From a phage, in the sequence record PZ386961.1: a stretch of DNA of 64,000 nt. The stretch is one strand, 5' to 3'. Shown here in pieces: positions 1 through 64,000 of the stretch. A program made the position numbers and the translations under genes. How positions within the stretch are numbered: the stretch's first letter is position 1; each line of letters starts with the position of its first letter. The notes beneath the pieces are model-generated. The model made no database searches, was not told the origin of the DNA, and saw only the letters and a program-made list of their open reading frames with translations.

Positions 1-2097
1 CTTCTTAGCTTTTGCGTAGTCAACATAGAAATCTGAAGAGATAGCTTGACCAGTGAACTTTTGAACAATTGCATAACAATCAATCAGGTCAAAGGTGTCA
101 ATACCCCAAGCAATTTCATATACATACTTCAACTCTTCATAATCTGGAACAATAAACAACACGTTACCAGTTGCAGACTTTTTAGTTAAAATAAAGTCAC
201 GAATTGGGTACAAGCCATTTGTCGTATTAGTTGCTAGTGAAGAACTCTCATTAGGCATGTAAGCTTCTAATACAGAGTTTCGGATTCCACCATTCTCTTT
301 GATACGTTGTGCTAAGTCATCCCAATCATATCGTAGTTTCGCATCATGCTTTTCATCAATCTTCTTGTTAGCTGTCTTTGGAGGAACCCACCCTTCAGGA
401 TACTTAGTGAACTGCATATACTCAGGTACACCACGTTCTTTAGCAAGTCTCAAAGAAGCTTCGTGTAAGTAGTAAGAGTGCATTTCAGCAAGCTCATGAA
501 GCTTCGTCTTACCCGCTCTTGAAGAATAGTTCACGTAGTTCTTCGCAAGGTAATGAGCCACATTTGTAAGGCCAATCCCAACAGAACGACGCTTCTGAAC
601 ATGGTTACGCATCGACGGATACGGATAATCCATAAGGTCAATAACGGAGTCAACCATTGCAAGAGCATAATAAGCAACGTCAGCGTATTCATCTTCTGAA
701 ATTCTCCCTGCAACCAAACTAGCTAGGAAGCAAAGAGCCACCTCACCATCCTCTTTCACAGCATCGTCTCTGTAAAGGTCTGTCTCTTTCTCAAAACCAT
801 ACACTGGCAATACAATTTCCATACAAAGATTTGACATCTTCAATGGTTCTTTAAATGGTGTATGTGTGTTTGCATTGTTAGTGAAGAATGGATACACACG
901 ACCTGTAGCATAACGCTGTTGAATAAACAGCTTAGCAATTTCACGAGCCTTGACTCGTCTGTGTTTAACACCTGAATGTACTGCATGACCAACTGCCATA
1001 GCAAACTCATCAGCAGATGCTGTGTAGAACATGTCATAGAGTTTTGGTGCATCTTTGTAAGAGAATAGCAACCAATCTGTATCATACTGAACACACTGCC
1101 AGAAATAATCGTTTGTGCCGAATGAGTAGTCCATCTCATTAATACGTTTAGAAGGAACCGTTGTAGGGTGCTTCAAACGCAGTAAATCTTCAATCTGCGG
1201 GTCTAGAGCAGTGTAGAAGTTATTAGCTGAACCACCACGACTCTTCTGTTTGTTTGCCTCTACAGATGAACGTACAAGCTTGTAATAAGGTAGCTTACCC
1301 ATGTGCTCAATAGTATTTTGACGGATACCATCACCAATAGTGCGAGTCTCCATCAGCATACCAATACCAGCTTGCTTTGTAGTCATGTCATAAGCAATCT
1401 TTGCAGCAATACCAAGTGATTCAGCAGTATCATTTGCCTTAATCAAACAGCATGACGCATAGCCTGATTTAGTTGCTCTTAAACCGTTTAAATAAGGCGT
1501 AGGAGCGTTAATCTTCAGGTCAGATAGGTAAGTGTACAGCTTGATAACATCTTGCAGTCTACGGTGCTTTGGTTGCTTCTCAAAGGCTTTCATAGCCATA
1601 CCCATAAACATAAATTGAGGTGACTCAAAAAGTCTTCCAGTTTTAATATCACGGATACCATACTTGTCTCTGAACTGTTTCAATACTGCATAGCCGTAAG
1701 AGATATCTTTTGAGTGTACGATGTAACCTTGCAGATATTCAAGCTCTTCCTGTGAATAATCCATCTTCTCCCAAAGTCCTGCTCTCTCCATATTTTTAAC
1801 GAAGGTAATCAGTGTAGGAACCTTAGTAAAGCCTCCAAAGGCTTCTTTGTAGATAATACCCAGAAGTAGCCGTCCAGCCATATCTGAGTACTCTTGAGTT
1901 TGTTTATCAACACAAACATCAATCATGGCTTGGTGCATCTCTTTTGTGGTGCAACCTTCATAGACACGTTTCATAGCTTCCATAGTGACTTCTGACCAGA
2001 TAATTCCACGCTTATCTGCCCATGATGCCCATTTATTCAGTCTTTCTGGGTCAAAGCTTACTACTGTACCGTTTGATTTTTTAATTGTCTTAATCAT
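1..2097 (-). CDS. nrdA: ribonucleotide reductase class Ia large subunit (partial; C-terminus lies beyond window start)
   Basis: Own translation of minus strand: ATG at 2095-2097, N-terminal ATP-cone-like region, NLCMEI active-site motif; frame open to position 1 (absent from ORF track because edge-truncated). Confidence 0.85.
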   Translation of the reverse strand, partial: MIKTIKKSNGTVVSFDPERLNKWASWADKRGIIWSEVTMEAMKRVYEGCTTKEMHQAMIDVCVDKQTQEYSDMAGRLLLGIIYKEAFGGFTKVPTLITFVKNMERAGLWEKMDYSQEELEYLQGYIVHSKDISYGYAVLKQFRDKYGIRDIKTGRLFESPQFMFMGMAMKAFEKQPKHRRLQDVIKLYTYLSDLKINAPTPYLNGLRATKSGYASCCLIKANDTAESLGIAAKIAYDMTTKQAGIGMLMETRTIGDGIRQNTIEHMGKLPYYKLVRSSVEANKQKSRGGSANNFYTALDPQIEDLLRLKHPTTVPSKRINEMDYSFGTNDYFWQCVQYDTDWLLFSYKDAPKLYDMFYTASADEFAMAVGHAVHSGVKHRRVKAREIAKLFIQQRYATGRVYPFFTNNANTHTPFKEPLKMSNLCMEIVLPVYGFEKETDLYRDDAVKEDGEVALCFLASLVAGRISEDEYADVAYYALAMVDSVIDLMDYPYPSMRNHVQKRRSVGIGLTNVAHYLAKNYVNYSSRAGKTKLHELAEMHSYYLHEASLRLAKERGVPEYMQFTKYPEGWVPPKTANKKIDEKHDAKLRYDWDDLAQRIKENGGIRNSVLEAYMPNESSSLATNTTNGLYPIRDFILTKKSATGNVLFIVPDYEELKYVYEIAWGIDTFDLIDCYAIVQKFTGQAISSDFYVDYAKAKK

Positions 2098-2111
2098 TTT
2101 TAAATCCTACA

Positions 2112-2137
2112 GATGAAAAGAGCCTCCGAAGAGGCTC
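2112..2137 (-). terminator. rho-independent terminator (GC hairpin gagcctc-cgaa-gaggctc plus T-run)
   Basis: Perfect 7-bp GC stem with 4-nt loop followed by T-run on minus strand, directly downstream of stop of 2144..2479. Confidence 0.6.
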
Positions 2138-2143
2138 CCTAGT

Positions 2144-2479
2144 TTAAATCTTGAAAATTTGCTCATTCTGCCACATATCGTAAAACTTATCGCTTACCTT
2201 TGTGACTGATGAAGTGTGCATACAATTCAGGAACCACGATGATGTGTTGCCATTCATAATTGCTTCAAGCTCTTGTGTAGTGTTCTCATCCATGTCTGCA
2301 ACAACGTAATTACCTCGCATCTTGCAAACAATTCTTCCAAACAAGATTGCACTTCTGCCTCTTCGGTCGTCGCAGTACATAACTGTATCCCCGTGCTTGA
2401 TATCTTGTCCGATACTGTCAACACCTAACTTAGCACCTGAGATGATGTCATCATAAGATAGCTTTTTTGTTTTAGACAC
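2144..2479 (-). CDS. hypothetical protein
   Basis: 111-aa ORF in co-directional operon, followed by terminator. Confidence 0.5.
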   Translation of the reverse strand: MSKTKKLSYDDIISGAKLGVDSIGQDIKHGDTVMYCDDRRGRSAILFGRIVCKMRGNYVVADMDENTTQELEAIMNGNTSSWFLNCMHTSSVTKVSDKFYDMWQNEQIFKI

Positions 2480-2804
2480 GGTATTTCTCCAAGTTTCTTT
2501 TTAGGTACAACCAACCATAGTCAGTCCTTTCTACACCCATAAAGAGTGGAGCCATCACAACTTTACCAAAAGTGTTCCTGTGTTGGCAGATTTCAAAAGA
2601 ATACTCTTTCTCAATATCAATCCCGTATTTGTACAGGACTGCTTTTAAAACTTGTTCATTGTCCAGAAGTGTATCTGGAGTCTCACCATACTTCTCAAGT
2701 AACGGGTCATTCATAAACACCGTCATAGAAATATTATAGTTTGAGAAGTGGCTCTTCTGAGCCACACCTTCTTTATTAATGTTCTGTGAATCCATTATAA
2801 CCAA
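2472..2804 (-). CDS. hypothetical protein
   Basis: 110-aa ORF, short overlap with neighbours typical of phage operons. Confidence 0.5.
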   Translation of the reverse strand: MVIMDSQNINKEGVAQKSHFSNYNISMTVFMNDPLLEKYGETPDTLLDNEQVLKAVLYKYGIDIEKEYSFEICQHRNTFGKVVMAPLFMGVERTDYGWLYLKRNLEKYRV

Positions 2805-3531
2805 CCCCTTTTAACCAGCACTTCAGGTTATTAGCATCATAATTCAGTTTCGGGTATGAGGTTACATGGAACTGCTCACCATCATAGTAGACAATATCTG
2901 CAATCCATAGTCCGTTCTCTTTACAGAAATCTTTATCTGCTTTAGAGGTAATTGGATTAACTTCTACAAAACCATCTACACCCAAATCCTTTAAGCTACC
3001 TACAATACCTTTGCAGATAACGCATGTCTCAGATACTACCACAAAAAGTTCTTGGCTTTCAAGTTCTACAATGTATTCACCAAGCTGTACTTTTGGGAGA
3101 TTCGATTGCTTCATAATCTTCCCATCGGCTACACGAACAATTGCGTACCACTCTTTACCATCAACTACTGACATTCTGACAATACAATCTTGACCAGTAC
3201 GCTTCTCAATATCTGCAAGACGTTTTAAAGCTTCTTCATAATCGTCTGTGTATTTCAGGTCATTATTATGGCAAACAGCTTTCATAGCACCGTTATGGTC
3301 ATGTTGTGACAGGTAAATCAAACCGTCAAGAACATATTGCAAATCTGCCTGAGCATCCAGTGTCTCAATGGGGTCTTTCTCTTCAATTGCTTTTACAAGC
3401 TCTTTTGCTTCTTCAAGCATACACAGAGATTGAGATTTCAAAGACTCCCAATACTCATTACTGTATGGTTGTTTTTGAGTTTTTCCGCAACGAAGATTCC
3501 AGTTTTTTACTGATTCTCTTGAGTTAAACAT
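2776..3531 (-). CDS. putative nucleotide pyrophosphohydrolase (MazG-like N-terminal domain) fused to unknown C-terminal domain
   Basis: N-terminal acidic helix pattern LEEAKELVKAIEE...DAQADLQYV resembling MazG/HisE EExxE..D motifs; context next to RNR. Confidence 0.4.
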   Translation of the reverse strand: MFNSRESVKNWNLRCGKTQKQPYSNEYWESLKSQSLCMLEEAKELVKAIEEKDPIETLDAQADLQYVLDGLIYLSQHDHNGAMKAVCHNNDLKYTDDYEEALKRLADIEKRTGQDCIVRMSVVDGKEWYAIVRVADGKIMKQSNLPKVQLGEYIVELESQELFVVVSETCVICKGIVGSLKDLGVDGFVEVNPITSKADKDFCKENGLWIADIVYYDGEQFHVTSYPKLNYDANNLKCWLKGVGYNGFTEH

Positions 3532-3770
3532 TCGGACTCCTTAAAATATCTGTTAACCTTTAGCTCTCGTGTTTCAATATATTCCAGATGTTCACGTAGC
3601 TCTTGGCGTTTAAGCATTAGGTGCTGCATTTGAGATTCAACAGCTTCAACTTCTTTAATTATCGACTCTCTAGCATTTGCAAGAATGCGCTCAAGTTCTT
3701 CAATCTTACTGTCAACTTTTGCTACATGACTCACAGCTTTACTTTTGTTAAACATTTTATTCTCTCTCAA
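3507..3770 (-). CDS. hypothetical coiled-coil protein
   Basis: 87-aa ORF, heptad-like charged sequence. Confidence 0.4.
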   Translation of the reverse strand: MRENKMFNKSKAVSHVAKVDSKIEELERILANARESIIKEVEAVESQMQHLMLKRQELREHLEYIETRELKVNRYFKESECLTQENQ

Positions 3771-3776
3771 TAGTTA

Positions 3777-4277
3777 TCAAGCACAATTTGCTTTCATTAC
3801 CTTATGGATTCTTTTTTCAGCATCTTCATAAGTTTCTTTGGTAATAAACTTAATTGCTGCAATATTGGCATTGTAGAAGAGTCTGAGCTTAGAGTCAATC
3901 CTTTTTGTCATTACATCGAATTTATGTTGGAGGTTTGCTTCACCATAAACTAGACCACCTTTTGTGTAGTAGGTTTGAATAATGTAAAAGTCAAAAAATT
4001 CTTTTCCAAAGCTCTCAATATCTTTTTTAATATACTCAGAAGAAGTTTCATAAGTCATCCAATCACTCTCCTTAGTGACTACCTTCTTCCGAGTCTTGCC
4101 AGCAACTTTTCTTTTAGTCACACTATTAAGCTGTTTCTTACCCAAATAGTACTGTCCAGTCTTTTTGCAGTACACTAGGTAGACAAAACCAAAGTGCTTT
4201 GCTGGGTCAACTTCACCACATAGTGAAACCCAATGTCCATATTCAGGGCAATTGCCAAAACCTTTTATTTTTCTCAT
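3777..4277 (-). CDS. putative GIY-YIG-like endonuclease
   Basis: Motif FVYLVYCKKTGQYYLGKK resembles GIY-(10 aa)-YIG; adjacent to HNH endonuclease gene. Confidence 0.35.
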   Translation of the reverse strand: MRKIKGFGNCPEYGHWVSLCGEVDPAKHFGFVYLVYCKKTGQYYLGKKQLNSVTKRKVAGKTRKKVVTKESDWMTYETSSEYIKKDIESFGKEFFDFYIIQTYYTKGGLVYGEANLQHKFDVMTKRIDSKLRLFYNANIAAIKFITKETYEDAEKRIHKVMKANCA

Positions 4278-4789
4278 TCATCACCTTTATTAGCAAACTC
4301 TTTGTGTAAACGTTGACGTTCCCTATTTACAACCTCTGCTGCTTCATCAATAGTGTCATAGTTGCCGAAGAAGTAGACCCTCTTCTTAAAAGTTATCTGT
4401 GTAGACCACTTACCATACTGTTTTTTGTAGTACACACCTTTAACACCTGATTTATTGTTCTTATTGAGCAACCTATTGCATTGGTTCTCTGATAACGTAC
4501 ATGCCCTAAGATTTACCCAGCGATTGTCTAGTGTTACATGATTTTTATGGTCAACACACTCAGGTAGGTATCCATCCATATACAGAACGGCTAGGGTATG
4601 TGCATAATAGCCCTTACCAAACAAATAAATTCTGGTATACCCTCTTAAGTTTGTACCTGCAACAGAGCCAATTTTTGTGTGTCTAGCAGATTTCTTAATC
4701 CAAGTAAAGACCCCTGTTTCGGGGTCATAATGTAGGTACTCTTTAAGAGTTTGTTGAGTTAACATTTGGTGTCCACCCATACTTATCAA
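4274..4789 (-). CDS. HNH homing endonuclease with AP2-like DNA-binding domain
   Basis: HNH motif region VDHKNHVTLDNRWVNLRACTLSEN plus C-terminal AP2-like YGKWSTQITF...FGNYDT..EAA; paralog of 14338..14841. Confidence 0.75.
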   Translation of the reverse strand: MISMGGHQMLTQQTLKEYLHYDPETGVFTWIKKSARHTKIGSVAGTNLRGYTRIYLFGKGYYAHTLAVLYMDGYLPECVDHKNHVTLDNRWVNLRACTLSENQCNRLLNKNNKSGVKGVYYKKQYGKWSTQITFKKRVYFFGNYDTIDEAAEVVNRERQRLHKEFANKGDE

Positions 4790-5789
4790 AAGTAAAATCG
4801 TCTTTCTTATTTCTTTCCTGATAAGCTAAGAAGAAGTGTTGCTGCATTAGTTCTAAAGGTGTTCTGGTAATTGTTTGACCATCCCACGAGACATAAGTGT
4901 AGGACTCTTTCTTAGCATAAAGTTCATAGATTGCATCAAGACACTCTTTGTAAGTAGTTTTACCTTCAAGGGCTTTCATTACAGCAACCTTACCAACGCC
5001 CTTTAAACCAAAATAGTTATCTGCATTATCACCAGCCACAGCTTGATAACAAAGAAATTTAAAACCTACACCAACTGTCTTCTTAGCTTTTGGTGTTGAT
5101 TTTATTGGGCAATCCCAAATTTCACCAACGTTGTTATCAGCAATAAAAATTAAAGGTGATTTTTCATAGGTCATATCAATGCAGTAAGTACCTTCAGCTT
5201 GTCGAAGGTCTTTATCAATACTCATTAAGGCAGCCTTTTTACCCATCTTTTCAGCTTTAGCAATAACGATAGAGTCAGCTTCAAATCCATCAAGAATTAA
5301 TTTGAACTCTGGTCTTGACAGAAGGTATTCACGACAAGCGACTAAGTGTGTTGGTGTGACAGCATCTTTACGATTACCTTGATATTGGTGCTCAAGACCT
5401 TTAATGTCTTTATGTTTATGCACACCCTTCTCTGTTAAATAACCTACCCAAGTTCTTTCTTTACCAACAATCTTAAGCCATTCCTGAAGCACCTGTTGAG
5501 TAGCCATGATAGCTTCTTTTTCACTCTTAGCTTCTTTCCAAGTTTGTCTTTCCCATTCATCTTCATCAAATGTCAGGCCAAGCTCTTCCACAAGGATTCT
5601 CTGGTCTGCTAACCATCTTGCAGCATCTTTCGCATTATCAAATGGTTCAGATTCTTCTGCTGTAAGTTTATTGACGTATTTATATTTTGCTTTCTCAACT
5701 ACACAAGAACCTTTATAGGCAATACTGTCAGAGTCAATAAAAACATGTGTAACTGAATCGGGAAGTTTTGTTAATGTGTACTTCTCCAT
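4743..5789 (-). CDS. 5'-3' exonuclease / flap endonuclease (T7 gp6-like)
   Basis: FIDSDSIAY N-terminal acidic motif, SIDKDLRQ and GDNADNYFGLKGVGKV motifs match layout of T7 exonuclease. Confidence 0.7.
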   Translation of the reverse strand: MEKYTLTKLPDSVTHVFIDSDSIAYKGSCVVEKAKYKYVNKLTAEESEPFDNAKDAARWLADQRILVEELGLTFDEDEWERQTWKEAKSEKEAIMATQQVLQEWLKIVGKERTWVGYLTEKGVHKHKDIKGLEHQYQGNRKDAVTPTHLVACREYLLSRPEFKLILDGFEADSIVIAKAEKMGKKAALMSIDKDLRQAEGTYCIDMTYEKSPLIFIADNNVGEIWDCPIKSTPKAKKTVGVGFKFLCYQAVAGDNADNYFGLKGVGKVAVMKALEGKTTYKECLDAIYELYAKKESYTYVSWDGQTITRTPLELMQQHFFLAYQERNKKDDFTFDKYGWTPNVNSTNS

Positions 5790-5851
5790 TATGGCTCTCC
5801 ATATGAAAAAGCCCCATACTAAGTACAGGGCTTTAAAGTAACTTTTAGAGA

Positions 5852-6709
5852 TTAGTCTTCTGTATCGAAGTCTTCATCTTCTTCGTCATCTGGGTCTGGC
5901 AAATCTTCATCATCACCATCATCAGAATCATTCGAAGGTTTGTGGTCTTTTGCATCTTCTTCAGTGATTTCACCGTTATCTTCGACACCATCAAGACCAA
6001 GCATAGCCAGTTCATCTTCATCCAGTTCAGGTTCACCGTTAGCACCGTTACCACCAGTGTAAGGCACAAGAGTATCAATGATAAACTGTTCCTGAATAGG
6101 TTTTGTCAGAACATTGTTCTCAAAAGTATAGAAGTGAGTAGAAAGAATCACACTACCAAAAGAACCGTTACCAACTGCAATATCTGGATGAATTACATCA
6201 TAGTTCTTATCATCTTCATGTTTATCAGATGCTTGAGCTTTGATTTTCTTCATCGGCTGCTTAACAGCTACACGCTTACCATTTACTTCTTCAATAAGCA
6301 TAACAGGGAATGACTGTTTAGCTGTCCATACAGCACCATCTTTATAAGCTGCTGCACGACTTACTTTCAAGATGTAGTAAGTGTCTGCTTCAAAAGGTGG
6401 TTTACAACCAAACTTCTCTTCGAAGTCGTCTGCATCAACTGCTTCAGTAGTAACTTTATCCCAACCTTCTGGGTTTTTCTTAGACTTAGTAAACTCTTTA
6501 AACAGTTTGTTACCGTCTTCTGCCAGAATTGATACGCTGTAGTTACAGTCTTTGCCTGGGAATTTCTTATCAATAGACTTACCTTTTCCCGGACGTGGTG
6601 AAGTGTTCAGGTAATAAAACCAGACATCTTTCAGCAGGTATCGCAGAGTTTGGCGTTCAGTGCCATTGTATTTCTCTACCGGAGCTTTCATTTTAACAAC
6701 TTTAGACAT
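5852..6709 (-). CDS. single-stranded DNA-binding protein (acidic C-terminal tail)
   Basis: 285 aa with highly acidic C-terminus DEDLPDPDDEEDEDFDTED as in T7 gp2.5-type SSBs; sits in replication module. Confidence 0.5.
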   Translation of the reverse strand: MSKVVKMKAPVEKYNGTERQTLRYLLKDVWFYYLNTSPRPGKGKSIDKKFPGKDCNYSVSILAEDGNKLFKEFTKSKKNPEGWDKVTTEAVDADDFEEKFGCKPPFEADTYYILKVSRAAAYKDGAVWTAKQSFPVMLIEEVNGKRVAVKQPMKKIKAQASDKHEDDKNYDVIHPDIAVGNGSFGSVILSTHFYTFENNVLTKPIQEQFIIDTLVPYTGGNGANGEPELDEDELAMLGLDGVEDNGEITEEDAKDHKPSNDSDDGDDEDLPDPDDEEDEDFDTED

Positions 6710-6745
6710 TATTTAAACCTCTATCTCAATTTATGAAGAGTACCA

Positions 6746-6774
6746 ATTCTAGTTTGTTGATACTCTATTGTCAA
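6746..6774 (-). promoter_or_regulatory. sigma70-like promoter TTGACA-N17-TAGAAT
   Basis: Minus-strand reading: TTGACA, 17-nt spacer, TAGAAT; 37 nt upstream of SSB start. Confidence 0.55.
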
Positions 6775-6781
6775 ACATTAA

Positions 6782-6931
6782 TTACTGGAAGTTGTGCTTA
6801 TCTTTAGAAGCTGCTTTACGTGCAGTTTTTCCAGTTCTTACACGCTTCTCTTCATAGTATTTTGCTGGTTTTCCAGCAGTGGCTTTTAAGGAATCCCCAA
6901 AAACTTTTTCAAATGCTTTAGAGTGTTTCAT
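6782..6931 (-). CDS. small basic protein (49 aa), below ORF-track size cutoff
   Basis: ATG overlaps stop of upstream ORF (ATGA coupling); Lys-rich sequence MKHSKAFEKVFGDSLKATAGKPAKYYEEKRVRTGKTARKAASKDKHNFQ. Confidence 0.35.
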   Translation of the reverse strand: MKHSKAFEKVFGDSLKATAGKPAKYYEEKRVRTGKTARKAASKDKHNFQ

Positions 6932-7215
6932 GATATTCTCCGATATACTTGATATTCAAACACATTTTCTTTTATTACAAACAGCCAACCAATATTATGT
7001 TTAGGTATAGTAATAGTGACTGTGATTATGCTGTGATGGAACTTTTCTTCTACCTCAACGCCTCCATCACATTTCATGTAGAGCATTCTATAGAACCTAT
7101 CAACCTTTGTCAAACACTCTTCCTGAAATTCATTTAAACTTTTTTCTTCAAAGAAGGGTATAAGCCCCTCTCTTTTATAACTATCACTCAGTTTCGAATG
7201 GGCAGTCATCTGCAT
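6928..7215 (-). CDS. hypothetical protein
   Basis: 95-aa ORF overlapping primase-helicase 3' end; contains an internal sigma70-like promoter. Confidence 0.35.
   Translation of the reverse strand: MQMTAHSKLSDSYKREGLIPFFEEKSLNEFQEECLTKVDRFYRMLYMKCDGGVEVEEKFHHSIITVTITIPKHNIGWLFVIKENVFEYQVYRRIS
7085..7113 (-). promoter_or_regulatory. sigma70-like promoter TTGACA-N17-TAGAAT (internal to ORF 6928..7215)
   Basis: Minus-strand reading: TTGACA, 17 nt, TAGAAT; same hexamers as promoter at 6746..6774. Confidence 0.5.
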
Positions 7216-9175
7216 CCTCGCTTAATACAGGTGGAATCATTGAGCTTTGACGCTGTTCTTCAGTATAGACTTCACCAGTCTCACGGTCAAACACTTCATC
7301 CTCATAATGAGGTAAAGAGTCGTCATAATGGTCTTCAGCTTCACCAATACCAAACTGTTGACGGATATTTTCTGCTGCACCATCAATGTCAACACCACAC
7401 CCAGAAGCTTTGATAAGACGCCCTGTGTCTGGATTGTACCAAGTATGACCAGCAATACCTGTTGACTTACCATGACGACGACACTTAGTTAACTTTATTT
7501 TTGTCAAGTTTTTCTTAACAGGGTCTGGGTCAACCTTGTTACGCATTAACAGAATGTTGTTCATGGAAATCTGGAAATACGCACCAGAGCCTTTAATATC
7601 CTCTTCAGAGATGTCTCCACCTTCAGAGTTGGCTTTCTGACCACCTGCACTCTTACGAACGTGACAGACGTTAACCTGTGCATACTGGTAGCGTTTGCAA
7701 CGACGCAATAGCTCAGACAAAACTTCCTCTTCATCCGTATCTGAACGTGACAGAGCCAACGTAATAGGGTCAAGAATAATAATCTTACAGTCTAAACTGT
7801 TAACAAGATAGTCAACAAATTCCAGCAGGTTGTCTTGGTCAATCGCCCCTTGATGGTCTACGATGTGGATACGACGACCTTTAGATAGTTCTGCGTGTGC
7901 TTCCTTTAATTCATCCCAATCACGTTCGTCATAAGGAATCTCAGAAATCTGTTTGCTCAGGTGAATTGCACAGAGCATCTCCATCAACTCTTCATAGGTA
8001 TCTTCTACCGGAATTACACCAATATTGTAATCGGTTTCCTTCCAAGCTGAATAAATCATCTCACGAGTGTAAGCTGATTTACCTACTGAAGATGGTGCTG
8101 CCAGAGTTGTAATCTCTCCTAAACCATAACCACCGTAAGTTAGTCTGTTCAAATCCCCGAAAGATTCTGGGAAAGGAATCAAAGGAATCTGACCACGATT
8201 CTTCATTGCCTCAAAACCATCTGCAAAGTTCTTGATACCAGCAGGGCAATAACGAGGTGCGTTGTAGATACGCTGCTTAAATCCTTCCAGAACTGTATCT
8301 TTCTCTTTATAGAACTTTGTCCACCATTCGTTTAGGTCTTTTACACCCTCTGGATACTGGAATAAACGAACCTTCTCAATAGGTAGGATACCAGCAGCCT
8401 CTTTGGTAGCTTTAGCACCTGCTTCATCGTTATCAAAGCACAAGTAAATTTCATCAAATGATGTAATGTACTGATAGTTATCTTTGATAGACTTAATGTT
8501 TGCACCTGACGGAACAGATACGTGACAGTAATTCTTACGACGAGACTTATCTTTAATCGCCAAAGAAGTCATGTAGATTGCTGTCGCACATTCCATCTCA
8601 CCTTCCCAGATGAATAGACGGTTACCACCTTCTGGAGCAATCCATGAGCCGAACATTGCCAGTTCACCTTTAATGTCTCCAACACCACCAGAAAAGTCTT
8701 TTAGCTTACCTCGTAGGTGTTCTTTTGGATGGTCTTCTGGGTAACGGTGACGAACACGGTAGCCAACATGCTCTAGCTTGCCATCTTCATTGCGTTTGTA
8801 AGTTGGGTAGAAATGTGCGTCAATTTCACCGTCACTGTCAATGTCAACCTTGATACCCAAACGCTCAAGAACTTTTGCAGGAATCTTCCTGTCTTTTAAG
8901 TCCATTGCTTCAAGGTTTTCTTTTACATCGTCTAAATCCATTCCACGGAAAGTACGGTTTTTATTGTCTGGACCAGTAGAATAAGTGCTCACGATTTGTC
9001 CTTTATCAAAATCCCACTCTGGGAAACCTTTGTTACAACTAAAGCAAGTCATCGAATAAGAATCATCGTCATGATGATAGATGGAACCAGCATCTGATGA
9101 ACCACAACGTGGACATGCACAATGACCAATAAACTGACCAGCCTCTTTCAATTTACGACCTTTAGACATTAGCAC
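7184..9175 (-). CDS. DNA primase-helicase (T7 gp4-like)
   Basis: N-terminal zinc ribbon CxxC...CxxC, central TOPRIM-like region, C-terminal helicase Walker A APSSVGKS and Walker B IIILDP. Confidence 0.85.
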   Translation of the reverse strand: MLMSKGRKLKEAGQFIGHCACPRCGSSDAGSIYHHDDDSYSMTCFSCNKGFPEWDFDKGQIVSTYSTGPDNKNRTFRGMDLDDVKENLEAMDLKDRKIPAKVLERLGIKVDIDSDGEIDAHFYPTYKRNEDGKLEHVGYRVRHRYPEDHPKEHLRGKLKDFSGGVGDIKGELAMFGSWIAPEGGNRLFIWEGEMECATAIYMTSLAIKDKSRRKNYCHVSVPSGANIKSIKDNYQYITSFDEIYLCFDNDEAGAKATKEAAGILPIEKVRLFQYPEGVKDLNEWWTKFYKEKDTVLEGFKQRIYNAPRYCPAGIKNFADGFEAMKNRGQIPLIPFPESFGDLNRLTYGGYGLGEITTLAAPSSVGKSAYTREMIYSAWKETDYNIGVIPVEDTYEELMEMLCAIHLSKQISEIPYDERDWDELKEAHAELSKGRRIHIVDHQGAIDQDNLLEFVDYLVNSLDCKIIILDPITLALSRSDTDEEEVLSELLRRCKRYQYAQVNVCHVRKSAGGQKANSEGGDISEEDIKGSGAYFQISMNNILLMRNKVDPDPVKKNLTKIKLTKCRRHGKSTGIAGHTWYNPDTGRLIKASGCGVDIDGAAENIRQQFGIGEAEDHYDDSLPHYEDEVFDRETGEVYTEEQRQSSMIPPVLSEDADDCPFETE

Positions 9176-9362
9176 CTCTTCGTTGTAGTTCTGCCTTCAA
9201 TCCATTTTCAATCTTGTCCAGTTCATGAATTTCATCTGCAATCTCTTCCCTTCGTGATTCAACTCTCTTAAGACGTTCAATCATTACCTCATTGGAAAGA
9301 GATGAGAGTTCCACTAAACGGTGGTCAATAACTTTAAAATTGTCTTTTACTCTCATCTTCAT
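9162..9362 (-). CDS. hypothetical coiled-coil protein
   Basis: 66-aa ORF. Confidence 0.4.
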   Translation of the reverse strand: MKMRVKDNFKVIDHRLVELSSLSNEVMIERLKRVESRREEIADEIHELDKIENGLKAELQRRGANV

Positions 9363-9370
9363 TATCTCTT

Positions 9371-10114
9371 TTAAACTTTAATGATGGCTCTTAGCTTGTT
9401 CTCAAGGTCTGCAAGAGTACCATTATTATGAATAATGTCACGCTCATATTTTGTAGAAATCCCATTTTCTGAAACATGTGATGAAACTTTGTCCACATTG
9501 TCTCTTTTTACTTCAATAGTTTGGTGTGCAAATCTACTCAACCATTCAGCTTCAGAGTCAAATCTTAAATCACTGATTAAGACAAAACCATATTGATTTC
9601 TAAGTGAGCACATTTCATGGAATCTAACCATTCTTTTTTCAAGGTCTTTAGACCAGAACTTGTCGCCCATTACTTTACGGACAACTTCAGTACCCCAAAT
9701 CTGTTGAATTTGTCTTGATGAGAATTTATACTTTTTGCTAAACCCCAGACGTGTCAATAGAGTCGGTTTAGCAACCTTCTTAAGCTCCATGATTAATCGT
9801 CCGGTTAACTCTGACATAAGCTTGAAGTCCATATGGTAACGTTCATCTCTGAAGGTGAACTCCATAGCTTCCGTAACTTTAAACATCAGTTCAGGATATG
9901 ATAAGTCAAAAACCTGTGGAGTCTCTTTAGTTTCACCGTACAGGTCATTCCAAGTCAAGTCAAATATCTTTGATGCAGATAGTTTAAGGTTGTCTGCAAA
10001 GGCCATTACAGCAACATTGTATCCGTACTCATCCTCTAAGATGTTCTTCACAATAGAACATGAGGTGTCTTTTCCAGAACGTGCCTTTCCAGTAAATGCT
10101 ATAATATTACTCAT
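9371..10114 (-). CDS. deoxynucleoside monophosphate kinase
   Basis: N-terminal P-loop IAFTGKARSGKDT matching T4 dNMP kinase GVKRSGKDT. Confidence 0.65.
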   Translation of the reverse strand: MSNIIAFTGKARSGKDTSCSIVKNILEDEYGYNVAVMAFADNLKLSASKIFDLTWNDLYGETKETPQVFDLSYPELMFKVTEAMEFTFRDERYHMDFKLMSELTGRLIMELKKVAKPTLLTRLGFSKKYKFSSRQIQQIWGTEVVRKVMGDKFWSKDLEKRMVRFHEMCSLRNQYGFVLISDLRFDSEAEWLSRFAHQTIEVKRDNVDKVSSHVSENGISTKYERDIIHNNGTLADLENKLRAIIKV

Positions 10115-10165
10115 TTTATCTCCATTAATTACTAAAAAGCCCCCAACTAAGGAGGCTTGTAAGAT

Positions 10166-10975
10166 TTATAAAGACTTAGTGTAGTTTCTCAGCAGACTCT
10201 TTTCAGCCATAGCTGAAAGTTGCTTCACAAAAGCATCACCGAAGTTAATGCGTAGTTTCTCTTCAATGATGGAAGCACCAATGTTCACCAAAACATCATT
10301 GATTGCTTGCATACTGACTCCGCCAGTCATCTCTTCAATGAACTCAATACTCACACCCATCATCTGTGAAAGTTGGATTAGTGCAACGATATTCATCATC
10401 GTAGATATAGCTGGAATCATCAGTGCAACTTTCACCTGAAGTGGTTCTATATCAGCTACAGAGTCATTTTCAACAGCTTCTTCCAAAGAATCCTTAGTTT
10501 GCTGGATAATCTCTTTGATTCGTGGGTTTAATTCTTCGACGCCCCAATCAAGTTTTTCATATCGTGAAAGTTTCTCTTCCATGCGCTTCTCAAGAACAGC
10601 CATAACAGCACTCGTTGATGAGATAAGCGTATCAATAATGAAATCAGTGTCCTTAGTCAGCAACAGTTCCTTATCTTCATCTGACATTCTGATATAGTCA
10701 TTCTTTTGCATTTCATAAAAAATGAACTCAGCAAGCGCATCAACACCAACTGCAATAGATGCCAGAGCAAGTGTAGTGTCTGTCAACATCATATTAACCT
10801 GTTCTGCAAAAGCACCGTTATCAGACTTGTCTTTAGGTAGGTTATAGCTTGCAGGCATAAACTGTTCTGTGTAGTTATTACCACGAAGAATCATAGCCAT
10901 GCTTTCTACGGCATTGATTAAAAATGCTTCGTCAATACCTTTTTCTTCAAGCATCTTTTCTACATCGATATTCAT
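10166..10975 (-). CDS. hypothetical protein
   Basis: 269-aa ORF. Confidence 0.5.
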   Translation of the reverse strand: MNIDVEKMLEEKGIDEAFLINAVESMAMILRGNNYTEQFMPASYNLPKDKSDNGAFAEQVNMMLTDTTLALASIAVGVDALAEFIFYEMQKNDYIRMSDEDKELLLTKDTDFIIDTLISSTSAVMAVLEKRMEEKLSRYEKLDWGVEELNPRIKEIIQQTKDSLEEAVENDSVADIEPLQVKVALMIPAISTMMNIVALIQLSQMMGVSIEFIEEMTGGVSMQAINDVLVNIGASIIEEKLRINFGDAFVKQLSAMAEKSLLRNYTKSL

Positions 10976-10976
10976 A

Positions 10977-11399
10977 TTATTTCTCTCTCAGTTGGTTAAG
11001 TTTCTTTCTAGAACATTTTAAGTTTTCGGATGAAGAAAAGTCAAGTGTCTTTTCAGAACGTGGATAATAGTGCCTATCCCAAGAAGTTTCAACATCGTTA
11101 ATCAGTGATGCTAGATTACACAGGTCTGTACCACTTTGCAACCTCTTTTTAAGAGAATCTAGTAAAGCAACTGTATCTTTAGCTTTACGTCTCGCTGTAG
11201 CAACATCTTTCATATGCTCAAATACAGAGCATTTTAAGTCATCTTCATAGTTTTCAGACAACTCTATTTCATGTTGTATATCAACCATTCTCCTGTGATG
11301 GTGAGCATATTCCCGTTGAGCAGCAATGTCAAGTTCTTCCAACTTCTGCAAAGCTCTAACGAAGTCAGCTATGTCTGGGTGAACAAACATTTTCTGCAT
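10977..11399 (-). CDS. hypothetical protein
   Basis: 140-aa ORF, last gene before divergent intergenic region. Confidence 0.5.
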   Translation of the reverse strand: MQKMFVHPDIADFVRALQKLEELDIAAQREYAHHHRRMVDIQHEIELSENYEDDLKCSVFEHMKDVATARRKAKDTVALLDSLKKRLQSGTDLCNLASLINDVETSWDRHYYPRSEKTLDFSSSENLKCSRKKLNQLREK

Positions 11400-11574
11400 G
11401 TAAGCCTCTTTTAAGTAACTATTAAGTTTTAATCTTTTATCTTAACGTATTCTATACGTTATACTTTAAAGCTTTTTAAAAGCTATTAAACAATCTTTTA
11501 AGAGTTTTAAAGTATCTGTATAGTTAAACTGTTAAGTAACCTTTTAAGTAAAAACCCACTTCGCAAAGATTAAC

Positions 11575-11597
11575 ACCTTGTCAAGTACATTGTCAAC
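11575..11597 (+). promoter_or_regulatory. conserved 23-bp motif ACCTTGTCAAGTACATTGTCAAC (two TTGTCAA half-sites)
   Basis: Near-identical copy at 54077..54099; both upstream of first gene of a plus-strand operon. Confidence 0.5.
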
Positions 11598-11656
11598 TTG
11601 CTTTTTATAATTTTTTGCAGTAATGTATGAGGTTAATGATTTTAGAGGGAGTAAAA

Positions 11657-14356
11657 ATGGAAAACGTAGATTTTAAAAACTTACATTTAGTTGGTGATAC
11701 AGAAACTGATGGTTTACTCCTTGAGTTCACTAAAGTTCACGTAATGGCTTTTGCAGACTATAAATCTGACGATGAAGAGCCACCTGTATGGGTCTTTACA
11801 GATGAGCCTATCCTCGGTCACAAGTACACTAAGTACATTAAGGGTGGTTTACGTGAAGGTGTTGAGTTTGCGTTAAAGGCAAAACGACTTTGTATCCATA
11901 ATGGCCTCGGTTATGACTGGTGGGTTTTCAATCACATTGCACCGGATTTATGGAACTTTGATAATCCAAAATGTAAGCCGTGGAGTAATTTCTTTCAGGA
12001 TTCTCTTATTCAGTCTCGTGTTCAGTGGATGGATAGGCCAACTCCAAAAGGCTATAAAGGTGCTCATGGCTTGGCTGCATGGGGTGCTCGTGTTGGTGTT
12101 CGTAAACCAGAGATTGAACATTGGGGTGTGTGGGATGCAGAAATCTTCACTCGTGTTGTAGAAGATATCCGTATTAACGCCAAAACTAAACGGGCACTTG
12201 ATAATGAGTATCTCAAGCTTAAGAAGTGTGGCATAGATACTTATGAAACCTATATGCGAGCTAAAGAAACATCTTTCTGGATGAGTCAACAAGCTATCAA
12301 TGGTTGGAAAGCTGATAAGGAGCTTATGGAGTTTCATGTAAAGGAACTTGACAAGTTGACTAATGAGCTTGCTTCAGAAGTTGAACCACATCTTCCTCCA
12401 ACTATTAAGACCAAAGGTAAAGTCACTGGAGAAGAGTTTGCAAAAGCTTGGAATGAGTATGTTGAAGCATTCGGTCATGCAGATGGACTGAAGAGAATTA
12501 CCAAGTACCCTAAGACAAAGTACCGTCAGCAGGTACGTAACGGTGAGATGCAGACATACGAAATCAAGCCATTTGGTAAGCCAACTACAAAGATTTTTAA
12601 CATTGAAAAGAGAAATTGCTACACCCCAACCAACCCTGTAACTGGTGAAGAGTACAAGGAAGGCTTTGTAGCAATGAAGGATGCTCGTGCAATTTGCAAT
12701 GAGTTGAATGCAAAGATTGGTAAGAAATGCAAAGACTGGAAGCCAGTGAAAACAGTCAAAACTGTGAAGTACTATAACAGTCACGTTGTTAACCACTTTG
12801 AACTTGAGTCAAGTCGCTACACAGGTTTGATTGATGCACCATATACACCAATTGAGTTCGAAGTTTCTCGCATGACTCAGGTAGCAGTTGTTAAAGACTA
12901 CTTGAAATCAGTTGGTTGGATTCCAGATGACTGGAACTACAAGAAAGACTCAGATGGTCGCCCTGTCAAAGTTTGTCGTTTCAAAGACAATAAAAAGATG
13001 ATTACAAAACATCCTAAGTGGCAGGAAATGGTTGAGCGGTGTGGTTTGAGTTATGTTGAACATGAAGGTGTTCAGTACATTGAGCATAACTGGTCCGTGA
13101 AGAAATACACAGATTTGCTTGAACCTTGCTTAATCCGTACTTCACCAAAACTTACTGAATCATCTTATGATACGATTGAAGGTGAGCTTGGACAGAAGAT
13201 TGCTAAGTACTACACTTTGATGCACAGACGCAGAACTATTGAGAACTCAAAGGATGACGAGAAAGGTTGGCTGAACCAGATTCGTCCAGATGGTCGCCTT
13301 AGTGCTGGTGCAATGGTATTTGGTACTTCAACTGGACGTATGACACAATATGGTATTGTAAACGTACCGTCTGGTGCTGCTGTCTATGGGGAACCAATGA
13401 GGGCAGTGTGGATTTGTGAAGAAGGTACAGATATCATCTCCGTAGACCAAAACTCAGCCCAGCTAGTTCTTCTTTGTAACTTTATGGGTGATGAAGACTT
13501 CACTAAAGCGGTAACTGAGGGTAAAGAGTCAGTTGAGTTCACTAAGCAAGATGATGGTAGATACTACTGCAAGCATCTTGACAAGTATCTTAACCCAGAA
13601 ACTGACAAGTATCTGCGTTATGATGCTGAGAATGACCTCTATGAAGTCTACACAGGTACTGATGCACATACACTGAACAGTATTTACTTTGGTTTGAACA
13701 AGGAAGAAGATATTGTTCGTTGTAGGGAGACACAGGATGAGGAACTTCTTCACGAGATTACAAAAGGCCGTAAGAAGGCTAAGAATGGTATCTACGCCCT
13801 GTTATTTGGAGCCGGAGACGAGAAGTTTGCAAAAACTATCAAGGCATCATCTACGGAAGAAGGTGCATTGACTAAACAAACTTACTTTGTGCGTCTGCCT
13901 AAGATTAAAAAGCTTCTGGACAGGTTAGAGGAAGACTTCAAAGCAACTAAGAAAGCACTTGAAGAGGTTTTCGGAAAAACTTCTGCAATTGCCAAAGGTG
14001 GCTATATCAAAGTTGCTGGAGCGTGGTTATGGTGTAAATCTCCACATAAGTTATTGAATTACACACTTATGGGCAGTGAGGCGCAGGTGCAGAATGAGGG
14101 TATTAACTTGGCTAACAGAGAGTTAACAGAGCGCAAGCTTACAGTTCTAAATGGTAGGAAGCCCGCTATTGGTGCTAGGTGGGTCTGTAGTTACCACGAT
14201 GAGGTCTCTTTAGAGGTTCCAACCAAAGATGTACCTGATGTTAAGGAAATTATTGATAGAATGTATGGTCAAGCATCAAAAAATCTTGGATTAAAGAGTA
14301 AGACGCTTGTTACAGGCACTGGTAAGGTAGGTAAGACATGGTACGCCGTACACTAA
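11657..14356 (+). CDS. DNA polymerase, family A (T7-like, with 3'-5' exonuclease domain)
   Basis: Exo I motif GDTETDGL, motif A DQNSAQL, motif B KKAKNGIYALLFG, motif C YHDE; start chosen at ATG 11657 after RBS GAGGGAG. Confidence 0.9.
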   Translation: MENVDFKNLHLVGDTETDGLLLEFTKVHVMAFADYKSDDEEPPVWVFTDEPILGHKYTKYIKGGLREGVEFALKAKRLCIHNGLGYDWWVFNHIAPDLWNFDNPKCKPWSNFFQDSLIQSRVQWMDRPTPKGYKGAHGLAAWGARVGVRKPEIEHWGVWDAEIFTRVVEDIRINAKTKRALDNEYLKLKKCGIDTYETYMRAKETSFWMSQQAINGWKADKELMEFHVKELDKLTNELASEVEPHLPPTIKTKGKVTGEEFAKAWNEYVEAFGHADGLKRITKYPKTKYRQQVRNGEMQTYEIKPFGKPTTKIFNIEKRNCYTPTNPVTGEEYKEGFVAMKDARAICNELNAKIGKKCKDWKPVKTVKTVKYYNSHVVNHFELESSRYTGLIDAPYTPIEFEVSRMTQVAVVKDYLKSVGWIPDDWNYKKDSDGRPVKVCRFKDNKKMITKHPKWQEMVERCGLSYVEHEGVQYIEHNWSVKKYTDLLEPCLIRTSPKLTESSYDTIEGELGQKIAKYYTLMHRRRTIENSKDDEKGWLNQIRPDGRLSAGAMVFGTSTGRMTQYGIVNVPSGAAVYGEPMRAVWICEEGTDIISVDQNSAQLVLLCNFMGDEDFTKAVTEGKESVEFTKQDDGRYYCKHLDKYLNPETDKYLRYDAENDLYEVYTGTDAHTLNSIYFGLNKEEDIVRCRETQDEELLHEITKGRKKAKNGIYALLFGAGDEKFAKTIKASSTEEGALTKQTYFVRLPKIKKLLDRLEEDFKATKKALEEVFGKTSAIAKGGYIKVAGAWLWCKSPHKLLNYTLMGSEAQVQNEGINLANRELTERKLTVLNGRKPAIGARWVCSYHDEVSLEVPTKDVPDVKEIIDRMYGQASKNLGLKSKTLVTGTGKVGKTWYAVH

Positions 14357-14841
14357 CACTTCAAGATTACAAGGATAATTTTATTTACGACCCCGACAAA
14401 GGGGTCTTCTACAACAAGTATGACAGGAATAGACAAGCTAAAGCTGGGCAGATTGCAGGAGGTGCTGATGCTTACGGTTACAAAGTACTTAAATTCAAAG
14501 ATGTCGTAATAAAAATTCATCACCTCGTTTGGTGGTTCGAACATGGTTACAAACCCACTAAGATGATAGACCACATTGATGGTAACAGAAGTAATAATCA
14601 CATTGCTAATCTTAGGGAGACTGATAAATACGGAAATGCACAAAATAGAATAAAGCAGACGACTAATAAATCAGGTTACAAGGGTGTACATTACTTTAAA
14701 GACTGTAATAAGTGGAGGGCAGCTATAACATGCAGAGGTAAAAGGACATCACTTGGTTTATTTGACACACCAGAAGAAGCCCATAAAGCTTACTGTGAAG
14801 CTGCTATTAAACTCCACGGAGAGTTTGCAAAACTAAGTTGA
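14338..14841 (+). CDS. HNH homing endonuclease with AP2-like domain
   Basis: IDHIDGNRSNNHIANLRETDKYGN HNH motif and YKGVHYFKDCNKWRAAI AP2-like; overlaps polymerase stop. Confidence 0.75.
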   Translation: MVRRTLTLQDYKDNFIYDPDKGVFYNKYDRNRQAKAGQIAGGADAYGYKVLKFKDVVIKIHHLVWWFEHGYKPTKMIDHIDGNRSNNHIANLRETDKYGNAQNRIKQTTNKSGYKGVHYFKDCNKWRAAITCRGKRTSLGLFDTPEEAHKAYCEAAIKLHGEFAKLS

Positions 14842-14892
14842 CAAGGTGCTCAGGGAAGAGTACCTTATACTACATCTTGTATAGGAGGGCTT

Positions 14893-15102
14893 ATGAGTCA
14901 CCGTGGAAGAACCCATGCAGCAATGATGAAAGGTGCTTCAAAGGAAACTATTAAGAACCGTAAGCAGAAGTTGTTTGAGAGGATGAACAGGTTAATTGAT
15001 AACTCATCTCTTTCAGGTTCTGAGAAGGTTTTCTTGAAAGGTAATCTGAAAAGCATTGCACAAGAACTTATTGATATTGAGTATTGGAGACATCAAAAAT
15101 GA
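14893..15102 (+). CDS. hypothetical protein
   Basis: 69 aa, ATG preceded by AGGAGGG. Confidence 0.5.
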   Translation: MSHRGRTHAAMMKGASKETIKNRKQKLFERMNRLIDNSSLSGSEKVFLKGNLKSIAQELIDIEYWRHQK

Positions 15103-15317
15103 CACTTTCAGACGTTATTCAGCAACTTCGCGACAACTGCTACACCACAGAGTTGATTCAAGAGATGCTTATTGTGGTAATGCCTAGTAAGTTCTTAAAA
15201 GGTTTTAATCGTGAGGCTTTAAAGGTCGCGCATATCCTTATCGTTGACGGTAAGATTGCAAGAGACCGTACAGGTGTTCTTAAGGGTGAACGTATTGATA
15301 TTCTGGAGTTGATATGA
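15099..15317 (+). CDS. hypothetical protein
   Basis: Internal ATG of track ORF 15084..15317, ATGA coupling with upstream gene. Confidence 0.45.
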   Translation: MTLSDVIQQLRDNCYTTELIQEMLIVVMPSKFLKGFNREALKVAHILIVDGKIARDRTGVLKGERIDILELI

Positions 15318-15449
15318 AGAAAATGTACAGCCTCTGGGGAAGGGTTGGTAAAGGTTTTGACTGGACACTTCTTCGTTCAAACGTTAAACGTAGTGAATTA
15401 CCAGAACTCATCACTCACTATTTAAAAACATACAGAGAGATAGACTATC

Positions 15450-15707
15450 GTGAACAATAAGGTTAAGATTTGTGTGAAAGCAATGGTTGCACTTGGAGTA
15501 ATTTTTCTATCTGGCTGCAACCCATCTTATGAAAACAAAGATGCTTCTTACAGCCTTCCTCCAGAGATGCAAGACTGCAAAATCTACAAACTCAATGGTG
15601 ATGCTATAAGCAGAGATATTGTTGTTGTAAGATGTCCAAATTCTCAAACAACAACATCTTACAACTATGGCAAAAATGGACAATCACACACTACGGTTAT
15701 TGAGTGA
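15450..15707 (+). CDS. putative lipoprotein
   Basis: N-terminal signal peptide with lipobox LSGC. Confidence 0.5.
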   Translation: MNNKVKICVKAMVALGVIFLSGCNPSYENKDASYSLPPEMQDCKIYKLNGDAISRDIVVVRCPNSQTTTSYNYGKNGQSHTTVIE

Positions 15708-15718
15708 GGTTTTCGCGA

Positions 15719-15924
15719 TGGAAGTCTTAGTAAACTACATCTATTGTTATGATGTTGTTCACTCCACTACAACGGTAGCTCAACGTAATCCAATCATCCC
15801 ACGAGAAGGTGAGTTGGTTCGCATTGATGGTTGGACTTACACTGTGGAGAGCATCATTCATAAGTTTGATGTTGCTGGTGATGTTCAAGTTATTGATGTA
15901 GAGATTGGAGGTAAGAGAAAATGA
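15719..15924 (+). CDS. hypothetical protein
   Basis: ATG with upstream GAGG; track ORF starts earlier at non-ATG codon. Confidence 0.4.
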
Positions 15925-16139
15925 CTGTAGAAGATAAATTTAAGAACGCAGTTCTTACAGAAGATGGTGAGCTTGAAACATTCATTCTTCGTGTTGATGG
16001 TAAGTTATTCCGGTGTCGTTGTGGGTCAAACTGTTTCCATAAACCAGATAAAAACGACTTAGAGCTTTACGCATGTAATGCTTGCAACACTTGGTATCAC
16101 TCAGAGGTTAAAAATGACAATTCTGTACAAACAAAATAA
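15921..16139 (+). CDS. zinc-ribbon protein
   Basis: CRCGSNC...CNACN paired cysteine motifs. Confidence 0.45.
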   Translation: MTVEDKFKNAVLTEDGELETFILRVDGKLFRCRCGSNCFHKPDKNDLELYACNACNTWYHSEVKNDNSVQTK

Positions 16140-17217
16140 AGATGGTTCCTTCAACGTCTGGTCATGTGTTGCTGTAGGTGACAAAGTTATCACAACCTAT
16201 GGTAAAGAAAATGGCAAGATGATGTTTGAAGAGTACACAGCAGAGCCTAAGAACATCGGTAAAAAGAATGAGCGTAACGCTGAACAGCAAGCTCTCTTTG
16301 AAGTTACTGCTAAGTATAAAAAGCAAGTTGACCGTAAAGGTTATGCTTACACAAAAGAATCTGCACAGAACACTGAGAAGGTAGGTGTACAACTTGCTCA
16401 CGATGCTGCAAAGGTTAGCCATGCAAAGTATCTGAAGTTCCCTGCTGATGCTCAACCAAAACTTGATGGTGTCCGTTGTAGAATTTCAAGACACTTGAGT
16501 ATTGGCAGTGTATTTACAGCATATTCTCGTGAGAATACTGTTTACAAAATCCCTACTGAACTAATACCTGACATTATGGCAATGTTAAGGCTCCACAAAG
16601 ATGTTGATGAATTTGATGGAGAGATTTATGCTCATGGGTGGGACTTAGAAGATATCGTCTCCATGATTAAAAATGAAGACAATCCTGACCGACATCTACT
16701 CAAGTTTTACTGGTATGATATCTGTGACAGTACTAAGACGTGGCCTGAGCGTAGAGATATCATTGAGACTTCACCATTGAATGACTTTAGAGATGGCTGT
16801 AAAGTTGTCCCTGTTAAGTCTCGTCGTGTAAATTCTTGGGAAGAGTTTGATGAAGCTCATGATAAGTGGGTTGAAGCTAAGTTTGAAGGTGCAATGTACC
16901 GTTCAATCTCTGAAGACTCCTTCTATGAGTGTTGTCACCGTTCATACTTCTTGATTAAGCACAAGAAGATGCACACTGAAGAGTTTAAAGTGACTGGTGT
17001 CAAGACCGATAAACGTGGGCATGGTAAGTTCGTTGTAGAGACTCTTCCTAACGTCTTTGTAGATGTTTCATGGAAAACTACACACGAGAAGAAACAGTAT
17101 CTTGCTGAACATCCTGAAGAGTTTATCGGGAAACCTTTAACGGTTCAGTTCCAGAAGATGACTCGTAAGGGTTCTTTACAGTTTCCTGTTGGGCTAGTTA
17201 TTAGGGATTATGAGTAA
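16114..17217 (+). CDS. ATP-dependent DNA ligase
   Basis: Motif I KLDGVR, motif III FDGEIY, motif IV EGAMYR, motif V LIKHKK; start set at ATG 16114. Confidence 0.8.
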   Translation: MTILYKQNKDGSFNVWSCVAVGDKVITTYGKENGKMMFEEYTAEPKNIGKKNERNAEQQALFEVTAKYKKQVDRKGYAYTKESAQNTEKVGVQLAHDAAKVSHAKYLKFPADAQPKLDGVRCRISRHLSIGSVFTAYSRENTVYKIPTELIPDIMAMLRLHKDVDEFDGEIYAHGWDLEDIVSMIKNEDNPDRHLLKFYWYDICDSTKTWPERRDIIETSPLNDFRDGCKVVPVKSRRVNSWEEFDEAHDKWVEAKFEGAMYRSISEDSFYECCHRSYFLIKHKKMHTEEFKVTGVKTDKRGHGKFVVETLPNVFVDVSWKTTHEKKQYLAEHPEEFIGKPLTVQFQKMTRKGSLQFPVGLVIRDYE

Positions 17218-17220
17218 ACT

Positions 17221-17367
17221 ATGTTCAGTACAGTCATTTTGTTTATACTGGTTGTCTTTGTATTGTCATACGTTGCAAGTAAGCTTTTGGACACATCTTT
17301 TGCAATGGGTGTCTTGTTTACAATCTTTTGTTTCGTGACGCATATAGCTATCAGAACTTTTTTATAA
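17221..17367 (+). CDS. small hydrophobic protein (48 aa), below ORF-track cutoff
   Basis: ATG 4 nt after ligase stop; predicted single-pass membrane peptide. Confidence 0.3.
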   Translation: MFSTVILFILVVFVLSYVASKLLDTSFAMGVLFTIFCFVTHIAIRTFL

Positions 17368-17373
17368 AAGTTG

Positions 17374-17401
17374 TTGACATAGAAAATTTGGTGAGTATAC
17401 T
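17374..17401 (+). promoter_or_regulatory. sigma70-like promoter TTGACA-N16-TATACT
   Basis: Hexamers read directly; lies immediately upstream of repeat element E1-A. Confidence 0.5.
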
Positions 17402-17434
17402 GAGCAGCATAAACCGACGGGTACTCACCAGCAT

Positions 17435-17581
17435 CACTTAAGAGTCTTTTAAAAGGGTTTTTAAGTGATGTCCGGTCGGGTGAGGTAGGGTTAAGTATTG
17501 TCCGGTACGGTAGGGTAAAGTACGGTACGGTAAGGTAAAGTAGGGTATGGGTAGTTAGTCTCAGCTACATTAAAATGAGAC
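17435..17581 (+). repeat. structured repeat element E1-A (header, NGGTN pentamer array, terminal hairpin); candidate ncRNA
   Basis: Header cacttaagagtcttttaaaagggtttttaagtga, ~80 nt of GGTAN-type pentamers, hairpin gtctca/tgagac with loop gctacattaaaa; paralog at 18987..19122. Confidence 0.6.
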
Positions 17582-17582
17582 T

Positions 17583-17715
17583 TACCTTTTTAAAAGGTCT
17601 TTAAAGAGGGTCTTTTAATGAGGTCTGGCGCGGTAGGGTCTGGTCTTGTCCGGTCGGGTATGGCATGGTGTTGTGAGGTATGGGTGGATGGTAGTAGCCA
17701 CGTTAAAAATCTACC
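17583..17715 (+). repeat. structured repeat element E2-A (header, G/T-rich array, terminal hairpin); candidate ncRNA
   Basis: Header ttttaaaaggtctttaaagagggtcttttaatgagg, G/T-rich tract, hairpin ggtag/ctacc with loop tagccacgttaaaaat; paralog at 18852..18986. Confidence 0.6.
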
Positions 17716-17773
17716 AAGTTTCTAAAGAGTCTTCTGTTGAGGGTTCTTTACAAACAACTTAACAATCAACTAA

Positions 17774-18379
<606 letters not shown>

Positions 18380-18381
18380 TT

Positions 18382-18822
18382 ATGAATACAAAAGCATTAG
18401 CAGCAAAGTTTAGTTACGGTGACACTGTATCACACTCTGAGATGGACACCTTCTTAGGTATTGTGAAGCCAACTTATCAAGGTGACATTGTTAAGTACGA
18501 AGATGAAATGAAGGCTTATGCGCTTACACGTCTAAACCGACTTGAGAAGTTTATTGAGAAGCTTCTTAAAGAAGAGAAGATTTATCTGGTTGCTTCAATG
18601 GGTGTTGGTTATCGTGTGGTTGAACCTAAGCATCAAGCAACTATTGCAAAACGCAAAATGTCTGGTAAGATTGGTCGTGCTTTAAAGCAAGCCACTCAAG
18701 CGATTGAGAATGTGAACACTATGGCACTTAGTCATCAAGAACGTTCACGACTGATTGAACAGCAAAATCACTTAGCTGCTATGAAAGCTAATATTAACAA
18801 GCAACGCAGAAAACCTTTCTAA
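18382..18822 (+). CDS. hypothetical protein (flanked by repeat elements)
   Basis: 146 aa from ATG 18382, coupled to upstream gene. Confidence 0.5.
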   Translation: MNTKALAAKFSYGDTVSHSEMDTFLGIVKPTYQGDIVKYEDEMKAYALTRLNRLEKFIEKLLKEEKIYLVASMGVGYRVVEPKHQATIAKRKMSGKIGRALKQATQAIENVNTMALSHQERSRLIEQQNHLAAMKANINKQRRKPF

Positions 18823-18833
18823 GTTGACTAGGT

Positions 18834-18856
18834 AGCCTCTTCGGAGGCTCCTTTTT
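18834..18856 (+). terminator. rho-independent terminator (agcctc-ttcg-gaggct plus T5)
   Basis: GC hairpin with ttcg loop and T-run just after stop at 18822. Confidence 0.6.
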
Positions 18857-18986
18857 AAAAGGTCTTTAAAGAAGGTCTTTTAATAAGGTAAGGCACGGTT
18901 ATGTCAGGTATGGTACGGTACGGTTAGGTAAGGTGAGGCGGAGTAAGGTATGGGTAGTTAATCGGAGCTACATTAAAATTCGATTA
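18852..18986 (+). repeat. structured repeat element E2-B; candidate ncRNA
   Basis: Header nearly identical to E2-A, NGGTN array, hairpin taatcg/cgatta with loop gagctacattaaaat. Confidence 0.6.
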
Positions 18987-19122
18987 CATCACTTAAGAGT
19001 CTTTTAAGAGGGTTTTTAAGTGAGGTGTGGCACGGTAATGTTAGGTAGGGTCAGGTCAGGTCAGGTGAGGTAAGGTAAGGTGATGTATGGAAGGATGGCA
19101 GTAGCCTTATAAAAAATCTGCC
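18987..19122 (+). repeat. structured repeat element E1-B; candidate ncRNA
   Basis: Header nearly identical to E1-A, CAGGT/AAGGT pentamer array, hairpin ggcag/ctgcc with loop tagccttataaaaaat. Confidence 0.6.
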
Positions 19123-19141
19123 AAATAAGCTATAAAATCTG

Positions 19142-19176
19142 TTGACAAGTCAGGTGTTATAGCTTATTTTTATACT
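19142..19176 (+). promoter_or_regulatory. sigma70-like promoter (TTGACA with TATTTT or TATACT -10)
   Basis: TTGACA at 19142-19147; -10 candidates at 17-nt and 23-nt spacing. Confidence 0.35.
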
Positions 19177-19214
19177 CAACGTAATACAAAATTTAATATA
19201 ACTTTGAGGTCATT

Positions 19215-19598
19215 ATGAAAAAGATTTTATTAGCTGCTGCAATGGTTATGGCAATGAATTTATCAGTCAATGCAACAGAACTTCCAAATGTGGACTTATC
19301 AGGTGTTCCAGAGGATACTTGCCAGATTGTAAAAGGTGTTGCTCTGGCCAATGGTGAGCTACTTAAACCAATCTCTGAAGAGTCTTTAACAGAGATGACT
19401 GATAAGGTAACTGACTATCAATATCGCGTTCTTGCAGAGTATTTCCTGCAATCTGCAAATATTAAAGAGAAGCACCATGATGATATTGATGTACAGGCGA
19501 TGCTCAACCACCGTATCCAGTTTAAAGAAGATTTGATGCAAAAAGCTATGTATGGTGTTGAGTATTTCTTAGAAAACAGAAGCTGCACAGGTATTTGA
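19215..19598 (+). CDS. putative secreted protein
   Basis: N-terminal signal peptide MKKILLAAAMVMAMNLSVNA. Confidence 0.5.
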   Translation: MKKILLAAAMVMAMNLSVNATELPNVDLSGVPEDTCQIVKGVALANGELLKPISEESLTEMTDKVTDYQYRVLAEYFLQSANIKEKHHDDIDVQAMLNHRIQFKEDLMQKAMYGVEYFLENRSCTGI

Positions 19599-19599
19599 T

Positions 19600-19812
19600 A
19601 TGGCTCTTAAAAAGTTACATCCCAGAAGCGGTTATGGTAAGATAATTGACGATACAGACGGCTTTACAGTCTTTACAGTCATCTGTCAAGATGATTCACA
19701 GATTGAAAAGGCTCTTGATGATTATCTTAATGATGAACGTGAAAAGGTCAGAGCTACAAACATAGACTCATTAATTGATACTTCACGTAAACGGAAGAAG
19801 AAAGATGAATGA
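19600..19812 (+). CDS. hypothetical protein
   Basis: 70 aa, coupled to upstream gene. Confidence 0.45.
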   Translation: MALKKLHPRSGYGKIIDDTDGFTVFTVICQDDSQIEKALDDYLNDEREKVRATNIDSLIDTSRKRKKKDE

Positions 19813-20104
19813 GGTTTTTGACCCTTATGCTCCACAAGATGATTGGGAGGCTGATAGAGAGGCTGAAATGGAGAGTTATATTTGTCCAATGGATGTAGAC
19901 GAAATGAGAGACTTCGTTGCACATCGTTTTAAGAGAGAGATTAAATCCAGAGGTCTTTCTCAAGAACAAGTTGCTAAAATTTGTGGTATCTCTCAAGCTC
20001 GTGTATCCAACATAATCCACCTCACTGGGAATGTCTCTCTTGAGTATATGTTGGAAGTGTGTGAAAAATTTGGTGTTAATTTCAATTTAAGGTTGGCAGA
20101 TTAA
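19805..20104 (+). CDS. putative HTH (XRE-like) transcriptional regulator
   Basis: C-terminal helix-turn-helix LSQEQVAKICGISQARVSNIIH; start at internal ATG 19805. Confidence 0.45.
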   Translation: MNEVFDPYAPQDDWEADREAEMESYICPMDVDEMRDFVAHRFKREIKSRGLSQEQVAKICGISQARVSNIIHLTGNVSLEYMLEVCEKFGVNFNLRLAD

Positions 20105-20105
20105 T

Positions 20106-20465
20106 ATGAAACGTGAAAACATTATCCACTCTGAAAACTTCGCATTAGGCTTTTATGGTGCACCTACTCACCTTGAAAAGTACTACGGTGTAAAAATTCT
20201 TTCCAATCTCATTATGGCTTACAAAGATGGTAAGATTAAGCACACTGAGAAGAAACGTGTCATGGGCTACATGGCTGTAGGTTCAGCAATCTCGAACATT
20301 AAGCTGGAAACCACTAGCAGTCAGATTGTAAAAGACCACTTCATCAAAGAGCTTTACCATAATCTTGACGGTGTAGATGTTCAGGCTGTTTGGTTGGATG
20401 TTGATGGTTACAACTACACGAGTTTTGTTTTCAAAAACGACGACATTAAGTGCTTGTTCCCATAA
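20106..20465 (+). CDS. hypothetical protein
   Basis: 119 aa. Confidence 0.5.
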   Translation: MKRENIIHSENFALGFYGAPTHLEKYYGVKILSNLIMAYKDGKIKHTEKKRVMGYMAVGSAISNIKLETTSSQIVKDHFIKELYHNLDGVDVQAVWLDVDGYNYTSFVFKNDDIKCLFP

Positions 20466-20478
20466 TAGGTGATTAACT

Positions 20479-20994
20479 ATGATTGATATCTTCTTACAAG
20501 ATGCTCATGCAGACTTCCTTAAAGAGATGCTTAAAAAGTTTATGGCTTCACAGTATGAGAATGAAGCATCTTTTAAAATAGTTACATGTGGCGATGAAGC
20601 TGGTTTTGTTGAGATTGAACATGAAGGTACTGGAAAGACTGTTTGTAAGCTACCTGATAGTATGTTCTCTAGTGCATTCTTAACAAAGACTAGTATAAAT
20701 GTTAAGCTTGTACCTCAGATTGAAACATACTCTGGTACAGATTACCCTAAAGGTTTCAAGTCATTGATGAAGTACTTCTTAGATGACTTTGTGGGTAATC
20801 TTCTGAGGGAGGTAAAAGAAAGTCGTACAGTGTTAACTGTAGAGAACATGGGAGGAACTATAAAGGTTACTTCTGACTGTTTTGTGATGAGCCTCTTCGA
20901 CTTCGTTCCTAAGAACTTTGATGGTATTCTGGATGAAGAAGATGACTGTGTAGACTTTATATTGGTTCTTGAACCAGTTTTTGAGGTTAAATAA
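20479..20994 (+). CDS. hypothetical protein
   Basis: 171 aa, acidic. Confidence 0.5.
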   Translation: MIDIFLQDAHADFLKEMLKKFMASQYENEASFKIVTCGDEAGFVEIEHEGTGKTVCKLPDSMFSSAFLTKTSINVKLVPQIETYSGTDYPKGFKSLMKYFLDDFVGNLLREVKESRTVLTVENMGGTIKVTSDCFVMSLFDFVPKNFDGILDEEDDCVDFILVLEPVFEVK

Positions 20995-21255
20995 ATGAAA
21001 ATTGAACACTGCTATGAGCCTGACGGAACACCTATCCGATGTCCACATTGTGGGTGTACAGACTTACAAGGTGAGGTAAGTGAAATAGTCAACGGTCATA
21101 TTGCTGAAGAAAGTACCCGATGCACAGGGTGTAATGAAATTATCGCTTTCTGGGCTTATGGTTCATACCAACCCTCTCCACATTTTATCTACCATCGTAG
21201 TAAAGTTGTGAAGAGTGTCATCAACTGGTTCATTAAGAAAGGGTTTACAAAATGA
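20995..21255 (+). CDS. zinc-ribbon protein
   Basis: CPHCGC...CTGCN cysteine pairs. Confidence 0.45.
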   Translation: MKIEHCYEPDGTPIRCPHCGCTDLQGEVSEIVNGHIAEESTRCTGCNEIIAFWAYGSYQPSPHFIYHRSKVVKSVINWFIKKGFTK

Positions 21256-21797
21256 TTAAACTAATATTTGCAAGTGGTGAAAACGGTGAATTTGGTACTC
21301 CAACTGGTATGCCGTGGCCTCGACATAAAGAGGATATGCAAGAGTTTAAGAGACTCACTAAAGACAACTTAGTAGTAATGGGTAACGAGACTTTCAAAAC
21401 TCTGGGAAGTAAACCTTTACCTGAACGTGAAAACCTTATCTTAACAAACTCTGTGCCTTATTACGGTATAGATTTTAGTAAAGATGATGTTATGTTTGCT
21501 AAAGCGCATCAAGACTCTTTTGGAGCATTTTTAAAGTATCTTGATAGTAATATTGAAGAAGACGTCTTCGTAATTGGTGGTGTAGGTATTCTTGTCAGTG
21601 CTTTACCGTATGCTGATGTAGTGTTCCATACAGTTTTCCATGAAGTTACTGAAGAGGCAACTGTACATCTACCTTTTGAGAACTTCTTTGACAAGTTGCA
21701 TGACCGTAAAATTTTCGCTAAGATTCAGTCAAAACCATCAGAGGATGGTAAAGCAACTTTTGAAATTTATGTTCCACAAGTAAAAGGACACTTTTGA
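21252..21797 (+). CDS. dihydrofolate reductase
   Basis: IFASGENGEFG...MPWP...VVMGNETF motifs typical of DHFR; adjacent to thymidylate synthase. Confidence 0.8.
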   Translation: MIKLIFASGENGEFGTPTGMPWPRHKEDMQEFKRLTKDNLVVMGNETFKTLGSKPLPERENLILTNSVPYYGIDFSKDDVMFAKAHQDSFGAFLKYLDSNIEEDVFVIGGVGILVSALPYADVVFHTVFHEVTEEATVHLPFENFFDKLHDRKIFAKIQSKPSEDGKATFEIYVPQVKGHF

Positions 21798-21798
21798 T

Positions 21799-22698
21799 AT
21801 GTCACAAGCAGATACAAGTTACAAAAATATCCTGAACCATGTTTTATCCGTTGGTGAACTGCGTACTACACGAACTGGAGATGTTATCTCTGCTTTTGCT
21901 CCACCTCAGTTTCGTTTTGATATGAGGACTGGTTTCCCGCTCTTAACATCTAAACAGGTGTTTACACGGCAAGTTATTGGGGAGGCTTTATGGTTCCTGA
22001 ATGGTGAGAATAAGCTGGGTGAACTTCGTTACCGTACTTGGGGTGAAAATGACGGAGAACGCTGGACTATCTGGTCAGATGATTTTAAACGTTGGTTAAG
22101 CTCTAATTATTCTTCTGAACAAGATTGGTTAGAGGATGCAGGTGGGAGAATCTATGGAGTTCAGTGGAGAAACTTTGAAGGTCATAACGGTTGTGTTGTA
22201 GACCAGCTAGAGACCTTAGTAACGAAGATGAAGGGTGATATCACAGACCGATACATGCTTGTTAATGCTTGGAATGCAGCAGATATCGCAGCAAACTCAA
22301 TGGCTTTAGCACCTTGTCATGTTCTGTTTCAGATTTATATCACTAACGAAGGTGAAGTTGACTTGCAATGGTATCAACGTTCTGTAGACACCTTTTTAGG
22401 GCTCCCATTTAACATTGCGTCTTATGGCTTCATCTTAGAAGTTCTTTGCAAGATGACTGGATACACTCCACGGTACTTGATAGGTGTCTTTGGAGATACT
22501 CAGATTTATCAGAACCATATGAAACAGGTTTATGAACTGATGAACAATGAAGAGTTCCATGCACCAACTTTTGAGATTGGTCTACCACTTAACACTTTAA
22601 GTGACCTGAAACATCTTACTGCAAGTGATTTTATTGGTGGCATTAACAACTACCAACATGCAGGGAAGATTGAAGCACCTCTGTCAGTAGGTAAGTAA
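21799..22698 (+). CDS. thyA: thymidylate synthase
   Basis: Catalytic cysteine context LAPCH and overall ThyA-like sequence. Confidence 0.85.
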   Translation: MSQADTSYKNILNHVLSVGELRTTRTGDVISAFAPPQFRFDMRTGFPLLTSKQVFTRQVIGEALWFLNGENKLGELRYRTWGENDGERWTIWSDDFKRWLSSNYSSEQDWLEDAGGRIYGVQWRNFEGHNGCVVDQLETLVTKMKGDITDRYMLVNAWNAADIAANSMALAPCHVLFQIYITNEGEVDLQWYQRSVDTFLGLPFNIASYGFILEVLCKMTGYTPRYLIGVFGDTQIYQNHMKQVYELMNNEEFHAPTFEIGLPLNTLSDLKHLTASDFIGGINNYQHAGKIEAPLSVGK

Positions 22699-22702
22699 AA
22701 AC

Positions 22703-22738
22703 AAAAAAGGCTCCCGTAAAAAGGAGCCTTAAAATTTT
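22703..22738. terminator. bidirectional rho-independent terminator (aggctcc-cgtaaaaa-ggagcct flanked by A-run and T-run)
   Basis: Hairpin between convergent genes thyA (+) and 22737..23108 (-). Confidence 0.6.
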
Positions 22739-23108
22739 ATTTTTCAGTATTCTTTGTGTTCTTTTCAGTAATAGCTTGCAAGGCTGATACTGATTGGGCC
22801 AGATTGTTCACACTGTCAGAGAATTTATCAAGAGTTTTGGTAAGTTTCGCATTCTCACCCTTAATATTCTCTAACTGGACTTTCTGGTTCTCCATCCCTA
22901 GCTGAATCAGTCTCATGTCAGACTGTAAATCACGAATAGCTGAATAGTTACTTTTGGAATAATTATCTAGCTGCTGTAACTTTGTTGTGACAGATACTTC
23001 TTGCTTACCACTTGAAACTTGCATAGTGGTATACATTCCAATAACACTAAAAATACCAACTACAATTGCACCAATATTATTTTTAAAAGCTTCCTCTAGC
23101 CACTTCAT
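22737..23108 (-). CDS. membrane-anchored coiled-coil protein (possible holin or i-spanin)
   Basis: N-terminal TM helix GAIVVGIFSVIGMYTT then coiled-coil; downstream of tail fibre genes. Confidence 0.3.
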   Translation of the reverse strand: MKWLEEAFKNNIGAIVVGIFSVIGMYTTMQVSSGKQEVSVTTKLQQLDNYSKSNYSAIRDLQSDMRLIQLGMENQKVQLENIKGENAKLTKTLDKFSDSVNNLAQSVSALQAITEKNTKNTEK

Positions 23109-23302
23109 TTATTCTCCCCCTTAAAAGCTTTTTCTAAGTTATCTACGAACTCATCATCAATAGGTGTGTCTGTCTTACTCGCAAGATATCTTGCAAGCTT
23201 AAAGAACACTTTCTCAATCATGTATTCACTTAGAAGGGATAAAATGAGTTTCCAGAAGAAGCTACCTAGATTTTTTAGAAGAATTGCTAGGATTGTAGGC
23301 AT
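23105..23302 (-). CDS. small membrane protein
   Basis: 65 aa with one hydrophobic helix; ATGA overlap with downstream gene. Confidence 0.35.
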   Translation of the reverse strand: MPTILAILLKNLGSFFWKLILSLLSEYMIEKVFFKLARYLASKTDTPIDDEFVDNLEKAFKGENK

Positions 23303-23381
23303 TTAATCACCTCATCAGCCAAGATGGTGAGAATACCCATAAAGAATATTAACACCATCTTAACAATCAGTCAACAAGGGA

Positions 23382-25751
23382 TTAAGCAGTTCTTACCCAA
23401 GCCATTAACTTATAGAACTTGTTAGTAACACTGAATGCTGAACCAGAACCAGTACCACCTGTGTTACCACTAACTGTGTGGCTGTGAGCACCAATACCAA
23501 CAGTGTGGCTGTGAGCACCTGTTGTATTTGTTACACCTGTCCAAGTCCTTGACGCTTGGAAATCAGCAGCAGCACCGTAAGTGAAGTTAGAGCCTGTGAA
23601 GCCATGTGAAGACTGAGAACTACCCATCTTAAACGCACCACTAGCAGTGTAGAATGAACTATTATCACTTCTGAACCAACCAACCACACCAGTAATCTCC
23701 ATAGTACCTCTGTTGTGGTTATGGTTACCAGTTGTACTAGAAGTTTTAGTACCATAATCAAATGACGAAGTAGTCGCAGAGAAACTATGCGTGTGTGAAG
23801 GCAAGTTACCAACAGCTAATGTTACAGAGTCTGAACCACCAGTTGTAGCAACATCTGAACCGTTTGCTGCTGCAATTCTAATAGTTCTACCAACACCATT
23901 GTTCAGGTACGTCCAAGTTAACCCAGGAAGTGCTGTGTTAGGGTTGACATTACTGTTAAACCACGTCACAATCCCTACTGGATAGATTTTATTCAGGTCT
24001 GTAGAGTCACTAATTGCATCTGCAATCTTCTGGTCAGTTTCAGCTTTAGTGTATGCACCGATGTCTGAAGGGGTTGGTTTATCTTTGTCTGTATAGATTT
24101 TAGACCAAGCACTCTCAAAACCATAACCGTCTCTTGCTGACCTATACCAAAAACCGCCATTGTTGTAGTTAAATTTTAACTGAGTTGCTGGTGTAGAACT
24201 GCTACCCTGATACATATGGTAGACCAGTTGTGTTGAACCACCAGATTTCGTTGTAACATTATACAGACCAGTTTTAGCATTCCAAGCAATTCCATCACTA
24301 TCACCTACCTCTGTACCAGAACCAGTAGATACAGCAAGCATGTACCTAGAGTTTGCGACAGATTGCGTATAATATCTAGCATCTAAGTTAGAGAAATCTG
24401 AAGGTTGAATCTGCCCTGCTAGGGTTAATGTCTTATTGATACTTGCAGATGAGTTACCTAAAATTAACCAAGTGCCAGAGAAGCTGTTGTTTAAGGCTAC
24501 ATCAGTAGAATTTGGGTCACCAACACCTAACCACCATCTTGATACATTGGCAGCGTCCTTACCACGAATATACAATGGCCTATTCTGAGTAGAGTTTTTA
24601 ATAACTAAACCTTCACCATCACTAACAACTGTTTGCGCACCATTAAAAGTATTTTGTGCATTAGTTCTTGCAATCGTACTTAATGTTGCTACCGGAATAT
24701 ATCTAGAGTCAATGTTAGCCCAATCTGAAGGTTGGACTTGTCCAGTGATTTGCACAGTTTTATTGATACCAATAGTAGTACCTAGTGAAACCTGTGAACC
24801 TGTAAGGTAGTTATAAATGTTTAGACGTGTCTCGTCAGAATCTGTACCAACATACCATTTATTTGTTCCATCAGACTTCTTACCGAGAATGTAAAGTGCT
24901 GTATTTGCATCAGTATTCTGCAAAGTAATGGCATTAGCATTCTTCTTAGCAACAAGGTTAGTGAAAGTGTTAGCACCTGTAAAAGTATTATTGCCAGCTA
25001 ACTGTGCAAATCTCTGATTAGCAACTGTCTGAGTGAAGTATCTCGCATCTAAGTTAGAGAAATCTGAAGGTTGAACTTGACCAGTGATTGCTAAAGACTT
25101 ATTAACAGAGACATTACTTGCAACAGTCAAGGCTGAGTTGTATTTGTTATTGTACAGCTTTACTTCGTCAGAGCCATTACTACCAATACCAACCCACCAT
25201 CTAGTCGAACCATCTAGGTTTACACCTTCGATATATTGTGCATTATTTGCATTTTGGTTTCTAAGGCGAAGTAAGTTAGCATCACCTTGAATATTTTGAG
25301 TTCCAGAAAATGTGTTTGTGATAGCAAGTCTTGCGTATCTTGCATCATTCTCTTCATTAGTCCTCATACCAAGCTCATTAGGACTTGGCTTATTCAGAGT
25401 ATGATAAACAGTTGCTGACCTTGAAGCATCTGCAATAGTTAGTTTAAGACCATTTGCGTTAATTTTAAAAGTCTTTAAAATATCCCCAATAGTAATCTCA
25501 GAAGAGCCTGTAGGGTCAAATACAGCCTTACCACCATAAAGTAACTTGACAATACCTAAATCCCCCGTCATAGTGCTCCCAGCAATCTGAACAAACCTTT
25601 CTAGTTTGAAGGAAGCTAAGAAGTCTTGATAGGTCATTCTGCGGTCTTCATCACCCAACATTTCAGGTCTTTTCTTAACTCTGATGTGCAATAGGTCTTC
25701 TGAACGAATTGTGTCGATTGAGTTTAATTGACTCAATTTGTAATCTGCCAT
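23382..25751 (-). CDS. tail fibre protein (His-rich HxH repeat tip)
   Basis: 789 aa; C-terminal repeats NLPSHTHSF, GAHSHTVGIGAHSHTV; follows baseplate genes. Confidence 0.7.
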   Translation of the reverse strand: MADYKLSQLNSIDTIRSEDLLHIRVKKRPEMLGDEDRRMTYQDFLASFKLERFVQIAGSTMTGDLGIVKLLYGGKAVFDPTGSSEITIGDILKTFKINANGLKLTIADASRSATVYHTLNKPSPNELGMRTNEENDARYARLAITNTFSGTQNIQGDANLLRLRNQNANNAQYIEGVNLDGSTRWWVGIGSNGSDEVKLYNNKYNSALTVASNVSVNKSLAITGQVQPSDFSNLDARYFTQTVANQRFAQLAGNNTFTGANTFTNLVAKKNANAITLQNTDANTALYILGKKSDGTNKWYVGTDSDETRLNIYNYLTGSQVSLGTTIGINKTVQITGQVQPSDWANIDSRYIPVATLSTIARTNAQNTFNGAQTVVSDGEGLVIKNSTQNRPLYIRGKDAANVSRWWLGVGDPNSTDVALNNSFSGTWLILGNSSASINKTLTLAGQIQPSDFSNLDARYYTQSVANSRYMLAVSTGSGTEVGDSDGIAWNAKTGLYNVTTKSGGSTQLVYHMYQGSSSTPATQLKFNYNNGGFWYRSARDGYGFESAWSKIYTDKDKPTPSDIGAYTKAETDQKIADAISDSTDLNKIYPVGIVTWFNSNVNPNTALPGLTWTYLNNGVGRTIRIAAANGSDVATTGGSDSVTLAVGNLPSHTHSFSATTSSFDYGTKTSSTTGNHNHNRGTMEITGVVGWFRSDNSSFYTASGAFKMGSSQSSHGFTGSNFTYGAAADFQASRTWTGVTNTTGAHSHTVGIGAHSHTVSGNTGGTGSGSAFSVTNKFYKLMAWVRTA

Positions 25752-25797
25752 TATAAATTTTCCTCTTAAAAGGGGCTACAAAGCCCCTGTAAAGAAA

Positions 25798-26973
25798 TTA
25801 AGCTGTTCTCTGCCACACATATACTACAAAAGATGGTTGCTCAACACTGAAAGCTTGACCACCACCAACAGAACCAGATGTTCCTGAGTGTGTATGTTCG
25901 GAGCTAGAAACAGTAACAGACCCTGTATGACTGTGTGAACCAATATTAACAGTGTGGCTGTGAGCACCAATTGCAACAGTATGACTGTGAGCACCAGATG
26001 ATGCAGTTGTACCTGAGAAGCTATGAGTATGAGCACCAGCCAAATCAGTATACACAGCATACCCAACACCAGCATCAGCGGATGCAGTAATAGCATTTGA
26101 CCCACCTCTGTCGTTACCCCTCATAGGTACTCTATGGTTGTGGTTACCAGCATTACTTGTCGTGCCACTAAAAGTGTGGGTGTGAGCACCAGAACTGTCA
26201 GTCGTTTTTGTACCGTAGTCAAAAGTTGATGTACTCTTTGAACCATAATCAAAACTAGAGATAGATACACTTGCAGAGTGTGTATGACCACCACCTGTTA
26301 AATAGATAGAGTGAGTGTGTGCTGGTAAATTATTATTTGTTAATGCTACAGTCTGAGAACCAAACGTTGAACCAACAGGTCTAGAATCTGTATCATAACC
26401 AACTAGTGCTCTACCTTTAGAAACTAACTCCCAAGTACCTCCACAAAGTAAGTAAGTGGATGGGTTAGCTGGATTCACAGATAGATGGATTGTCCCTACT
26501 GGATATGATGCTTGGATAGCTTTGTACAATTTATTGACTGCTTTTGCTGTAGCATATTTATCAGCATCTTCATTATATAAATTAGATGTTGTCCAGTTTT
26601 GAACGTTACTTAAACCAACCTGTGCTTTCGTTGTATTGTGTGGGTTACTTTTATCGTCAATATGTTTCTTAATTAAATTATTCACTTCCTCTGACGACAT
26701 AATTTGTAGATTTGCTCTTGCCTCAGCAACATTCACAATGTCTGACAAGTTATTAGCTGCAACTAATTGAAGAGAGTTAATAACATTATCAAGACCCACT
26801 TGTGATTTAGTTACACCATGAGGATTATTCCTCAGAGATGCGTGAGGTGCTAACAACTGCTCAAGCGTACATCTTTTATCCTCAACACCTTGCTTAAGGT
26901 GGAAGATATCACTCAAATCAATTGGTAAGGCCGCTTGTGGCAAGGCACTAATTTGAATTTCACCTACTGCCAT
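25798..26973 (-). CDS. tail fibre protein, second (paralogous His-rich tip)
   Basis: 391 aa; C-terminal NLPAHTHS..., AHSHTVAIGAHSHTVNIGSHSHT repeats similar to 23382..25751. Confidence 0.7.
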   Translation of the reverse strand: MAVGEIQISALPQAALPIDLSDIFHLKQGVEDKRCTLEQLLAPHASLRNNPHGVTKSQVGLDNVINSLQLVAANNLSDIVNVAEARANLQIMSSEEVNNLIKKHIDDKSNPHNTTKAQVGLSNVQNWTTSNLYNEDADKYATAKAVNKLYKAIQASYPVGTIHLSVNPANPSTYLLCGGTWELVSKGRALVGYDTDSRPVGSTFGSQTVALTNNNLPAHTHSIYLTGGGHTHSASVSISSFDYGSKSTSTFDYGTKTTDSSGAHTHTFSGTTSNAGNHNHRVPMRGNDRGGSNAITASADAGVGYAVYTDLAGAHTHSFSGTTASSGAHSHTVAIGAHSHTVNIGSHSHTGSVTVSSSEHTHSGTSGSVGGGQAFSVEQPSFVVYVWQRTA

Positions 26974-26975
26974 TA

Positions 26976-27278
26976 TTAAGCTCCTACATATTCATATGTG
27001 TAAAGGTTTCTTGTACTTGTTGATGCAGTCCCTGTCTCAGACTTAATGAGGTTCCAGCCATTAGCCACTAAATCTGGTTGCTCAGTTGCATATGAACGAA
27101 CTTCACCAACAGTGCCATTTACTTTATTCAGCAGGTAGTTGATAATATAGTTGAACCACTGTCTACCCATAGGCTCACCCTTTAAAAGACCTGTCTCTTG
27201 AACTTCCGGTGGTGGTAAAACTTTTAACTGATTACCATCAGTATCTACTTCGTTTGTAGACCAATTTAGAACTGCCAT
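26976..27278 (-). CDS. putative tail fibre/baseplate connector protein
   Basis: Position between baseplate and fibre genes. Confidence 0.3.
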
Positions 27279-28132
27279 TAAGAATTTCCTTCTTGTTGTG
27301 ATTTATCTTTTCTGCCTTTGACAATTTGTGCAACCTCAGCCATGATTCCGTATGCACCACCTGCAATAGCTTCTTTACCAACGATGAAATAACCACTCTT
27401 ATTAGACCTATCTACAGTCATATAATCATCGCTCTGTGAGTTTGCTGTTCTGTCAACCTTAAAGTAACCATCAATAACACCAGCATCTGCAAGACTCCCT
27501 ACTAGGTTGGACTCCAGAGAGCCACCAGTGTTATTTGTGACCAGACCTCTGTTAGCATCAGTTACAAACCAGTTCTCTTTATCATCAACAATAGCAAGTG
27601 ATGAATCAGCAACCTCTACAGGTGTCCAAGCGGTCCCATTTAAAGTAACATCTCTTAAGATAACAGCGGAACCAGTGGTTGTTGCAGAAATCTTTGACAG
27701 TGTATACGCAGCATCAAGAACGCTTTTTCTAGTATTAATACGGATAACGATACCACCAGTCTTAGGAGTAATATGCTCAAAAATCTGAGAGAAAGTTGCA
27801 CCATACAATGTCATAATTGCTTTTTGCAAGAATGTTGGAGTAGTATCAGAACGTCTTAGGAAGATTTGGATATAAAGCATAGCTCTATATGTTTCATCAT
27901 CAGCACCTAAAGGTCTAGGAACTTTAATCAGTGAGCCAATATTATCAAGTTGTTGACCTACTGACATCCTGATATTTCTCTCTGTGTGCATCTGCCAGCA
28001 AACATCCTCTAGTGTTTGTAGCTCATCAGTGATTGCTTTCAAGATACTTGTATAGATAAATTTATCTTTAAACTGTGTTACAGTCCTTTCATCAAGTGTT
28101 TTATAATAAACACTATCAATCTTTTCAAACAT
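27278..28132 (-). CDS. baseplate protein (P2 gpI / Mu gp48-like position)
   Basis: Synteny after J-like baseplate gene. Confidence 0.4.
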
Positions 28133-28134
28133 TA

Positions 28135-29603
28135 TTACTCCTTAGTGATGGTATACTGGCTACTTTCCCAAACAGTATATTGGTCACCGTCAACAGTAAT
28201 TCTTGCTGTAGTATATTGTCCGTCACTAGGTGGAACTGATTGGCTGTTTGATAATGCTACTTTCACCTCATTAATCTCAATACCTTTGATTACGTCATAG
28301 ATGTACCCATAAATTCTGTTAGGGATAACATCATTACCAACCTTAAGAGTTCTTCCGTAGGCGTTAATACCTTGCACAATACTATCTCTGATATCTTCTT
28401 CAGGGGTTGTCAAACTTTCTTCGTCATATAATGAGTAAGACACCTTAACAAATGCGTATTTTGGTGTTGGTCTGCTAAAATAGATATTATGTGCCAGACC
28501 ACCTAAATCATAGGCTGTACCAAAAATTGAGCCATAAGCCCTGATACCAGCAGGTTTTGTATCCCAGATTGCTTGAGCAACATTATCATTTTGACCACCA
28601 ACTACAACAATCTTAAAAGATTTTGGTGGAAGACCTTCTGAGTTTGTCTCTTCAGTATCATTCTCAACACCTGAAGCATCTGAGACACCTTGAACTCTTT
28701 TAACAGCAGCTACAATTGCATCCAAAGTCCCTACACCAGTAACTGCTAAGGATTCTAAATATCTCTGTCTAAGTTCTGTGTCAGTTTCTTCGTTTCTACC
28801 AGTTGTTAAGTCATACCTGTTATAAATACTGTCAAGACCATCAACAGTTGTCTCAATCTCAATAAGAGTTCCAGCTAAAGCAGGAATAGCACCAACCTCT
28901 TCAGCTACTACATCTGAGATAGTTGTAATCTTTGTAAAGGTCAGAAACGTTGTCGCAGTGACAACCATAGGGTTTGTTCTTGCAATGATATCACCCTCAT
29001 CTTTATAGACTCTTAATGCGGCTCCATCATTGATAACTTCTGCTTTTGCTACAATACCACCATTAATAGCCTCTGCTAATTTAGTTAGGAGTGTGGTAAT
29101 TGTGTCTGATGAGGTTGGTTTATACGAGAAAATAACGTTATCAATAATAATAACATAATCTGCATCAGTTCGTAAAGAGTTAACTTCAAGAACAGCTTCA
29201 ACACAATATGATGGGGTAAGGGTAATATTGTTAACTGGATAAAAGATATTTCCAGCAGTACTTCTCAATCTTGTTGTTGAAGAGATGGTAGCACCAGTTG
29301 TTCCAGTAAACTCAACCTGACCCCTTGTTGCCTGAGCAACATATCTGTATACAGCATTCAAAGCTGTAATATCATCAAGGTTAAATCCTTCAGCCTTGTC
29401 AATTGTCCCGCCGTCATAGATTTCTGATAGAATCTCATGTGTATCTGCTAAAGACCTTGCAATTGAAGCTAGGAAGAGACCTAATTGGCTATCTTCAGAA
29501 ACGTCAAGGTTTGGTGAAATATCTCTAAGAAGTCTTGATTTGATATTATCAAAAATTTCCTGATATCTTAGAGTTTGTAATCCTGTTGTAGTTAATCCTG
29601 CCA

Positions 29604-29604
<1 letters not shown>
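28135..29604 (-). CDS. baseplate protein J-like
   Basis: 489 aa, position after W-like gene in conserved spike-W-J-I order. Confidence 0.5.
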
Positions 29605-34988
<5,384 letters not shown>

Positions 34989-34989
<1 letters not shown>

Positions 34990-35228
34990 TACATTTTTCC
35001 TGCTCTTCTAAGTTCGTTGTAAGCAATTTCCTCTTTATACGACCTCTGAATCTCAAGAAATTGTCTCAATGATAATAAATCAGAGAATGTCATAGCAAAG
35101 AGTTGGTCAAGTGTTTCTTTACACCCTTCCATACCATAAATAGCAAGCACAAATTTCATCTCGTCTGCTTCTTCATAGGTTGCCTCTACAGCAGCATCAG
35201 TTAGTGGTGTCTGTAGAGTGTTACCCAT
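34989..35228 (-). CDS. tail assembly chaperone, -1 frame extension (GT-like)
   Basis: Frame open upstream to about 35309, overlapping 3' end of 35231..35629; slippery heptamer TTTTTTC. Confidence 0.5.
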
Positions 35229-35230
35229 GT

Positions 35231-35629
35231 TTACTGAGAAGTTAGGCTTTTGAAAATGCTTGCTTCGAAAAAACTTCCGAAGTTTGCCTCCAGCGCAAAT
35301 GCTAAGTAATCAATAAACTCACCGTAGTTTGCTTGGAAGTACGTATCAATATTAAGTGGGAAGTCATCAACAGTTGCCCCTTGAAATAATAAGGTTGCCA
35401 TCTCTTCAAGGTTAATTTCTTCAATTCTGTCAAAACAAGCTTCAACAAGTTCTTTAAATGGAACCATTGGAGCTTCTTTCTTGTCTTTATCAGTCAGACT
35501 TGATAGCATCTGTGCAAAGGTTGGAACAACAATTTTACCCAACTTCATAGACATCTTAATACCATCTCTTGCCCCAAGCAGAACAATATTTACTTTCTTA
35601 CCATTAATTACTCTAGATTCTGTTTTCAT
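35231..35629 (-). CDS. tail assembly chaperone (G-like)
   Basis: 132 aa between tube and tape measure. Confidence 0.55.
   Translation of the reverse strand: MKTESRVINGKKVNIVLLGARDGIKMSMKLGKIVVPTFAQMLSSLTDKDKKEAPMVPFKELVEACFDRIEEINLEEMATLLFQGATVDDFPLNIDTYFQANYGEFIDYLAFALEANFGSFFEASIFKSLTSQ
35267..35273 (-). promoter_or_regulatory. candidate -1 programmed frameshift slippery site T_TTT_TTC
   Basis: Heptamer in zero frame of upstream chaperone ORF; -1 frame continues into 34989..35228. Confidence 0.45.
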
Positions 35630-35650
35630 TGTGATTCCTTAATACTTTTA

Positions 35651-35689
35651 AAAGAAACAAAAAAGGGGAAGACCTTTTAAAGTCTCCCC
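35651..35689 (-). terminator. rho-independent terminator after tail tube gene
   Basis: GC stem ggggagac/gtcttcccc followed by T-run on minus strand. Confidence 0.5.
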
Positions 35690-35702
35690 CTTATAGGATT
35701 TA

Positions 35703-36149
35703 TTAAACACTTGACGCTGGAATTGTAGAAGTATAGTCTAGCTTCTCACAACCAAAAATCCAAGTTTTAGAGTTCTGGTCACGACCAAGTTCAATCTGTG
35801 GTAATTCCTGCAACCAAGCATTAATACCAGTTGCCAGAACAGAGCCTGATGGGTCGTAGATTACGAAGTTAGAAGAGATATCTTCTTCAAGTTCCATATT
35901 GTCTTGTTTAGCTTGAATTGCAGAAAGCATCTGGTTAGAGAGAGAAGTCTGCATTAGCTCAATCTCAATAGTACCTGTCTTGTCTGCATTTCTTGTCAGA
36001 GCAACTTGACCACCTGCACCTACAACTGGTGTCACAAGTGGTGATGTTCTCTGTAGACGTAAGAATGAGTCTGGGGCAAAGCCTTCAATGGCAATACCAT
36101 TCCAGCTACACACAACGTCTTTAGGGGAATATTGCTGATACATAGCCAT
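35703..36149 (-). CDS. tail tube protein
   Basis: 148 aa directly downstream of sheath gene. Confidence 0.6.
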   Translation of the reverse strand: MAMYQQYSPKDVVCSWNGIAIEGFAPDSFLRLQRTSPLVTPVVGAGGQVALTRNADKTGTIEIELMQTSLSNQMLSAIQAKQDNMELEEDISSNFVIYDPSGSVLATGINAWLQELPQIELGRDQNSKTWIFGCEKLDYTSTIPASSV

Positions 36150-36164
36150 TCCAATTTACCTCTA

Positions 36165-37517
36165 TTATTCGTAAGCCACTGTACCTTTCAAGTCAACATC
36201 CAAGATAGCCCCTGCTAAGATACCTGCGAAGGTAACATCTTTCAGGATACGAGCTTTCTTGTCTGCTAAAGCAACTTGAGAGGCTTTAGGAACATTAACT
36301 GTGTAAGATGACAGGAAGTTTCTGTTGACTGCTCTTTGCAGAGAGGTTTCAATGACTTGACGAATACGGGTAATACCAGTATCATCATAAGTAATCTTAC
36401 CACCCTTCTGGTTAATTAGCAAGTCTCTCAGAGAAGTTTTCAGGTCTGATTCTAACCAGTCAACACCACGGATGATATCAATCCATTCCCCACCAGAAGT
36501 AATCCCTCTACGAACCACTGGAACACCACCATCAAGGTCAATAAAGTTACAGTGACGTGCATCTAAAGCTGACTTCTGAATACTTGTCAGAGGTCTCTGA
36601 TTAGATGGCTGTAGAGAAGCAGCTACGCCAGTTAACTGTGCATTACCCCAAGCAATTGAACCTGCATCATACGGAGCACCATAAGCAATGTATGCCATTT
36701 CTGGATAGTCTTCTGCTGCTGTGTGATGCCACAAGCAAACGGTACGAGTGTACTGACTCTTAGTAAGCTGTGCTGGAACATCATTTGCACTAGCTAATTC
36801 TGTGCCTTGTAGGGCTGTTACATCGGAGTTAGCTGTAAAGAAAATCTTCTTGCGAGCTTGAATCTCAGAAGCCATTGCTAAGACAAACTGTTGAGTTCTG
36901 TCTTCTGCTGCAATGAAATACCAGTCAGTTGAGTAAGCTTCAATAGCTGCCAGAGCAGTCGATGCTGTGTCAGCAGTAGTACTTGCAATTGATACTGTTT
37001 GTGCTGTAGAAGTCACCTTCACGAAGTCATTATCACCAGCTTTGGTAATTACCATTGTTGCTGAACCACCAGCACCAGTTACATTGACGGTAACAAGGTC
37101 TTTTACAGAAGGCTCTGCTTCAATCTGAGTTTTAAGCTGCTGTAGCACCTTCTCAGCAGTATCTTCTGACTGTGAAGTGTACTGGAATGGCTGAGAAACT
37201 CCACCGCTCACAGCTACAGTTAAAGAATAGTCGGTGCTCTCAGTAACCTCATCAGGAATTGATACAGTGTACTGCATAGCACGTCTACCAATATAAAGCT
37301 GAGTTACTTTAGGAGTCTGACTCCAAAGTTGTTTAGCAGCCTTATATGCAGCAGAGTTTTCATCGAAATCTTCAGCAACTTCAGTTAAGGAAGTGTAACC
37401 ACGGACTCTTTCTTCAAAGTTATCTGTTGAAGCTAAAAATAGTGGTAGCCCAAAACCTTCTCTTGTAGTTCCTGCGGTGTTCAATGTAATATCTACATTA
37501 ACAATTGGATTCCACAT
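36165..37517 (-). CDS. tail sheath protein
   Basis: 450 aa, N-terminal TTREGFGLPLFLASTD-type sheath signature; precedes tube gene. Confidence 0.65.
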   Translation of the reverse strand: MWNPIVNVDITLNTAGTTREGFGLPLFLASTDNFEERVRGYTSLTEVAEDFDENSAAYKAAKQLWSQTPKVTQLYIGRRAMQYTVSIPDEVTESTDYSLTVAVSGGVSQPFQYTSQSEDTAEKVLQQLKTQIEAEPSVKDLVTVNVTGAGGSATMVITKAGDNDFVKVTSTAQTVSIASTTADTASTALAAIEAYSTDWYFIAAEDRTQQFVLAMASEIQARKKIFFTANSDVTALQGTELASANDVPAQLTKSQYTRTVCLWHHTAAEDYPEMAYIAYGAPYDAGSIAWGNAQLTGVAASLQPSNQRPLTSIQKSALDARHCNFIDLDGGVPVVRRGITSGGEWIDIIRGVDWLESDLKTSLRDLLINQKGGKITYDDTGITRIRQVIETSLQRAVNRNFLSSYTVNVPKASQVALADKKARILKDVTFAGILAGAILDVDLKGTVAYE

Positions 37518-38117
37518 TTATTTTACCCCTTTGGAGTCTACATCTAGATGGATAGTATATTCTGGTGGCTCTTGTCCTTCTTCGTAAACTAATTCACCAT
37601 CAACAATGACACGTTCAATAATACCTCCACGTTCATCTTTCAGGACTGAATTTTTTACAAGAGTTACAACAAGAGGTGCAGAATTTTCGAAATCTGTATT
37701 AAGATAAGTGTAGTCATTTGGGATAGCTCCAGTGTCTAGAACTGTAGCTCCTGTCTCTTCAAGAATTAAATCTCTGACTGAACTCATCTCTAATCGTTGT
37801 TTAAGCTCAAGCATAATACTGTGAGCACCTTTACCATTTACCGTAATTAATACTGGAATCTGAAAAGCAATTCTGTAGCAAACTACATCATCCTCAACAA
37901 ACTTATCAAGAACCCAACCATAAGGTGTTGCAGCATCTTGACAATATACGGTAATAAATGGCTGGTCAGGTTTTAAACCTTTGTCATTTGAGTTATCAGA
38001 AGGGTAAGCTCTAATTACGTTTGGTCTATTATTTTTATCACGAGCTAGTCTGTGACCAATAACATCCACTAAGGTTCTAACTAGACCTTTTTCAAGTTCT
38101 GCTGTTTCTAACTGCAT
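37518..38117 (-). CDS. putative tail completion / sheath terminator protein
   Basis: Position between neck genes and sheath. Confidence 0.35.
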   Translation of the reverse strand: MQLETAELEKGLVRTLVDVIGHRLARDKNNRPNVIRAYPSDNSNDKGLKPDQPFITVYCQDAATPYGWVLDKFVEDDVVCYRIAFQIPVLITVNGKGAHSIMLELKQRLEMSSVRDLILEETGATVLDTGAIPNDYTYLNTDFENSAPLVVTLVKNSVLKDERGGIIERVIVDGELVYEEGQEPPEYTIHLDVDSKGVK

Positions 38118-38493
38118 TCATTTTATCCCTTCTAATAATGATATATTCATAATGGGACGTATGGGCTAATTGCTGTGACCAATCCATAGTCATAAATACT
38201 TCATACTCATGACCGTCAATCATAACAATGTCAGACTCATTCCACTCTACATCATCTGAAGTTCTAAGTTTATATGTAGTATACAGGATTCTTGTATCGG
38301 TAAGCCTGATACCTTCCGGTAAAGCAATCTGTGTACCATTCTTTACAGAACCTTTGATATATGGCTGGATATTACCTTTGCAGTTAACCTCTACAATATC
38401 TTGTGAAGCTACCCAATCACCATCATCATTGTAATAACCGTCTTCAGAGACTTTACGCTTTACTACAAAGCTGTGTCTGTTTAAGAGTCTCAT
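38092..38493 (-). CDS. putative head-tail joining protein
   Basis: Synteny. Confidence 0.35.
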   Translation of the reverse strand: MRLLNRHSFVVKRKVSEDGYYNDDGDWVASQDIVEVNCKGNIQPYIKGSVKNGTQIALPEGIRLTDTRILYTTYKLRTSDDVEWNESDIVMIDGHEYEVFMTMDWSQQLAHTSHYEYIIIRRDKMNAVRNSRT

Positions 38494-38972
38494 TTCTTAA
38501 TACCCTTCTTAGTAGAAATTTTATAAGCAAGGTTATCCCTTAAGTCACCTGTCTCAACAAGAGGTGCATTAAAGCCTTTTTTCTTGACTGTGGAAGGTGC
38601 GTTAGGAGGGAGTATAGCAGAATTACCAAAACCTCTTTTAATTGCCTTTTGAGCATCCTTTGCAAATGCTTCTAAAGTATTTGAAGGGTCTGTGTTGAGA
38701 CTGCTAAGTTGCTTATATAGATTCTTCTTAGTCTGCTCTAACAAGGTCTGTTTGTTTAGCATCATAGTGATTTCAAACAACCTACGATATACTTTACCAG
38801 AAGCTGAAGGAACCCCAATAACTTCTTGTAAATACATTAAAGCAGGATAAGAAAAACCAGAGCTATGTTGACCTTGTTCTTGAAAATACCCAACTTGAGC
38901 ATTAGCCGTTTGCAAGTTCTTCATAGCCCCGACTAATTTTGCTCTAGCGGGGTGAATAACCCTTTTAACCAT
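38490..38972 (-). CDS. putative neck / head completion protein
   Basis: Synteny. Confidence 0.35.
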   Translation of the reverse strand: MVKRVIHPARAKLVGAMKNLQTANAQVGYFQEQGQHSSGFSYPALMYLQEVIGVPSASGKVYRRLFEITMMLNKQTLLEQTKKNLYKQLSSLNTDPSNTLEAFAKDAQKAIKRGFGNSAILPPNAPSTVKKKGFNAPLVETGDLRDNLAYKISTKKGIKK

Positions 38973-39421
38973 TATTCATCTCGCTCGATAATAAATACGC
39001 CATTAACACGGTTGCAGTAATCTCTGCCTTCGTATCTGGCAGCATCACCATATTCTGTGTATTTCTTGACAGAGCAAGGATTTTGACGACGCATGTCAAT
39101 ATCACACTGATTAATACCACCTGCATAGGGCAGTCCTGAAACAGAGCTTTTAACAAGGTCATCATAAACAGCTTTCAGAGATTTGAATCTGGAAGAGTTA
39201 CGTAAATAAACACCACCAACCTTCTCATCTCCCATCTTGGCTACTTGAAAGAGTAAATATTTAAGAGCTTTGATGGCTGCTTTCTTTTCATCCTTTCCAG
39301 ATTCTAGATAGAACCACTCTAGCACAGACTGTTCAATAAGAATTTCATCATTATTGGTGTCTGTGCAGAGGATTCTTACTCTATCAAGAGGGTTATTGGC
39401 TGGGTCGCCTGTATAGCACAT
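38972..39421 (-). CDS. putative head completion protein
   Basis: Immediately downstream of major capsid gene. Confidence 0.35.
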   Translation of the reverse strand: MCYTGDPANNPLDRVRILCTDTNNDEILIEQSVLEWFYLESGKDEKKAAIKALKYLLFQVAKMGDEKVGGVYLRNSSRFKSLKAVYDDLVKSSVSGLPYAGGINQCDIDMRRQNPCSVKKYTEYGDAARYEGRDYCNRVNGVFIIERDE

Positions 39422-39442
39422 TCATAACCCTCCTTAAGAATA

Positions 39443-40549
39443 TTAGTCTGGTTTAGCGTCAGAACGAACGTCTACCAGCAACTGAGGACGTGTGCAGTAT
39501 GGCAGCATGTAAGAGTGAGCTTCGAAGTCAATACCTTCATCACGGTCTTTTTCGTATTCGAATACGTACAGTTCCTGACCAAGTGTATTTGCGTAACCCA
39601 TCTTAGGGCATGGGCCATAAGCCACTTCGAAGATGTTGTTTGCTTCACCCAGCATAGAAACGTTAGGGAAAGCGTGTCCTACACCAACCTCTGCACCAGC
39701 ACCATCAATGCTCACCAGAGTATGAACCTTACCACGCTTGTCTTTGAACTTACCGTTGTACTGGACAAACTTAACACCACCGTAGTAGAAAGTGTTCATG
39801 TGAGCCTGAACGCCGTCAGTACCACCAGTTCTCAGAGAACCAGTAATCTGTTGCCAAGCCAGCGGAGTCTGCTGTGCAAGATAAGCGTCACGAATCTTAG
39901 GGTGTTTAACCAGTTTGCTGAAGAATAAGCGGTCAACAACTACGTGAATTTCTTCACCGTTGATTACAGTGCCAGTCTTAGCTTCATCTTCCATGTGCAT
40001 ACGCAGTTCTTCAATAGCAGCGTCAATGTCAGCATTAGGGTTGTCAAGGTCGAAGTAAACAGTCTTCTTCTCAACGTCGAACTGCTTGTACAGGTCAGCA
40101 TACAGAGTACCACGAGCATCAACAACTTTACCCTTCAGAGCTTGCATAAACAGGAACTCACGAGTAATATCGAACTTGGTACGAATCTTCATCAGCTTCT
40201 TAGCACGTACTACAGCTTCAGTAGTCAGTTCGTTTGCAGTGCCTGGCTGACGTACACCCTGAATTTCATCAGGAGTAATGCTTTCAACTTCTTTGAAGTA
40301 CATCATTGGGAAGCTGATTTGACGAACACGCTCAGGTGCGCTAGTCTCTGCTTTACGGCTATCACGGTCTACCGCATCAAGCAAGCTAACATCCCAATCA
40401 GTCAAGTCCATAAGGAAAGTAGTTTGGGTGATTGGTGCTGAACGGAACAGACCTAAGTTGGAAATATACCCATAAGTATTTGGGATAGACTGGACTTCAC
40501 CAGTCAGGTCAGCAAGGAAAAATCTGCTTTTTTCAGAATTAGTCAACAT
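39443..40549 (-). CDS. major capsid protein
   Basis: 368 aa, position after protease-scaffold and decoration genes (lambda C-Nu3-D-E order). Confidence 0.7.
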   Translation of the reverse strand: MLTNSEKSRFFLADLTGEVQSIPNTYGYISNLGLFRSAPITQTTFLMDLTDWDVSLLDAVDRDSRKAETSAPERVRQISFPMMYFKEVESITPDEIQGVRQPGTANELTTEAVVRAKKLMKIRTKFDITREFLFMQALKGKVVDARGTLYADLYKQFDVEKKTVYFDLDNPNADIDAAIEELRMHMEDEAKTGTVINGEEIHVVVDRLFFSKLVKHPKIRDAYLAQQTPLAWQQITGSLRTGGTDGVQAHMNTFYYGGVKFVQYNGKFKDKRGKVHTLVSIDGAGAEVGVGHAFPNVSMLGEANNIFEVAYGPCPKMGYANTLGQELYVFEYEKDRDEGIDFEAHSYMLPYCTRPQLLVDVRSDAKPD

Positions 40550-40582
40550 TGTAAAATTCTCCAGAATGTCTTATTATTGTTA

Positions 40583-40960
40583 TTACAGGCCAGTTGGTAC
40601 GAAATCAATACCTTTAGCAGCCAGAGCTGTCTTGACTGCATCAGCATCAACACCTGATTCAAGAGTAAGCAGGTCTTTTAGTTCTGCGTCACGGTAAATA
40701 CCAACAACTTTCAACTGACCGTGGTAAGACAGTTGTAGGTCTGCGTAAAAGTTAACGATACATACAGAATCAGCCTGAGCTTCTTCCCCTGCTGCAACTT
40801 TAGTACCATCTGCTTTCAGGACTTCACCTACACGGTATTCTGTTGAAGCAACTGGAGTGTACTCTTTGCGAGAGTGACCTGTTGGGGTAACCTGTTCCCA
40901 AAGAATGATATCATTCAGAGGTTCTCTTTTACCTAAGTGAGTAAAACCTTCATATGCCAT
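40583..40960 (-). CDS. head decoration protein (lambda gpD-like position)
   Basis: 125 aa between protease and capsid genes. Confidence 0.4.
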   Translation of the reverse strand: MAYEGFTHLGKREPLNDIILWEQVTPTGHSRKEYTPVASTEYRVGEVLKADGTKVAAGEEAQADSVCIVNFYADLQLSYHGQLKVVGIYRDAELKDLLTLESGVDADAVKTALAAKGIDFVPTGL

Positions 40961-40971
40961 TATTGTGTTCC

Positions 40972-42318
40972 TTATTTGATAAGAGATTTTAGAGCATTCT
41001 GGAGAGCCAGTTTGCGTTGTTCAGCGGTGTCTTCGGAAGCATTCTTAGCTGGTTCTTTTTCTTCTTCAACCAAATCAGCTTCGCCGTCATTACCCATTTC
41101 TTCCATAGCATTAGAATGTTCAAGAACAGCACCAGCAGTTTCTTTCAGCTTGGTAATTTCTGATTCTTTTTCTTCCATTGCAGAAGCATGGGACGCGATA
41201 GTTTCATTAAGTTTCTGGTTAGCACCTTCCATAGCATTCATAAACAGAACACTCAGAGGGTTATCAAGACCAGCACCTAAAATAGTCGTTGCAGCTTCTT
41301 TTGCATCAAATCCAAAAGCTTCAGCAGAAGCAGAAATCTTATTAGTCAAATCTGACAAAGCAGCTTCCTGTTCTTTGGCTTTCATTTGAGCAACCTGAAG
41401 ACGCAAAGCCTCTAGTTCTTGCTTTTCTTGTTCAGTCATTTCTTCACCTGAATTGTTAACGTTTAAACTTACAGGAGCCTCTTCAGAACCTTGTAAGTAA
41501 TTTAAGAAATCATCTTGAGACATGATTGAGTTAATTAAACCAAGTTCAAGAGCTTCCTGAGCAGAATAAACATTCGCCTCAGTATTCTTTACAGCTTCTT
41601 CAGAGATATTACGAGCTTCAGCTACAAAACCTGTAAAGGTTGCGTAGGTATCATTAATTCTCTTTTGAAGTCTTTCTTTGCTTTCTTCTGAAAGTGCTTG
41701 GAATGGTGAACCCATACCTTTAAACTCACCAGCTTTGATGACGTTAATTGTTACGCCATTCTTTTCAAATGCCTTAGTTAATTCCTGATGAACCATGATT
41801 ACACCAATAGAACCAACATCTGCATCTGGTGATGCAATAATTTCTTCAGCAGAAGATGCAAGAGCATATGCAGCGGAACAAGCGAACTCATCTACATAAG
41901 CAATAATTTTCTTTTGGCCTCTTGAAGCCATGATGTGACGTGCTAATTCAAAGCAACCTGAAGCTTCACCACCACCAGAATCAATATGCAGAACAATAGT
42001 CTTGATTGACTCATCTGCTAAAGCTTCGTCAAAGCCTCTACGTAAACCCTCATAAGAGCTTAATCCACCTGTACACATTGCATCAATGAACGTCATACGA
42101 TGAGTTAAACCACCCATAATAGGGATAATAGCAATGTCATCTTTTACTTTTAAAAGACTTCTTGCGTCACCTTTGGGTTTATCAAAGTTTACTGCTGCTT
42201 GGACATCACCCAGCAATCTGTTATTCACATAAGTTGCTGCTGAGTGAGCTAATGATTCAGTGGCTAGTAAAGGTTGGTTGAATAATCTATCAGCAAGTCT
42301 GAAGATATTCGAACTCAT
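40972..42318 (-). CDS. prohead protease (S49/ClpP-like) fused to scaffold-like C-terminal coiled coil
   Basis: Peptidase-like core IAYVDEFACSAAYALASSAEEIIASPDADVGSIGV; C-terminal coiled coil. Confidence 0.7.
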   Translation of the reverse strand: MSSNIFRLADRLFNQPLLATESLAHSAATYVNNRLLGDVQAAVNFDKPKGDARSLLKVKDDIAIIPIMGGLTHRMTFIDAMCTGGLSSYEGLRRGFDEALADESIKTIVLHIDSGGGEASGCFELARHIMASRGQKKIIAYVDEFACSAAYALASSAEEIIASPDADVGSIGVIMVHQELTKAFEKNGVTINVIKAGEFKGMGSPFQALSEESKERLQKRINDTYATFTGFVAEARNISEEAVKNTEANVYSAQEALELGLINSIMSQDDFLNYLQGSEEAPVSLNVNNSGEEMTEQEKQELEALRLQVAQMKAKEQEAALSDLTNKISASAEAFGFDAKEAATTILGAGLDNPLSVLFMNAMEGANQKLNETIASHASAMEEKESEITKLKETAGAVLEHSNAMEEMGNDGEADLVEEEKEPAKNASEDTAEQRKLALQNALKSLIK

Positions 42319-42329
42319 TTTTACTCACC

Positions 42330-42662
42330 CTATTTGTTTAAATCTACAGAGACTGAAGAGATAACATAAATACCTTCTTCAGCAAAGAATTGAGGTTTGC
42401 TAAGAGCACCAGTTGCCACGCATTTATCGTTAGCATCCCACAAGCTATAGTGTGAGACCGTTGCAGAAGCTGGAACAGTAATATTAACTGTGTCTTCTGA
42501 GGCAATTAAGCCGTTATCCGGTTCAGAAAAATAAATAGCCACTGGCTGAGTAACCTTATTTGCTGTAGGGTCTGCCGTTGGGTCTACATTGTGTAAAATA
42601 ATAGTCGTTGGGGTTAGCGTGGCGAGGATTTTATTCTTACCATCAATAGTTAATGTTCCCAT
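42330..42662 (-). CDS. hypothetical protein (head module)
   Basis: 110 aa between portal and protease. Confidence 0.4.
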   Translation of the reverse strand: MGTLTIDGKNKILATLTPTTIILHNVDPTADPTANKVTQPVAIYFSEPDNGLIASEDTVNITVPASATVSHYSLWDANDKCVATGALSKPQFFAEEGIYVISSVSVDLNK

Positions 42663-43162
42663 TAATTAAACCTTACTTTTTGTTTAAGGACTGTTGAATG
42701 GTTACCAGATTCATCTACCACATTTACAATCATATCATATACTTTACCTTTGACAAGTACTTTGTAATCATTTTGTGAAAAAATGTATTCAAGTCTGTTT
42801 GTTTCTTTATTAACTGTCATTGGAGATTGAAATGCAGTATCGAGGGTAATGAAAGCGGCTTCAATGCTATTAACATTGACACGTTTATTCTCGCAGTTAT
42901 ATAACTTTACACCCAAAAGGCATGAACTGTCAAATGGAATTTTAACAATTTCACTACAATTTCCTGAAATAAACGGTTTTCCACTCATTGGTGCATCAAG
43001 TAACCTGCAAATAGTGAAAACGTCAGAGACTCCACCATCACTAACATAACCTGAAAGGCTGACCCTTGAGCCAGCCTCTACAGATAACTTATCAGTGATG
43101 ATAAGGACACCCCTATACGAATGCACTCGTGTAGCATTTGAAATAGAGATAACTTCAGCCAT
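42662..43162 (-). CDS. hypothetical protein (head module)
   Basis: 166 aa between portal and protease. Confidence 0.4.
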   Translation of the reverse strand: MAEVISISNATRVHSYRGVLIITDKLSVEAGSRVSLSGYVSDGGVSDVFTICRLLDAPMSGKPFISGNCSEIVKIPFDSSCLLGVKLYNCENKRVNVNSIEAAFITLDTAFQSPMTVNKETNRLEYIFSQNDYKVLVKGKVYDMIVNVVDESGNHSTVLKQKVRFN

Positions 43163-44637
43163 TATTTATTTGCCTTATTTGCTGTGCTTGGGTCTTTCGC
43201 TGAAGGTGTCTTTGCAGTACCTTCTCCAGCGGTCTTATAACCATCTCCTGAACGGCTTTGGCTATTTGGAGAAAGCTTTTCAGATACTGGCTGAGACTCA
43301 TCAGCAGGAGGAAGACCAATATGCTCTCTAAGTTTGTTAGATAGCTCTTTGTCAACTTCCAAAGCACCTACTGCAACAGTCTTCTGAATATAAGAACCAA
43401 TTGCTTCAAGGTCTGGAGTTTCGATATCATCGTATGTGATTTGTACATGTTCTTCATCATCCCACATATTAAGAGCATAAGTCTGTGCAACTAAATCACG
43501 GTTAATTACGTTCTTAATTTGCTTCAGCAGAATATCTACTGACATTGCTAATAGGCTTGTCTTAGAATCTGCAAGAGAGAATGAACCATATTTTGACTGA
43601 CCCATAGCAAGAACATCTGACATAAATGCCATCATAATTTGCTTGGAATATCTGTCAATGATAGAACCTGTATCATATGCTTTAGCACCCTGTCTAGAAA
43701 CTAATGAGAACTCGAAAATATCCTCTTTAGTATCTGGGTCGATATATCTAGGCCAGATTAAACCTGCTCTGTCATTAGCAATCATATCATTAACAACAGT
43801 TTTGCAGTATTGTACGAAAGCTTTCTTTTCAGGTTCTGCATTTTCATCCAGATAATCTGGTGGCAAACCAATCTTTGGCATACCTACCAAGTCTCTTGAA
43901 ACACCAACAGCTTCGTACTCTTCAATCTGAACTTTATACTTCCACGGTACATAAGCATTAAGTAATGGTGAACGACCCTCTGGGTTTCCATATTCATCGT
44001 CATACTTAAACAGCATGAATTTAGCTCGTGGAAGTTTTCTTGTTAGCGGTCTTTCTCCAAGATTAATTGCTCCAGCAATATGTGAAACATTTCTCAGATT
44101 CTGCCTAACACCTGTAACTTTTCTAAAGTCTTCGTCAAAATACCACTTATCAAGTGTTGATTGGTTTCTGATTGGTAATTTAGCCCATCCAATTAGACCA
44201 TCATCAAATTTAGACTGGTACTTTCCTTTTTTACCCTGACGCTTCTTATAAACTTTCTCGTTAACACAGAACCCATAAGTACAGAATGACATTACAGAAT
44301 TAATAAAATCTGCCCAATCATGCTCCATGTCATCCATTAAAGAATTAAAGAAGTCTGCTCTTTCAAGCATTTTAGGGTCTTGCTCTTTTCCCTTTGGAGG
44401 TACGAATCTCCAGTTGACTTTTCTGACAAACATCTTAATAATATTTACAGATGCTGCTACAGCAGGGTCACGCATCATTAATTGGAAAGTTTTAATACTT
44501 TCAGGGAACCTTAGTGCCTGACGAGGTTCTTCATAGATTCTTCCATTCTTAACCTTCAGACCCAAAGAACCTACTTCACCCATTCTAAATGGTGGTAAGC
44601 TTTCTTGTGTTTCTGTAATATCTGCCATTCTTCTCAC
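43162..44637 (-). CDS. portal protein
   Basis: 491 aa immediately downstream of large terminase. Confidence 0.7.
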   Translation of the reverse strand: MRRMADITETQESLPPFRMGEVGSLGLKVKNGRIYEEPRQALRFPESIKTFQLMMRDPAVAASVNIIKMFVRKVNWRFVPPKGKEQDPKMLERADFFNSLMDDMEHDWADFINSVMSFCTYGFCVNEKVYKKRQGKKGKYQSKFDDGLIGWAKLPIRNQSTLDKWYFDEDFRKVTGVRQNLRNVSHIAGAINLGERPLTRKLPRAKFMLFKYDDEYGNPEGRSPLLNAYVPWKYKVQIEEYEAVGVSRDLVGMPKIGLPPDYLDENAEPEKKAFVQYCKTVVNDMIANDRAGLIWPRYIDPDTKEDIFEFSLVSRQGAKAYDTGSIIDRYSKQIMMAFMSDVLAMGQSKYGSFSLADSKTSLLAMSVDILLKQIKNVINRDLVAQTYALNMWDDEEHVQITYDDIETPDLEAIGSYIQKTVAVGALEVDKELSNKLREHIGLPPADESQPVSEKLSPNSQSRSGDGYKTAGEGTAKTPSAKDPSTANKANK

Positions 44638-44644
44638 CTAGCTA

Positions 44645-46261
44645 TCAACGTCTAAGCCCCTCATATGGGTTTCCTCTCACTAAGTCTGTGTGAGCACCCA
44701 TTGATGGTGGCTTGAATAATTTAACTTCGTTAAGACTGTTGAAAGCATCACTGGTAGCATCCACTTGGTCATCTTTAGTTTTACCATCACCACAAAAACC
44801 TTCAAGTTCTTGAAAGTAAGCTTCGTTCCAACTACCTCTCAAGACTTTTACAAGTCCAGCTTCAGAAGCAGCAGAAAACCCCGCAAATCGGGTAACTTTG
44901 TCTTTATTTGTTGGTTTAGCTCTTGCTCGATAACCTTTCTCGGCAAGTTTCCTGATGAGGGATGTTGCGTAGGATTTACCAGCAGCGCCTGGGTCTTGAG
45001 GGATAAAAATACCAGTTCGCTTACCGTCACTTTCAGCAGTCAAATTAATTTGTGTTTCGACTCCAGAGGGTCTATCTCTAAATCTTACTACATCAATGAT
45101 ATAATAGCAACCGTCTTTTTTAGATTTACCCATCTTAACACCTGCTGTCCAGTCTGGATTAGGGTTAATCTCAGATGGTAAAGTTGCTGCTAAGTCCCAT
45201 GCTCTGACATCAAATACATCTTCTGGGAGTGAATCAACAATTTCACACCATTGTCTTTGCCAATAGTTTGAACCTTCTGCACGAGCCTTCCAGTTACCGA
45301 AACGAAGTCTTGCAACGTTTACAGGGGTGTTGTTTTCCAACTTACCACGATATTTAGGTTCTAGGAAGTCAAGAATTGGGTTATCATCAATCGTACCAGA
45401 GATGAATGTATATGTTTGAGGAATCTCAAGAGGAAACATTTCAAGAATCTTGTCTCTCTCCCAATCAGAAACCATCACACCATCGTTCATTACATACCAA
45501 CGAATACGACCACACTTTTCAGGGTCTGGATAACCTTCTTCATCTAAGAATGGCTCTACCCAATCGTAAATAAAGTGGTCTCTGTCTGGGTTCATAGAAA
45601 TCTTCATGTATGAATCACCTTCAGCACCAGAACGTAGACGGGTTTGTAGGTATGAAATCTGTGAAGCAGAGAAGTGTGTACCTTCGTCAAAGTAAATAGC
45701 TGAGTATTCAATACCCTGATGACCTTCAGCGTGCTTTTCAAGTTCTAGGTAGGTAAACTTGATAGTTGCCCCAGAAGGGAATGTGATAGTCATTTTCTGC
45801 TCGTGAGGAATCCCACCAAACTTACCAAATAGTTTCTTTGCAGCAGGCCATAAACCACCTTGTAGCTGTGTTGTATTTCGACGGAAATATACAGCATTAT
45901 AGTTAGGGTCTTCAATAAATCTTAAAGAGTCCATTAACAATGCAGCAGTTTTACCAGCACCAGCAGCACCACCATAAAGAACCAAGTCAGCATTAGTATT
46001 TAAAAAGACCTCTTGAGAACCCGGCTGAGGGGCTACATAATTCTTATCAGTCATCAATTTAAAGATAAGGCGAACTTGGTCTGGTGTGTATCTTAATAAA
46101 GTCAGAATTTGAGTTGGAAGGAATTTAGAGGGGTCTTTACCGAATGATTTGATAATTTCTTTTACTTCATCAGAAAGCCCCAACTCTCCAGCTAGGACTT
46201 TCCTAACATCTTCCACTCGCTTCTGCTTAACAGCATTTAAGTCCATTAAGCGCCTCCGCAA
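44645..46261 (-). CDS. terminase large subunit
   Basis: Walker A LYGGAAGAGKTAAL, C-terminal nuclease-like region; followed by portal. Confidence 0.85.
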   Translation of the reverse strand: MRRRLMDLNAVKQKRVEDVRKVLAGELGLSDEVKEIIKSFGKDPSKFLPTQILTLLRYTPDQVRLIFKLMTDKNYVAPQPGSQEVFLNTNADLVLYGGAAGAGKTAALLMDSLRFIEDPNYNAVYFRRNTTQLQGGLWPAAKKLFGKFGGIPHEQKMTITFPSGATIKFTYLELEKHAEGHQGIEYSAIYFDEGTHFSASQISYLQTRLRSGAEGDSYMKISMNPDRDHFIYDWVEPFLDEEGYPDPEKCGRIRWYVMNDGVMVSDWERDKILEMFPLEIPQTYTFISGTIDDNPILDFLEPKYRGKLENNTPVNVARLRFGNWKARAEGSNYWQRQWCEIVDSLPEDVFDVRAWDLAATLPSEINPNPDWTAGVKMGKSKKDGCYYIIDVVRFRDRPSGVETQINLTAESDGKRTGIFIPQDPGAAGKSYATSLIRKLAEKGYRARAKPTNKDKVTRFAGFSAASEAGLVKVLRGSWNEAYFQELEGFCGDGKTKDDQVDATSDAFNSLNEVKLFKPPSMGAHTDLVRGNPYEGLRR

Positions 46262-46267
46262 ATAGAA

Positions 46268-46468
46268 TTATTCAGAGTCTGTAGCAGTCTCTTCTTTCTT
46301 AACTTCGAACTTTGCATCAACAGCATCAAGAAGTGCATCCATAGATGCTTCTTTAATATCAATACCTGTTGCTACAGATAGTCTGTCTGCAATTGCCATG
46401 ATAGTATTCTGCATAAACTCTAACTTCTTGTTAGCTTCATAAAGTTCTTTATAAACGGTCTCGCTCAT
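46268..46468 (-). CDS. hypothetical small acidic protein upstream of terminase
   Basis: 66 aa. Confidence 0.4.
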   Translation of the reverse strand: MSETVYKELYEANKKLEFMQNTIMAIADRLSVATGIDIKEASMDALLDAVDAKFEVKKEETATDSE

Positions 46469-46504
46469 TATGTTTTCTCCAAATAGTTAACCATGTTTCC
46501 CCTT

Positions 46505-46528
46505 AAAAAAGACGGCACAGAGACCGTC
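46505..46528 (-). terminator. rho-independent terminator
   Basis: Stem gacgg/ccgtc followed by T6 on minus strand. Confidence 0.45.
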
Positions 46529-46593
46529 AAGGAGAAACCACAATGTACGTCAGAGACATACTGTATAAGTCTTCTTATAAAGTATAACTCTGT

Positions 46594-46653
46594 AAAAAAG
46601 CCCTGTCTAAAAATACTCTTCGGTAGCGAAAGGAAGAATACTTATAGCAGGGC
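46594..46653 (-). terminator. terminator-like long hairpin at 3' end of tRNA cluster
   Basis: Stem gccctg/cagggc enclosing nested hairpin, followed by T6 on minus strand, downstream of tRNA-Cys. Confidence 0.45.
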
Positions 46654-46690
46654 ATTATTATTATTTTAATTGAGAGAGAGTAAAATAACT

Positions 46691-46766
46691 TGGAGAATCC
46701 GAAGGGACTCGAACCCTTATAAACCTGTTTTGCAGACAGGCACATAGCCATTTCTGTCACGGATTC
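46691..46766 (-). tRNA. tRNA-Cys (anticodon GCA)
   Basis: Manual fold: acceptor gaatccg/cggattc, loop ctGCAaa, T-loop ttcgagt, discriminator U, encoded CCA. Confidence 0.75.
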
Positions 46767-46770
46767 AAAT

Positions 46771-46863
46771 TGGAGGAAGATACCAGACTTGAACTGGTAC
46801 ACCGATTTCTCAGCTACTGGCAGTTTAGCAAACTGCTCCCTTACCTTTTAGGGTTAATCTTCC
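46771..46863 (-). tRNA. tRNA-Ser (anticodon GCU), class II
   Basis: Manual fold: acceptor ggaagat/atcttcc, loop ttGCTaa, long variable arm, about 90 nt. Confidence 0.7.
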
Positions 46864-46865
46864 AT

Positions 46866-47600
46866 TTATTTCTGTAATGCGTTCTTCATTTCTGGTGTTG
46901 CAATAGTGTCAATTACACCAGTTTTACAAGCATCATCAAACCAGTCTGGTAAGATACCTGCTAAGAACCCATTGATATTCGTTTTAAGGTACTCTGCAAT
47001 AAGAGCAGCTTCTTCTTCAATCATCTGCACAACTTCATCTGCATAAGCTGTAATCTTTGAGATACCTTCATTAATCTTACTAACAGCTTGGTTAGCTAAA
47101 TCAGAAATAGTATCAAGACCTTTGTCAATAGCGTCTTGTAAGTCACTTAACACACCATTAACACCGTCTAGTGCACTGTTAATCGTATCAATAGCTTTTT
47201 GACCATACTCTGTAGCAACACCCATAATACCACTAAATGGTGTACAGCCAACTTGTTCACCTGCTGCACCCATAACATTAGAGTAACCTTTTGCTACCTG
47301 CATACGTGATGAAAACTCATCAATGGACTTTTGACCGTAATCTGTTAGTGTTTTGGTGGTTGATGTAGTGCTTGTCAGACTCGTGGTAAAGCTGTTAAGC
47401 AGAACTGTTGTAAGTCCAGCAGCAACAAGCTTATCCTTTACTGTAGGGTCTGATACAGAGCTAATAGAGCTTACAAGTGATGTAGAGGCAGCTACGGTTC
47501 CACCGAGAACTGCTGCACCAGTAATAAGGGGGTTAGAAAACCCTTTACCTGTTTTTAAGAGATTGAAAATCTCCTTACCTTGTTCTGTCATCTCTTTCAT
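46866..47600 (-). CDS. hypothetical Ser/Thr-rich protein embedded in tRNA cluster
   Basis: Start moved to ATG 47598-47600 because the track start (GTG 47663) overlaps a tRNA. Confidence 0.45.
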   Translation of the reverse strand: MKEMTEQGKEIFNLLKTGKGFSNPLITGAAVLGGTVAASTSLVSSISSVSDPTVKDKLVAAGLTTVLLNSFTTSLTSTTSTTKTLTDYGQKSIDEFSSRMQVAKGYSNVMGAAGEQVGCTPFSGIMGVATEYGQKAIDTINSALDGVNGVLSDLQDAIDKGLDTISDLANQAVSKINEGISKITAYADEVVQMIEEEAALIAEYLKTNINGFLAGILPDWFDDACKTGVIDTIATPEMKNALQK

Positions 47601-47616
47601 TAAGCACCTTTGAAAT

Positions 47617-47693
47617 TGGTAGTCCAGTGGGATTTGAACCCTCTTCTCATGTTTTTCAGACACGCGCTTTAACCATATAAGCTACTTGGACTA
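47617..47693 (-). tRNA. tRNA-Phe (anticodon GAA), non-canonical D-arm junction
   Basis: Manual fold: acceptor tagtcca/tggacta, loop ctGAAaa; extra nucleotides between acceptor and D-stem. Confidence 0.45.
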
Positions 47694-47698
47694 TAAAT

Positions 47699-47774
47699 TG
47701 GGGTGACCTACGGGATTTGAACCCGTATAGACCATGTTCACAGCATGGGTCATTACCATTTATGATAAGGCCAC
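47699..47774 (-). tRNA. tRNA-His (anticodon GUG)
   Basis: Manual fold: loop ctGTGaa, discriminator C, T-stem acggg/cccgt. Confidence 0.7.
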
Positions 47775-47805
47775 ATTTAAGGACTCTCGTAAGAATCCTT
47801 AGAAG

Positions 47806-47881
47806 TGGCAGCGGCATAAGGATTTGAACCTTAATAGGACAGCTTCAGAGACTGCTGCATTGCCAGTTATGCTATACCGCT
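47806..47881 (-). tRNA. tRNA-Gln (anticodon CUG)
   Basis: Manual fold: loop ctCTGaa, discriminator G, D-stem gcat/atgc. Confidence 0.65.
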
Positions 47882-47886
47882 AAATT

Positions 47887-47965
47887 TGGTACTCCATATC
47901 GGATTCGAACCGATACATAACACAGATTTTAAGTCTGGCCTCTCTGCCAATTGGAGTAATGGAGC
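47887..47965 (-). tRNA. class-I-like tRNA with leucine anticodon UAA (putative tRNA-Leu without long variable arm)
   Basis: Manual fold: loop ctTAAaa, discriminator A, T-loop ttcgaat, D-loop ccaattggcagag shared with the 48947 and 49526 tRNAs. Confidence 0.45.
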
Positions 47966-47967
47966 AT

Positions 47968-48043
47968 TGGCGGGGGATGTTGGAATTGAACCAACTTCTT
48001 CGATTTCAAAGACCGAGGTTTTAACCTTGTAAACTAATCCCCT
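47968..48043 (-). tRNA. tRNA-Gln (anticodon UUG)
   Basis: Manual fold: loop ctTTGaa, discriminator G, unpaired 1-72. Confidence 0.65.
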
Positions 48044-48051
48044 TTAAATCT

Positions 48052-48609
48052 TTACTTTCTCAGTGGATGAATAAAGAATGCCAACATAACTCTTTCCCTT
48101 GAGAATGCTCTTTCTTCTGGGACAACACTTTTAAGTTTCCATCCAACATAAATTCTCCAGTAAAACTGTTTACCGAAGACTTTAATTGATGGGATAAAAG
48201 CGAATAATCCCCAAGCATTACTGTTCCACATTAGGAGATAACCAGTCTGATTATCTTCAGGGTTAGAACTTACGTTGATATTACCTTTCCACTTAGTAAC
48301 ATCTCTTACATCTCTTCCTAATACATGGTAAGAGAAGTTATAAGCTTTGTTTCTCCAGAGCCATCCGACTCTTTGCATGTAGACACCTAGTTTACCAATC
48401 CATCTAATATTAGCCCATCTTTTAACGTGACCTTCATCACCATCAATTGGGTTGTCATATGTCTCCATCCATCTGAACCCGAAAGGTAAGTGTCCTTTCT
48501 TCTCACTGTAGAATGGAACTACAAAAGGTGCTAAGATAACTGCTAAGATTGCTGCAAATGGCTCTAACAAAGCTAAGAAAATCCATGAAGCATACTTTAA
48601 GTATCTCAT
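48052..48609 (-). CDS. hypothetical Trp-rich membrane protein embedded in tRNA cluster
   Basis: 185 aa, N-terminal hydrophobic helices. Confidence 0.5.
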   Translation of the reverse strand: MRYLKYASWIFLALLEPFAAILAVILAPFVVPFYSEKKGHLPFGFRWMETYDNPIDGDEGHVKRWANIRWIGKLGVYMQRVGWLWRNKAYNFSYHVLGRDVRDVTKWKGNINVSSNPEDNQTGYLLMWNSNAWGLFAFIPSIKVFGKQFYWRIYVGWKLKSVVPEERAFSRERVMLAFFIHPLRK

Positions 48610-48848
48610 TGTCTAATCCTCGTAAGGAGGTAAATGTTATTATTCGTTTCTAAACCTTCTGGTAAAACTGTCTCAAAAATAACACTCTTCAGATGTCTAC
48701 CACCAAAACAATCACGTATAAATCTTTCTACTCTAGCGTGGTCACATAAGTATCCCACTTTTAAGAAAATGTGGTGTTCAACACCAATGACCCTGACAAA
48801 CTCAATACTCTCACAGTTTTCATGTTCAACTACTGTTAATGTTTGCAT
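48606..48848 (-). CDS. hypothetical protein embedded in tRNA cluster
   Basis: 80 aa, ATGA coupling with downstream gene. Confidence 0.45.
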   Translation of the reverse strand: MQTLTVVEHENCESIEFVRVIGVEHHIFLKVGYLCDHARVERFIRDCFGGRHLKSVIFETVLPEGLETNNNIYLLTRIRQ

Positions 48849-48865
48849 AGTATCACCTTTTTATC

Positions 48866-48941
48866 TGGCGCAGGATAAGGGATTCGAACCCCTATTAACA
48901 GCTTCGTAGACTGTTGCTCTTTCCATTTGAACTAATCCTGC
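48866..48941 (-). tRNA. tRNA-Arg (anticodon ACG)
   Basis: Manual fold: acceptor gcaggat/atcctgc, loop ctACGaa. Confidence 0.7.
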
Positions 48942-48946
48942 AAAAT

Positions 48947-49024
48947 TGGTGTTCCAAGACGGATTCGAACCGTCACTAATACAAGGTTTGAGCTTGCATC
49001 CTCTGCCAATTGGGATACTGGAAC
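48947..49024 (-). tRNA. class-I-like tRNA with leucine anticodon CAA (putative tRNA-Leu without long variable arm)
   Basis: Manual fold: loop ctCAAac, discriminator A, paralogous D-arm to the 47887 and 49526 tRNAs. Confidence 0.45.
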
Positions 49025-49025
49025 A

Positions 49026-49100
49026 TGGTACTCACTAAAGGACTTGAACCTTTTTCTTCATCTTGTAAAGGTGATGTTTTACCATATAAACTAAGCGAGT
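49026..49100 (-). tRNA. tRNA-Val (anticodon UAC)
   Basis: Manual fold: loop ttTACaa, D-stem gttt/aaac, discriminator A. Confidence 0.65.
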
Positions 49101-49196
49101 ATGAAAGAGGTCTGAAGTTGTGCCGCTAACTCAACTTCGTGGAATTTGTTACGGTCTTCAGTTGACTCAAAGCGGTCTTTCACTTGACCTCTGAAT
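49101..49196 (-). other. structured non-tRNA spacer inside tRNA cluster
   Basis: Nested inverted repeats agaggtc...gacctct and gaagttg...caacttc; no T-arm. Confidence 0.3.
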
Positions 49197-49273
49197 TGGT
49201 GCTGCTCACAGGACTCGAACCTGCATTTCCATCCTTACAAGGGATGTGTAATAGCCAATTATACGAAAGCAGC
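49197..49273 (-). tRNA. tRNA-Thr (anticodon UGU)
   Basis: Manual fold: stem catcc/ggatg, loop ctTGTaa. Confidence 0.7.
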
Positions 49274-49279
49274 ATTGTT

Positions 49280-49354
49280 TGGAGCATCCAGAGGGAATCG
49301 AACCCTCAACCTCAGTTTGGAAGACTGTAATTTTCCCGTTTAAACTATGGATGC
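49280..49354 (-). tRNA. tRNA-Gly (anticodon UCC)
   Basis: Manual fold: loop ctTCCaa, discriminator U. Confidence 0.65.
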
Positions 49355-49360
49355 ACTAAT

Positions 49361-49436
49361 TGGTGGAGAAGCAGGGAATTGAACCCTGTACTTAAGTTTG
49401 CAAAACTTATGTTTTAACCATGTAAACTACATCCCC
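49361..49436 (-). tRNA. tRNA-Ala (anticodon UGC)
   Basis: Manual fold: loop ttTGCaa, G3-U70 wobble pair, discriminator A. Confidence 0.75.
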
Positions 49437-49442
49437 ATTGTT

Positions 49443-49518
49443 TGGTACAGGTGGAGGGAATTGAACCCATCGTCTTACTGATTAAGAGTCAGCCGCATAA
49501 CCATTTTGCTACACCTGC
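49443..49518 (-). tRNA. tRNA-Lys (anticodon CUU)
   Basis: Manual fold: loop ctCTTaa, discriminator A; imperfect T-stem shared with the 50741 paralog. Confidence 0.55.
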
Positions 49519-49525
49519 ATTAATT

Positions 49526-49602
49526 TGGTACACCTAGAGAGATTCGAACTCACACTGAGCAGATTCTAAGTCTGCTGCCTCTACCAGTTGGGCTATAGGT
49601 GC
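49526..49602 (-). tRNA. class-I-like tRNA with leucine anticodon UAG (putative tRNA-Leu without long variable arm)
   Basis: Manual fold: perfect stem gcaga/tctgc, loop ctTAGaa, discriminator A, about 74 nt. Confidence 0.5.
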
Positions 49603-49858
49603 ATTAAATCTTTTTAGAGAACTTCTAAGAACCTGAGCAACAAGGTTCCACAACAAGCGACTAATAACCTTAGAAGCCCTCTAAAAAGACCTAAATAGGT
49701 CTTTGCATAGTCTTGTTTAATCCGGTGACTAGAACCTTTGGAGAGCTTGATATTATCTCTTCTCCGTGACACCTACTAGGTGCTTTGACAGTGCACGACA
49801 ATACACGAGGGATAAACCGACAATGCGAACAAGCATGGACGGAGTAAATCTTATTAGG

Positions 49859-49946
49859 CGGTAAGTAAAGGAGTCGAACCCTCACCGTATCTCTACAGTG
49901 GCAACTGTTTTCAAGACAGTTTGGCTACCATTAGCCGCTACCTACC
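49859..49946 (-). tRNA. tRNA-Ser (anticodon UGA), class II
   Basis: Manual fold: loop ctTGAaa, long variable arm, 3-bp D-stem, discriminator G, CCA not encoded. Confidence 0.65.
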
Positions 49947-49959
49947 CCTAATAAGACTT

Positions 49960-50042
49960 TGGCATGGGACGGAGGAGTTGAACCCCTTTGAAACGGTGTT
50001 GGAAGCCGTTGCTCATGCCTTAGAGTCTTAACATCGTCCCAT
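49960..50042 (-). tRNA. tRNA-Trp-like (anticodon CCA), non-canonical (about 8 extra nt between acceptor and D-stem)
   Basis: Perfect acceptor atgggac/gtcccat, stem aacgg/ccgtt with ttCCAac loop, D-region too long for standard fold. Confidence 0.35.
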
Positions 50043-50184
50043 ACTATAATTCGAAGCTTACCGTATTATCTCAACACTGTAAAGCCCCTTCTCAGATTAT
50101 TTACATGTTCTGGAAAACATGAGATACAGACCACCTCCCTACAGGAAGACCCGCTTAGGTCGTCTAAGTAATCTGCTAACTATT

Positions 50185-50261
50185 TGGCACACCCTACAGG
50201 ATTCGAACCTGTAACTCAATGATTAGAAGTCATTTGCTCTGTCCAGTTGAACTAAGGGTGC
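50185..50261 (-). tRNA. tRNA-Arg (anticodon UCU)
   Basis: Manual fold: stem aatga/tcatt, loop ctTCTaa. Confidence 0.7.
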
Positions 50262-50463
50262 ATTAATCTTTAAAGACTCTCTTAGAAAGCCCTTAAAGAT
50301 GCCCACCTTATTAATCATACCGTGGGCGAGTACGCCAAATTCTTTGATGAGGGATTGGAAGACCTCACTGGTGTTTAGCCTATCAAGCTACTGCCAGAAA
50401 AACATTGTCGTTTGCATTTATTTTAAATTTGCAAAATAGACGCTACGCAACGAAAACTAAGGT

Positions 50464-50492
50464 TACTATAAAGTAGTCACATCTCAATGTCA
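50464..50492 (-). promoter_or_regulatory. sigma70-like promoter TTGACA-N17-TATAGT inside tRNA cluster
   Basis: Minus-strand hexamers read directly; faces tRNA-Arg(UCU) and downstream tRNAs. Confidence 0.5.
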
Positions 50493-50507
50493 ACAACTTT
50501 ATTGAAA

Positions 50508-50583
50508 TTGGTACTGGTAGGTGGAATCGAACCACCGATGTTCCCTTATCAGGGGAGTGTTATAACCTTCTTAACTATACCAG
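50508..50583 (-). tRNA. tRNA-Ile (anticodon GAU)
   Basis: Manual fold: loop ctGATaa, D-stem gtta/taac, discriminator A. Confidence 0.7.
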
Positions 50584-50584
50584 C

Positions 50585-50661
50585 TTGGAGGTTCAGATGG
50601 GAATCGAACCCACATTCATAGGGCTTATGAGACCCTTGCATTACCTTATCTGCGACTGAAC
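50585..50661 (-). tRNA. tRNA-Met (anticodon CAU)
   Basis: Manual fold: acceptor ggttcag/ctgaacc, loop ctCATaa. Confidence 0.6.
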
Positions 50662-50740
50662 CAGAATAAGTACCCTAGTTAGAGAAACTGTTGAGTGGGT
50701 GTTTCCAGCCGCGCAGGTGTTTCTCAGTTAAGGGTGAATT

Positions 50741-50816
50741 TGGTAGAAGTGGAGGGATTCGAACCCATCGCCTGTCAGATTAAAAGTCTGCCGCATCACC
50801 ATTCTGCTACACTTCC
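50741..50816 (-). tRNA. tRNA-Lys (anticodon UUU)
   Basis: Manual fold: loop ctTTTaa; sequence paralog of the 49443 tRNA. Confidence 0.55.
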
Positions 50817-50820
50817 ATTA

Positions 50821-50963
50821 AATTATCTTTGTAGATAAGCTACCCAGACTTGCTTAAGGTCTGTAGCGATGTGCCTTTTGGGTTTAAATCTAGAATTTAC
50901 CCTTTCACCCTTTGTGGTCGCATACTCACAGGTAAGCTTAATAACTTATCTACAAAGATAATT
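50821..50963. repeat. 19-bp perfect inverted repeat (aattatctttgtagataag / cttatctacaaagataatt) enclosing about 105 nt
   Basis: Both arms read directly at 50821-50839 and 50945-50963. Confidence 0.6.
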
Positions 50964-51017
50964 ACCAGACCGTTGTTTATCATCTTAAGTGCTACCATTA
51001 CACCAACTCGACATCTG

Positions 51018-51050
51018 CCGAGTGAAGGAATCGAACCTTCGCCTTTTCTT
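51018..51050 (-). other. isolated tRNA T-arm-like module (gaagg-ttcgatt-ccttc) followed by hairpin actcg/cgagt; tRNA fragment or tRNA-like ncRNA
   Basis: No matching 5' acceptor strand nearby. Confidence 0.3.
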
Positions 51051-51243
51051 TACCGGAGAAATAGATTGTTTAAAGTTTGCTGTAAACGGTCTTCTGTAAA
51101 TTTGTTGAGCCAGACCAAGTTTTAAATTTTCAAAATTAAATTGGCTTGAAATTTCATACATTCTTGCTGTATTTGGTCTTCTGCTCCTTTAAAGAATACT
51201 CGTAAGAACTCTTTAAGGGAGGGGCTAAATAGCCCTCTCAAAA

Positions 51244-51321
51244 TTGGCGGTTACGAAGGGATTTGAACCCTCATCATCTCCCGTGACAGGGGAGTATTTT
51301 AACCAAATTAAACTACATAAC
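51244..51321 (-). tRNA. tRNA-Asp (anticodon GUC)
   Basis: Manual fold: stem ctccc/gggag, loop ctGTCac, discriminator G. Confidence 0.7.
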
Positions 51322-51326
51322 CTTTA

Positions 51327-51414
51327 TTGGTGTGCCGTGTAGGAGTCGAACCTACCGAGTCTCAATGACAAGGGATTTACAGTCCCCACCGCTACCATCT
51401 ACGGGATAACGACA
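51327..51414 (-). tRNA. tRNA-Tyr (anticodon GUA), class II
   Basis: Manual fold: loop ctGTAaa, long variable arm, discriminator A. Confidence 0.65.
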
Positions 51415-51424
51415 CATTTAAATT

Positions 51425-51501
51425 TGGCGGTTAGTCAGGGATTCGAACCCTGTGCCATTCGCTTAACAGGCGACCGCACATACCTTATGTGCTTCCTAAC
51501 C
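51425..51501 (-). tRNA. tRNA-Asn (anticodon GUU)
   Basis: Manual fold: loop ctGTTaa, discriminator G. Confidence 0.65.
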
Positions 51502-51584
51502 ATGTTTAGTATTACCAGACCGTATCTTTCAATTTTTCCGCTAAAAATTTAATAAGTATTGCTGTAAACGGTCTTCTGTAAATT

Positions 51585-51660
51585 TGGAGGCGGGTGCAGG
51601 AGTCGAACCTGCCGATACCATGCTAATGAGACATGTGAGACGCCCTTTCTCTATACCCGC
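51585..51660 (-). tRNA. tRNA with CAU anticodon (initiator Met or Ile2-type)
   Basis: Manual fold: loop ctCATta, unpaired 1-72, D-stem gaga/tctc. Confidence 0.5.
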
Positions 51661-51752
51661 AATTCTTAATGACCAGACCAAATCTCTTCTTTGTCCGATT
51701 TACCTTCAGATGAATAAGATTAAGTTTGCTGTAATTGGTCTTCTGTCAAAAC

Positions 51753-51830
51753 TGGCGTTCCAGAAGGGATTTGAACCCTCAAATATCCACTTTGAAAGAG
51801 TGGTGACTTTACCATTTTGTCCACTGGAAC
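51753..51830 (-). tRNA. tRNA-Glu (anticodon UUC)
   Basis: Manual fold: stem ccact/agtgg, loop ctTTCaa, discriminator G. Confidence 0.7.
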
Positions 51831-51837
51831 ATTAATT

Positions 51838-51914
51838 TGGTCTCTGTTGGAGGACTTGAACCTCCGGCCTTACCGCCCCAAACGGAACGCTCTACCAAGC
51901 TGAGCTAAACAGAG
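51838..51914 (-). tRNA. tRNA-Pro (anticodon UGG)
   Basis: Manual fold: acceptor ctctgtt/aacagag, D-stem gctc/gagc, loop ttTGGgg. Confidence 0.65.
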
Positions 51915-52032
51915 ATAAACTTTTCAAACTCTATGTAACCACTTTAACATTATTTTTTAGTGGTTGTCAAGAACTTTTTTAAAATATTTTTCAGTATCTT
52001 AGAAAAGCTCTCATTTCGTTTCTATGTAGAAC

Positions 52033-52061
52033 ATATTAAAGGGTATTAAACACATTGTCAA
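52033..52061 (-). promoter_or_regulatory. sigma70-like promoter TTGACA-N17-TAATAT upstream of tRNA cluster
   Basis: Minus-strand hexamers read directly; about 110 nt upstream of tRNA-Pro. Confidence 0.5.
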
Positions 52062-52079
52062 TACCCTTTTTAAAACTTT

Positions 52080-53495
52080 TTACCAGATATAACGGTCAAT
52101 CATTACTGCTTTGAGCATTACACTGATTGGGTCAAACTTCTCACCACCAAGCAGAGCTTTTAAAGTGGCTGGAGAGAACCCTGATACCATTGCTACACCG
52201 TTATCCTTAATAGATACTTCGCAAGTGCCATTACGGTTTGCTAAGTACCAGAATACCAGTTGTGGCATCTCATATCCAGATTTTTCGTACTTATCTCGAA
52301 TTGCTTCAAAGTTTGTACGACCATTAGCACCATCAACCTGATTAAACTCCATATCAGAGAAGATAATAAGCTTACTTGGCATATCTTTCTGAGTCAAGTT
52401 GTTTCTTTTACCTGTTTCAAGAATGCGGTCAAAAGCTGCTTGTAAGTTAGTTGAGCCATATTCAACGTGTCGCATCACCTGACGATGACGGTTTCGTAAA
52501 TCACCACTCAGTTCGATGAAGTGAGGGTTTGTCGAATAAACCATCAACTCATTCTTAAAGCAACCTGTATTGCGTTCTGCTACATACAAGGCAAGTGATA
52601 CACCAATATCCAGAGCAGTAATGGAGCCAAAATTCACCCAAGACATTGAACTTGATACATCAGACATACACAAGATGTTTTCACCTTCTGCCATCCAGTT
52701 TGGTAGTGCTTTCCACTGCTCATTAGCAACATCTGCATTACCATACTTGACAGATTTAATCACATCGTATGGGTAAACAGCACCAGCGTTAATCTTAGTC
52801 TCACCTTTTGATAAGGACTCGATGTAAGCTTTGTAACGCTCTCCATCTTTACGGTTAAACAGTTTTTGGTAACGTGCAGCAGCAAGTGAAGGAATCTTAC
52901 TGTAGTCAATCTTACCAAACTCATTAGCAGAGATTTTTTGCTCAACTGTATCAGATAGTGCAGACAACAGTGTGCGGTACTCTTTCTCACTCAAGTTGGC
53001 AAACTTGCAGAAACGTTTTACAAACTGCTTATGACGTGGTTTGACTCGTGGTAACCACTTAGCCGCCAAACCTGCTGTTGCAGGGTCTAGTAATGCTGCT
53101 TCTAAATGCTTGAAGGCATCTGTCTCGAAACGAGTACCTACAAAGATTTTGAAGTCATCAAAACGACCAAGTTCTGCAATCTTATCCATAATGCGAAGAA
53201 CCTGCGTAGGCTCTAAAACTTTATCTTCAATTGCTTGAAGCAAAACAGTTCTGAAGGCTTTACGCTCACCCATACCTTCTCGTACATCTCGCATATGAAG
53301 CAAAATACGAACTGCAACATCAACATCCTCACGCAAAGCTTTGTAGAACAAGTCTGGTAAGATTTCTACATTGCTACGGCTTGAACCAGCAGCTTTGTAA
53401 AAGTCTACAAGAGCAGACATTGATGAAGTATGGTTTACAGCACCATTTTCAGTTCGACCTGCATGAAGGTGCGCATGTTTAAATAATTCGCTCAT
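52080..53495 (-). CDS. vWA-domain protein with helical N-terminal domain (Ro60/TROVE-like or DUF2828-like)
   Basis: C-terminal MIDAS motif in ILCMSDVSSSMSW (DxSxS) and downstream IIFSDMEF; N-terminal about 270 aa helical. Confidence 0.5.
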   Translation of the reverse strand: MSELFKHAHLHAGRTENGAVNHTSSMSALVDFYKAAGSSRSNVEILPDLFYKALREDVDVAVRILLHMRDVREGMGERKAFRTVLLQAIEDKVLEPTQVLRIMDKIAELGRFDDFKIFVGTRFETDAFKHLEAALLDPATAGLAAKWLPRVKPRHKQFVKRFCKFANLSEKEYRTLLSALSDTVEQKISANEFGKIDYSKIPSLAAARYQKLFNRKDGERYKAYIESLSKGETKINAGAVYPYDVIKSVKYGNADVANEQWKALPNWMAEGENILCMSDVSSSMSWVNFGSITALDIGVSLALYVAERNTGCFKNELMVYSTNPHFIELSGDLRNRHRQVMRHVEYGSTNLQAAFDRILETGKRNNLTQKDMPSKLIIFSDMEFNQVDGANGRTNFEAIRDKYEKSGYEMPQLVFWYLANRNGTCEVSIKDNGVAMVSGFSPATLKALLGGEKFDPISVMLKAVMIDRYIW

Positions 53496-53576
53496 ATTTT
53501 ACTCTCTTCTCTCATTTGTTGTTTGATGTGACAGACTTTAGAGCAACTTTATAAAGTCTGTCAACATCTTTTAAAA

Positions 53577-53948
53577 TTATTTTTTAAGGGTTGCAACAGC
53601 AGAGAACGTTGGTTTGTTATCTGTCTGAGACTGACCACCGTTATCAGGGGTCTTCTTAGTGTCTGCTGCAATTGCTTTCATCTCACCTGCTGAGTGAGTC
53701 ATGATAGTTTTACCAGCCTCCATCATCGACTTCAGGTTTACATCGTCAGTCGTCAAACCGAACTCTGCAAGTTTAGCAGCATCCCTTGTAACAATTGCCT
53801 CAAACAACTTTGCAGCAAACTCAGCAGAATTATCAATGGTCAGTTGAGCTTTTACAAGTGAGCTTTTGTTACGAGAGCCTTTTGGTCTTCCAGATGGGTT
53901 TCCAGACTGGCCTTTTTTAAACTGGCCTTTGTTTGTTCTGTTTTTCAT
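53577..53948 (-). CDS. hypothetical protein with N-terminal basic GNPSGRPKG motif
   Basis: 123 aa; N-terminus NKGQFKKGQSGNPSGRPKGSRNK. Confidence 0.45.
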   Translation of the reverse strand: MKNRTNKGQFKKGQSGNPSGRPKGSRNKSSLVKAQLTIDNSAEFAAKLFEAIVTRDAAKLAEFGLTTDDVNLKSMMEAGKTIMTHSAGEMKAIAADTKKTPDNGGQSQTDNKPTFSAVATLKK

Positions 53949-54076
53949 TGGTATGCCTCTTATAAGACCTCTTAAAAGGCTTTTAAGATAAAAGATAGAT
54001 ATCCAGAAAGATATCTGTTTAAATAGCCTTTTTAGAGGAACCTTTTAAGTTATCTTCTAAGTATTTATAAGCCTAC

Positions 54077-54099
54077 ACCTTGTCAAGTACTTTGTCAAC
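54077..54099 (+). promoter_or_regulatory. conserved 23-bp motif ACCTTGTCAAGTACTTTGTCAAC (second copy)
   Basis: Matches 11575..11597 at 22 of 23 positions; about 100 nt upstream of first plus-strand gene of this block. Confidence 0.5.
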
Positions 54100-54197
54100 A
54101 ACTTTTTTAACTTGCAATAGTTCTTGACTTGTTGTATGGATTACTGTACCATCTTACTTAAAGCTGTAGGTCTGCCTTGTTCTACAAAGGAGACTTA

Positions 54198-54359
54198 ATG
54201 AGAAAATCAAATAAACCGAAGAAAGGTAAGAATACCAATCACTGTAAGGAATCAAAAAGGGTAGAGTTAATCTACTATTCATCCTCTGAAATTGGTCTGT
54301 ACCTGTTCTTTCAAAATTACAGAAGACAAGAGGATTATCTATGTGTAGTTCCCAATTAG
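54198..54359 (+). CDS. hypothetical small basic protein
   Basis: ATG 54198 with upstream AAGGAGA; track ORF starts at TTG 54177. Confidence 0.4.
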   Translation: MRKSNKPKKGKNTNHCKESKRVELIYYSSSEIGLYLFFQNYRRQEDYLCVVPN

Positions 54360-54574
54360 AAATCGCAGATATTATAGATTTATATCAAACTGCAAAGAGT
54401 CATGGCTATATAACCTCAATTGGAAAGAATAGTCACTATGATGCTTTGACTGGAATGTATTTCAGGGCAATGGCTCAATCTAGTGAACAACACTTAATGG
54501 TTTCTTCCAGTGAGTTTACTTCGTTTCTCTATTGCAGCAAAATTATAAATCGCAGGAGAACTGAAAAATGTTAA
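54341..54574 (+). CDS. hypothetical protein
   Basis: 77 aa. Confidence 0.45.
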   Translation: MCSSQLEIADIIDLYQTAKSHGYITSIGKNSHYDALTGMYFRAMAQSSEQHLMVSSSEFTSFLYCSKIINRRRTEKC

Positions 54575-55158
54575 CAGTAAGTTTTAATTACAATAGTGAT
54601 GGCTCTGTATCAATCAACTCACCTTATTCAAATGACCTATTGAAAGAGTTGGTTAACCAGTGTGATAGAGGTCTTCACTACGTTCCAAAGTCTTTTAAAC
54701 AAAAGACTATTGCTAATAACTTGATGCGTGTAACTGTAACCACATCAAACCCAAACTATGACATTGATAGTGAAAGCCCATACTCATTAGTAGCTCTCGG
54801 TGAAGGAAGTCAGTTCAAACTTGTATGTCACGACTCTGAAACCTTCCTGAAGGTATTTTCCAATCTTATCCACAATAACAAGTACACATATGTTGATGGT
54901 AGTGCAAACTTCTATCCTGCAAACTACACTTGTTTGCTAATTGACAATATGAGAAACAGCAAACAAGAACCTACTGAAATCTCATTTGATGTGAACTCTA
55001 GTCCAGGCGCAGAAACAAGTAATAACTTTGATATGAGTTACGCACTATCACTTAGTAAGAAATCCGAGTTCATTGATTATGTCAATGGATTTGGTTTTAA
55101 GTTTGACGAGAGCATGAATCTCAAAAAGCTTAAGAACCTACTTAAGACCAAAGCTTAA
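54568..55158 (+). CDS. hypothetical protein
   Basis: 196 aa. Confidence 0.5.
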   Translation: MLTVSFNYNSDGSVSINSPYSNDLLKELVNQCDRGLHYVPKSFKQKTIANNLMRVTVTTSNPNYDIDSESPYSLVALGEGSQFKLVCHDSETFLKVFSNLIHNNKYTYVDGSANFYPANYTCLLIDNMRNSKQEPTEISFDVNSSPGAETSNNFDMSYALSLSKKSEFIDYVNGFGFKFDESMNLKKLKNLLKTKA

Positions 55159-55321
55159 GTGTAAACAGGGGCTAACGCCCCTTTATCTATTTATAAGGAT
55201 ATTTAATGAAGGCTAAGAGTGCAAAGACTTTTATTGCTTCCTACAATCCTATATCCTCTCCGTGGAGAATGGTGAAAAATACAATCTTAACGATGTTATT
55301 TCATCACCTTTAACATGGAGA

Positions 55322-55576
55322 ATGAGTAGATGGCCTGAAGAGGATATTACACCAACTGCCGAGCAACCTACCTATAACCCAGACATTAAACTCCCAGATT
55401 CAGATAAGTTATTATACCCAATGTTCCACATTGTTGGGCTTGGTACGTTTCTTATGGATATCCAGTATGTAATTGGTAAGGGTTATAAAGTTGAAGGTAT
55501 TGTTGTTGGTGATGTGTCTCCACAACATAAAGGCTATTTCAGATTAAACGCACGTTTAGAGGCTAAAAAGAAATGA
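55322..55576 (+). CDS. hypothetical protein, paralog of the N-terminal domain of the Ig-like repeat protein
   Basis: Start at ATG 55322 after GGAG; WPEEDI...DSDKLLY...FLMDIQYVI..LNARLEAKK aligns with N-terminus of 55573..56709. Confidence 0.45.
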   Translation: MSRWPEEDITPTAEQPTYNPDIKLPDSDKLLYPMFHIVGLGTFLMDIQYVIGKGYKVEGIVVGDVSPQHKGYFRLNARLEAKKK

Positions 55577-56709
55577 TTAAAGCAAAGACTTACCCAGACT
55601 TCAAAGAGTTTGTAAAGGGCTTCGTTGCAAATGTAAAGGCTGGTAAGAGATATGATTTTAGAACATATCAAGAGGCTATTTTGCCACTTACTTATAGTTC
55701 GTATTGGCCTGAAGCTGATATTGCAGAAGTTGAAGAGTTTGACTACAAACCAGCCTATAAAGTCCCATTTAGTGATGAGTTGCTTTACAGCATCGGTGCT
55801 CAAATGAGAACTTCTGATTTCTTCATGGATTTGCAATATGCAATTATCAATGGTAAAGACGTTGATACTGTTTATTGTGAATGGTTGGCAAGAGTTAAAC
55901 CATTCTCAATGTTAAATGCTAAGTTAAAGGATGCTATCAAACCACCATCAATCACTCAGCAACCAACCAATCAAACAGTAAATGAAGGTGGTGCATTTAC
56001 CTTAAGTATTGTTGCAGTTAATGCCACAGGGTATCAGTGGAAGAAGGGTGGTGAAGATATCACTAGTGCTACCTCTGCAACTTACACAAAACAGTCAGTG
56101 GTTCCTTCTGACGCTGGTTCATATACCTGTGTTGTATCTGGGGGGGGTGGGACAAGTGTCACATCAGATGCAGCAACAGTTACTGTGAATGCCTTACCAG
56201 TGATTACCAAGCAACCTTCTAATCAGACCGTTAATGAAGGTGGAAACATCAGCTTAGCAGTTACTGCAACAGGTGCAACTGGTTACCAATGGAAGAAAGA
56301 TGGTTCCGACATCCCTTCAGCTACAAAGGCCACATATAGCAAATCTGGTGCACTTCCAGCAGATGCTGGCTCATACACTTGCGTTGTAACAGGTGCTGGA
56401 GGTTCGGTTACTTCTAACCCTGCAACTATCACAGTAAACGCACTACCAGTGATTACTCAGCAACCAACAAATCAAGAAATCACAGAAGGTGAAACCTTGA
56501 CACTAAGTGTTGTAGCTACTGGTGCAACAGGCTATCAGTGGAAGAAAGATAACGTAAACATTCCTAGTGCAACTGCTGCAACTTACACCAAAGAAAGTGC
56601 AACGAGTGCAGATGATACTGGTTCATACACTTGTGTAGTTACTGGTGCAGGAGGTTCAGTAACCTCTAATGCCGCAACAGTTACTGTTAATCCAGTAGGA
56701 GGTGAATAA
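55573..56709 (+). CDS. Ig-like (I-set/Big-type) repeat protein
   Basis: Three tandem ~90-aa repeats with QPxNQTVNEGG...GATGYQWKK...SATxATYTK...AGSYTCVV; contains a G8 homopolymer at 56140-56147. Confidence 0.6.
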   Translation: MIKAKTYPDFKEFVKGFVANVKAGKRYDFRTYQEAILPLTYSSYWPEADIAEVEEFDYKPAYKVPFSDELLYSIGAQMRTSDFFMDLQYAIINGKDVDTVYCEWLARVKPFSMLNAKLKDAIKPPSITQQPTNQTVNEGGAFTLSIVAVNATGYQWKKGGEDITSATSATYTKQSVVPSDAGSYTCVVSGGGGTSVTSDAATVTVNALPVITKQPSNQTVNEGGNISLAVTATGATGYQWKKDGSDIPSATKATYSKSGALPADAGSYTCVVTGAGGSVTSNPATITVNALPVITQQPTNQEITEGETLTLSVVATGATGYQWKKDNVNIPSATAATYTKESATSADDTGSYTCVVTGAGGSVTSNAATVTVNPVGGE

Positions 56710-57173
56710 TGCAACTATCAAAGAAGGGTCTAGAGGCTATTAAATTCTTTGAAGGTCTTGAGTTAGAAGCCTACAAAGATTCTGCCGGAATCCCAACAAT
56801 TGGTTACGGGACAATCTGTATTGATGGAAGACCTGTCAAAATGGGTATGAAGATTACTGAGGAACAGGCTGAACAGTATCTTCTTGCTGATGTTGAAAAG
56901 TTTGTCAGTGCAGTCAACAAAGCAATCAAAACCCCAACCACTCAAAATGAGTTTGATGCCCTTGTTAGTGAAACATACAACATCGGTATCACGGCTATGC
57001 AGGACTCTACATTTATCAAGCGCCACAACGCTGGTAATAAGGTAGGTTGTGCAGAAGCTATGCAGTGGTGGAACAAGGTAACGGTCAAAGGTGAGAAGGT
57101 CACTTCAAACGGTCTTAAAAACAGACGCAGAATGGAAGCTGATATTTACCTTGACAGTGTATACCCAAAGTAA
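56709..57173 (+). CDS. lysozyme (endolysin, GH24-like)
   Basis: N-terminal FEGLELEAYKDSAGIPTIGYG signature. Confidence 0.85.
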   Translation: MQLSKKGLEAIKFFEGLELEAYKDSAGIPTIGYGTICIDGRPVKMGMKITEEQAEQYLLADVEKFVSAVNKAIKTPTTQNEFDALVSETYNIGITAMQDSTFIKRHNAGNKVGCAEAMQWWNKVTVKGEKVTSNGLKNRRRMEADIYLDSVYPK

Positions 57174-57182
57174 TATCTTCAT

Positions 57183-57210
57183 AGGCTCCTTCGGGAGCCT
57201 TTTTTATTTT
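57183..57210 (+). terminator. rho-independent terminator (aggctcc-ttcg-ggagcct plus T-run)
   Basis: GC hairpin with ttcg loop and tttttatttt just after lysozyme stop. Confidence 0.65.
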
Positions 57211-57224
57211 CTAAGGAGAAAGCT

Positions 57225-57623
57225 ATGAAACTTTGGGCTAGTGACTTTGGAACTTTTAAGTACACTCGTAATGGCTCGCTTGTACGCATTGTCGGGAACA
57301 ATGTGGTTTCAAGAGGTGACAAGGTATATACACGGTTTACTGTAGAGCTTGTTGAACTGTCACCTATTGAGTCTGTGAACAATGGCCTGTTCAAGTTTGA
57401 GACTTACAATGTCAACGAACATGGACAATTCAACCCTCTTGGTGAAAGTGGACTTGATATTATTTCAGAGCACCCATTGACAAAAGAGCAACTCGCAAGT
57501 TATTATAAAAATGTTCTGGAAAGGCAGTTAGCAACACATGAACAAGAAGCTAACTATCATTTACAACATTGCGAAGCTTTAAGAGCAAAAATCGAACAAG
57601 CAGAGAGAGGTTTTTATGAATAA
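57225..57623 (+). CDS. hypothetical protein
   Basis: 132 aa, ATG after AAGGAGA. Confidence 0.5.
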   Translation: MKLWASDFGTFKYTRNGSLVRIVGNNVVSRGDKVYTRFTVELVELSPIESVNNGLFKFETYNVNEHGQFNPLGESGLDIISEHPLTKEQLASYYKNVLERQLATHEQEANYHLQHCEALRAKIEQAERGFYE

Positions 57624-58014
57624 AGATGTTAGAGATATTCAAGTAAAAGTTGACACGTTTGGGCATGATGGCCGTGAAGACGCTGGTCTTGCTGATGCAG
57701 TAATCTTTGAGTGTAATGGTAATATCTGCCTTCGTTTTACAGGCTCAGGTAGCACACTACGTAGGATGCGAGATGATGCAGATGGCTGCCCTGTATTTGG
57801 CTGGTATGATATGGAGTTCCCTCTTTACGCCATCCATTATCCAGATGGTGGAGAAGACTGGACAACTCAATCAATCCGTGATGAGCTTAATGGCATTCCA
57901 GTTGAGCAAGAAGAGCAAGAGTCTGTTGAACTCACCTTCACTTTTATCAAAGAAGAGAAAGTAGGTGACTTGTCAGTAACTGAAGCAATTCAAGTCTCAC
58001 AGGTTATTCGTTAA
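57616..58014 (+). CDS. hypothetical protein
   Basis: 132 aa. Confidence 0.5.
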   Translation: MNKDVRDIQVKVDTFGHDGREDAGLADAVIFECNGNICLRFTGSGSTLRRMRDDADGCPVFGWYDMEFPLYAIHYPDGGEDWTTQSIRDELNGIPVEQEEQESVELTFTFIKEEKVGDLSVTEAIQVSQVIR

Positions 58015-58307
58015 TGAGTAAAGTACAGGTTGTTTTCCCTATTTGTGACTTCTCACTAGAGCGTGAACTTGACCTGTACGAAGAAATTACTGACGAAATT
58101 ATCTGGTCTGTTGTAGAAGAGGCTATCAAGAAGCTGTATGGTGGCCTCTTAAATCCATCAAGTAAGAAGTTAAGCACTAAGCAAGTAGCTGACCCATATG
58201 TTTCATATGATGCCTACAACAAGCCTTTTGAAAATACCTGCTTTGACCTTATGGTAGGTAATAACAAAGTCAACTATTTCTTCGTCAGAGAGTTTAACGA
58301 TGAGTAA
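58014..58307 (+). CDS. hypothetical protein
   Basis: 97 aa. Confidence 0.45.
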   Translation: MSKVQVVFPICDFSLERELDLYEEITDEIIWSVVEEAIKKLYGGLLNPSSKKLSTKQVADPYVSYDAYNKPFENTCFDLMVGNNKVNYFFVREFNDE

Positions 58308-58644
58308 GCTCCATGTCACAGTATACAAAAACTTCTCAGATATCAAAGAGTCTTTAACAAATAAGCTTGACTTACAACGTAAAAGACTCTTTTTAATGTA
58401 TGACATAGACAACTACAACCATCCTAAAGAGTTTAACTACAAAGATGGTACAAAGGTTGTTGAGTTTGAAGATTCTGTGACGGTATATGTCAAGCATGAC
58501 TTACCAGCAAAGTACATAGGGATGCTAGAGTACTACATATTCAAACATACTGGTATGCGTGGTGAGTCTGTTAAGATATCTTCTATAGAAGTTTTTGAGA
58601 AACCTAACACACAACTTAAAAAGTATTTAATGAGGAAACTGTAA
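58300..58644 (+). CDS. hypothetical protein
   Basis: 114 aa. Confidence 0.45.
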   Translation: MSKLHVTVYKNFSDIKESLTNKLDLQRKRLFLMYDIDNYNHPKEFNYKDGTKVVEFEDSVTVYVKHDLPAKYIGMLEYYIFKHTGMRGESVKISSIEVFEKPNTQLKKYLMRKL

Positions 58645-59225
58645 TGTCAGAAGAACATGAGCATATCCAACCAGAAGTTACATTAGTAAAACATTTCGGA
58701 AATGTAGAAGGCTGTGTAGCACTTTTTCAAACCAACATCAATTCTCCAGTCAAACTGTGCAAATTGACGATAAACACAAACAATATCAGTGTATGTGTGA
58801 ATGAAGAAGTCCAGTACTTCAAATTCAATGATAAAGAGGTTGATGCTGCACTATTAAAGTACAGAGCAAATCTTGAAAAAGATATTGACCATAAAGAGGT
58901 GGTGAGTCTCTTTGCAGACCTTCATAAGCTTCTTGATAAGGTTGAAAAAAGAACATATTACATGAATAATGGCTCAATCATCACTACCATGATTTCACCA
59001 TGTATCTCTGAGCCAATCTTCACAGATGATGGTGCTTACTATGTTGTAGCATCGGCAGTATCTGATTGGTGGTTAAAGAATAACGCACTGAAGACAGTGA
59101 TTGAGGCTATCAGAGAACACATCCCTACATTTAGCCCGTGGAAAGGCAAAGGTGATGAATTTATCGCACTATTGAGTGAAGAGAGCAACAAGCGCAGTGC
59201 ATTACTGCCTAAAAAATACTCTTGA
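58644..59225 (+). CDS. hypothetical protein
   Basis: 193 aa. Confidence 0.5.
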   Translation: MSEEHEHIQPEVTLVKHFGNVEGCVALFQTNINSPVKLCKLTINTNNISVCVNEEVQYFKFNDKEVDAALLKYRANLEKDIDHKEVVSLFADLHKLLDKVEKRTYYMNNGSIITTMISPCISEPIFTDDGAYYVVASAVSDWWLKNNALKTVIEAIREHIPTFSPWKGKGDEFIALLSEESNKRSALLPKKYS

Positions 59226-59309
59226 CCGAGTATACAATATTGATTATGATGGGGGCTATCGAGAGGTAGTTCCCTTTTTTAGTTTCTTGAGAAGATACGT
59301 GGTGAAAGA

Positions 59310-59528
59310 ATGAAAAAACTAACTACAGTTGAAGATTACTACAAACTGTCCTTGTTAGAACAGTATCGCAGAAGCCAGAATATCAGAAAATGCTATGGTA
59401 AACACGCTGAAGGTGATTTTTACCATTGTTACGATGCAGATTTAAAAGGTGTAACACCTAGAGGAAAAGTTCTGCAAAGATTTGTTGACCTTGAATGGAA
59501 CAAGAGATTGAGAGGGGTTGGAAAATGA
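59310..59528 (+). CDS. hypothetical protein
   Basis: 72 aa. Confidence 0.45.
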   Translation: MKKLTTVEDYYKLSLLEQYRRSQNIRKCYGKHAEGDFYHCYDADLKGVTPRGKVLQRFVDLEWNKRLRGVGK

Positions 59529-60028
59529 TTTACGAAGAAAGATATAAGATAGATTACCAGAAGACTGGTCATCATGTCTCTTTAAGAGTAACCAAACCAA
59601 ATGGAGATACCGGTATCATAGCACATTTTGGTGGTGATTATTGGTATGGTACAGGTTGCTTTGAAGGCTACACTCAAGAATACTTGAAAGCTTTCTACAG
59701 AGACTTTACAAATGACTACAACAGAGTTGTTGACGAAAAGAATAAGTGCATTAAGCATGAACACCATGCCAGAGGTTGTTTAAGTACGGTAATGGTACTG
59801 GCATTTTTCCTAGCAACATTACTGGCAGTATCAACAATCAGTTCCATAGCTCAAGACTTAACCATTACACAGATTACTGCAAAGGTATATGATGTTTGGT
59901 ACTTGTATGCTGTCCCTTTAGTTGGTATTATCATCGCACTAATGAGATTCAGAGTTCATAAGAAACGGCTTAAGGACTCTGAGGTTAAACTTGAAGAGGT
60001 AAGTAAAGAATGCAACCTACAATTATAG
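59525..60028 (+). CDS. hypothetical membrane protein
   Basis: Start at ATG 59525 (ATGA coupling); two C-terminal hydrophobic helices. Confidence 0.45.
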   Translation: MIYEERYKIDYQKTGHHVSLRVTKPNGDTGIIAHFGGDYWYGTGCFEGYTQEYLKAFYRDFTNDYNRVVDEKNKCIKHEHHARGCLSTVMVLAFFLATLLAVSTISSIAQDLTITQITAKVYDVWYLYAVPLVGIIIALMRFRVHKKRLKDSEVKLEEVSKECNLQL

Positions 60029-60104
60029 CTGTATGTGTTCGTTTTGCAATCGCTGAAATGATTAACAAGGCAATCTTGAAAGATGCCTATGGAGAAACTA
60101 AGTA

Positions 60105-60329
60105 ATGATTAAGACACCTGTACCAATTTTTGGATTTCCTTCTATAGAAGAGTTCAAAGTTTATCTTGACAAAAACTTCTACAATGAGCAGCCTGTTACT
60201 TTGCTGAAGAGTGACTTATCAGAGCTTCTTGATATGGTTATCAAGGCAACTTCTGAGAAGGAACCTGAGCAGAAAGCTGAGAAGAAGACTAGTAAGAAAT
60301 CCGATAAGAAGACTGAAAAGTCTGAGTAG
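60105..60329 (+). CDS. hypothetical protein with Lys-rich C-terminus
   Basis: 74 aa. Confidence 0.45.
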   Translation: MIKTPVPIFGFPSIEEFKVYLDKNFYNEQPVTLLKSDLSELLDMVIKATSEKEPEQKAEKKTSKKSDKKTEKSE

Positions 60330-60382
60330 TAACTTGAGGGGTTACTTGATAGCCCCTTTGTAGAAACTTAGAAGGTAGCGAA

Positions 60383-60805
60383 ATGAAAGAGCTTATTGGT
60401 AAAAGATTGACAGTTTACTGCTCTAAAACAAAGAAACCACTTACTTCTGTGAAGGTCTTTGATGTTGACACCACTGGTGTAGAGTACCCAATCCAATGCA
60501 CAATAATTACTCCATTCCATGCAGATGATATGGATTTTAAAGAGTGTGAAGTGATATCTTTTAATGCTGATGGGTATTGGAGAGGTAAGTTAAACAAGCA
60601 ATCAGAAGATTTTGATATGCAAATCCTTATCAATGAAGGCTATATTGGTGTAAAAGATATCCTCGTAGAAGCCTATGAAGAAGGTATAATTGATATTGTG
60701 CATGATGTTGAAAAAGCTTTAAAGCTTGTTATGCCGCATTTAGAATCTGGAAAGCTGACTTTAGAGATGCTTAATAGGATTATTCGGAGAGCTTATGAAA
60801 ATTAA
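60383..60805 (+). CDS. hypothetical protein
   Basis: 140 aa. Confidence 0.5.
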   Translation: MKELIGKRLTVYCSKTKKPLTSVKVFDVDTTGVEYPIQCTIITPFHADDMDFKECEVISFNADGYWRGKLNKQSEDFDMQILINEGYIGVKDILVEAYEEGIIDIVHDVEKALKLVMPHLESGKLTLEMLNRIIRRAYEN

Positions 60806-61259
60806 AGAAGTAGTGCAAAGAGCAATGCTTGACAATTCTACTAAAGATGAGATGTACACAGAAATTTGTGATAAGTTGAACTGCTCAAGACATGCTGCTA
60901 AGGTTCTTGTACATTGTTTTATTTGGGAATGCTCAGAAGCCTATATGAAACACGTAGCTTTTGAGAGTTCTCATTTACTCGGTGATGTAAAAATAGGTGT
61001 AGCACTAAAAGAGCCTGAGATGAAAACAGTACCTAAGGTCGGTAATGTGTATAAACTAAAAAATTTTATTACAGGCGAGATTGTTGCAGAAGGTGAAGTG
61101 CAACAGGTTTATCATGATGGTAAATATCTGTTTAAGATATTCGAGTATGATAGTCGTTACAGACACTTATGTGGTATTACATTTTTAGTTTCAGAGGATG
61201 ACCTCATCAAGAACAATAGTAATAAATTCGCAGTACCAGAATATCAAGTTTTACGATAA
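60795..61259 (+). CDS. hypothetical protein
   Basis: 154 aa. Confidence 0.5.
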   Translation: MKIKEVVQRAMLDNSTKDEMYTEICDKLNCSRHAAKVLVHCFIWECSEAYMKHVAFESSHLLGDVKIGVALKEPEMKTVPKVGNVYKLKNFITGEIVAEGEVQQVYHDGKYLFKIFEYDSRYRHLCGITFLVSEDDLIKNNSNKFAVPEYQVLR

Positions 61260-61272
61260 TGGTGTGATAGAT

Positions 61273-61821
61273 ATGGAAAAAGATAACTTAAAAGATGTTG
61301 AAGGTAACTATCTAGTCCTTGACTGGAAGGATGTTCGGGAAGCACTCTCTGAAGAAAATCTTGACTGGTTCGAACAAATTATCTTTGCAGTACGGCATAA
61401 CCGAGAAGTTGAAAATGGTAAAGAGCCACTTGAAGGAATATTTGTAGAGAAGTCTTATCCGTTCTATGAAGACACTTTGCAGAAAGTTAAAATGTACTTT
61501 AAACAGAAGAACCGTAAAGTGGTCACTATGGTATCTCTTGGTGGACAGAGTATGTCTGTGATGGAAGATATCAACCCTAAGAGACCGAGTAAAGGCGTTT
61601 GTATAAAAATCACAGGTCATGAAGAGTATATCTCAGTAGATGACTTTAGAGCATTCTGTAGTGGTTCTTGTGTCTTTAATGGTTTTCACTATGATATCCG
61701 AGTGTACCCAATCAAGGGAGATGATATCATGATGCAGGTATTCGATAATAACAATGGATTTACTCATTTTTATCAGACAACCAAGTCATCATTGAAAACA
61801 GTTCTGGAAACACTGATTTAA
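61273..61821 (+). CDS. hypothetical protein
   Basis: Start at internal ATG 61273; 182 aa. Confidence 0.45.
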   Translation: MEKDNLKDVEGNYLVLDWKDVREALSEENLDWFEQIIFAVRHNREVENGKEPLEGIFVEKSYPFYEDTLQKVKMYFKQKNRKVVTMVSLGGQSMSVMEDINPKRPSKGVCIKITGHEEYISVDDFRAFCSGSCVFNGFHYDIRVYPIKGDDIMMQVFDNNNGFTHFYQTTKSSLKTVLETLI

Positions 61822-61832
61822 AATATCTTAAG

Positions 61833-61860
61833 AGCCTCCTTAATCGGGGGCTTTTTAATT
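61833..61860 (+). terminator. rho-independent terminator-like hairpin plus T5
   Basis: agcctcc...gggggct stem (one G-U) followed by ttttt after last plus-strand gene. Confidence 0.45.
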
Positions 61861-63393
61861 TTTATAAAATTTATCGGTTGTCCCAACCGCTGGGTCACCA
61901 TCATATGTGAATAAAATATCTACCCTTCTTAACAACCTTCTTAATCTTACTCTCTATATAGTTATATAGTACTATATAGTATCTTAGTATCTATCTAGTG
62001 GTCTTAATAGCCCCTCTGTATAGCCCTTCTAAACACTCTTCTAACAAGCCTTCTTAACAACCTATACAATCACCTTAACCATCTCTCTATACGCTCTTAG
62101 AAGCCTCTATACACCTCTTAATCTCTAGGTAAGCTATGTTACCCTCTATAGGTGTTCACTAGGAAATACTAAACCTCTATATAGACTGTTTTAACAAACT
62201 TAACAGGAATATCTTTACAGACCTTATCTCACAAGGTCTAACACGGTACTAACAAGGTATCTTATAAGCCTGTTTATGCCTGTATTTTTAAAAGACTGTA
62301 TAGGTAATTATTCAGATTTTTAAAATTTTTATAAAATAGGACTATCAAGTCATTTTTTAGGGTCTTTGAAGGAACTCAAAAATATCTGTAGAAGATGTAT
62401 ATCTGCTTGGTAGCCCTTAACATCCCTGTAACATCCCCTTTGCAGAATTTTAAAGTATCCTTAACAATCTCTTAACAACTCTCTCAAGTTCTTAACATCT
62501 CTTCAGAGGTCTTAACAGATTCTTAACAGAACTAACAAGGTTGTAACAAGTTCTTAACAGTTGATACATGGGCTTTACAGAATCTTAACAGATGACTAAC
62601 AAGAGCTAACAAGTTAATTTTAAAGAGTTATTTTGTTAAGATAATTAACAAGTTTCTAACAAGTGTTTAATCTTTTTAACAAGCTATTAACATGGTCACT
62701 ACTCTTTTCTTATCGTTCCCTTTGCTTCTTAGTGATTCTTTAAACATACCTCTTAAAAGCTCTCTATAGCTCCTTGTAAGCTCTTTTAAGCCTCTTCCTA
62801 GTATTTACCCCTCAACTGTATGGATAGCTCTTTATAGGGCTTTACAGAGGCTTTTAAGGATATGCCAAAGACTCTTACAAGGCTTTTACGTGGTCTTAAC
62901 AGAGATTTAACAAGGGGCTAACAAGTCTCTAACAAGCATAACTATGTAGGGTTTGTTAAGAAATTGTTAAGGGGGCTAGCATTTACGTAACTTTTAAGCT
63001 ACTTTCTAAGTAACTTTAAAGCCCCTATAACATACTTTTTAGTGACTATCAAGGGGGTTGTTTAGTTATTCACAAGATACTAATCAGCCTATAAGCTTAC
63101 ACCCTTATAAGATTCTTTTAAGGCTCTGGGAAGCTCTATAAAGGGCTTTTTAGAGTGGGTTAATATGATTGCTTAAGTTAGGTTGATAAGGCTGTTATAG
63201 AGCTTTATAGAGCGTTTTAGTGGTTGCCCTTCCCTTTCGGGTTATGGGCTTTTATTTAAGTTGATTTGATAAGAGGTTATAGAGTAGACTATAGAGTTAT
63301 TGCTTTTAAGGTACGGGATAGATTCTATCGAATTAGTGGGATAGATTCTGGAAAGGGAAGGGAAAGGGTTGTATAGAGGCTATTACAGAGACG
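61861..63393. repeat. 1.5 kb repeat-dense non-coding region (CTTAACAG/CTAACAAG iterons, CTCTATAG and TATATAGT repeats, palindromes)
   Basis: No ORF of 60 aa or more; many short direct repeats read directly. Confidence 0.6.
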
Positions 63394-63443
63394 TAAAAAA
63401 GCCCCTATGAGATAGATTCTATCGAATCAATATAAAGGGGCTG
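63394..63443 (-). terminator. rho-independent terminator (agcccct...aggggct plus T6) with palindromic loop GATTCtatcGAATC
   Basis: Minus-strand stem followed by T-run downstream of 63481..63729. Confidence 0.5.
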
Positions 63444-63480
63444 TAAAGGTATCTGGGGCTAAATAGCCCCGTTGCGTCGA

Positions 63481-63729
63481 TTAGTTGTAACCTTGTTTGC
63501 TGTAGTACAGAGAGATAATCAAGTCACCCCAATAATGGTAGTGAGATTCCTCGTTTATGGCTTCTTTTACAGCGTCCTTCCAAAAGTCATCGGTAGGGCT
63601 ATAATCTGGTATCACCTGCTGAATCAGCATTTTGATAAGGTCAAAGGTATTGTCTGTTCCACCGATATCGAATTTTGCATCAAGTTGGTGGCAGCCATAA
63701 GCATTAACAGTTACGCGGATAGTTGACAT
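63481..63729 (-). CDS. hypothetical protein
   Basis: 82-aa minus-strand ORF followed by terminator; preferred over overlapping plus-strand ORF. Confidence 0.45.
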   Translation of the reverse strand: MSTIRVTVNAYGCHQLDAKFDIGGTDNTFDLIKMLIQQVIPDYSPTDDFWKDAVKEAINEESHYHYWGDLIISLYYSKQGYN

Positions 63730-63796
63730 AATTTAGATTCTCCAGTTTAGGACTTTACTTAGTGGGAAGGTTAATCCCTCCCCGTTGATTAGTAAT

Positions 63797-64000
63797 TTAC
63801 TGCATGTTGGCGTAGGTTGCAAGTCTTTTTTCGTTGTATTTTGTCAGAATCTCACAAGATAATACATCGTACTTTGTAATAGCGTTGCCTTTGTCGAGGT
63901 CAAAAAAGCCAAATGTTTTACCATCTTTGAATCCGACAACTTCATAAGATTCTTTGACGATTTCACCATTGAACAAATCGCTTTCGATACGGTGAAATAA
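63797..64000 (-). CDS. hypothetical protein (partial; N-terminus beyond window end)
   Basis: Own translation: frame open from position 64000 to stop at 63797-63799, ends ...KRLATYANMQ. Confidence 0.4.
   Translation of the reverse strand, partial: LFHRIESDLFNGEIVKESYEVVGFKDGKTFGFFDLDKGNAITKYDVLSCEILTKYNEKRLATYANMQ

What the first reader, a model, noticed from the sequence alone, without database searches (positions are those of the whole stretch)
46691..51914. Apparently complete tRNA repertoire (all 20 amino acids) in one minus-strand cluster with internal promoters
About 27 tRNA genes are packed at 2-6 nt spacing in sub-blocks, with sigma70-like promoters at 52033-52061 and 50464-50492 and terminator hairpins at the 3' end. 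If the Leu, Trp and Phe calls hold, every amino acid is represented, with two isoacceptors each for Gln, Arg, Lys, Ser and Met/CAU.
Basis: partly seen in the sequence, partly recalled or inferred. Interest (0 to 1): 0.45.

Follow-up and report, generated by a model that had tools for sequence, protein, structure and literature searches.

The report
Phage tRNA cluster hiding Ro60-partner RNAs
This is the well-known tRNA gene cluster of a Felix O1-like phage (26 tRNAs, 19 amino acids, no standard Trp), but four unannotated small RNAs sit between the tRNAs and look like the partners of the Ro60-like protein encoded just upstream, a pairing that recurs in very different phages.

Summary
The window is a Felixounavirus, 97% identical to E. 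coli phages Pr103Blw, typing phage 1 and wV8. ARAGORN finds 26 minus-strand tRNA genes at exactly 46691-51914. Rfam confirms 24 of them. They cover 19 amino acids and there is no canonical tRNA-Trp, so "all 20" fails. The cluster is already annotated in hundreds of phage records. Codon usage fits compensation: AGA, ACA, AAG, UCA and CUA are all over-used relative to the host and each has a phage tRNA.

The new part lies in the gaps. The gene just upstream (52080-53495) folds like Ro60. Four copies of one RNA module (M1-M4, 51741-50966) share a covarying terminal stem, a single-stranded UACAGCAA and a 3' CUG. M4 also carries a permuted T-arm, acceptor hairpin and D-arm, as in bacterial YrlA Y RNAs. 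A covariance model finds this module only on the strand of the Ro60-like gene: 43 of 43 hits in viral contigs and 22 of 22 in independent bacterial assemblies. It also occurs in Listeria and Mycobacterium phages.

The module has the same features as Dictyostelium Class I RNAs. A conserved, non-canonical Trp-like tRNA also sits at 50042-49960. Protein binding and function are inferred, not shown.

The parts
52080..53495 (-). Ro60-like protein gene (471 aa; Pfam DUF2828 + DUF7788; PHROG 850 'RNA-binding protein'); homolog of Bas63 gp130
   Evidence: Pfam and PHROG. AF2 model pLDDT 87. The Foldseek top 11 PDB hits are all Ro60/TROVE, best 2i91_A at TMq 0.65. MIDAS residues D279, S281, S283, T349 and D381 are invariant.
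52033..52061 (-). Promoter-like site P1 (TTGACA-17-TAATAT), embedded in a 12-bp hairpin just after the Ro60-like gene's stop
   Evidence: D8
51941..51970 (-). Promoter-like site P2 (TTGACA-18-TAAAGT, with TG)
   Evidence: D8
51838..51914 (-). tRNA-Pro(UGG)
51753..51830 (-). tRNA-Glu(UUC)
51674..51741 (-). Module M1: AGACCAA-UU-ACAGCAA-44 nt-UUGGUCU-G
   Evidence: Strict pattern. CM R1 42.2 bits, E 2.5e-6. MFE recovers the terminal stem.
51585..51661 (-). Atypical tRNA(CAU) #1: U1-C72 mismatch, U37, U73, 7-nt D loop; flanked by M1 and M2
   Evidence: ARAGORN; not reported by Rfam
51516..51574 (-). Module M2: AGACCGU-UU-ACAGCAA-35 nt-ACGGUCU-G
   Evidence: (44.7 bits). Weak Rfam hit to Dicty_Class_I_RNA, 20.3 bits.
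51425..51501 (-). tRNA-Asn(GUU)
51328..51415 (-). tRNA-Tyr(GUA), long variable arm
   Evidence: Rfam only as tRNA-Sec-like at 29.6 bits
51245..51322 (-). tRNA-Asp(GUC)
51111..51179 (-). Module M3: AGACCAA-AU-ACAGCAA-45 nt-UUGGUCU-G
   Evidence: (37.6 bits)
50966..51092 (-). Module M4: same handle enclosing a V hairpin, T arm (51040-51024), 7-bp acceptor-like hairpin (51023-51006) and D arm (51003-50989). This is the YrlA-like permuted tRNA mimic.
   Evidence: CM R1 37.3 bits although not in the training set. MFE cloverleaf. The acceptor hairpin is 100% paired with 3 doubly changed pairs across Ounavirinae genera. The sub-threshold Rfam tRNA hit at 51016-51080 comes from its T arm.
50817..50965 (-). 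Conserved long hairpin RNA of unknown role
   Evidence: z = -6.1; 18-bp stem 96.7% paired with 3 compensatory pairs
50741..50816 (-). tRNA-Lys(UUU)
50663..50740 (-). 78-nt hairpin insertion, absent from typing phage 1
   Evidence: z = -4.3
50586..50662 (-). tRNA(CAU) #2 (Met or Ile2; U73)
50509..50584 (-). tRNA-Ile(GAU)
50465..50493 (-). Promoter-like site P3 (TTGACA-17-TATAGT, 11/12)
   Evidence: D8
50185..50261 (-). tRNA-Arg(UCU)
49960..50042 (-). Non-canonical tRNA-Trp-like element: A1-U72, G73-CCA, CCA anticodon arm, T arm, and a 10-nt connector before a 3-bp D stem
   Evidence: Conserved in 257 phage records and unannotated. Compensatory changes against Yersinia phage P778.
49857..49946 (-). 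tRNA-Ser(UGA)
49526..49602 (-). tRNA-Leu(UAG), short variable loop
49443..49518 (-). tRNA-Lys(CUU)
49361..49436 (-). tRNA-Ala(UGC), has G3:U70
49280..49354 (-). tRNA-Gly(UCC)
49197..49273 (-). tRNA-Thr(UGU)
49026..49100 (-). tRNA-Val(UAC)
48947..49024 (-). tRNA-Leu(CAA), short variable loop
48866..48941 (-). tRNA-Arg(ACG)
48052..48848 (-). Two small ORFs inside the cluster (80 aa, PHROG 14202; 185 aa, DUF7338)
47968..48043 (-). tRNA-Gln(UUG)
47887..47965 (-). tRNA-Leu(UAA), short variable loop
47806..47881 (-). tRNA-Gln(CUG)
47699..47774 (-). tRNA-His(GUG), no encoded G-1
47617..47692 (-). tRNA-Phe(GAA), weak T stem
   Evidence: (45 bits)
46866..47600 (-). ORF inside the cluster (244 aa, DUF7217)
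46771..46863 (-). tRNA-Ser(GCU)
46691..46766 (-). tRNA-Cys(GCA)
46511..46528 (-). Intrinsic terminator (GACGGTCTCTGTGCCGTC followed by T6)

Best explanation
The region is the tRNA gene cluster of a Felixounavirus. It holds 26 CCA-encoding tRNA genes for 19 amino acids. Transcription most likely starts at host-type promoters (P1/P2 upstream of tRNA-Pro, P3 upstream of tRNA-Arg-UCU) and ends at an intrinsic terminator. Host tRNA-processing enzymes would cut the transcripts, and the tRNAs would supplement decoding of the A/U-ending codons that this 39% GC phage favours.

A second RNA system is interleaved with the tRNAs. Four copies of a small RNA module (M1-M4) each have a terminal 7-8 bp stem opening with A-G and closing with C-U. 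Each has the single-stranded motif (U)ACAGCAA right after the 5' strand, a variable interior, and a G after the 3' strand. I propose that tRNA processing releases these spacers. I further propose that the stem plus ACAGCAA is the handle bound by the Ro60-like protein encoded just upstream, so the modules act as this phage's Y RNAs. The variable interior would be the effector end. In M4 it is a permuted tRNA mimic (T arm, closed acceptor hairpin, D arm), as in bacterial YrlA.

Shown here: the tRNA set, the Ro60-like fold, the reality and covariation of the module, and its strict strand and position linkage to DUF2828 genes across distant phages. Inferred: co-transcription and processing, protein-RNA binding, and the biological role. 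Likely roles are RNA quality control or repair, or a decoy or tether against host defences. A preprint reports that the Bas63 homolog counters the ppl defence system.
For: Identity:
- The cluster is 97% identical to annotated Felixounavirus clusters; typing phage 1 carries the same 26 tRNAs.

tRNAs:
-. Discriminator bases fit E. coli identity rules for most, and Ala has G3:U70.
- Phage/host codon ratios are high for codons with a phage tRNA: AGA 8.9x, ACA 3.7x, AAG 3.1x, UCA 2.8x, CUA 2.3x. Median ratio is 1.27 for cognate codons against 0.78 for the rest, Mann-Whitney p = 0.012.

Protein:
- DUF2828 + DUF7788.
- The top 11 PDB fold hits are all Ro60, including the Thermus phage Ro60.
- MIDAS residues are invariant.
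- The PhageMaP preprint notes the Ro60-like fold of Bas63 gp130 and its action against ppl.

Module:
- Four copies in the window, and nothing else in 64 kb scores above 13.8 bits.
- Strict pattern in 80 viral contigs: 64 hits on the gene strand, 0 on the other strand, about 1 expected from shuffles; 54 lie within 1.5 kb of the gene.
- 42 distinct stem sequences. Five of 7 handle pairs show double changes, and covariation is 0.81 against 0.18 in shuffles.
- The CM finds 43 of 43 hits on the gene strand in viral contigs, including loci outside the training set, and 22 of 22 in independent bacterial assemblies, mostly just upstream of the gene.
- The same module occurs in Listeria phage LMLPA3 and Mycobacterium phage Crossroads.
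- In a distant relative (L007) the modules again sit between tRNAs.

YrlA-like interior:
- M4's acceptor hairpin keeps 7 bp through three different sequences.
- A related module in L019 hits Rfam YrlA at 39.2 bits.
- An RtcB-type RNA ligase is encoded near the Listeria phage gene; known bacterial Ro60 loci lie in an RtcB/RtcA RNA repair operon (title and abstract listed, plus background knowledge).
Against: - There is no expression or binding data.
- The protein does not match Pfam TROVE by sequence.
- The modules lack the CGAA/GNCGAA motif of known Y RNAs and do not reach the Rfam YrlA threshold.
- Folding energies of M1-M4 are not unusual, z = -0.65 to -1.5.
- Only 31 of 80 viral loci have a strict module near the gene, and KVP40 has none within 3 kb.
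- The loci were fetched through the protein, so I did not test whether modules also occur without it.
- PhageMaP found the Bas63 tRNA genes mostly non-essential on laboratory strains.
Confidence: 0.72

Rival explanations
1. One reading: a truly complete decoding set, with the element at 50042-49960 serving as a working tRNA-Trp despite its odd D region.
For: The element has A1-U72, G73 and CCA, which I recall as E. coli Trp identity features. Its anticodon arm ACGGC/UUCCAAC/ACCGU is of the same type as phage genes that ARAGORN calls tRNA-Trp. It is conserved in 257 records. Against Yersinia phage P778 it shows compensatory changes in the acceptor, D and anticodon stems.
Against: It is not called by ARAGORN at default settings or by Rfam at E <= 5. 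ARAGORN at a lowered threshold (ps80) gives only a different-register 'Pyl' call overlapping it. A 10-nt connector replaces nucleotides 8-9, and the D stem has only 3 bp. No annotated relative lists a tRNA-Trp. UGG is not over-used by the phage, ratio 0.82.
Confidence: 0.2
2. M1-M4 are only spacer or processing elements of the tRNA precursor (nuclease entry sites or stabilising hairpins) and have nothing to do with the Ro60-like protein.
For: They lie between tRNAs on the same strand, both here and in L007. Their thermodynamic stability is unremarkable.
Against: The same module sits next to DUF2828 genes where no tRNA is adjacent. Examples are Mycobacterium phage Crossroads downstream of gp55, with no tRNA annotated in the 6.4-kb stretch, and many bacterial-assembly loci immediately upstream of the gene. 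A strictly conserved single-stranded 7-mer with freely covarying stems points to a protein-binding handle. Interiors carry elaborate conserved domains.
Confidence: 0.12
3. The M3-M4 stretch is a small protein-coding gene (58-aa ORF 50985-51161), as some records annotate.
For: An ORF exists. A few records place 'hypothetical protein' there.
Against: The ATG is lost in Moogle and SUSP1, and frame-breaking indels of 1, 2 and 4 nt occur. Variation is compensatory in RNA stems instead. Most records annotate nothing there.
Confidence: 0.02
4. The repeats are promoter, operator or mobile-element repeats acting at the DNA level. For example, TTGCTGTA on the other strand resembles a T4 MotA box as I recall it.
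For: There are four copies of a 28-nt block (family D4).
Against: The strand bias is absolute, 0 of 66 opposite-strand ACAGCAA sites have the paired context. Paired flanks covary. The module occurs in Listeria and Mycobacterium phages; as far as I recall these lack MotA-type regulation, which I did not check.
Confidence: 0.03

Closest known systems
tRNA clusters of Felix O1-like phages (Felixounavirus: Felix O1, wV8, typing phage 1, Bas63) and of other large lytic phages
   Same: Same genes in the same order at 94-97% identity. RefSeq NC_041979 lists the identical 26 tRNAs. The codon-compensation logic holds.
   Different: Nothing of substance. The window has a 78-nt hairpin insertion between tRNA(CAU) #2 and Lys(UUU). 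Relatives lose single tRNAs and carry 24-25.
Ro60 (Rsr) with Y RNAs, especially YrlA (Rfam RF02553). Known in Salmonella, M. smegmatis, mycobacteriophages, Caulobacter phage CcrColossus, Bacillus phage G and Thermus phage phiLo
   Same: Ring-plus-vWA protein fold. Small RNAs are encoded beside the gene on the same strand, often several per locus. The design is modular: a terminal stem with a conserved 5'-side motif, plus a variable effector end. One RNA per locus has V, T arm, acceptor-like hairpin and D arm in the YrlA order. An RtcB-type ligase is encoded nearby in a Listeria phage.
   Different: The protein belongs to Pfam DUF2828/DUF7788, not TROVE. The conserved motif is ACAGCAA, not GNCGAA/CGAA. 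The window's modules do not hit RF02553, and relatives score 21.6-39.2 bits against a threshold of 69. Here the RNAs are embedded in a tRNA cluster.
Class I RNAs of dictyostelid social amoebae (Rfam RF01414)
   Same: Length is similar, about 45-80 nt. Both have a short terminal stem joining the 5' and 3' ends with a conserved G-C closing pair. Both place the motif (CC)UUACAGCAA directly after the 5' strand, have a variable interior and end in CUG. Twenty-five of 33 D. discoideum Class I RNAs fit the phage-derived pattern. The Rfam Class I model hits phage modules end to end.
   Different: Scores of 14.7-24.4 bits fall below the gathering score of 41.5. The taxon is eukaryotic and the promoter (DUSE) is different. 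The known direct binder is the RRM protein Rnp1A. Class I RNAs were reported as unique to Dictyostelia. I could not verify that a Dictyostelium DUF2828 protein exists.

Membership tests
tRNA (RF00005 / ARAGORN cloverleaf) | Cloverleaf detected by automated predictors | tested here: met
   26 of 26 by ARAGORN. 24 of 26 reach the Rfam gathering score; Tyr and CAU #1 do not.
Complete tRNA repertoire (all 20 amino acids) | At least one canonical tRNA for each amino acid | tested here: not met
   No tRNA-Trp is called in the window, by ARAGORN in six related contigs, or in two annotated relatives. Only a non-canonical Trp-like element exists.
Class II tRNA-Leu (bacterial type) | Long variable arm | tested here: not met
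   All three Leu tRNAs have 4-7 nt variable loops. They do have A73 and 11-nt D loops.
Ro60 / TROVE protein | HEAT-repeat ring plus vWA domain fold | tested here: met
   Foldseek top 11 hits are Ro60/Rsr/phage Ro60 over about 500-570 aligned columns, TMq up to 0.65. Model pLDDT is 87.
Ro60 / TROVE protein | Sequence match to the Pfam TROVE domain | tested here: not met
   Pfam returns only DUF2828 and DUF7788. A PDB sequence search finds no Ro60.
Ro60 / TROVE protein | MIDAS motif in the vWA domain | tested here: met
   D279-x-S281-x-S283, T349 and D381 are invariant in 35 homologs.
Ro60 / TROVE protein | Binds Y RNA and misfolded RNA | not testable with these tools
   No binding data are available.
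YrlA Y RNA (RF02553) | Covariance-model score at or above the gathering score (69 bits) | tested here: not met
   No hit in the window at E <= 10. Related modules score 39.2 bits (L019) and 21.6 bits (Crossroads).
YrlA Y RNA (RF02553) | Order: 5' motif, V, T arm, acceptor-like hairpin, D arm, all closed by a terminal stem | tested here: met
   M4, compared with the description in PMC4201824.
YrlA Y RNA (RF02553) | GNCGAA(N)G motif near the 5' end | tested here: not met
   The modules have ACAGCAA, with variants UCAGCAA and ACCGCAA.
YrlA Y RNA (RF02553) | Encoded next to the Ro60-type gene | tested here: met
Dictyostelid Class I RNA (RF01414) | Covariance-model score at or above the gathering score (41.5 bits) | tested here: not met
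   20.3 and 14.7 bits in the window; 23.1-24.4 bits in other phages.
Dictyostelid Class I RNA (RF01414) | Terminal stem, 11-nt motif beside the 5' strand, 3' CUG(U) | tested here: met
   The stem, UUACAGCAA (9 of 11 nt) and CUG are present in M2 and M4; M1 and M3 match 8 of 11. Dictyostelium sequences fit the phage pattern in 25 of 33 cases.
Dictyostelid Class I RNA (RF01414) | DUSE promoter about 60 nt upstream; dictyostelid genome | not tested
   This is a eukaryotic promoter element, so I did not look for it in the phage.
Intrinsic terminator | GC-rich hairpin followed by a T run | tested here: met
   46528-46511.

The most novel reading that the evidence does not exclude
The ACAGCAA-handle RNAs and the Class I RNAs of Dictyostelium may be one RNA class: Y-RNA-like partners of DUF2828-type Ro60-like proteins, a family found in phages and eukaryotes. 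Class I RNAs have had no settled function since 2004 and were thought unique to social amoebae. Under this reading they would gain a candidate protein partner and a candidate mechanism. Hundreds of phages, from Felix O1 relatives to Listeria and Mycobacterium phages, would carry a previously unrecognised Ro-type RNP embedded in or beside their tRNA clusters.
Probability: 0.25. Interest if true: 0.85.

Novelty: new variant of a known kind. Interest (0 to 1): 0.62.

Why it matters
The tRNA cluster itself is textbook. The embedded modules matter for three reasons.

- They give a concrete, testable RNA partner for the Ro60-like protein. One preprint found that the Bas63 homolog counters a bacterial defence system, and it could only guess that "some tRNA genes are possibly Y RNAs".
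- They define a simple, searchable handle that marks an unannotated ncRNA family. It was found here in Ounavirinae, Listeria and Mycobacterium phages and in many metagenomic viral contigs and bacterial assemblies.
- The handle matches the defining features of Dictyostelium Class I RNAs, which turns an old question about those RNAs into a direct experiment.

For annotation, it shows that the "gaps" in phage tRNA arrays can hold functional RNAs that tRNA finders and Rfam miss.

Tried and rejected
- **Looser ARAGORN thresholds.** These added only spurious calls inside ORFs or on the wrong strand, plus a "Pyl(cta)" call in a wrong register over the Trp-like element.
- **Alternative stem pairing.** I first read the Ro-binding helix as GGUCUGG...CAGAAGACC wrapping the CAU tRNA. 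I dropped this because M4 and all distant modules close as 5'-AG-stem...stem-CUG-3' around their own interior.
- **Extra module copies.** Two handle-like remnants (46577-46548 and about 50100) are not supported by the covariance model.
- **Weak tmRNA and permuted-tmRNA hits at 50262-50567.** I judged these to be driven by the adjacent tRNA-Ile and did not pursue them.
- **Looking for a Dictyostelium DUF2828 protein.** Searching the proteome text in a paper's supplement found nothing, but the file is truncated, so the result is inconclusive.
- **Papers not held.** Avesson 2011, which lists the four Class I-binding proteins, and the 2020 Ro60 review could not be read.
- **KVP40.** It has the protein but no module within 3 kb.

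Full report
**What the window is**

The 6.5 kb around the finding is 97% identical to E. coli phages vB_EcoM-Pr103Blw, typing phage 1 and wV8. It matches 354 phage records, 237 of them over at least 80% of its length. These are Felixounavirus (Felix O1-like) myoviruses. The RefSeq record of typing phage 1 annotates the same 26 tRNAs in the same order, flanked by the large terminase on one side and an "RNA-binding protein" on the other. So the cluster as such is already known and annotated.

**Checking the observation**

- ARAGORN finds 26 tRNA genes, all on the minus strand, from 46691 to 51914.
- Rfam's tRNA model reaches its gathering score for 24. tRNA-Tyr scores only as tRNA-Sec-like (29.6 bits). 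The CAU tRNA at 51585-51661 is not reported even at E <= 5.
- All but one ARAGORN call include a CCA end; for Ser(UGA) the call stops at GCC, and the next genomic base is T, so its CCA is not encoded.
- The set covers Ala, Arg(2), Asn, Asp, Cys, Gln(2), Glu, Gly, His, Ile, Leu(3), Lys(2), CAU(2), Phe, Pro, Ser(2), Thr, Tyr and Val. That is 19 amino acids.
- No tRNA-Trp is called in the window, by ARAGORN in six related contigs, or in the two annotated relatives I inspected. Relatives carry 22-25 tRNAs.
- Discriminator bases agree with E. coli identity rules for most species, and tRNA-Ala has G3:U70. This argues for working genes rather than pseudogenes.
There is a third, and the three share a 27-nt block. 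The total count of promoter-like hits is no higher than in shuffles.
- A strong intrinsic terminator lies 163 nt past tRNA-Cys.

**Codon usage**

Codons with a Watson-Crick cognate phage tRNA are used more than in the host. The median ratio is 1.27 against 0.78 for the rest (p = 0.012). The largest excesses are AGA 8.9x, ACA 3.7x, AAG 3.1x, UCA 2.8x, CUA 2.3x, GUA 2.0x and CCA 1.9x. This fits the usual compensation model. UGG is not over-used (0.82) and AUA is rare.

**The Trp question**

Between tRNA-Arg(UCU) and tRNA-Ser(UGA) lies an 83-nt element (50042-49960).

- It has a 7-bp acceptor stem starting A1-U72, then G73 and CCA, and a T arm.
- Its anticodon arm is ACGGC/UUCCAAC/ACCGU. Arms of this type occur in phage genes that ARAGORN calls tRNA-Trp(CCA).
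- A 10-nt connector (GAUGUUAAGA) replaces the usual two nucleotides before a 3-bp D stem. Neither ARAGORN at default settings nor Rfam accepts it.
- It is conserved in 257 phage records and annotated in none of those listed.
- Yersinia phage P778 has a homolog at the same position between Arg(UCU) and Ser(UGA). It keeps the connector and changes both sides of pairs in the acceptor stem (A-U to G-C, U-A to C-G), the D stem (CUC/GAG to CAC/GUG) and the anticodon stem.

So this is a selected structure, not debris. Whether it is charged and decodes is unknown. I score the "complete repertoire" claim as not met for canonical tRNAs, with this caveat.

**The gene upstream**

ORF 52080-53495 (471 aa) matches Pfam DUF2828 and DUF7788 and PHROG 850 "RNA-binding protein". 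It has no sequence match to any solved structure. An AlphaFold2 model built from 35 homologs has pLDDT 87 and pTM 0.87. Its 11 best PDB fold matches are all Ro60: Xenopus Ro60 (TMq 0.65), Deinococcus Rsr and the Thermus phage phiLo Ro60. vWA domains follow. The MIDAS residues DxSxS, T and D are invariant.

The family occurs in 710 phage records, including Vibrio KVP40-like, Aeromonas, Campylobacter, Listeria, Staphylococcus, Enterococcus, Bacillus and Mycobacterium phages. Some annotators call it "Ro-like RNA binding protein". A preprint (PMC11482910) noted the Ro60-like fold of the Bas63 homolog gp130 and found that it counters the ppl defence system. [quoted passage not shown]

**The modules**

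Reading the gaps on the minus strand shows a four-fold repeat (family D4) that resolves into four hairpin-closed modules:

| Module | Coordinates | Position |
|---|---|---|
| M1 | 51741-51674 | between Glu and CAU #1 |
| M2 | 51574-51516 | between CAU #1 and Asn |
| M3 | 51179-51111 | between Asp and Lys(UUU), before M4 |
| M4 | 51092-50966 | between Asp and Lys(UUU), after M3 |

Each has the form 5'-AGACC(N2-3)-(N1-2)-ACAGCAA-interior-(N2-3)GGUCU-G-3'. MFE folding recovers the terminal stem in all four. In M4 it also recovers a V hairpin, a T arm (GAAGGUUCGAUUCCUUC), a 7-bp hairpin in the acceptor position and a D arm (GUGUAAUGGUAGCAC). This is the order described for YrlA, where the Ro60-binding stem takes the place of the anticodon stem. 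The T arm explains the sub-threshold Rfam tRNA hit at 51016-51080.

**Is the module real, and is it tied to the protein?**

- I fetched 80 viral contigs through the protein; 75 of them are only 38-47% identical to it.
- A strict pattern was used: AG-stem of 6-10 bp, 0-3 nt, ACAGCAA, 6-200 nt, complementary strand ending CU, then G. It gives 64 hits on the gene strand and none on the other. Shuffles give about one. Fifty-four hits lie within 1.5 kb of the gene.
- Of 98 ACAGCAA 7-mers near the gene on its strand, 54 have the paired context. For the 66 on the opposite strand the figure is 0.
- There are 42 different stem sequences. In an alignment of 26 short modules, five of seven pairs change on both sides. 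The outer A-U and G-C pairs never vary. Sliding the partner by one column drops pairing from 99% to about 42%. Pairing itself was a selection criterion, so the informative parts are the sequence diversity, the strand bias and the position bias.
- A covariance model built from these sequences finds exactly four hits in the 64-kb window with filters off. M4 scores 37.3 bits although it was not in the training set, and the next hit scores 13.8 bits.
- The model gives 43 hits at E <= 0.01 in 1.0 Mb of viral loci, all on the gene strand and several in loci outside the training set.
- In an independent set of 80 bacterial-assembly loci it gives 22 hits, all on the gene strand and mostly within 300 nt upstream of the gene.
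- Named examples: Listeria phage LMLPA3 has three modules between a promoter-like TTGACA...TTATCAT and the gene, with an RtcB-type RNA ligase 1.3 kb downstream. Mycobacterium phage Crossroads has three modules after gp55, the middle one with T arm, acceptor hairpin and D arm, followed by a terminator-like GC-rich hairpin and T run.
- In L019 a module with the variant motif ACCGCAA encloses a tRNA-like domain that hits Rfam YrlA at 39.2 bits.
- In L007, a distant 88-kb phage, the gene is again followed by 22 tRNAs with modules between them.

**Within the Ounavirinae**

The M3-M4 stretch is conserved in 248 records and almost never annotated. I aligned the window with Moogle, SUSP1, Sf16 and KPS64.

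- M4's acceptor-like hairpin keeps seven pairs through three different sequences: ACUCGGC/GUCGAGU, ACACGUU/GGCGUGU and ACCCUUC/GAAGGGU. It is 100% paired, with three doubly changed pairs.
- The T and D arms are invariant.
- The 58-aa ORF over M3-M4 loses its ATG and suffers frame-breaking indels, so it is not coding.

**Comparison with known RNAs**

No Rfam family reaches its gathering score on these modules. They differ from described Y RNAs in motif (ACAGCAA against GNCGAA/CGAA) and in protein family. I therefore file them as a new variant of the Ro60-Y RNA kind, not as YrlA members.

Unexpectedly, the only Rfam model that aligns to the short modules end to end is Dicty_Class_I_RNA. It scores 20.3 and 14.7 bits in the window and 24.4, 23.4 and 23.1 bits in three other phages, and always coincides with a module. 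Class I RNAs are defined by a short terminal stem with a conserved 5' G, the motif CCUUACAGCAA next to the 5' strand, a variable interior and a 3' CUGU. They were reported as unique to Dictyostelia and have no settled function. Of 33 distinct curated D. discoideum Class I RNAs, 25 satisfy the phage-derived pattern. DUF2828 proteins occur in eukaryotes, plants at least, and the Class I authors' own outgroup table lists Arabidopsis and Capsaspora candidates. I could not verify a Dictyostelium DUF2828 protein. The link therefore remains a hypothesis.

**How it most likely works**

- Shown: the tRNA set and its codon fit; the Ro60-like fold; the module's structure, covariation, and strand and position linkage to the gene across distant phages.
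- Inferred: the tRNA array and modules are co-transcribed from P1/P2 and P3. tRNA processing frees the modules. The AG-stem/ACAGCAA/CUG handle binds the Ro60-like protein. The interiors recruit or mimic other partners, with M4 acting as a tRNA mimic.
- Possible roles, by analogy with Rsr-YrlA-RtcB systems and the ppl result, include RNA quality control or repair during infection, or decoying or tethering of host nucleases. None of these was tested.

Noticed in passing
window 47887-47965, 48947-49024, 49526-49602 (minus strand): All three tRNA-Leu genes (UAA, CAA, UAG) have short variable loops of 4-7 nt instead of the long arm of bacterial tRNA-Leu. They do have A73 and 11-nt D loops of the form AAYUGGYAGA. 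The distant relative L007 also has 77-78 nt Leu tRNAs.
   Followed up: partly
window 51585-51661 (minus strand): The CAU tRNA flanked by M1 and M2 is atypical. It has a U1-C72 mismatch, U at position 37, U73 and a 7-nt D loop, and the Rfam tRNA model does not report it. It may not be an ordinary Met tRNA.
   Followed up: partly
window 47699-47774 (minus strand): tRNA-His has C73, but the base at -1 is T, so the G-1 that I recall bacterial HisRS needing is not encoded.
   Followed up: no
window 50817-50965 (minus strand): A 149-nt element just after M4 folds into a hairpin with a stem of about 24 bp (z = -6.1). Mooglevirus and Suspvirus keep the stem through three compensatory pair changes while the interior differs. 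It matched no Rfam family in the window scans.
   Followed up: partly
window 50663-50740 (minus strand): A 78-nt stable hairpin (z = -4.3) sits between tRNA(CAU) #2 and tRNA-Lys(UUU). In typing phage 1 these two genes are only 4 nt apart.
   Followed up: no
window 49603-49856 and 50262-50508 (minus strand): Two further gaps of about 250 nt hold a 26-nt inverted repeat (49604-49629 / 49669-49694), a terminator-like AGACC...GGUCUUUUU hairpin, and weak tmRNA-like Rfam hits (E about 0.003). I did not work out their nature.
   Followed up: no
window 52038-52069 (minus strand): The -35 box of promoter-like site P1 lies inside a 12-bp hairpin that starts 11 nt after the stop codon of the Ro60-like gene. 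The hairpin could equally be that gene's 3' stabiliser or terminator.
   Followed up: no
L085 (Listeria phage LMLPA3) 5306-6455: An RtcB-type RNA ligase gene lies 1.3 kb downstream of the DUF2828 gene and its three modules. This echoes the bacterial Ro60-linked RtcB/RtcA RNA repair operon.
   Followed up: no
L008, L009, L013, L017, L032 (modules upstream of the DUF2828 gene); L024, L040, L055: Long modules carry other recurrent interior domains, for example GAACCUUUCUGGAGGGGAAAGCAAAAACUCGCC in one group and GAGACCCGGAGAUCAGUGACCUGGUUCAAAACU in L040/L055. This suggests several effector-domain classes on the same handle. L024 also has a tmRNA gene nearby.
   Followed up: no
PMC7919456 supplementary table: The Class I RNA authors' outgroup search lists handle-like candidates in Arabidopsis (ath_can_1: UGUUUUC-AUU-ACAGCAA...GAAAAC-UG, score 40) and Capsaspora. 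They were dismissed for lack of the dictyostelid promoter. Plants do encode DUF2828 proteins.
   Followed up: no
window 46548-46577 (minus strand): A mini handle-like sequence (AAGAAGAC-UUAU-ACAG-UAU-GUCUCUG) lies between tRNA-Cys and the terminator. The covariance model does not support it.
   Followed up: yes

Follow-up and report, generated by a model that had tools for sequence, protein, structure and literature searches.

A long variable arm is treated in textbooks and recent reviews as a defining feature of bacterial and phage tRNA-Leu. Accounts of type I tRNA-Leu in the searchable literature are confined to mitochondria and Streptomyces coelicolor. The S. coelicolor type I tRNA-Leu(CAA) is chromosomally encoded, has a 5-nt variable loop (ACAGC), and occurs beside type II Leu tRNAs that are served by the same LeuRS, which was called the only prokaryotic enzyme that charges both types (Fan et al. 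2019, PMC6614811). In that system, 5 nt including position 48 was the minimum loop for good charging, and A73 is not an identity element, unlike in the E. coli-type set; E. coli LeuRS (EcLeuRS) did not charge the S. coelicolor tRNA and was described as a type II-only enzyme (Fan et al. 2019, PMC6614811). Human mitochondrial tRNA-Leu(UUR) is also of type I and takes its identity from A73 and A14 without a long arm (PMC9976931); it is organellar, has a loose anticodon arm, and is served by its own dedicated LeuRS.

In E. coli, A73, A15-U48, G18G19, and A20a are essential for leucylation, while the sequence and fold of the long arm are uncorrelated with activity and arm-less variants stay active (Giege and Eriani 2023, PMC9976931). 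The arm-less E. coli tRNA-Leu variants engineered previously (Larkin et al. 2002; Asahara et al. 1993, 1998) are charged and edited by E. coli LeuRS if A73 and the D-loop/T-loop tertiary contacts are kept, according to the summary of that work in PMC9976931.

Among phages, tRNA-Leu(UAG) of T5 offers a close comparison (i.e., a virulent coliphage with a large tRNA cluster, A73, A15:U48, and encoded CCA), but it is a class II tRNA of 85 nt with a 13-nt variable arm, G9, and G13. The tRNA-Leu of T4 is a further phage-encoded comparison. The three tRNAs described here differ from all of these: they are natural rather than laboratory constructs, they are carried by a phage rather than by a chromosome, and they have the short variable region that T5 tRNA-Leu(UAG) lacks. 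As far as tested, they have no relation by descent to the human mitochondrial tRNA.

Architecture of the three tRNAs

The stretch of DNA analyzed here (64,000 nucleotides; referred to as the window) comes from a Felixounavirus (i.e., a Felix O1-like coliphage) with a G+C content of 39%. Its tRNA cluster comprises 26 genes (46691 to 51914, all on the minus strand; ARAGORN and Rfam). Inside this cluster sit the three short tRNAs for which an earlier note on this DNA had proposed the leucine anticodons UAA, CAA, and UAG. ARAGORN, Rfam, and a cloverleaf parse all bear out this proposal: tRNA-Leu(UAA) lies at 47887 to 47965 (76 nt plus encoded CCA; 47.5 bits), tRNA-Leu(CAA) at 48947 to 49024 (75 nt plus encoded CCA; 44.0 bits), and tRNA-Leu(UAG) at 49526 to 49602 (74 nt plus encoded CCA; 57.3 bits), each on the minus strand. 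All three belong to Rfam family RF00005 (gathering score, 29), with a cloverleaf made up of a 7-bp acceptor stem and D, anticodon, and T arms. Conserved U8, A14, G18G19, U33, and the T-loop UUCRANY (here UUCGAAU) are present throughout.

The variable regions are 7 nt (GUUAUGU), 6 nt (AUUAGU), and 5 nt (UCAGU) long in Leu(UAA), Leu(CAA), and Leu(UAG), respectively, within the 4 to 7 nt previously claimed for tRNAs of 74 to 76 nt. None is a class II arm (i.e., a stem-loop of more than 10 nt); all are short and unpaired, although those of Leu(CAA) and Leu(UAA) exceed the textbook class I loop of 4 to 5 nt. Several non-Leu tRNAs of the cluster also have a 6-nt variable region. The D-arm, by contrast, is not that of class I. 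Instead of a 4-bp D stem closed by a Watson-Crick 13:22 pair, all three tRNAs have a 3-bp stem with C13.A22, as in class II tRNA-Leu, and the sequence C13-A14-A15-Y-U-G18-G19-Y-A-G-A22 in common. The parse thus agrees with the shared D-arm and A73 noticed earlier, and the three Leu tRNAs are hybrids of a class II-type D-arm and a class I-type variable loop.

Other features vary among them. G1.U72 occurs in Leu(UAA) and Leu(UAG); Leu(UAA) has a C27.U43 mismatch in the anticodon stem, Leu(UAG) has A37 and a U50.U64 mismatch in the T stem, and Leu(CAA) has the anticodon loop CUCAAAC (C38). The Rfam scores of the two tRNAs with a stem mismatch fall in the lower half of the cluster. The earlier note called the three tRNAs paralogous. 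This description holds only loosely: Leu(UAA) and Leu(CAA) are 75% identical and mutual best matches when all tRNA pairs of the cluster are compared (mean, 60%), but Leu(UAG) is no more distant from Lys and Arg tRNAs (73%) than from Leu(UAA) (71%).

The Ser and Tyr tRNAs of the cluster serve as internal controls and keep their long arms, as had been stated: tRNA-Ser(GCU) (46771 to 46863; 93 nt), tRNA-Ser(UGA) (49857 to 49946; 90 nt), and tRNA-Tyr(GUA) (51328 to 51415; 88 nt), all on the minus strand, have variable arms of 15 to 21 nt (ARAGORN and cloverleaf parse). ARAGORN, one of the checks named in the earlier note, found no canonical class II tRNA-Leu among the 26 tRNAs of the window. Comparison with a related phage, another such check, gave the same picture: the complete genome of Escherichia typing phage 1, which is 97% identical to the window, has the same set of 26 tRNAs, in which these three are the sole Leu tRNAs (ARAGORN). 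A long-arm Leu gene overlooked beyond the window is thereby ruled out. The annotation of that complete genome contains neither LeuRS nor any other aminoacyl-tRNA synthetase, and a phage-encoded synthetase was rejected on this basis.

Identity elements and comparison with host tRNAs

Two alternatives had been left by the earlier note: unusual class I-like Leu tRNAs or tRNAs of a different identity. The identity elements speak for the former. All three tRNAs carry the discriminator A73, U8-A14, the Levitt pair A15:U48 (in which U48 is the last base of the variable loop), G18G19 and A20a in the E. coli tRNA-Leu register, an unpaired 13:22, and U54-A58. The 11-nt, 3-bp-stem D-arm of the phage tRNAs (NNC-CAAYUGGYAGA-GNN) and that of E. 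coli leuW (GCG-AAAUUGGUAGA-CGC) are equal in length and register. Positions 3:70 are occupied by U-A, U-A, and A-U, and the G3:U70 pair of tRNA-Ala is absent from all three; they likewise have neither the long arm nor the G73 of tRNA-Ser, Ala and Ser being the two other identities that do not depend on the anticodon. As read from their sequences, all three carry the E. coli Leu recognition features apart from the arm, and those of no other identity. The orthologues in Shigella phage Sf14 received their highest tRNAscan-SE isotype scores for Leu, i.e., 60.2 (UAA), 49.1 (CAA), and 67.4 (UAG), the last being followed by Ile2 (65.7) and Lys (63.4) (PMC12482277).

We used E. coli leuZ (UAA), leuX (CAA), and leuW (UAG) as a class II comparison set. 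The host and phage tRNAs are alike in their anticodons, A73, U8-A14, A15:U48, U54-A58, and a D-arm with a 3-bp stem, a non-Watson-Crick 13:22, and the G18G19 plus A20a register; Leu(UAA) and leuZ also have G1.U72 in common. They differ in the variable arm (13 to 15 nt in the host; 5 to 7 nt in the phage), at position 9 (host G9; phage A9), at position 13 (host A or G; phage C13), at position 32 (host U32; C32 in all three phage tRNAs), and at position 37 (G37 in leuW; A37 in phage Leu(UAG)). Overall identity between the phage Leu tRNAs and the E. coli Leu isoacceptors is only 53 to 64%, and the three genes gave no megablast match in 5,426 complete E. coli genomes. The features of the S. coelicolor type I tRNA recur in the phage tRNAs (i.e., a Leu anticodon and a loop of at least 5 nt that keeps nucleotide 48), and during infection the short tRNAs coexist with the type II set of the host. 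Position 48 itself differs, being C48 in S. coelicolor and U48 in the phage.

Distribution of short tRNA-Leu

Depending on the gene, 54 to 216 of the 260 to 290 matching Ounavirinae records contain a version that is at least 99% identical. Leu(UAA) reaches this level in 216 of 264 phage records and Leu(CAA) in 160 of 292, the latter being 100% identical in Shigella phage Sf14. Leu(UAG) has full-length relatives of 74 to 82% identity in phages of several bacterial phyla. Similar short tRNA-Leu genes occur in phages of Mycobacterium, Streptomyces, Gordonia, Pseudomonas, Enterococcus, and Cronobacter and in one crAss-like phage; these relatives span phages with proteobacterial, actinobacterial, firmicute, and Bacteroidetes hosts.

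Counts from IMG/VR refer to the matches listed for each scan, and in one sample an encoded CCA was required. In a Leu-independent sample, 22 of the 59 Leu tRNAs (approximately 37%) among the matches listed were short, compared with 0 of 61 Ser and 0 of 18 Tyr tRNAs. Thus, short Leu tRNAs are not peculiar to the present phage, and the view that phage tRNA-Leu is normally class II, as the earlier note put it, is half right. A73 and A15:U48 were found in 22/22 and 21/22 of these short Leu tRNAs, respectively, and in 50% and 24% of the other class I tRNAs among the matches listed. The D-arm motif is tied to leucine: a Leu anticodon was present in 81 of the 88 viral carriers and in 40 of the 41 cellular carriers among the matches listed. 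All 81 viral tRNAs with a Leu anticodon are 74 to 78 nt long, and this association goes beyond chance. Conversely, a Leu-type D-arm was carried by 93 of 152 short Leu tRNAs but only 7 of 1,052 other class I tRNAs (among the matches listed).

We aligned 64 diverse short Leu tRNAs, these three among them, taken from ARAGORN predictions, which preselect cloverleaves. In this alignment, 98% of the cells are paired and compensatory changes are seen in 19 of 20 pairs, with a covariation score of 1.02, compared with 0.23 for shuffles and at most 0.17 for slid controls. Phages carry many short Leu tRNAs with a conserved structure, and the three genes are members of this large population. At least two styles of short form exist in the viral sample (U8-A9/C13 and U8-G9/G13 or A13), and both long and short Leu tRNAs are present at 8 of the 29 IMG/VR loci with a Leu tRNA among the matches listed. 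Short Leu tRNAs also lie on some Actinomycetota chromosomes, where near-identical long/short pairs are 87 to 90% identical outside the arm.

Hundreds of GenBank records already list these genes as tRNA-Leu, and the novelty is limited to their architecture and how widely it occurs. We found no description of short-arm tRNA-Leu in phages in the searchable full-text literature, which leaves subscription journals outside and an earlier mention possible, and that such tRNAs are common among phages with many different hosts seems to have escaped notice.

Predicted charging and decoding

On the basis of these features, the three genes are most probably working leucine tRNAs on a type I frame that are charged by the host LeuRS. 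The Leu tRNAs would be transcribed along with the rest of the 26-tRNA cluster. Intergenic spacers in the cluster are as short as 1 to 7 nt, which suggests that its tRNAs are made as polycistronic precursors. Two sigma-70-like matches just upstream of the first tRNA (Pro; 51941 to 52061, minus strand) form a suggestive candidate promoter, the number of promoter-like sites in the cluster region not exceeding that expected from shuffled sequences. An equally suggestive terminator-like hairpin followed by a T run lies downstream of the last tRNA (Cys; 46511 to 46528, minus strand). Host RNase P and 3' processing would then release the tRNAs, with CCA already encoded (25 of the 26 cluster tRNAs encode it, the exception being Ser-UGA), and the single LeuRS of the host, whose recognition would involve neither the anticodon nor, as identity studies have it, the long arm, would leucylate all three. 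Leu would be the only class II identity whose bacterial synthetase tolerates loss of the arm, and this tolerance would explain why Leu, and never Ser or Tyr among the matches listed, is short in phages.

The predicted decoding is UUA/UUG by the UAA tRNA, UUG by the CAA tRNA, and CUA plus CUG/CUU by the UAG tRNA, which would together serve most Leu codons of the phage. In the window, the shares of the Leu codons are 29% for CTT, 27% for TTA, 14% for CTG, 13% for TTG, and 12% for CTA, whereas CTG makes up approximately 50% in E. coli; UUA, UUG, and CUA/CUU are used far more by the AT-rich phage than by E. coli. The host serves codons of the UUA/UUG/CUA type with the single-copy minor isoacceptors leuZ, leuX, and leuW.

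The anticodons are sense anticodons and show no sign of suppression or recoding. In phage NrdA and ThyA, the TTA, TTG, and CTA codons stood opposite Leu in the E. coli homologues in 16 of 40 cases and the CTT, CTC, and CTG codons in 13 of 43, and the rate of alignment with Leu or other hydrophobic residues was the same whichever tRNA reads the codon; with 83 codons and 32 to 33% protein identity, this comparison has low power.

The inactivity of EcLeuRS on the S. coelicolor tRNA may not carry over to the phage tRNAs, since the former has C48 and not U48. In complexes of E. coli LeuRS with tRNA-Leu, however, the variable arm contacts K809 and R811 of the C-terminal domain (PMC12360207), and removal of the arm lowered affinity for the Aquifex LeuRS. 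By analogy, the short Leu tRNAs may be poorer LeuRS substrates. The three genes and their many phage relatives leave two options: either ordinary bacterial LeuRS, including that of E. coli, accepts type I tRNA-Leu in vivo, or a large class of conserved phage tRNAs does something else. Charging of type I tRNA-Leu by an E. coli-type enzyme, if true, would contradict the published view that restricts it to Streptomyces and mitochondria. The short Leu tRNAs constitute a natural test set for LeuRS recognition, for which Felix O1-like phages on E. coli K-12 or Salmonella offer a well-behaved experimental system, and they suggest themselves as compact natural scaffolds for tRNA engineering.

Possible reasons for the short form

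Why the arm is missing is a separate question. A serious possibility, which we nevertheless stop short of calling probable, is tolerated loss: the arm would be dispensable for bacterial LeuRS, the phage tRNAs would be under weaker kinetic selection, and the short form would have no extra function. The continued activity of arm-less E. coli tRNA-Leu variants (PMC9976931) agrees with this idea. That only Leu, and never Ser or Tyr among the matches listed, is short is in keeping with the known needs of the synthetases. The two or more styles of short form suggest several independent losses, and the closeness of the Actinomycetota long/short pairs and the occurrence of both forms in many phages (the 8 of 29 loci among the matches listed) point the same way. 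On the other hand, the arm is kept almost universally in cellular genomes, which implies some cost of losing it, and the 8 to 10 nt saved are trivial. Moreover, the frequency of the short form (approximately 37% of phage Leu tRNAs among the matches listed) and its covariation with the change from G9 to A9 look more like a settled alternative design than decay.

Such a design might have been selected as counter-defence, by which loss of the arm lets a still chargeable tRNA escape toxins of the host or of rival elements that pick out class II tRNAs by that arm, so that Leu codons would go on being translated under attack. We consider this unlikely, and we are equally doubtful of its more general form, in which phage-enriched short-arm tRNA-Leu forms a lineage of its own, or a design that arose repeatedly, and is selected as a LeuRS substrate invisible to arm-recognizing toxins or nucleases. 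Escape from anticodon nucleases by means of sequence changes has been described for phage tRNAs (PMC10264068; discussed in PMC13056530). The anticodon loops of the three tRNAs are indeed unlike those of the host (the C32 of all three and the A37 of Leu(UAG)), and short Leu tRNAs are enriched in viral contigs relative to reports for bacteria. However, these phages have Ser and Tyr tRNAs with the arm in place, which would remain open to attack, short Leu tRNAs are also found on Actinomycetota chromosomes, and the window contains no link between the tRNAs and any defense system. To our knowledge, no toxin targets tRNA-Leu through the arm in E. coli or Salmonella. If counter-defence were true, loss of the arm would be a structural counterpart to the anticodon-loop changes of phage tRNAs, and in infected cells E. 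coli-type LeuRS would routinely charge type I tRNA-Leu. That phages evade class II-directed tRNA toxins in this way is a concrete and testable idea.

That the genes do not act in translation, being decaying pseudogenes or tRNA-like decoys or regulators, is very improbable. Leu(UAA) and Leu(UAG) do have a single stem mismatch each, and the accessible part of the Felix O1 genome paper gives some members of the cluster as "pseudo" by tRNAscan-SE, the Leu genes not being among those it names. Decay or a decoy role fits poorly with near-identity over hundreds of Ounavirinae genomes, with an intact CCA and intact T-loop and D-loop tertiary partners, with the strong compensatory variation in the wider short-Leu family, and with anticodons that suit the preferred Leu codons of the phage.

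Finally, charging with another amino acid and partial recoding of UUR/CUR, for which only the missing arm and the close Ile2 and Lys scores of the Sf14 UAG orthologue (PMC12482277) would speak, is scarcely credible and was rejected: the tRNAs carry the complete Leu identity set, their anticodons suit none of the synthetases that read the anticodon, the D-arm motif goes with Leu anticodons, and the low-power NrdA/ThyA alignment shows an equal Leu rate across the Leu codons.

Leucine tRNA genes of the cluster

The window derives from a Felixounavirus and, across the tRNA cluster, shares 97% identity with Escherichia typing phage 1 and wV8. ARAGORN predicted 26 tRNA genes here, all on the minus strand (46691 to 51914), of which 25 encode the CCA end (the exception is Ser-UGA). 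Three are tRNA-Leu genes, named below by their anticodons: UAA (47887 to 47965, minus strand; 47.5 bits with the Rfam tRNA model), CAA (48947 to 49024, minus strand; 44.0 bits), and UAG (49526 to 49602, minus strand; 57.3 bits). All exceed the gathering score of the model (29 bits). In the cloverleaf parse, they measure 76, 75, and 74 nt without CCA, respectively, and their variable regions (7, 6, and 5 nt) are unpaired and end in U. Each carries A73, and the D-arm follows a single design in which the stem has 3 bp, C13.A22 is unpaired, and the loop reads A14-A15-Y-U-G18-G19-Y-A-G. Long arms of the normal kind are present in both tRNA-Ser of the cluster (93 and 90 nt) and in its tRNA-Tyr (88 nt). 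In its complete genome, typing phage 1 encodes the same 26 tRNAs, with these three as its only Leu genes, and no aminoacyl-tRNA synthetase is annotated there. None of the 5,426 complete E. coli genomes contains a copy of the three genes.

Thus, the features that an earlier note had read from the DNA (three short tRNAs with these anticodons, a shared D-arm and A73, long arms kept by Ser and Tyr, and no long-arm tRNA-Leu) were all recovered. Its label "paralogous" fits only part of the set: UAA and CAA are mutual closest relatives (75% identity), but UAG resembles the Lys and Arg tRNAs at least as closely as it does these two.

Probable leucine identity

The earlier note left two alternatives, namely, unusual class I (short variable loop) leucine tRNAs or tRNAs of a different identity. 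We used the E. coli class II isoacceptors leuW (UAG), leuZ (UAA), and leuX (CAA) as references. Except for the arm, the phage tRNAs are built like host tRNA-Leu, in a way not seen in most class I tRNAs. The D-arms are of equal length with G18G19 in the same register (GCC-CAACUGGUAGA-GGC in the phage and GCG-AAAUUGGUAGA-CGC in leuW), and the A15:U48 Levitt pair, U8-A14, U54-A58, and A73 are common to both; the E. coli tRNAs thus carry the same identity set plus a long arm. These are the elements read by E. coli LeuRS (Giege and Eriani, PMC9976931), an enzyme that does not depend critically on the anticodon or the long arm. In SELEX experiments, leucylation was uncorrelated with arm sequence or fold, and arm-less variants were still active (PMC9976931). 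The comparison favors the first alternative. As for a different identity, Ala and Ser are the only others assigned independently of the anticodon; the three tRNAs lack both G3:U70, which rules out tRNA-Ala, and the long arm and G73 of SerRS substrates, which rules out tRNA-Ser. When the tRNAs of Shigella phage Sf14 were analyzed computationally (PMC12482277), Leu was the top tRNAscan-SE isotype score for all three orthologues; the Sf14 CAA gene is 100% identical to that of the window, and the study makes no mention of the arm.

We class the three tRNAs as type I tRNA-Leu, a kind already known but seldom documented. Laboratory arm-less tRNA-Leu variants and mitochondrial tRNA-Leu(UUR) are among the closest described counterparts. 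The type I tRNA-Leu(CAA) of Streptomyces coelicolor has a short loop like the phage tRNAs, but base 48 and the synthetase rules differ. This tRNA is not charged by E. coli LeuRS, and the Streptomyces LeuRS has been called the sole prokaryotic enzyme handling both tRNA-Leu types (Fan et al., PMC6614811). Since E. coli LeuRS requires U48, at the end of the variable loop, its failure may be due to C48 in the S. coelicolor tRNA; the phage tRNAs have U48. Because the arm contacts K809 and R811 of E. coli LeuRS in crystal structures (PMC12360207) and its removal reduces the affinity of Aquifex LeuRS (PMC2377443), the phage tRNAs may nevertheless be weaker substrates. The implication for the biochemistry of E. 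coli-type LeuRS is directly testable, and the sequence evidence is solid.

The anticodon loops differ from those of the host. All three tRNAs have C32 (U32 in E. coli), UAG has A37 in place of G37 (the m1G37 site) in leuW, and C38 in CAA disrupts the A36-A37-A38 motif on which i6A37 formation and, through it, TrmL methylation depend. Therefore, the phage tRNAs may carry fewer host modifications. Elsewhere in the cluster, a second CAU-anticodon tRNA (51585 to 51661, minus strand; U1.C72 mismatch, U73, and loop CUCAUUA) matches neither a standard elongator Met tRNA nor a standard initiator and could be of the Ile2 type or aberrant.

Codon use and predicted decoding

Besides structure, identity elements, and conservation, the sequences show a match of the three tRNAs to the codon use of the phage. 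The leucine codons of the window are CTT (29%), TTA (27%), CTG (only 14%), TTG (13%), and CTA (12%), while CTG accounts for about half of the leucine codons in E. coli, where the readers of the phage-favored codons are single-copy minor tRNAs. The tRNAs would be cotranscribed with the rest of the cluster, processed by the host, leucylated by host LeuRS, and used to decode UUR and CUA/CUG/CUU. Standard decoding agrees with a rough, supportive test of what the codons mean: in phage NrdA and ThyA, TTA/TTG/CTA codons lie opposite Leu in the E. coli proteins at 16 of 40 positions, compared with 13 of 43 for the leucine codons left to host tRNAs. Judged from sequence, the function of the three tRNAs is almost certainly ordinary leucine decoding.

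Short leucine tRNAs in phages

A BLAST search with UAG yielded full-length, ungapped relatives annotated as tRNA-Leu (74 to 82% identity) in phages of Mycobacterium (76 records), Streptomyces (46 records), Pseudomonas, Gordonia, Enterococcus, and Cronobacter/Klebsiella/Enterobacter and in a crAss-like phage. Among eight phage loci compared with ARAGORN, seven encode short tRNA-Leu: all three Leu tRNAs are short in both ArcherS7 and Forza, as are both in CR3, PE09, and crAss cr111_1, and StarPlatinum and Enterococcus phage Bop each have one short and one long form. The single tRNA-Leu of T5 is class II (85 nt). The Ser and Tyr tRNAs are long in all eight loci. The StarPlatinum record also annotates a 72-nt tRNA-Tyr (L005, 20859 to 20930) that ARAGORN did not call, and a few ARAGORN "Ser" or "Tyr" calls in motif-selected IMG/VR loci (L012 to L131) have variable loops no longer than 6 nt; such cases could be prediction errors or, alternatively, rare Tyr or Ser tRNAs of short form.

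A first IMG/VR sample was selected by the D-arm motif TANNCCAACTGGTAGAG. Among the matches listed, 88 tRNAs hold the motif and 81 of these have a Leu anticodon; all 81 are 74 to 78 nt long, and all six Leu anticodons are represented. To avoid circularity, a second sample was drawn with a pattern restricted to G73 tRNAs. At the loci of the matches listed, the variable regions of 59 Leu-anticodon tRNAs were bimodal in length (5 to 7 nt in 22 and 9 to 17 nt in the rest), and none of 61 Ser and 18 Tyr tRNAs was short. A73 is present in all 22 short Leu tRNAs and A15:U48 in 21; among the 404 remaining tRNAs of class I at these loci, the frequencies are 50% and 24%, respectively. In the samples drawn here, type I forms account for about one-third or more of the phage tRNA-Leu.

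In an alignment of 64 diverse short Leu tRNAs including those of the window, 98% of the base-pair cells were paired, although the cloverleaf was preselected by drawing on ARAGORN calls. Both sides had changed in 19 of 20 pairs, and the covariation score was 1.02 (0.23 in shuffles and ≤0.17 with slid partners). Despite the preselection, compensatory change on this scale shows that the tRNA family is alive rather than decaying. The genes of the window are already known, since hundreds of records list them as tRNA-Leu. We found no description of phage type I tRNA-Leu in the accessible literature, where this kind is described only for mitochondria and Streptomyces; the short architecture and its commonness in phages thus appear to be unrecorded so far.

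Cellular short forms and loss of the arm

The same motif, TANNCCAACTGGTAGAG, was searched against one genome per GTDB species. Of the 120 matches listed, 41 lay within tRNAs; among these, 40 have a Leu anticodon and 38 are short. Many of the short Leu tRNAs are single genes on megabase Actinomycetota contigs (e.g., Frankia, Isoptericola, Thermoleophilaceae, and Nanopelagicales), and others lie in arrays of 14 to 22 tRNAs. The Actinomycetota anticodons (UAA, CAA, UAG, GAG, and CAG; GTDB loci L250 to L369, e.g., L255 and L296) form a wider set than the single Streptomyces CAA case of the literature. A long-arm Thermoleophilaceae tRNA-Leu(UAA) (L288) is, with the arm excluded, 87 to 90% identical to the short ones of related genomes (L255 and L296); the short form therefore arises through plain arm deletion. 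Since the viral sample contains two styles of short Leu tRNA, U8-A9 with C13 (as in the window) and U8-G9 with G13 or A13 (resembling long-arm Leu), the data point to more than one arm loss.

Tolerated loss of the arm fits the restriction to Leu, the sole class II tRNA whose bacterial synthetase can do without it. A counter-defense role is conceivable, given that the abortive-infection toxin AbiEii probably favors class II tRNAs, like MenT3 (recent preprint), and that evasion of anticodon nucleases by phage tRNAs is already known, but no link between such systems and tRNA-Leu was found in enterobacteria.

Surroundings of the cluster

Promoter-like sites (52061 to 51941) and a terminator-like hairpin (46528 to 46511) flank the cluster, which is only suggestive of cotranscription. 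Terminator-like hairpins are in excess at 46400 to 52300 (11, compared with 4.3 ± 2.0 in shuffles); because several fall within tRNA genes, the excess probably reflects tRNA stems rather than genuine terminators. Between tRNA genes lie minus-strand open reading frames (ORFs) of 185 aa (48052 to 48609; DUF7338) and about 244 aa (46866 to 47663; DUF7217) and an 80-aa ORF (48606 to 48848) with no match in Pfam. ARAGORN found no tmRNA in the window; one is encoded beside the tRNA cluster in three of the unrelated, tRNA-rich comparison phages, StarPlatinum (L005, 23682 to 23961), Bop (L008, 8301 to 8648), and Forza (L010, 5813 to 6214). Directly upstream of the cluster is a 471-aa ORF (52080 to 53495, minus strand; Pfam DUF2828 and DUF7788); RefSeq gives its homologue from typing phage 1 the name "RNA-binding protein." Genes for a "Ro-like RNA binding protein" likewise adjoin the tRNA clusters of StarPlatinum (L005, 6077 to 7705) and Gordonia phage Forza (L010, 3825 to 5438), and tRNA clusters may thus be recurrently paired with a Ro-like protein.

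Follow-up and report, generated by a model that had tools for sequence, protein, structure and literature searches.

A structurally non-canonical tRNA-Trp(CCA)-like gene conserved in the tRNA cluster of Felix O1-type phages

The DNA analysed here (the window, 64,000 nucleotides of phage sequence, record PZ386961.1) carries the tRNA cluster of a Felixounavirus, a Felix O1-like myovirus. ARAGORN called 26 tRNAs in the window, at 46.6-51.9 kb; they cover 19 amino acids, and tryptophan alone is absent. Thirteen nucleotides upstream of tRNA-Ser(UGA), the minus strand encodes an 83-nt RNA (50042 to 49960, encoded 3' CCA included). The first-pass annotation had placed a tRNA-Trp-like gene here; its coordinates and strand were exact, and the acceptor stem, T-arm and CCA anticodon stem-loop that it reported are all present in the reverse complement of 49960-50042. 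The flanks of the gene are those of the cluster: CCA is encoded in 25 of the 26 called tRNAs, most of which have a T at -1 and an A-rich trailer, and the gene is alike. A search for open reading frames of at least 40 codons overlapping the gene found none, and the 'hypothetical protein' calls that lie over it in some records are probably spurious.

Numbered so that position i is window coordinate 50043 - i, the RNA reads AUGGGAC-G-AUGUUAAGA-CUC-UAAGGCAU-GAG-C-AACGG-CUUCCAACA-CCGUU-UCAAA-GGGG-UUCAACU-CCUC-C-GUCCCAU-G-CCA. Sixteen distinct variants of the gene were collected and a covariance model (R1) was built from them, to which the variants were then realigned; the window copy scores 109.6 bits end to end on this model. 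All parts of the gene lie on the minus strand. The acceptor stem has seven pairs, formed by the 5' strand AUGGGAC (nt 1-7, 50036-50042) with 49964-49970. Its pairs 1-72 (AU in nine variants, GU in four, GC in three) and 2-71 (UA in 13, CG in two) covary, A1-U and U2-A being replaced by G-C and C-G; a metagenomic variant (L113) has two acceptor-stem mismatches. The 3' end of the gene (49960-49971) consists of C72, the acceptor 3' strand GUCCCAU, the discriminator G (G73) and CCA, and GCCA is invariant. Position 50035 is G8, in place of the usual U8, and could form an eighth acceptor pair with C72 (49971), which is otherwise the C of an A.C mismatch at the T stem. Both RNAfold and RNAalifold pair G8 with C72. 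The two bases are invariant in 16 of 16 variants, and covariation does not discriminate between an 8/4 arrangement with G8-C72 paired and a 7/5 arrangement with the A.C mismatch; the acceptor/T branch probably stacks as 8+4 instead of 7+5.

The stretch between the acceptor and D stems is where the gene departs most plainly from a cloverleaf. In place of the two-nucleotide U8-N9 connector, all 16 variants have G8 followed by AUGUUAAGA (nt 9-17, 50026-50034), whose alignment columns are invariant, including those of the Yersinia and Pectobacterium phage copies (about 76% overall identity). The connector is thus 9 nt long if G8 and C72 are paired and 10 nt if they are not, against the standard 2, and the 7-8 extra nucleotides agree with the insertion of about 8 nt estimated at first pass. 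It leads into a D arm (50012-50025) with a 3-bp stem, CUC/GAG (nt 18-20 with 29-31), and the loop UAAGGCAU, which contains an invariant GG. Compensatory changes occur in this stem: pair 19-30 is UA in ten variants, AU in five and GC in one, pair 20-29 is CG in 14, UA in one and UG in one, and CUC/GAG is found as CAC/GUG, UAC/GUG and CGU/ACG. An ancestral-looking alternative stem, G11U12U13/A30G31C32 (GUU/AGC), in a register that presumably matches the GUUC/GAGC of Escherichia coli tRNA-Trp, is broken in six of the 16 variants, and CUC/GAG is preferred. All 16 variants would allow the connector bases A9U10G11 to pair with C26A27U28 on the 3' side of the D loop, with changes on one side only (C to U, A to G); we keep this putative pseudoknot, read from the aligned sequences, as a hypothesis.

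The anticodon arm (49992-50010) has a 5-bp stem, AACGG/CCGUU, and a nominal 9-nt loop, CUUCCAACA. Its five Watson-Crick pairs covary, with double compensatory changes in four of the five, and its core, YU-CCA-AM, is conserved; in the window copy this core is U32 U33 C34 C35 A36 A37 C38, flanked by C.A. Position 31.39 is C.A or C.C, which makes the loop formally 9 nt, and the register of the stem moves by one, which places a Watson-Crick pair at 26-44. Positions 32 and 38 change jointly (C/A, U/C, U/A). The anticodon CCA (50000-50002), which reads UGG (Trp), is invariant in all variants. The variable loop, UCAAA (49987-49991), has 5 nt and invariant columns. In the T arm (49972-49986) the stem GGGG/CCUC has four standard (Watson-Crick or G.U) pairs and an invariant A.C beside them; pair 50-64 is GC in 13 variants and UA in two, GGGG/CCUC changes to UGGG/CCUA, and the loop, UUCAACU in the window, is UUCRAMU in all variants. 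The 9-nt anticodon loop, the shortened T stem with its A.C and the possible G8-C72 pair are details beyond those of the first-pass annotation.

These departures are reflected in the behaviour of tRNA finders. ARAGORN made no call on the gene in default, intron (-i) or lowered-threshold (-ps) modes, and Rfam RF00005 gave no match to it even at E<=10 in a 93-nt search; no standard cloverleaf with other boundaries was found in these searches. An intron-containing cloverleaf is not credible either, the combination -ps80 -i simply inventing a 55-nt 'intron'. Only in its metazoan-mitochondrial mode did ARAGORN call the gene, as 'mtRNA-Trp(cca)'. The best Rfam match was tRNA-Sec (RF01852), which at 16.9 bits stays far below its gathering score of 47. 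Like the gene, tRNA-Sec has a longer acceptor stem, an enlarged D region and, on one reading, six pairs in the anticodon stem; the score and the lack of a UCA anticodon, of a long variable arm and of a 6-bp D stem with a 4-nt loop led us to reject this identity. The Tymo tRNA-like family, at 10.4 bits, was far under threshold. In the reverse direction, canonical tRNAs align end to end to the covariance model of the gene family, with up to 38 bits, and the family therefore has a tRNA-like architecture. One neighbour is irregular as well. The first-pass annotation had noted a 2-nt extension in tRNA-Phe(GAA) (about 47617-47692, minus strand); the irregularity is there, and its size has to be corrected, as it comes from a single additional A on the 5' side of the acceptor stem (AGUCCA-A-G against CUGGACU) together with a D loop of 9 nt. 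The T stem of this tRNA is GGG/CCC with A.A, and it is called normally by ARAGORN and by Rfam (45 bits) despite its shape.

The fold of the gene is strongly constrained. Standard pairs fill 98.8% of the cells in the alignment of the 16 variants, and double compensatory changes occur in nine of the 20 pairs and in all four helices; these variants all come from one phage subfamily, in which independent substitution events are few, and many of the differences may share few origins. None of 500 shuffles reached the observed covariation score. When the 3' partners were slid as a control, pairing was only 35-58% (maximum 57.5%). RNAalifold returned the identical 20-pair structure from the fitted alignment, which is biased towards the structure, and the same four helices minus two terminal pairs from a structure-blind MAFFT alignment. 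Judged from these alignments, the agreement of RNAalifold and the pair counts on four helices marks a fold beyond chance.

Such a pattern is not that of a decaying tRNA-Trp pseudogene with leftover tRNA-like pieces. Decay might leave mismatches beside helices (A.C, C.A), additional bases in the D region and a sequence that the finders do not call, all of which apply to the gene, and other tRNAs of these phages are flagged as pseudo by tRNAscan-based annotations. Against this, six haplotypes of the anticodon stem are present (AACGG/CCGUU, GACGG/CCGUU, GUAAG/CUUAC, GUAAG/CUUGC, GUAGG/CCUAC and ACUUG/CAAGU), all fully paired, and compensatory changes keep all four helices. Between Escherichia and Pectobacterium phages the flanks diverge, yet a run of 14 bases in the 5' part of the gene stays the same throughout. 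The gene is also more conserved than the flanking spacer: a rough alignment of the region has variation in 27 of the 83 columns of the gene and in 111 of the 142 columns of the upstream spacer. The pseudogene option offered at first pass is rejected on these grounds of conservation and covariation, and we regard decay as very improbable. Conservation at the DNA level, as the target of a homing endonuclease, a promoter or another protein-binding site, is if anything still harder to credit. HNH cassettes do insert at exactly the same locus, and a weak promoter-like match (9/12) lies just upstream. The latter is outside the gene, homing endonucleases exploit conserved genes and do not create them, and constraint of this kind yields no compensatory pair changes in four helices.

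The gene is widespread in its phage group, and none of the annotations sampled there labels it as a tRNA. The 921-bp surroundings match 279 phage records, and an 86-nt query with the gene found it in 236, of which 197 are at least 95% identical (65 at 99% or more, 132 at 95-99%); blastn with the most divergent variant again returned 236 records, with an identical organism breakdown. The copy in Felix O1 itself (AF320576, 26533-26618) is 100% identical. Divergent copies occur in Mooglevirus, Suspvirus, Yersinia phage P778 and Pectobacterium phage Arno18 (about 76% identity) and in metagenomic contigs. A strict pattern search of IMG/VR and metagenomes confined the family to Ounavirinae-like contigs, and the same pattern had no match in 185,579 bacterial and archaeal genomes. 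The exact 15-mer GGGACGATGTTAAGA, tried in IMG/VR as a route to a wider family, retrieved mostly unrelated sequences, many of them reading as coding (W-D-D-V-K). A 97.7% identical copy of the element is also present in the record of Staphylococcus phage SA1 (GU169904.1, 59836-59921), which we suspect to be chimeric or contaminated. Among the 100 matches listed, none has a tRNA annotation at the site of the gene; there is nothing there, or a 'hypothetical protein'. The Felix O1 genome paper gives 22 tRNAs, none at this position (PMC3185647), and the Sf14 study gives 26 tRNAs for 19 amino acids (PMC12482277). Our literature search found no earlier description of a tRNA-Trp from the Felix O1 group.

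Several observations point to tryptophan. The Trp identity elements of bacteria are the anticodon bases, G73, the first base pair and, as a minor element, G5-C68 (PMC9976931), and a check of the window copy found the full set: C34 C35 A36, G73, A1-U72 and G5-C68. In other variants the first base pair is G1.U72 or G1-C72. Like those of the window, the tRNAs called in Pectobacterium phage Arno18 and in Yersinia phage P778 lack Trp alone, and in Michonne and SUSP2 Trp and Tyr are both absent. Erwinia phage vEam_PM_6, of the same subfamily, is without the element and has a canonical 76-nt tRNA-Trp(CCA), whose loop, C-UUCCAAA-C with a 31.39 non-pair, is that of the Yersinia and Pectobacterium variants. 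At the end of its tRNA cluster, this phage (L118, 7982-8052) also has a 71-nt 'tRNA-???' with a 2-base anticodon, as called by ARAGORN, which adds one more tRNA-like gene of irregular form to the subfamily.

The most direct comparison is with an alternative allele at the same locus. A different 71-nt tRNA-Trp(CCA) with a reduced D arm was found in 26 records, 23 of them from Felix O1-group phages. In typing phage 11, VpaE1_ev78 and wV8, the three examined, the segment 50042-49958 is exactly replaced by this 71-nt tRNA-Trp, followed by a 134-aa HNH-type ORF, and the first 45 kb of wV8, tRNA cluster included, hold no copy of the window-type element. The 236 and 23 records compare with roughly 257 non-Erwinia matches of the region, numbers that are consistent with one Trp allele or the other in each genome. 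That the gene is swapped for another tRNA-Trp argues that tRNA-Trp function is conserved at the site. The two alleles share genomic site, anticodon, A1-U72, G73 and an abnormal D arm; they differ in that the 71-nt gene is unrelated in sequence (27 bits on R1), has a shortened D arm and not a longer connector, and is linked to HNH. The 71-nt gene (L001, 1080-1150; wV8, 27798-27868) is labelled tRNA-Trp in some records, by pipelines that use ARAGORN, and tRNA-OTHER or pseudo in wV8 and D1-2, and its closest matches outside the group are in Vibrio phages of roughly 250 kb (80% identity over 60 nt).

A second exchange of this kind lies nearby. In VpaE1_ev78 (L002, 1293-1736, compared with window 50185-50261), tRNA-Arg(UCU) is swapped for an 82-nt tRNA-like gene and another HNH ORF. 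The 82-nt gene, present in some relatives, has a CUUCUAA loop, no normal D arm and a long variable region, and the HNH ORF is 49% identical to that of the Trp cassette over the C-terminal 59 aa. VpaE1, the phage named as the parent, has window-type alleles, which suggests a homing-type exchange of odd tRNA alleles. T4 SegB-type homing exchange (PMC2330249; PMC13096335) is similar in having endonuclease genes within a tRNA cluster and alternative tRNA alleles between relatives; the likeness concerns the neighbouring HNH cassette and not the element, and cleavage and homing by the HNH proteins of Felixounavirus are putative.

Other features of the neighbourhood were noted. The 247-nt spacer between tRNA-Ile and tRNA-Arg(UCU) (50262-50508, minus strand) contains a strong match to a sigma-70-like promoter, TTGACA-17-TATAGT (50493-50465). 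The RNA of the spacer is strongly structured (z = -3.84) and has a weak Rfam tmRNA match (15.9 bits). It includes a hairpin, UGAGG-UCUUCCAAUC-CCUCA followed by UCAAAG (about 50342-50372), and a motif, YTCCAA-N7-TCAAAG, is common to this hairpin and to the anticodon arm and variable loop of the gene, occurring twice in the window against 0.01 expected. The hairpin motif is conserved in relatives with either Trp allele, and the spacer may be the remnant of a tRNA-Trp-like gene, or else a small stable RNA. On the same strand, the upstream side of the tRNA cluster is directly adjoined (52080-53495, minus) by a gene for a 471-aa DUF2828 + DUF7788 protein, with homologues at the same position in wV8 (gp047) and Yersinia phage P778 (ORF021) that are labelled 'RNA-binding protein'; a PDB sequence search with the DUF2828 protein gave no match. 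In wV8 (L120, 4139-4804), gp004 is annotated as a polynucleotide kinase, an enzyme that is a hallmark of T4 tRNA repair, and this is a hint of tRNA-cleaving defences in the hosts of this phage group.

All known bacterial tRNAs are stated to have the canonical fold (PMC11551756), a point against reading the gene as a tRNA. We set the gene beside tRNAs of established type. With the canonical tRNA-Trp(CCA) of bacteria and phages (E. coli; vEam_PM_6, L118, 5221-5296) it shares the YU-CCA-AM core, G73, A1-U72 (G1-C72 in some variants), G5-C68, the GG of the D loop, the UUCRA T-loop, the encoded CCA and a position in a phage tRNA array. It differs in its 9-10 nt connector, G8, a 3-pair D stem, a 4-pair T stem with A.C and a 26-44 pair. 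The closest architectural precedent is provided by the 8/4 tRNAs and the '(8/4) tRNA1 with an extra loop (E-loop)' of Mukai et al. 2017 (PMC5389517; PMC7609411), among which 8/4 tRNA-Ser and tRNA-His have been reported from phage tRNA clusters (PMC5389517; PMC7609411). The likeness lies in the possible 8-bp acceptor and 4-bp T stem, a 12-bp branch, and in the extra loop between acceptor and D stems, which in the consensus of the gene is 9 unpaired nt. The tRNAs of that report are Ser, His or undetermined, many have long variable arms, and they come from Acidobacteria, Clostridia and alphaproteobacterial phages; compared by architecture, the gene is unlike them in its Trp anticodon and identity set, its enterobacterial Ounavirinae setting, its strong covariation and a variable loop of 5 nt, which also sets it apart from the allo-tRNA group with its long variable arm. 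The best reading of these comparisons, made at the level of sequence, is that the gene would work like a tRNA-Trp while being a structural variant that lacks the connector of the canonical family and is not recognized by its models.

Taken together, the Trp gap in the called tRNA sets, the Trp identity elements and the presence of other tRNA-Trp(CCA) genes at the locus make an unusual functional tRNA the best supported of the three options offered at first pass (the others being a pseudogene and a tRNA-like regulatory RNA). We consider it probable, with moderate confidence, that the gene is real, under selection and codes for a structurally non-canonical tRNA-Trp(CCA), which would complete the tRNA complement of Felix O1-type phages at twenty amino acids. 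The RNA would be co-transcribed with the cluster, cut by RNase P at A1 and trimmed at its 3' end to the encoded CCA. Host TrpRS would charge it via C34C35A36, G73, A1-U72 and G5-C68, and the charged RNA would decode UGG during infection, a codon that makes up about 1.3% of those in the long ORFs of the window. The connector may form an additional loop within a D-domain core reshaped to take it, where its bases possibly pair with the 3' side of the D loop.

A less probable alternative, which we nevertheless take seriously, is a tRNA-like RNA that is folded and yet does not decode: an RNA serving as decoy or sponge to a tRNA-Trp-recognizing nuclease or enzyme of the host, a partner of the DUF2828/DUF7788 protein, or some other stable RNA such as phage tRNA clusters encode. 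The gene for that protein directly adjoins the cluster on its upstream side, the invariance of the connector and of the variable loop points to a specific ligand or a special core, and the shape of the RNA is outside the range accepted by tRNA finders. The 9-10 nt connector, G8, the 31.39 non-pair and the A.C beside the T stem are all unusual for a fit to EF-Tu and the ribosome. Irregular 8/4 and E-loop tRNAs, moreover, include species that are charged but unused and species that are uncharged: neither of the E. coli enzymes tested, GlyRS and ThrRS, aminoacylated in vitro the sole tRNA that has been described with an extra loop at this place, and related G-1 tRNA1 species of the same polycistrons are charged but unused in translation (PMC5389517). 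A decoy, however, would not need the full Trp identity set, the U33/A37 core, the elbow contacts of GG and T-loop, or an encoded CCA. The joint change of positions 32 and 38 is as expected of a tuned decoding loop, and decoding is the simplest account of why, throughout the subfamily, the gene and a canonical or alternative tRNA-Trp gene complement each other exactly.

The odd shape of the RNA could possibly be kept for resistance to host tRNA-directed nucleases or for altered decoding kinetics. D-arm (Hirsh-type) mutants of tRNA-Trp have altered decoding, for example UGA read-through. In the window, eight of 41 long ORFs end in TGA, with no obvious pattern of avoidance or extension that would speak for a UGA suppressor. 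A more elaborate proposal, which we think unlikely as a whole, makes the connector a structural module. A9U10G11/C26A27U28 would stack on CUC/GAG to give a pseudoknotted D helix of about 6 bp within an 8/4 tRNA that is charged by TrpRS and used by the E. coli/Salmonella ribosome. Among natural tRNAs that translate in a bacterial system, such an RNA would be the first to have its D-domain core rebuilt, and it would be kept to escape a host tRNA-directed defence nuclease or to change decoding, as in UGA read-through.

Felix O1 is a classical and heavily used Salmonella typing and biocontrol phage, and the gene is missing from the published tRNA lists of its group (PMC3185647; Sf14, PMC12482277). 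The exact swap with a second odd, HNH-linked tRNA-Trp offers a tractable case of homing-type exchange of tRNA alleles. If the gene makes a working tRNA-Trp, E. coli and Salmonella translation would accept a 9-nt connector between acceptor and D stems, a natural counter-example to the two-nucleotide rule, and the RNA could serve as a starting scaffold for orthogonal tRNA design. It would also represent a conserved class of phage tRNAs that is systematically missed by tRNA finders. These phages would then encode a full 20-amino-acid tRNA set, which would bear on how their codon adaptation and their escape from tRNA-cleaving defences are modelled.

What the first reader, a model, noticed from the sequence alone, without database searches (positions are those of the whole stretch)
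50821..50963. Perfect 19-bp inverted repeat enclosing ~105 nt inside the tRNA cluster
The arms aattatctttgtagataag and cttatctacaaagataatt are exact reverse complements. A stem this long is unlikely by chance. It could be a long RNA hairpin (RNase III site or small RNA) or the terminal inverted repeats of a miniature mobile insertion.
Basis: seen in the sequence. Interest (0 to 1): 0.5.

Follow-up and report, generated by a model that had tools for sequence, protein, structure and literature searches.

The report
Structured RNA gene in tRNA operon
The inverted repeat is the closing stem of a conserved, folded, roughly 145-nt noncoding RNA that Felix O1-like phages encode among their tRNA genes, just downstream of a Ro60-like protein gene. 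It is not a mobile insertion, and it may be one of that protein's unidentified RNA partners.

Summary
The arms are 19 bp perfect, extending to 22-24 bp if G.U pairs are allowed. None of 400 shuffles gave an inverted repeat longer than 16 bp.

The window is a Felixounavirus. The repeat is helix P1 of a ~143-nt RNA on the minus strand, the same strand as all 26 tRNAs. It ends 4 nt before tRNA-Lys(UUU).

The element occupies the same site, once per genome, in about 250 Ounavirinae records, in two diverged alleles. It also occurs in five more distant phages, and no empty site was seen. P1 stays 21-25 bp in 7 of 8 lineages although its sequence changes. Helix H4 shows compensatory changes at all 6 pairs. 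The G.U pairs fit only the minus strand. The interior carries conserved loops: CYUWWGCAA in H4 and a 6-nt palindrome in H2. Rfam has no match.

Context changes the reading. The ORF 1.1 kb upstream on the same strand is Ro60-like (TROVE plus vWA). The adjacent module is a circularly permuted, YrlA-like tRNA mimic. Stem + UACAGCAA modules recur next to this protein family in distant phages.

Best reading: a new structured ncRNA, probably a Y-RNA-like partner of the phage Ro60-like protein. The RNA and its strand are firm; Ro60 binding is inferred. The mobile-element reading is rejected.

The parts
50821..50963 (-). Element A: ~143-nt structured noncoding RNA (P1 closing a multi-branch core)
   Evidence: MFE -48.3 kcal/mol, z -5.1 on the minus strand. 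Covariance model R2 scores 105.7 bits here and finds homologues at the same site in L052-L056.
50940..50963 (-). P1, 5' strand of the RNA (right arm of the inverted repeat): AAUUAUCUUUGUAGAUAAGUUAUU
   Evidence: 24 bp with 50821-50844, including 3 G.U pairs. 98% of cells paired, with 4 pairs changed on both sides, in 25 sequences.
50821..50844 (-). P1, 3' strand of the RNA (left arm); ends 4 nt before the 5' end of tRNA-Lys
   Evidence: In the other lineages the helix ends 0-10 nt before tRNA-Lys(UUU).
50845..50863 (-). H4 hairpin: CAGAC-CUUAAGCAA-GUCUG, directly abutting the P1 3' strand; loop consensus CYUWWGCAA
   Evidence: 100% of 46 cells paired. All 6 pairs carry changes on both sides in 8 lineages; 0 of 500 shuffles reach the score; slid controls give at most 41% paired.
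50880..50902 (-). H2 hairpin: GGGUAAAUUCUAGAUUUAAACCC, with the palindromic loop core UCUAGA at 50889-50894
   Evidence: The AA->GG change in L025 keeps pairing as G.U on the minus strand only. The lower stem covaries within type 2. The central loop holds a 6-nt palindrome in 6 of 7 lineages: UCUAGA, ACUAGU, AACGUU.
50905..50935 (-). H1 hairpin region: CCUGUG-AGUAUGCGAC-CACAAAGG; loop GAGUAUGCG conserved
   Evidence: Stem is UGUG/CACA here and GGGG/CCCC in L053, with the same loop AGUAUGCGR.
50933..50937 (-). J1 segment GCUUA: candidate pseudoknot partner of UAAGC in the H4 loop (50852-50856)
   Evidence: GCUUA:UAAGC in type 1 and L053; GCUAA:UUAGC in type 2 and L052; GCAA:UUGC in L056; not evident in L055. 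Read from the sequences. Candidate only.
50741..50816 (-). tRNA-Lys(UUU), immediately 3' of the element in the transcript; RNase P cleavage here would create the element's 3' end (inferred)
   Evidence: ARAGORN and Rfam tRNA, 54.4 bits.
50961..51101 (-). Module B, directly 5' of the element: circularly permuted tRNA-like RNA. Order: anticodon-like hairpin 51045-51061, T arm 51024-51040, closed acceptor stem 51006-51023, D arm 50989-51003. It is closed by the stem AGACCGUU/AACGGUCU and carries the UACAGCAA motif (51077-51084).
   Evidence: After in-silico re-permutation ARAGORN calls a complete tRNA in the window and in 5 related phages. The closed acceptor stem covaries: ACUCGGC/GUCGAGU versus ACACGU/GCGUGU. 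The domain order matches YrlA (PMC4201824).
51104..51192 (-). Module C: stem CAGAAGACCAA...UUGGUCUGG with UACAGCAA
51509..51586 (-). Module D: the same stem + UACAGCAA module, between tRNA-Met and tRNA-Asn
   Evidence: Weak Rfam Dicty_Class_I_RNA match, 20.3 bits.
51668..51753 (-). Module E: the same stem + UACAGCAA module, between tRNA-Glu and tRNA-Met
   Evidence: Weak Rfam Dicty_Class_I_RNA match, 19.7 bits.
52080..53495 (-). Ro60-like protein gene (471 aa; DUF2828 + DUF7788; helical TROVE-like ring plus vWA domain with MIDAS motif DVSGSM)
   Evidence: Pfam and PHROG 850 'RNA-binding protein'. AF2 model pLDDT 89. The Foldseek PDB top 10 are all Ro60 structures, E about 1e-7, TM 0.5-0.6. The Bas63 gp130 homologue is described as Ro60-like (10.1101/2024.10.10.617714).
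51941..51970 (-). Sigma-70-like promoter (TTGACA-18-TAAAGT with TG) upstream of the tRNA block; a second site lies at 52033-52061
   Evidence: No minus-strand terminator-like site lies between it and the element.

Best explanation
The inverted repeat is the terminal helix (P1, 22-24 bp) of a ~143-nt noncoding RNA gene on the minus strand of a Felix O1-like phage.

The RNA is probably transcribed together with the phage tRNAs, from sigma-70-like promoters just downstream of a Ro60-like gene. It folds into P1 closing a junction with three hairpins:
- H1, with loop GAGUAUGCG.
- H2, whose apical loop holds the palindrome UCUAGA.
- H4, with loop CUUAAGCAA, which may also pair with junction segment J1.

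Its 3' end is most likely made by RNase P when tRNA-Lys(UUU), 4 nt downstream, is cut out. P1 then protects the ends and may itself be trimmed by RNase III.

Most likely function: a Y-RNA-like subunit or partner of the phage's Ro60-like protein. It would act alongside the adjacent YrlA-like permuted tRNA mimic (module B) and the small stem + UACAGCAA modules. The H4 loop CUUAAGCAA differs from the module motif CUUACAGCAA (as in locus L081) only by lacking one C. The palindromic H2 loop could let two copies pair.

Shown: the helix, the strand, conservation and covariation, the fixed position, and the Ro60-like neighbour. Inferred: co-transcription, RNase P and RNase III processing, Ro60-like binding, and dimerisation.

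Confidence by layer: about 0.9 that it is a structured ncRNA on the minus strand; about 0.45 that it works with the Ro60-like protein.
For: 1. The stem is real and not chance: 19 bp perfect; 0 of 400 shuffles exceed 16 bp.
2. RNA-level selection on the tRNA strand. In 25 type-1 and type-2 sequences P1 is 98% paired, with 4 pairs changed on both sides. There are many G.U pairs (23/135, 26/132, 20/138, 21/137, 75/85), which would be A.C mismatches on the other strand.
3. Deep conservation at one site. About 190 records carry type 1 and 60 carry a strongly diverged type 2 at the same place. Homologues sit directly 5' of tRNA-Lys(UUU) in five more distant phages whose Ro60-like proteins are 53-63% identical. 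P1 is 21-25 bp in 7 of 8 lineages despite different sequences. Across 8 lineages 14 of 19 tested pairs have compensatory changes and 92.5% of cells are paired, against 35-47% in slid controls. H4 is 100% paired, with 6 of 6 pairs covarying.
4. The interior is conserved, which a bare cleavage hairpin would not need: the H4 loop CYUWWGCAA, the H1 loop, and the palindromic H2 loop.
5. Ro60 context. The ORF at 52080-53495 on the same strand is Ro60-like. Bacterial Y RNAs lie within 4 kb of Ro60 on the same strand (PMC4201824). The Bas63 gp130 homologue counters the ppl defence, and its authors guessed that some downstream 'tRNAs' are Y RNAs without identifying them.
6. The neighbour, module B, has the YrlA domain order and re-permutes into a full tRNA. 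Stem + UACAGCAA modules occur 4 times here (0.03 expected) and right next to Ro60-like genes in distant phages. The H4 loop resembles that motif.
7. In phage ESCO45 the element is kept intact although tRNA-Lys is truncated and module B, module C and tRNA-Asp are deleted. This argues for a role beyond processing its neighbours.
8. Minus-strand promoters lie upstream, with no terminator-like site in between.
Against: - No expression or binding data were available. Co-transcription, processing and Ro60-like binding are all inferred.
- The element lacks the sequence marks used to call Y RNAs. There is no GNCGAAN0-1G or CGAA motif in the window copy. There is no Rfam Y_RNA or YrlA hit even at E<=10. 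There is no tRNA-like domain inside it.
- The UACAGCAA stem modules, not this element, track the Ro60-like gene most widely. Model R2 found no copy of the element in 75 distant Ro60-like loci, so it is clade-specific.
- The motif resemblance of the H4 loop and the palindromic loop were noticed after the fact. 6-nt palindromes are common (about 2.5 per 150 nt by chance), and lineage L054 lacks one.
- The pseudoknot is not evident in L055.
- All distant loci were chosen because they encode the Ro60-like protein, so co-occurrence was not independently tested.
Confidence: 0.45

Rival explanations
1. A purely cis-acting processing or stability element of the tRNA precursor. The ~22-bp helix would be an RNase III site (or an exonuclease block) that separates or stabilises the flanking tRNAs, with no function as a free RNA.
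For: P1 is kept at about two helical turns (21-25 bp) in 7 of 8 lineages, which is the size of a good RNase III substrate (established knowledge). It always abuts tRNA-Lys(UUU). T4 species 1 RNA, in the T4 tRNA cluster, is from memory cleaved by RNase III in vitro.
Against: A cleavage site needs only the helix. Here three internal hairpins with conserved loops and covarying stems are maintained over large distances. ESCO45 keeps the element although tRNA-Lys is truncated and the upstream neighbours are deleted. Most other tRNA junctions in the operon have no such helix.
Confidence: 0.2
2. A trans-acting structured RNA that works independently of the Ro60-like protein. Examples would be a decoy or inhibitor for a host nuclease, dsRNA-binding or defence factor, or a regulatory RNA acting through its conserved loops.
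For: The structure is elaborate and conserved, with sequence-conserved loops. The element is restricted to one phage clade while the Ro60-like protein is far more widespread. It lacks canonical Y RNA motifs.
Against: No candidate target was found. The constant synteny with the Ro60-like gene and Y-like modules, and the motif-like H4 loop, fit the Ro60 reading better.
Confidence: 0.25
3. Terminal inverted repeats of a miniature mobile insertion (MITE-like).
For: The inverted arms are perfect and flank ~100 nt. Homing endonuclease genes do move within this tRNA region in some relatives.
Against: There is one copy per genome, always at the same site. The arms occur nowhere else in the window. No empty site was seen in about 250 relatives. 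Flanks differ (ATTA | ACCAGACC), so there is no target-site duplication. Arms diverge by compensatory changes and G.U pairs, as for RNA helices. The flank-independent pattern found only the same loci in IMG/VR and one chance match in bacterial genomes.
Confidence: 0.02
4. A DNA-level element (cruciform, replication or recombination site, or binding site of a dimeric protein), or a small protein-coding ORF as annotated in some records.
For: Palindromic cores (TCTAGA, AAGCTT, CTTAAG) exist in the DNA. An ORF at 50850-51125 (+, 91 aa, TTG start) overlaps the element, and some GenBank records annotate 'hypothetical protein' here.
Against: G.U-only pairings make the helices imperfect on the plus strand and in a DNA cruciform. 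Indels of 1-2 nt among near-identical type-1 copies, and the wholly different type-2 interior, break any reading frame. The variation follows helices, not codons.
Confidence: 0.04

Closest known systems
Bacterial and phage Y RNAs (YrlA/YrlB of Salmonella and mycobacteria; Yrl1/Yrl2 of Thermus phage phiLo)
   Same: Encoded within about 1.2 kb downstream of, and on the same strand as, a Ro60-type protein gene. The 5' and 3' ends pair into a long stem that closes a large structured internal module. It sits in tandem with a tRNA-mimicking RNA, as in the yrlBA arrangement. Size is ~100-150 nt.
   Different: No GNCGAAN0-1G or CGAA motif, no obvious bulged Ro-binding helix (P1 is continuous in the window), and no Rfam Y_RNA or YrlA match. 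The partner protein is a divergent DUF2828-type Ro60 relative, not a Pfam TROVE member. The element is embedded in a tRNA operon, abutting tRNA-Lys. Binding is untested.
Phage T4 species 1 and species 2 RNAs (rnaC, rnaD)
   Same: Stable, structured ~120-140-nt RNAs of unknown function, encoded inside a phage tRNA cluster and matured with the tRNAs. From memory, species 1 is an RNase III substrate in vitro.
   Different: No sequence or model similarity: model R1 gave no hit in the T4 region. T4 rnaC ends in a T-arm-like hairpin, whereas this RNA has none. No Ro60-like gene is annotated in the 5-kb T4 tRNA region inspected.
RNase III processing hairpins of phage polycistronic transcripts (for example the T7 R1.1-type sites)
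   Same: An irregularity-poor dsRNA stem of about two helical turns inside a polycistronic phage transcript.
   Different: Those sites are simple stem-loops with an internal loop. This helix closes a conserved three-hairpin core with conserved loops. Cleavage was not tested.
Dictyostelium Class I RNAs (Rfam RF01414)
   Same: The neighbouring modules C-E, and their relatives beside Ro60-like genes in distant phages, share the Class I layout: a short stem joining the ends, (C)CUUACAGCAA next to the 5' stem strand, a variable loop, and a 3' CUG. The H4 loop of this element (CUUAAGCAA) is that motif minus one C.
   Different: All scores are below the Rfam gathering score (at most 27.9 versus 41.5 bits). 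In the element the motif-like sequence sits in a hairpin loop, not beside the terminal stem. Class I RNAs are reported only in Dictyostelia. The similarity may be convergent.

Membership tests
Y RNA / YrlA-type Ro60 partner RNAs | Encoded close to (within 4 kb of) a Ro60 orthologue, on the same strand | tested here: met
   The Ro60-like ORF at 52080-53495 (minus) lies 1.1 kb upstream of the element (minus). Foldseek top 10 are all Ro60. The criterion comes from PMC4201824. The same synteny holds in L052-L056.
Y RNA / YrlA-type Ro60 partner RNAs | 5' and 3' ends base-pair into a long stem that closes a large internal loop or module | tested here: met
   P1 of 21-25 bp closes a multi-hairpin core in 7 of 8 lineages, supported by covariation.
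Y RNA / YrlA-type Ro60 partner RNAs | Conserved Ro-binding signature: bulged helix with the GNCGAAN0-1G / CGAA motif | tested here: not met
   The motif is absent from the window copy (UGCGACC) and from type 2 (GCCGAUG). CGAA appears only in L055 and L056. P1 is uninterrupted in the window.
Y RNA / YrlA-type Ro60 partner RNAs | Match to the Rfam covariance models Y_RNA (RF00019) or YrlA (RF02553) | tested here: not met
   No hit on 50821-50963 at E<=10, even when only 451 nt were searched. No hit at gathering score in L052-L058.
Y RNA / YrlA-type Ro60 partner RNAs | tRNA-like domain (T arm, closed acceptor stem, D arm), specific to YrlA | tested here: not met
   There is no tRNA-like domain inside the element. 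The adjacent module B does have it, in the YrlA order, and re-permutes into a full tRNA.
Y RNA / YrlA-type Ro60 partner RNAs | Physical association with the Ro60 protein | not testable with these tools
   Needs RIP/CLIP or EMSA with the Bas63 gp130 homologue.
Miniature inverted-repeat mobile element | Terminal inverted repeats | tested here: met
   19-22-nt arms. This feature is equally explained by an RNA helix.
Miniature inverted-repeat mobile element | Several dispersed copies and presence/absence (empty-site) polymorphism | tested here: not met
   One copy per genome at one site in about 250 records. The arms are unique in the window. A flank-independent pattern finds only the same locus.
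Miniature inverted-repeat mobile element | Target-site duplication flanking the arms | tested here: not met
   The flanks are ...CCATTA and ACCAGACC..., with no direct repeat.
RNase III substrate | About 20 bp or more of near-perfect dsRNA in a transcript | tested here: met
   24 bp in the window, 21-25 bp in 7 of 8 lineages.
RNase III substrate | Staggered cleavage by RNase III in vivo or in vitro | not testable with these tools
   Needs 5'/3'-end mapping in wild-type versus rnc hosts.
Phage T4 species 1/2 RNAs | Sequence or structure homology to rnaC / rnaD | tested here: not met
   Model R1 gave no hit in the T4 tRNA region L049. The predicted folds differ. Only the genomic setting is shared.

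The most novel reading that the evidence does not exclude
The element and its neighbours (the permuted tRNA mimic B and the stem + UACAGCAA modules C-E) are the long-missing RNA subunits of a phage Ro60-like ribonucleoprotein that counters bacterial defence. The Bas63 gp130 homologue counters the ppl system. On this reading the element is a new class of Y RNA: it presents a GCAA-type motif in a hairpin loop, its 3' end is generated by RNase P, and it can dimerise through a palindromic kissing loop. The shared stem + CUUACAGCAA signature would also link these phage RNAs to the orphan Class I RNAs of Dictyostelium.
Probability: 0.3. Interest if true: 0.85.

Novelty: new variant of a known kind. 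Interest (0 to 1): 0.66.

Why it matters
Felix O1-like phages are widely used (typing, biocontrol, the BASEL collection). Their Ro60-like gene was recently shown to counter a bacterial defence system, but its RNA partners were only guessed to hide among the 'tRNA genes'.

This work gives exact coordinates and structures for candidates:
- a covariation-supported ~143-nt RNA, unannotated or mis-annotated as a hypothetical ORF in public records;
- an adjacent YrlA-like permuted tRNA mimic;
- a repeated stem + UACAGCAA module that also flanks Ro60-like genes in many unrelated phages.

That makes the question 'what RNAs does a phage Ro60 use, and how?' directly testable by RIP, EMSA and deletion. 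If the motif link to Dictyostelium Class I RNAs is real, it would give the first functional handle on that orphan RNA class.

Tried and rejected
- Rfam at E<=10 over 46000-53000 and over 50800-51250 gave nothing on the element. The only nearby hits were a sub-threshold tRNA hit on module B and weak Dicty Class I hits on the neighbouring modules.
- Mobile-element reading: rejected for the reasons given above. The single bacterial-genome pattern hit (L051) lies in an unrelated region without a long inverted repeat and is a chance match.
- T4 rnaC and rnaD were fetched and folded. They show no homology; only the genomic setting is analogous.
- I tried to read the element itself as a permuted tRNA like module B. 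The H2 loop UUCUAGA is only loosely T-loop-like, and there are no D-arm or acceptor equivalents. Rejected.
- The CGAA / GNCGAAN0-1G Ro-binding motif is absent in the window copy and present only in L055 and L056, so it cannot be used as support.
- Pseudoknot J1:L4: supported by one compensatory switch (U-A to A-U) between types and by L052, L053, L054 and L056, but not evident in L055. Kept as a candidate only.
- MAFFT could not align the type-1 and type-2 interiors, or the distant lineages, consistently. Formal pair counts were therefore limited to P1 and H4; H1, H2 and the pseudoknot were judged by eye.
- Model R2 on 75 distant Ro60-like loci gave no hits, so the element is not a universal partner of the protein family.
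- A phmmer search of PDB sequences with the ORF found nothing. The Ro60 relationship appears only at the fold level.
- Literature searches found no description of this RNA, only the Bas63 preprint's speculation about Y RNAs.

Full report
**1. Observation**

The window sequence shows the reported arms. The repeat finder reports 50821-50842 / 50942-50963: 22 nt, 95% complementary, 99 nt apart. My own scan gives a perfect 19-bp core, 50821-50839 / 50945-50963, which is the longest inverted repeat with a loop of at most 300 nt in the window. In 400 dinucleotide-preserving shuffles the longest was 16 bp. The arm sequence occurs nowhere else in the window, even with 3 mismatches.

**2. Setting**

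The window is a Felixounavirus (Felix O1-like myophage); the best match is 99% to Escherichia phage MET-P1-301. ARAGORN finds 26 tRNA genes, all on the minus strand. The element lies between tRNA-Asp (51245-51322) and tRNA-Lys-UUU (50741-50816).

Sigma-70-like promoters on the minus strand sit at 52061-52033 and 51970-51941, upstream of the tRNA block. No minus-strand terminator-like site lies between them and the element. Co-transcription with the tRNAs is therefore likely, but it is inferred.

**3. Which strand, and is it RNA?**

The minus strand folds to -48.3 kcal/mol (z = -5.1). A 24-bp terminal helix (P1) closes a junction with hairpins. The plus strand folds less well, and its centroid keeps only the stem. 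The one 'mismatch' in the 22-nt arms is a G.U pair on the minus strand.

In an alignment of 25 distinct copies, P1 is 98% paired and 4 pairs are changed on both sides. Many positions are G.U or U.G: columns 23/135, 26/132, 20/138, 21/137, 9/149 and 75/85. On the other strand, or in a DNA cruciform, each of these would be an A.C mismatch. Selection therefore acts on an RNA made from the tRNA-coding strand.

**4. Distribution**

- The 801-nt neighbourhood matches 295 phage records.
- 190 records carry the window's form ('type 1', at least 94.8% identical).
- 60 records carry a second form ('type 2') at the same place: Mooglevirus, Suspvirus and some Felixounavirus such as BPSELC-1.
- The remaining matches are tRNA-only hits in unrelated phages.

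Type 2 keeps P1, the 3' hairpin H4 and the loop AUUCUAGAU, but its interior is otherwise strongly diverged. Within type 2 alone, RNAalifold finds 5 pairs with compensatory changes.

Pattern scans anchored on the flanks, and a flank-independent pattern, returned only this locus, once per genome. This held in IMG/VR (26-27 loci) and in metagenomes (16 loci). The single hit in bacterial genomes is a chance match.

There is no empty site, no second copy and no target-site duplication, so the mobile-element reading is rejected. Public records leave the element unannotated or call an ORF across it. Indels of 1-2 nt among near-identical copies, and the different type-2 interior, rule out coding.

**5. 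The upstream gene**

The 471-aa ORF at 52080-53495 lies on the minus strand, just upstream of the tRNA promoters. It carries Pfam DUF2828 + DUF7788 and PHROG 850 'RNA-binding protein'. Its alignment shows an invariant vWA MIDAS motif (DVSGSM).

An AlphaFold2 model (pLDDT 89, pTM 0.89) matches Ro60 structures over its full length. These are the ten best PDB hits: Thermus phage phiLo Ro60, Xenopus and human Ro60, and Deinococcus Rsr, at E about 1e-7 and TM 0.5-0.6. Sequence search alone missed this.

A preprint on the Felixounavirus Bas63 reports that the homologue gp130 is Ro60-like and counters the ppl defence system. Its authors suggest that some downstream 'tRNA genes' might be Y RNAs, but name none. 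Bacterial Y RNAs are typically encoded within 4 kb of Ro60 on the same strand.

**6. Deeper relatives**

I fetched loci of Ro60-like homologues that are 53-63% identical: L052 (Yersinia phage P778) and L053-L056. All share the same gene order: DUF5681, Ro60-like, tRNA block, DUF7217, terminase. All have a long-stemmed RNA directly 5' of tRNA-Lys(UUU).

- Model R1 (from types 1 and 2) finds L053 at 63 bits and L054 weakly.
- Model R2 (from 8 lineages) scores all six sites at 63-118 bits.
- P1 is 21-25 bp in 7 of 8 lineages, although the arm sequences differ.
- On the 8-lineage alignment, 92.5% of cells are paired and 14 of 19 pairs carry changes on both sides. No shuffle of 500 reaches this, and slid controls give 35-47%.
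- H4 alone is 100% paired, with all 6 pairs covarying.

Conserved unpaired features are:
- the H4 loop, CYUWWGCAA;
- the H1 loop, GAGUAUGCG / AUGAGU;
- a 6-nt palindrome in the apical loop of the central hairpin in 6 of 7 lineages: UCUAGA, ACUAGU, AACGUU.

A pseudoknot between J1 and the H4 loop is suggested by a compensatory switch: GCUUA:UAAGC versus GCUAA:UUAGC. It is not evident in L055.

The helix ends 0-10 nt before tRNA-Lys +1, so RNase P cleavage would define the RNA's 3' end (inferred).

In phage ESCO45 the element is intact, although tRNA-Lys is truncated and module B, module C and tRNA-Asp are deleted. This argues against a role limited to processing its neighbours.

**7. Neighbours**

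Directly 5' of the element, module B (50961-51101) is closed by the stem AGACCGUU/AACGGUCU. It contains, in order, an anticodon-like hairpin, a T arm, an acceptor stem closed by a tetraloop, and a D arm. This is the domain order of YrlA.

When the two halves are swapped in silico, ARAGORN calls a complete tRNA in the window and in five relatives. The closed acceptor stem covaries between genera.

Four modules share the 5' signature CAGAAGACC-NNW-UACAGCAA and the 3' signature GGUCUGG (0.03 expected by chance).

The same plan is a short terminal stem, (C)UUACAGCAA, a variable loop, the stem, then CUG or CAG. It recurs, often in tandem and sometimes with a permuted tRNA-like insert, right beside Ro60-like genes in distant phages. 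ACAGCAA is 4-5 times enriched on the Ro60-like strand within 2.5 kb in 75 IMG/VR loci. These modules are the most general candidates for the protein's RNA partners.

The element's H4 loop CUUAAGCAA equals CUUACAGCAA minus one C, and GCAA is invariant in all lineages. This hints at a shared ligand, but I noticed it after the fact.

**8. What the element is not**

- It has no Rfam match at E<=10.
- It has no tRNA-like domain.
- It has no GNCGAAN0-1G or CGAA motif in the window copy.
- It is not homologous to T4 species 1 or 2 RNAs.
- Model R2 finds no copy in 75 distant Ro60-like loci.

It is therefore a clade-specific RNA, not the universal partner of the protein family.

**9. Verdict**

- *Firm:* the inverted repeat is the terminal helix of a conserved, independently folding ~143-nt noncoding RNA on the tRNA strand of Ounavirinae-like phages. 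It has not been described and is absent from Rfam.
- *Probable (about 0.45):* it belongs to the Ro60-like / Y-RNA-like system encoded by the same operon. It would be matured by RNase P at its 3' end and possibly trimmed by RNase III in P1.
- *Rivals:* a purely cis-acting RNase III or stability element (0.2); a trans-acting RNA unrelated to Ro60 (0.25).
- *Effectively excluded:* mobile-element, DNA-level and coding readings.

The decisive experiments are end-mapped RNA detection, RIP or EMSA with the gp130 homologue, and deletion phenotypes on ppl-carrying hosts.

Noticed in passing
window 52080-53495 (minus): A 471-aa ORF directly upstream of the tRNA cluster is a Ro60-like protein (DUF2828 + DUF7788, that is a TROVE-like helical ring plus a vWA domain with a MIDAS motif). 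The top 10 Foldseek PDB hits are all Ro60. More than 589 relatives were found in IMG/VR phage contigs of 4-327 kb.
   Followed up: yes
window 50961-51101 (minus): Module B is a circularly permuted tRNA-like RNA. Its order is anticodon-like hairpin, T arm, acceptor stem closed by the AGAU loop, then D arm, all enclosed by a stem. This matches the YrlA architecture. ARAGORN calls a full tRNA after in-silico re-permutation. The anticodon-like loop varies between phages (CCGGUAA, CGGUAA, CUGGUAA, CUUAUAA).
   Followed up: yes
window 51077-51096, 51164-51183, 51559-51578, 51726-51745 (minus): There are four copies of CAGAAGACC-NNW-UACAGCAA, each paired with a downstream GGUCUGG to form short stem-loop modules between tRNAs (0.03 expected by chance). 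Similar stem + UACAGCAA modules lie right next to Ro60-like genes in distant phages (L057, L058, L067, L081, L082, L097, L124).
   Followed up: partly
L081 6430-6489; window 51516-51573, 51674-51740, 50966-51091: The stem + CUUACAGCAA modules match Rfam Dicty_Class_I_RNA (RF01414) over the full model, below the gathering score (27.9, 20.3, 19.7 and 14.7 bits versus 41.5). They share the layout described for Dictyostelium Class I RNAs: a short stem joining the ends, an 11-nt motif beside the 5' stem strand, and a 3' CUG. Those RNAs are reported as unique to Dictyostelia. This could be convergence or a real link to DUF2828-type proteins.
   Followed up: partly
window 50663-50740 (minus): The 78-nt spacer between tRNA-Met and tRNA-Lys folds into a hairpin (-21 kcal/mol). 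It is a presence/absence polymorphism: it is absent in many Felixounaviruses, where the two tRNAs are adjacent. A 36-nt piece matches Yersinia phage P778 at 97%.
   Followed up: partly
L139 (phage ESCO45) 690-930: A natural rearrangement keeps the element intact but truncates tRNA-Lys to its first ~23 nt. It also deletes tRNA-Met, tRNA-Ile, module B's interior, module C and tRNA-Asp.
   Followed up: partly
L004 (phage L27) 877-1475; also SeKF_63, BPS17S6, CRP22: An HNH homing-endonuclease gene with a different tRNA is inserted at the tRNA-Asp position in some Felixounaviruses, showing active gene shuffling inside the tRNA block.
   Followed up: no
window 49604-49694: A second long imperfect inverted repeat (26 nt, 85% complementary, 39 nt loop) lies next to tRNA-Leu(UAG). 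It may be another structured spacer RNA in the tRNA cluster.
   Followed up: no
L055 7607-7681, L056 7598-7668: ARAGORN reports odd 'tRNA-???' genes with 2-nt and 4-nt anticodons immediately downstream of the Ro60-like gene in two distant relatives. These may be further tRNA mimics.
   Followed up: no
window 50465-50493 (minus): A near-consensus sigma-70 promoter (TTGACA-17-TATAGT) lies inside the tRNA cluster just after tRNA-Ile, so the cluster is split into several transcription units.
   Followed up: no
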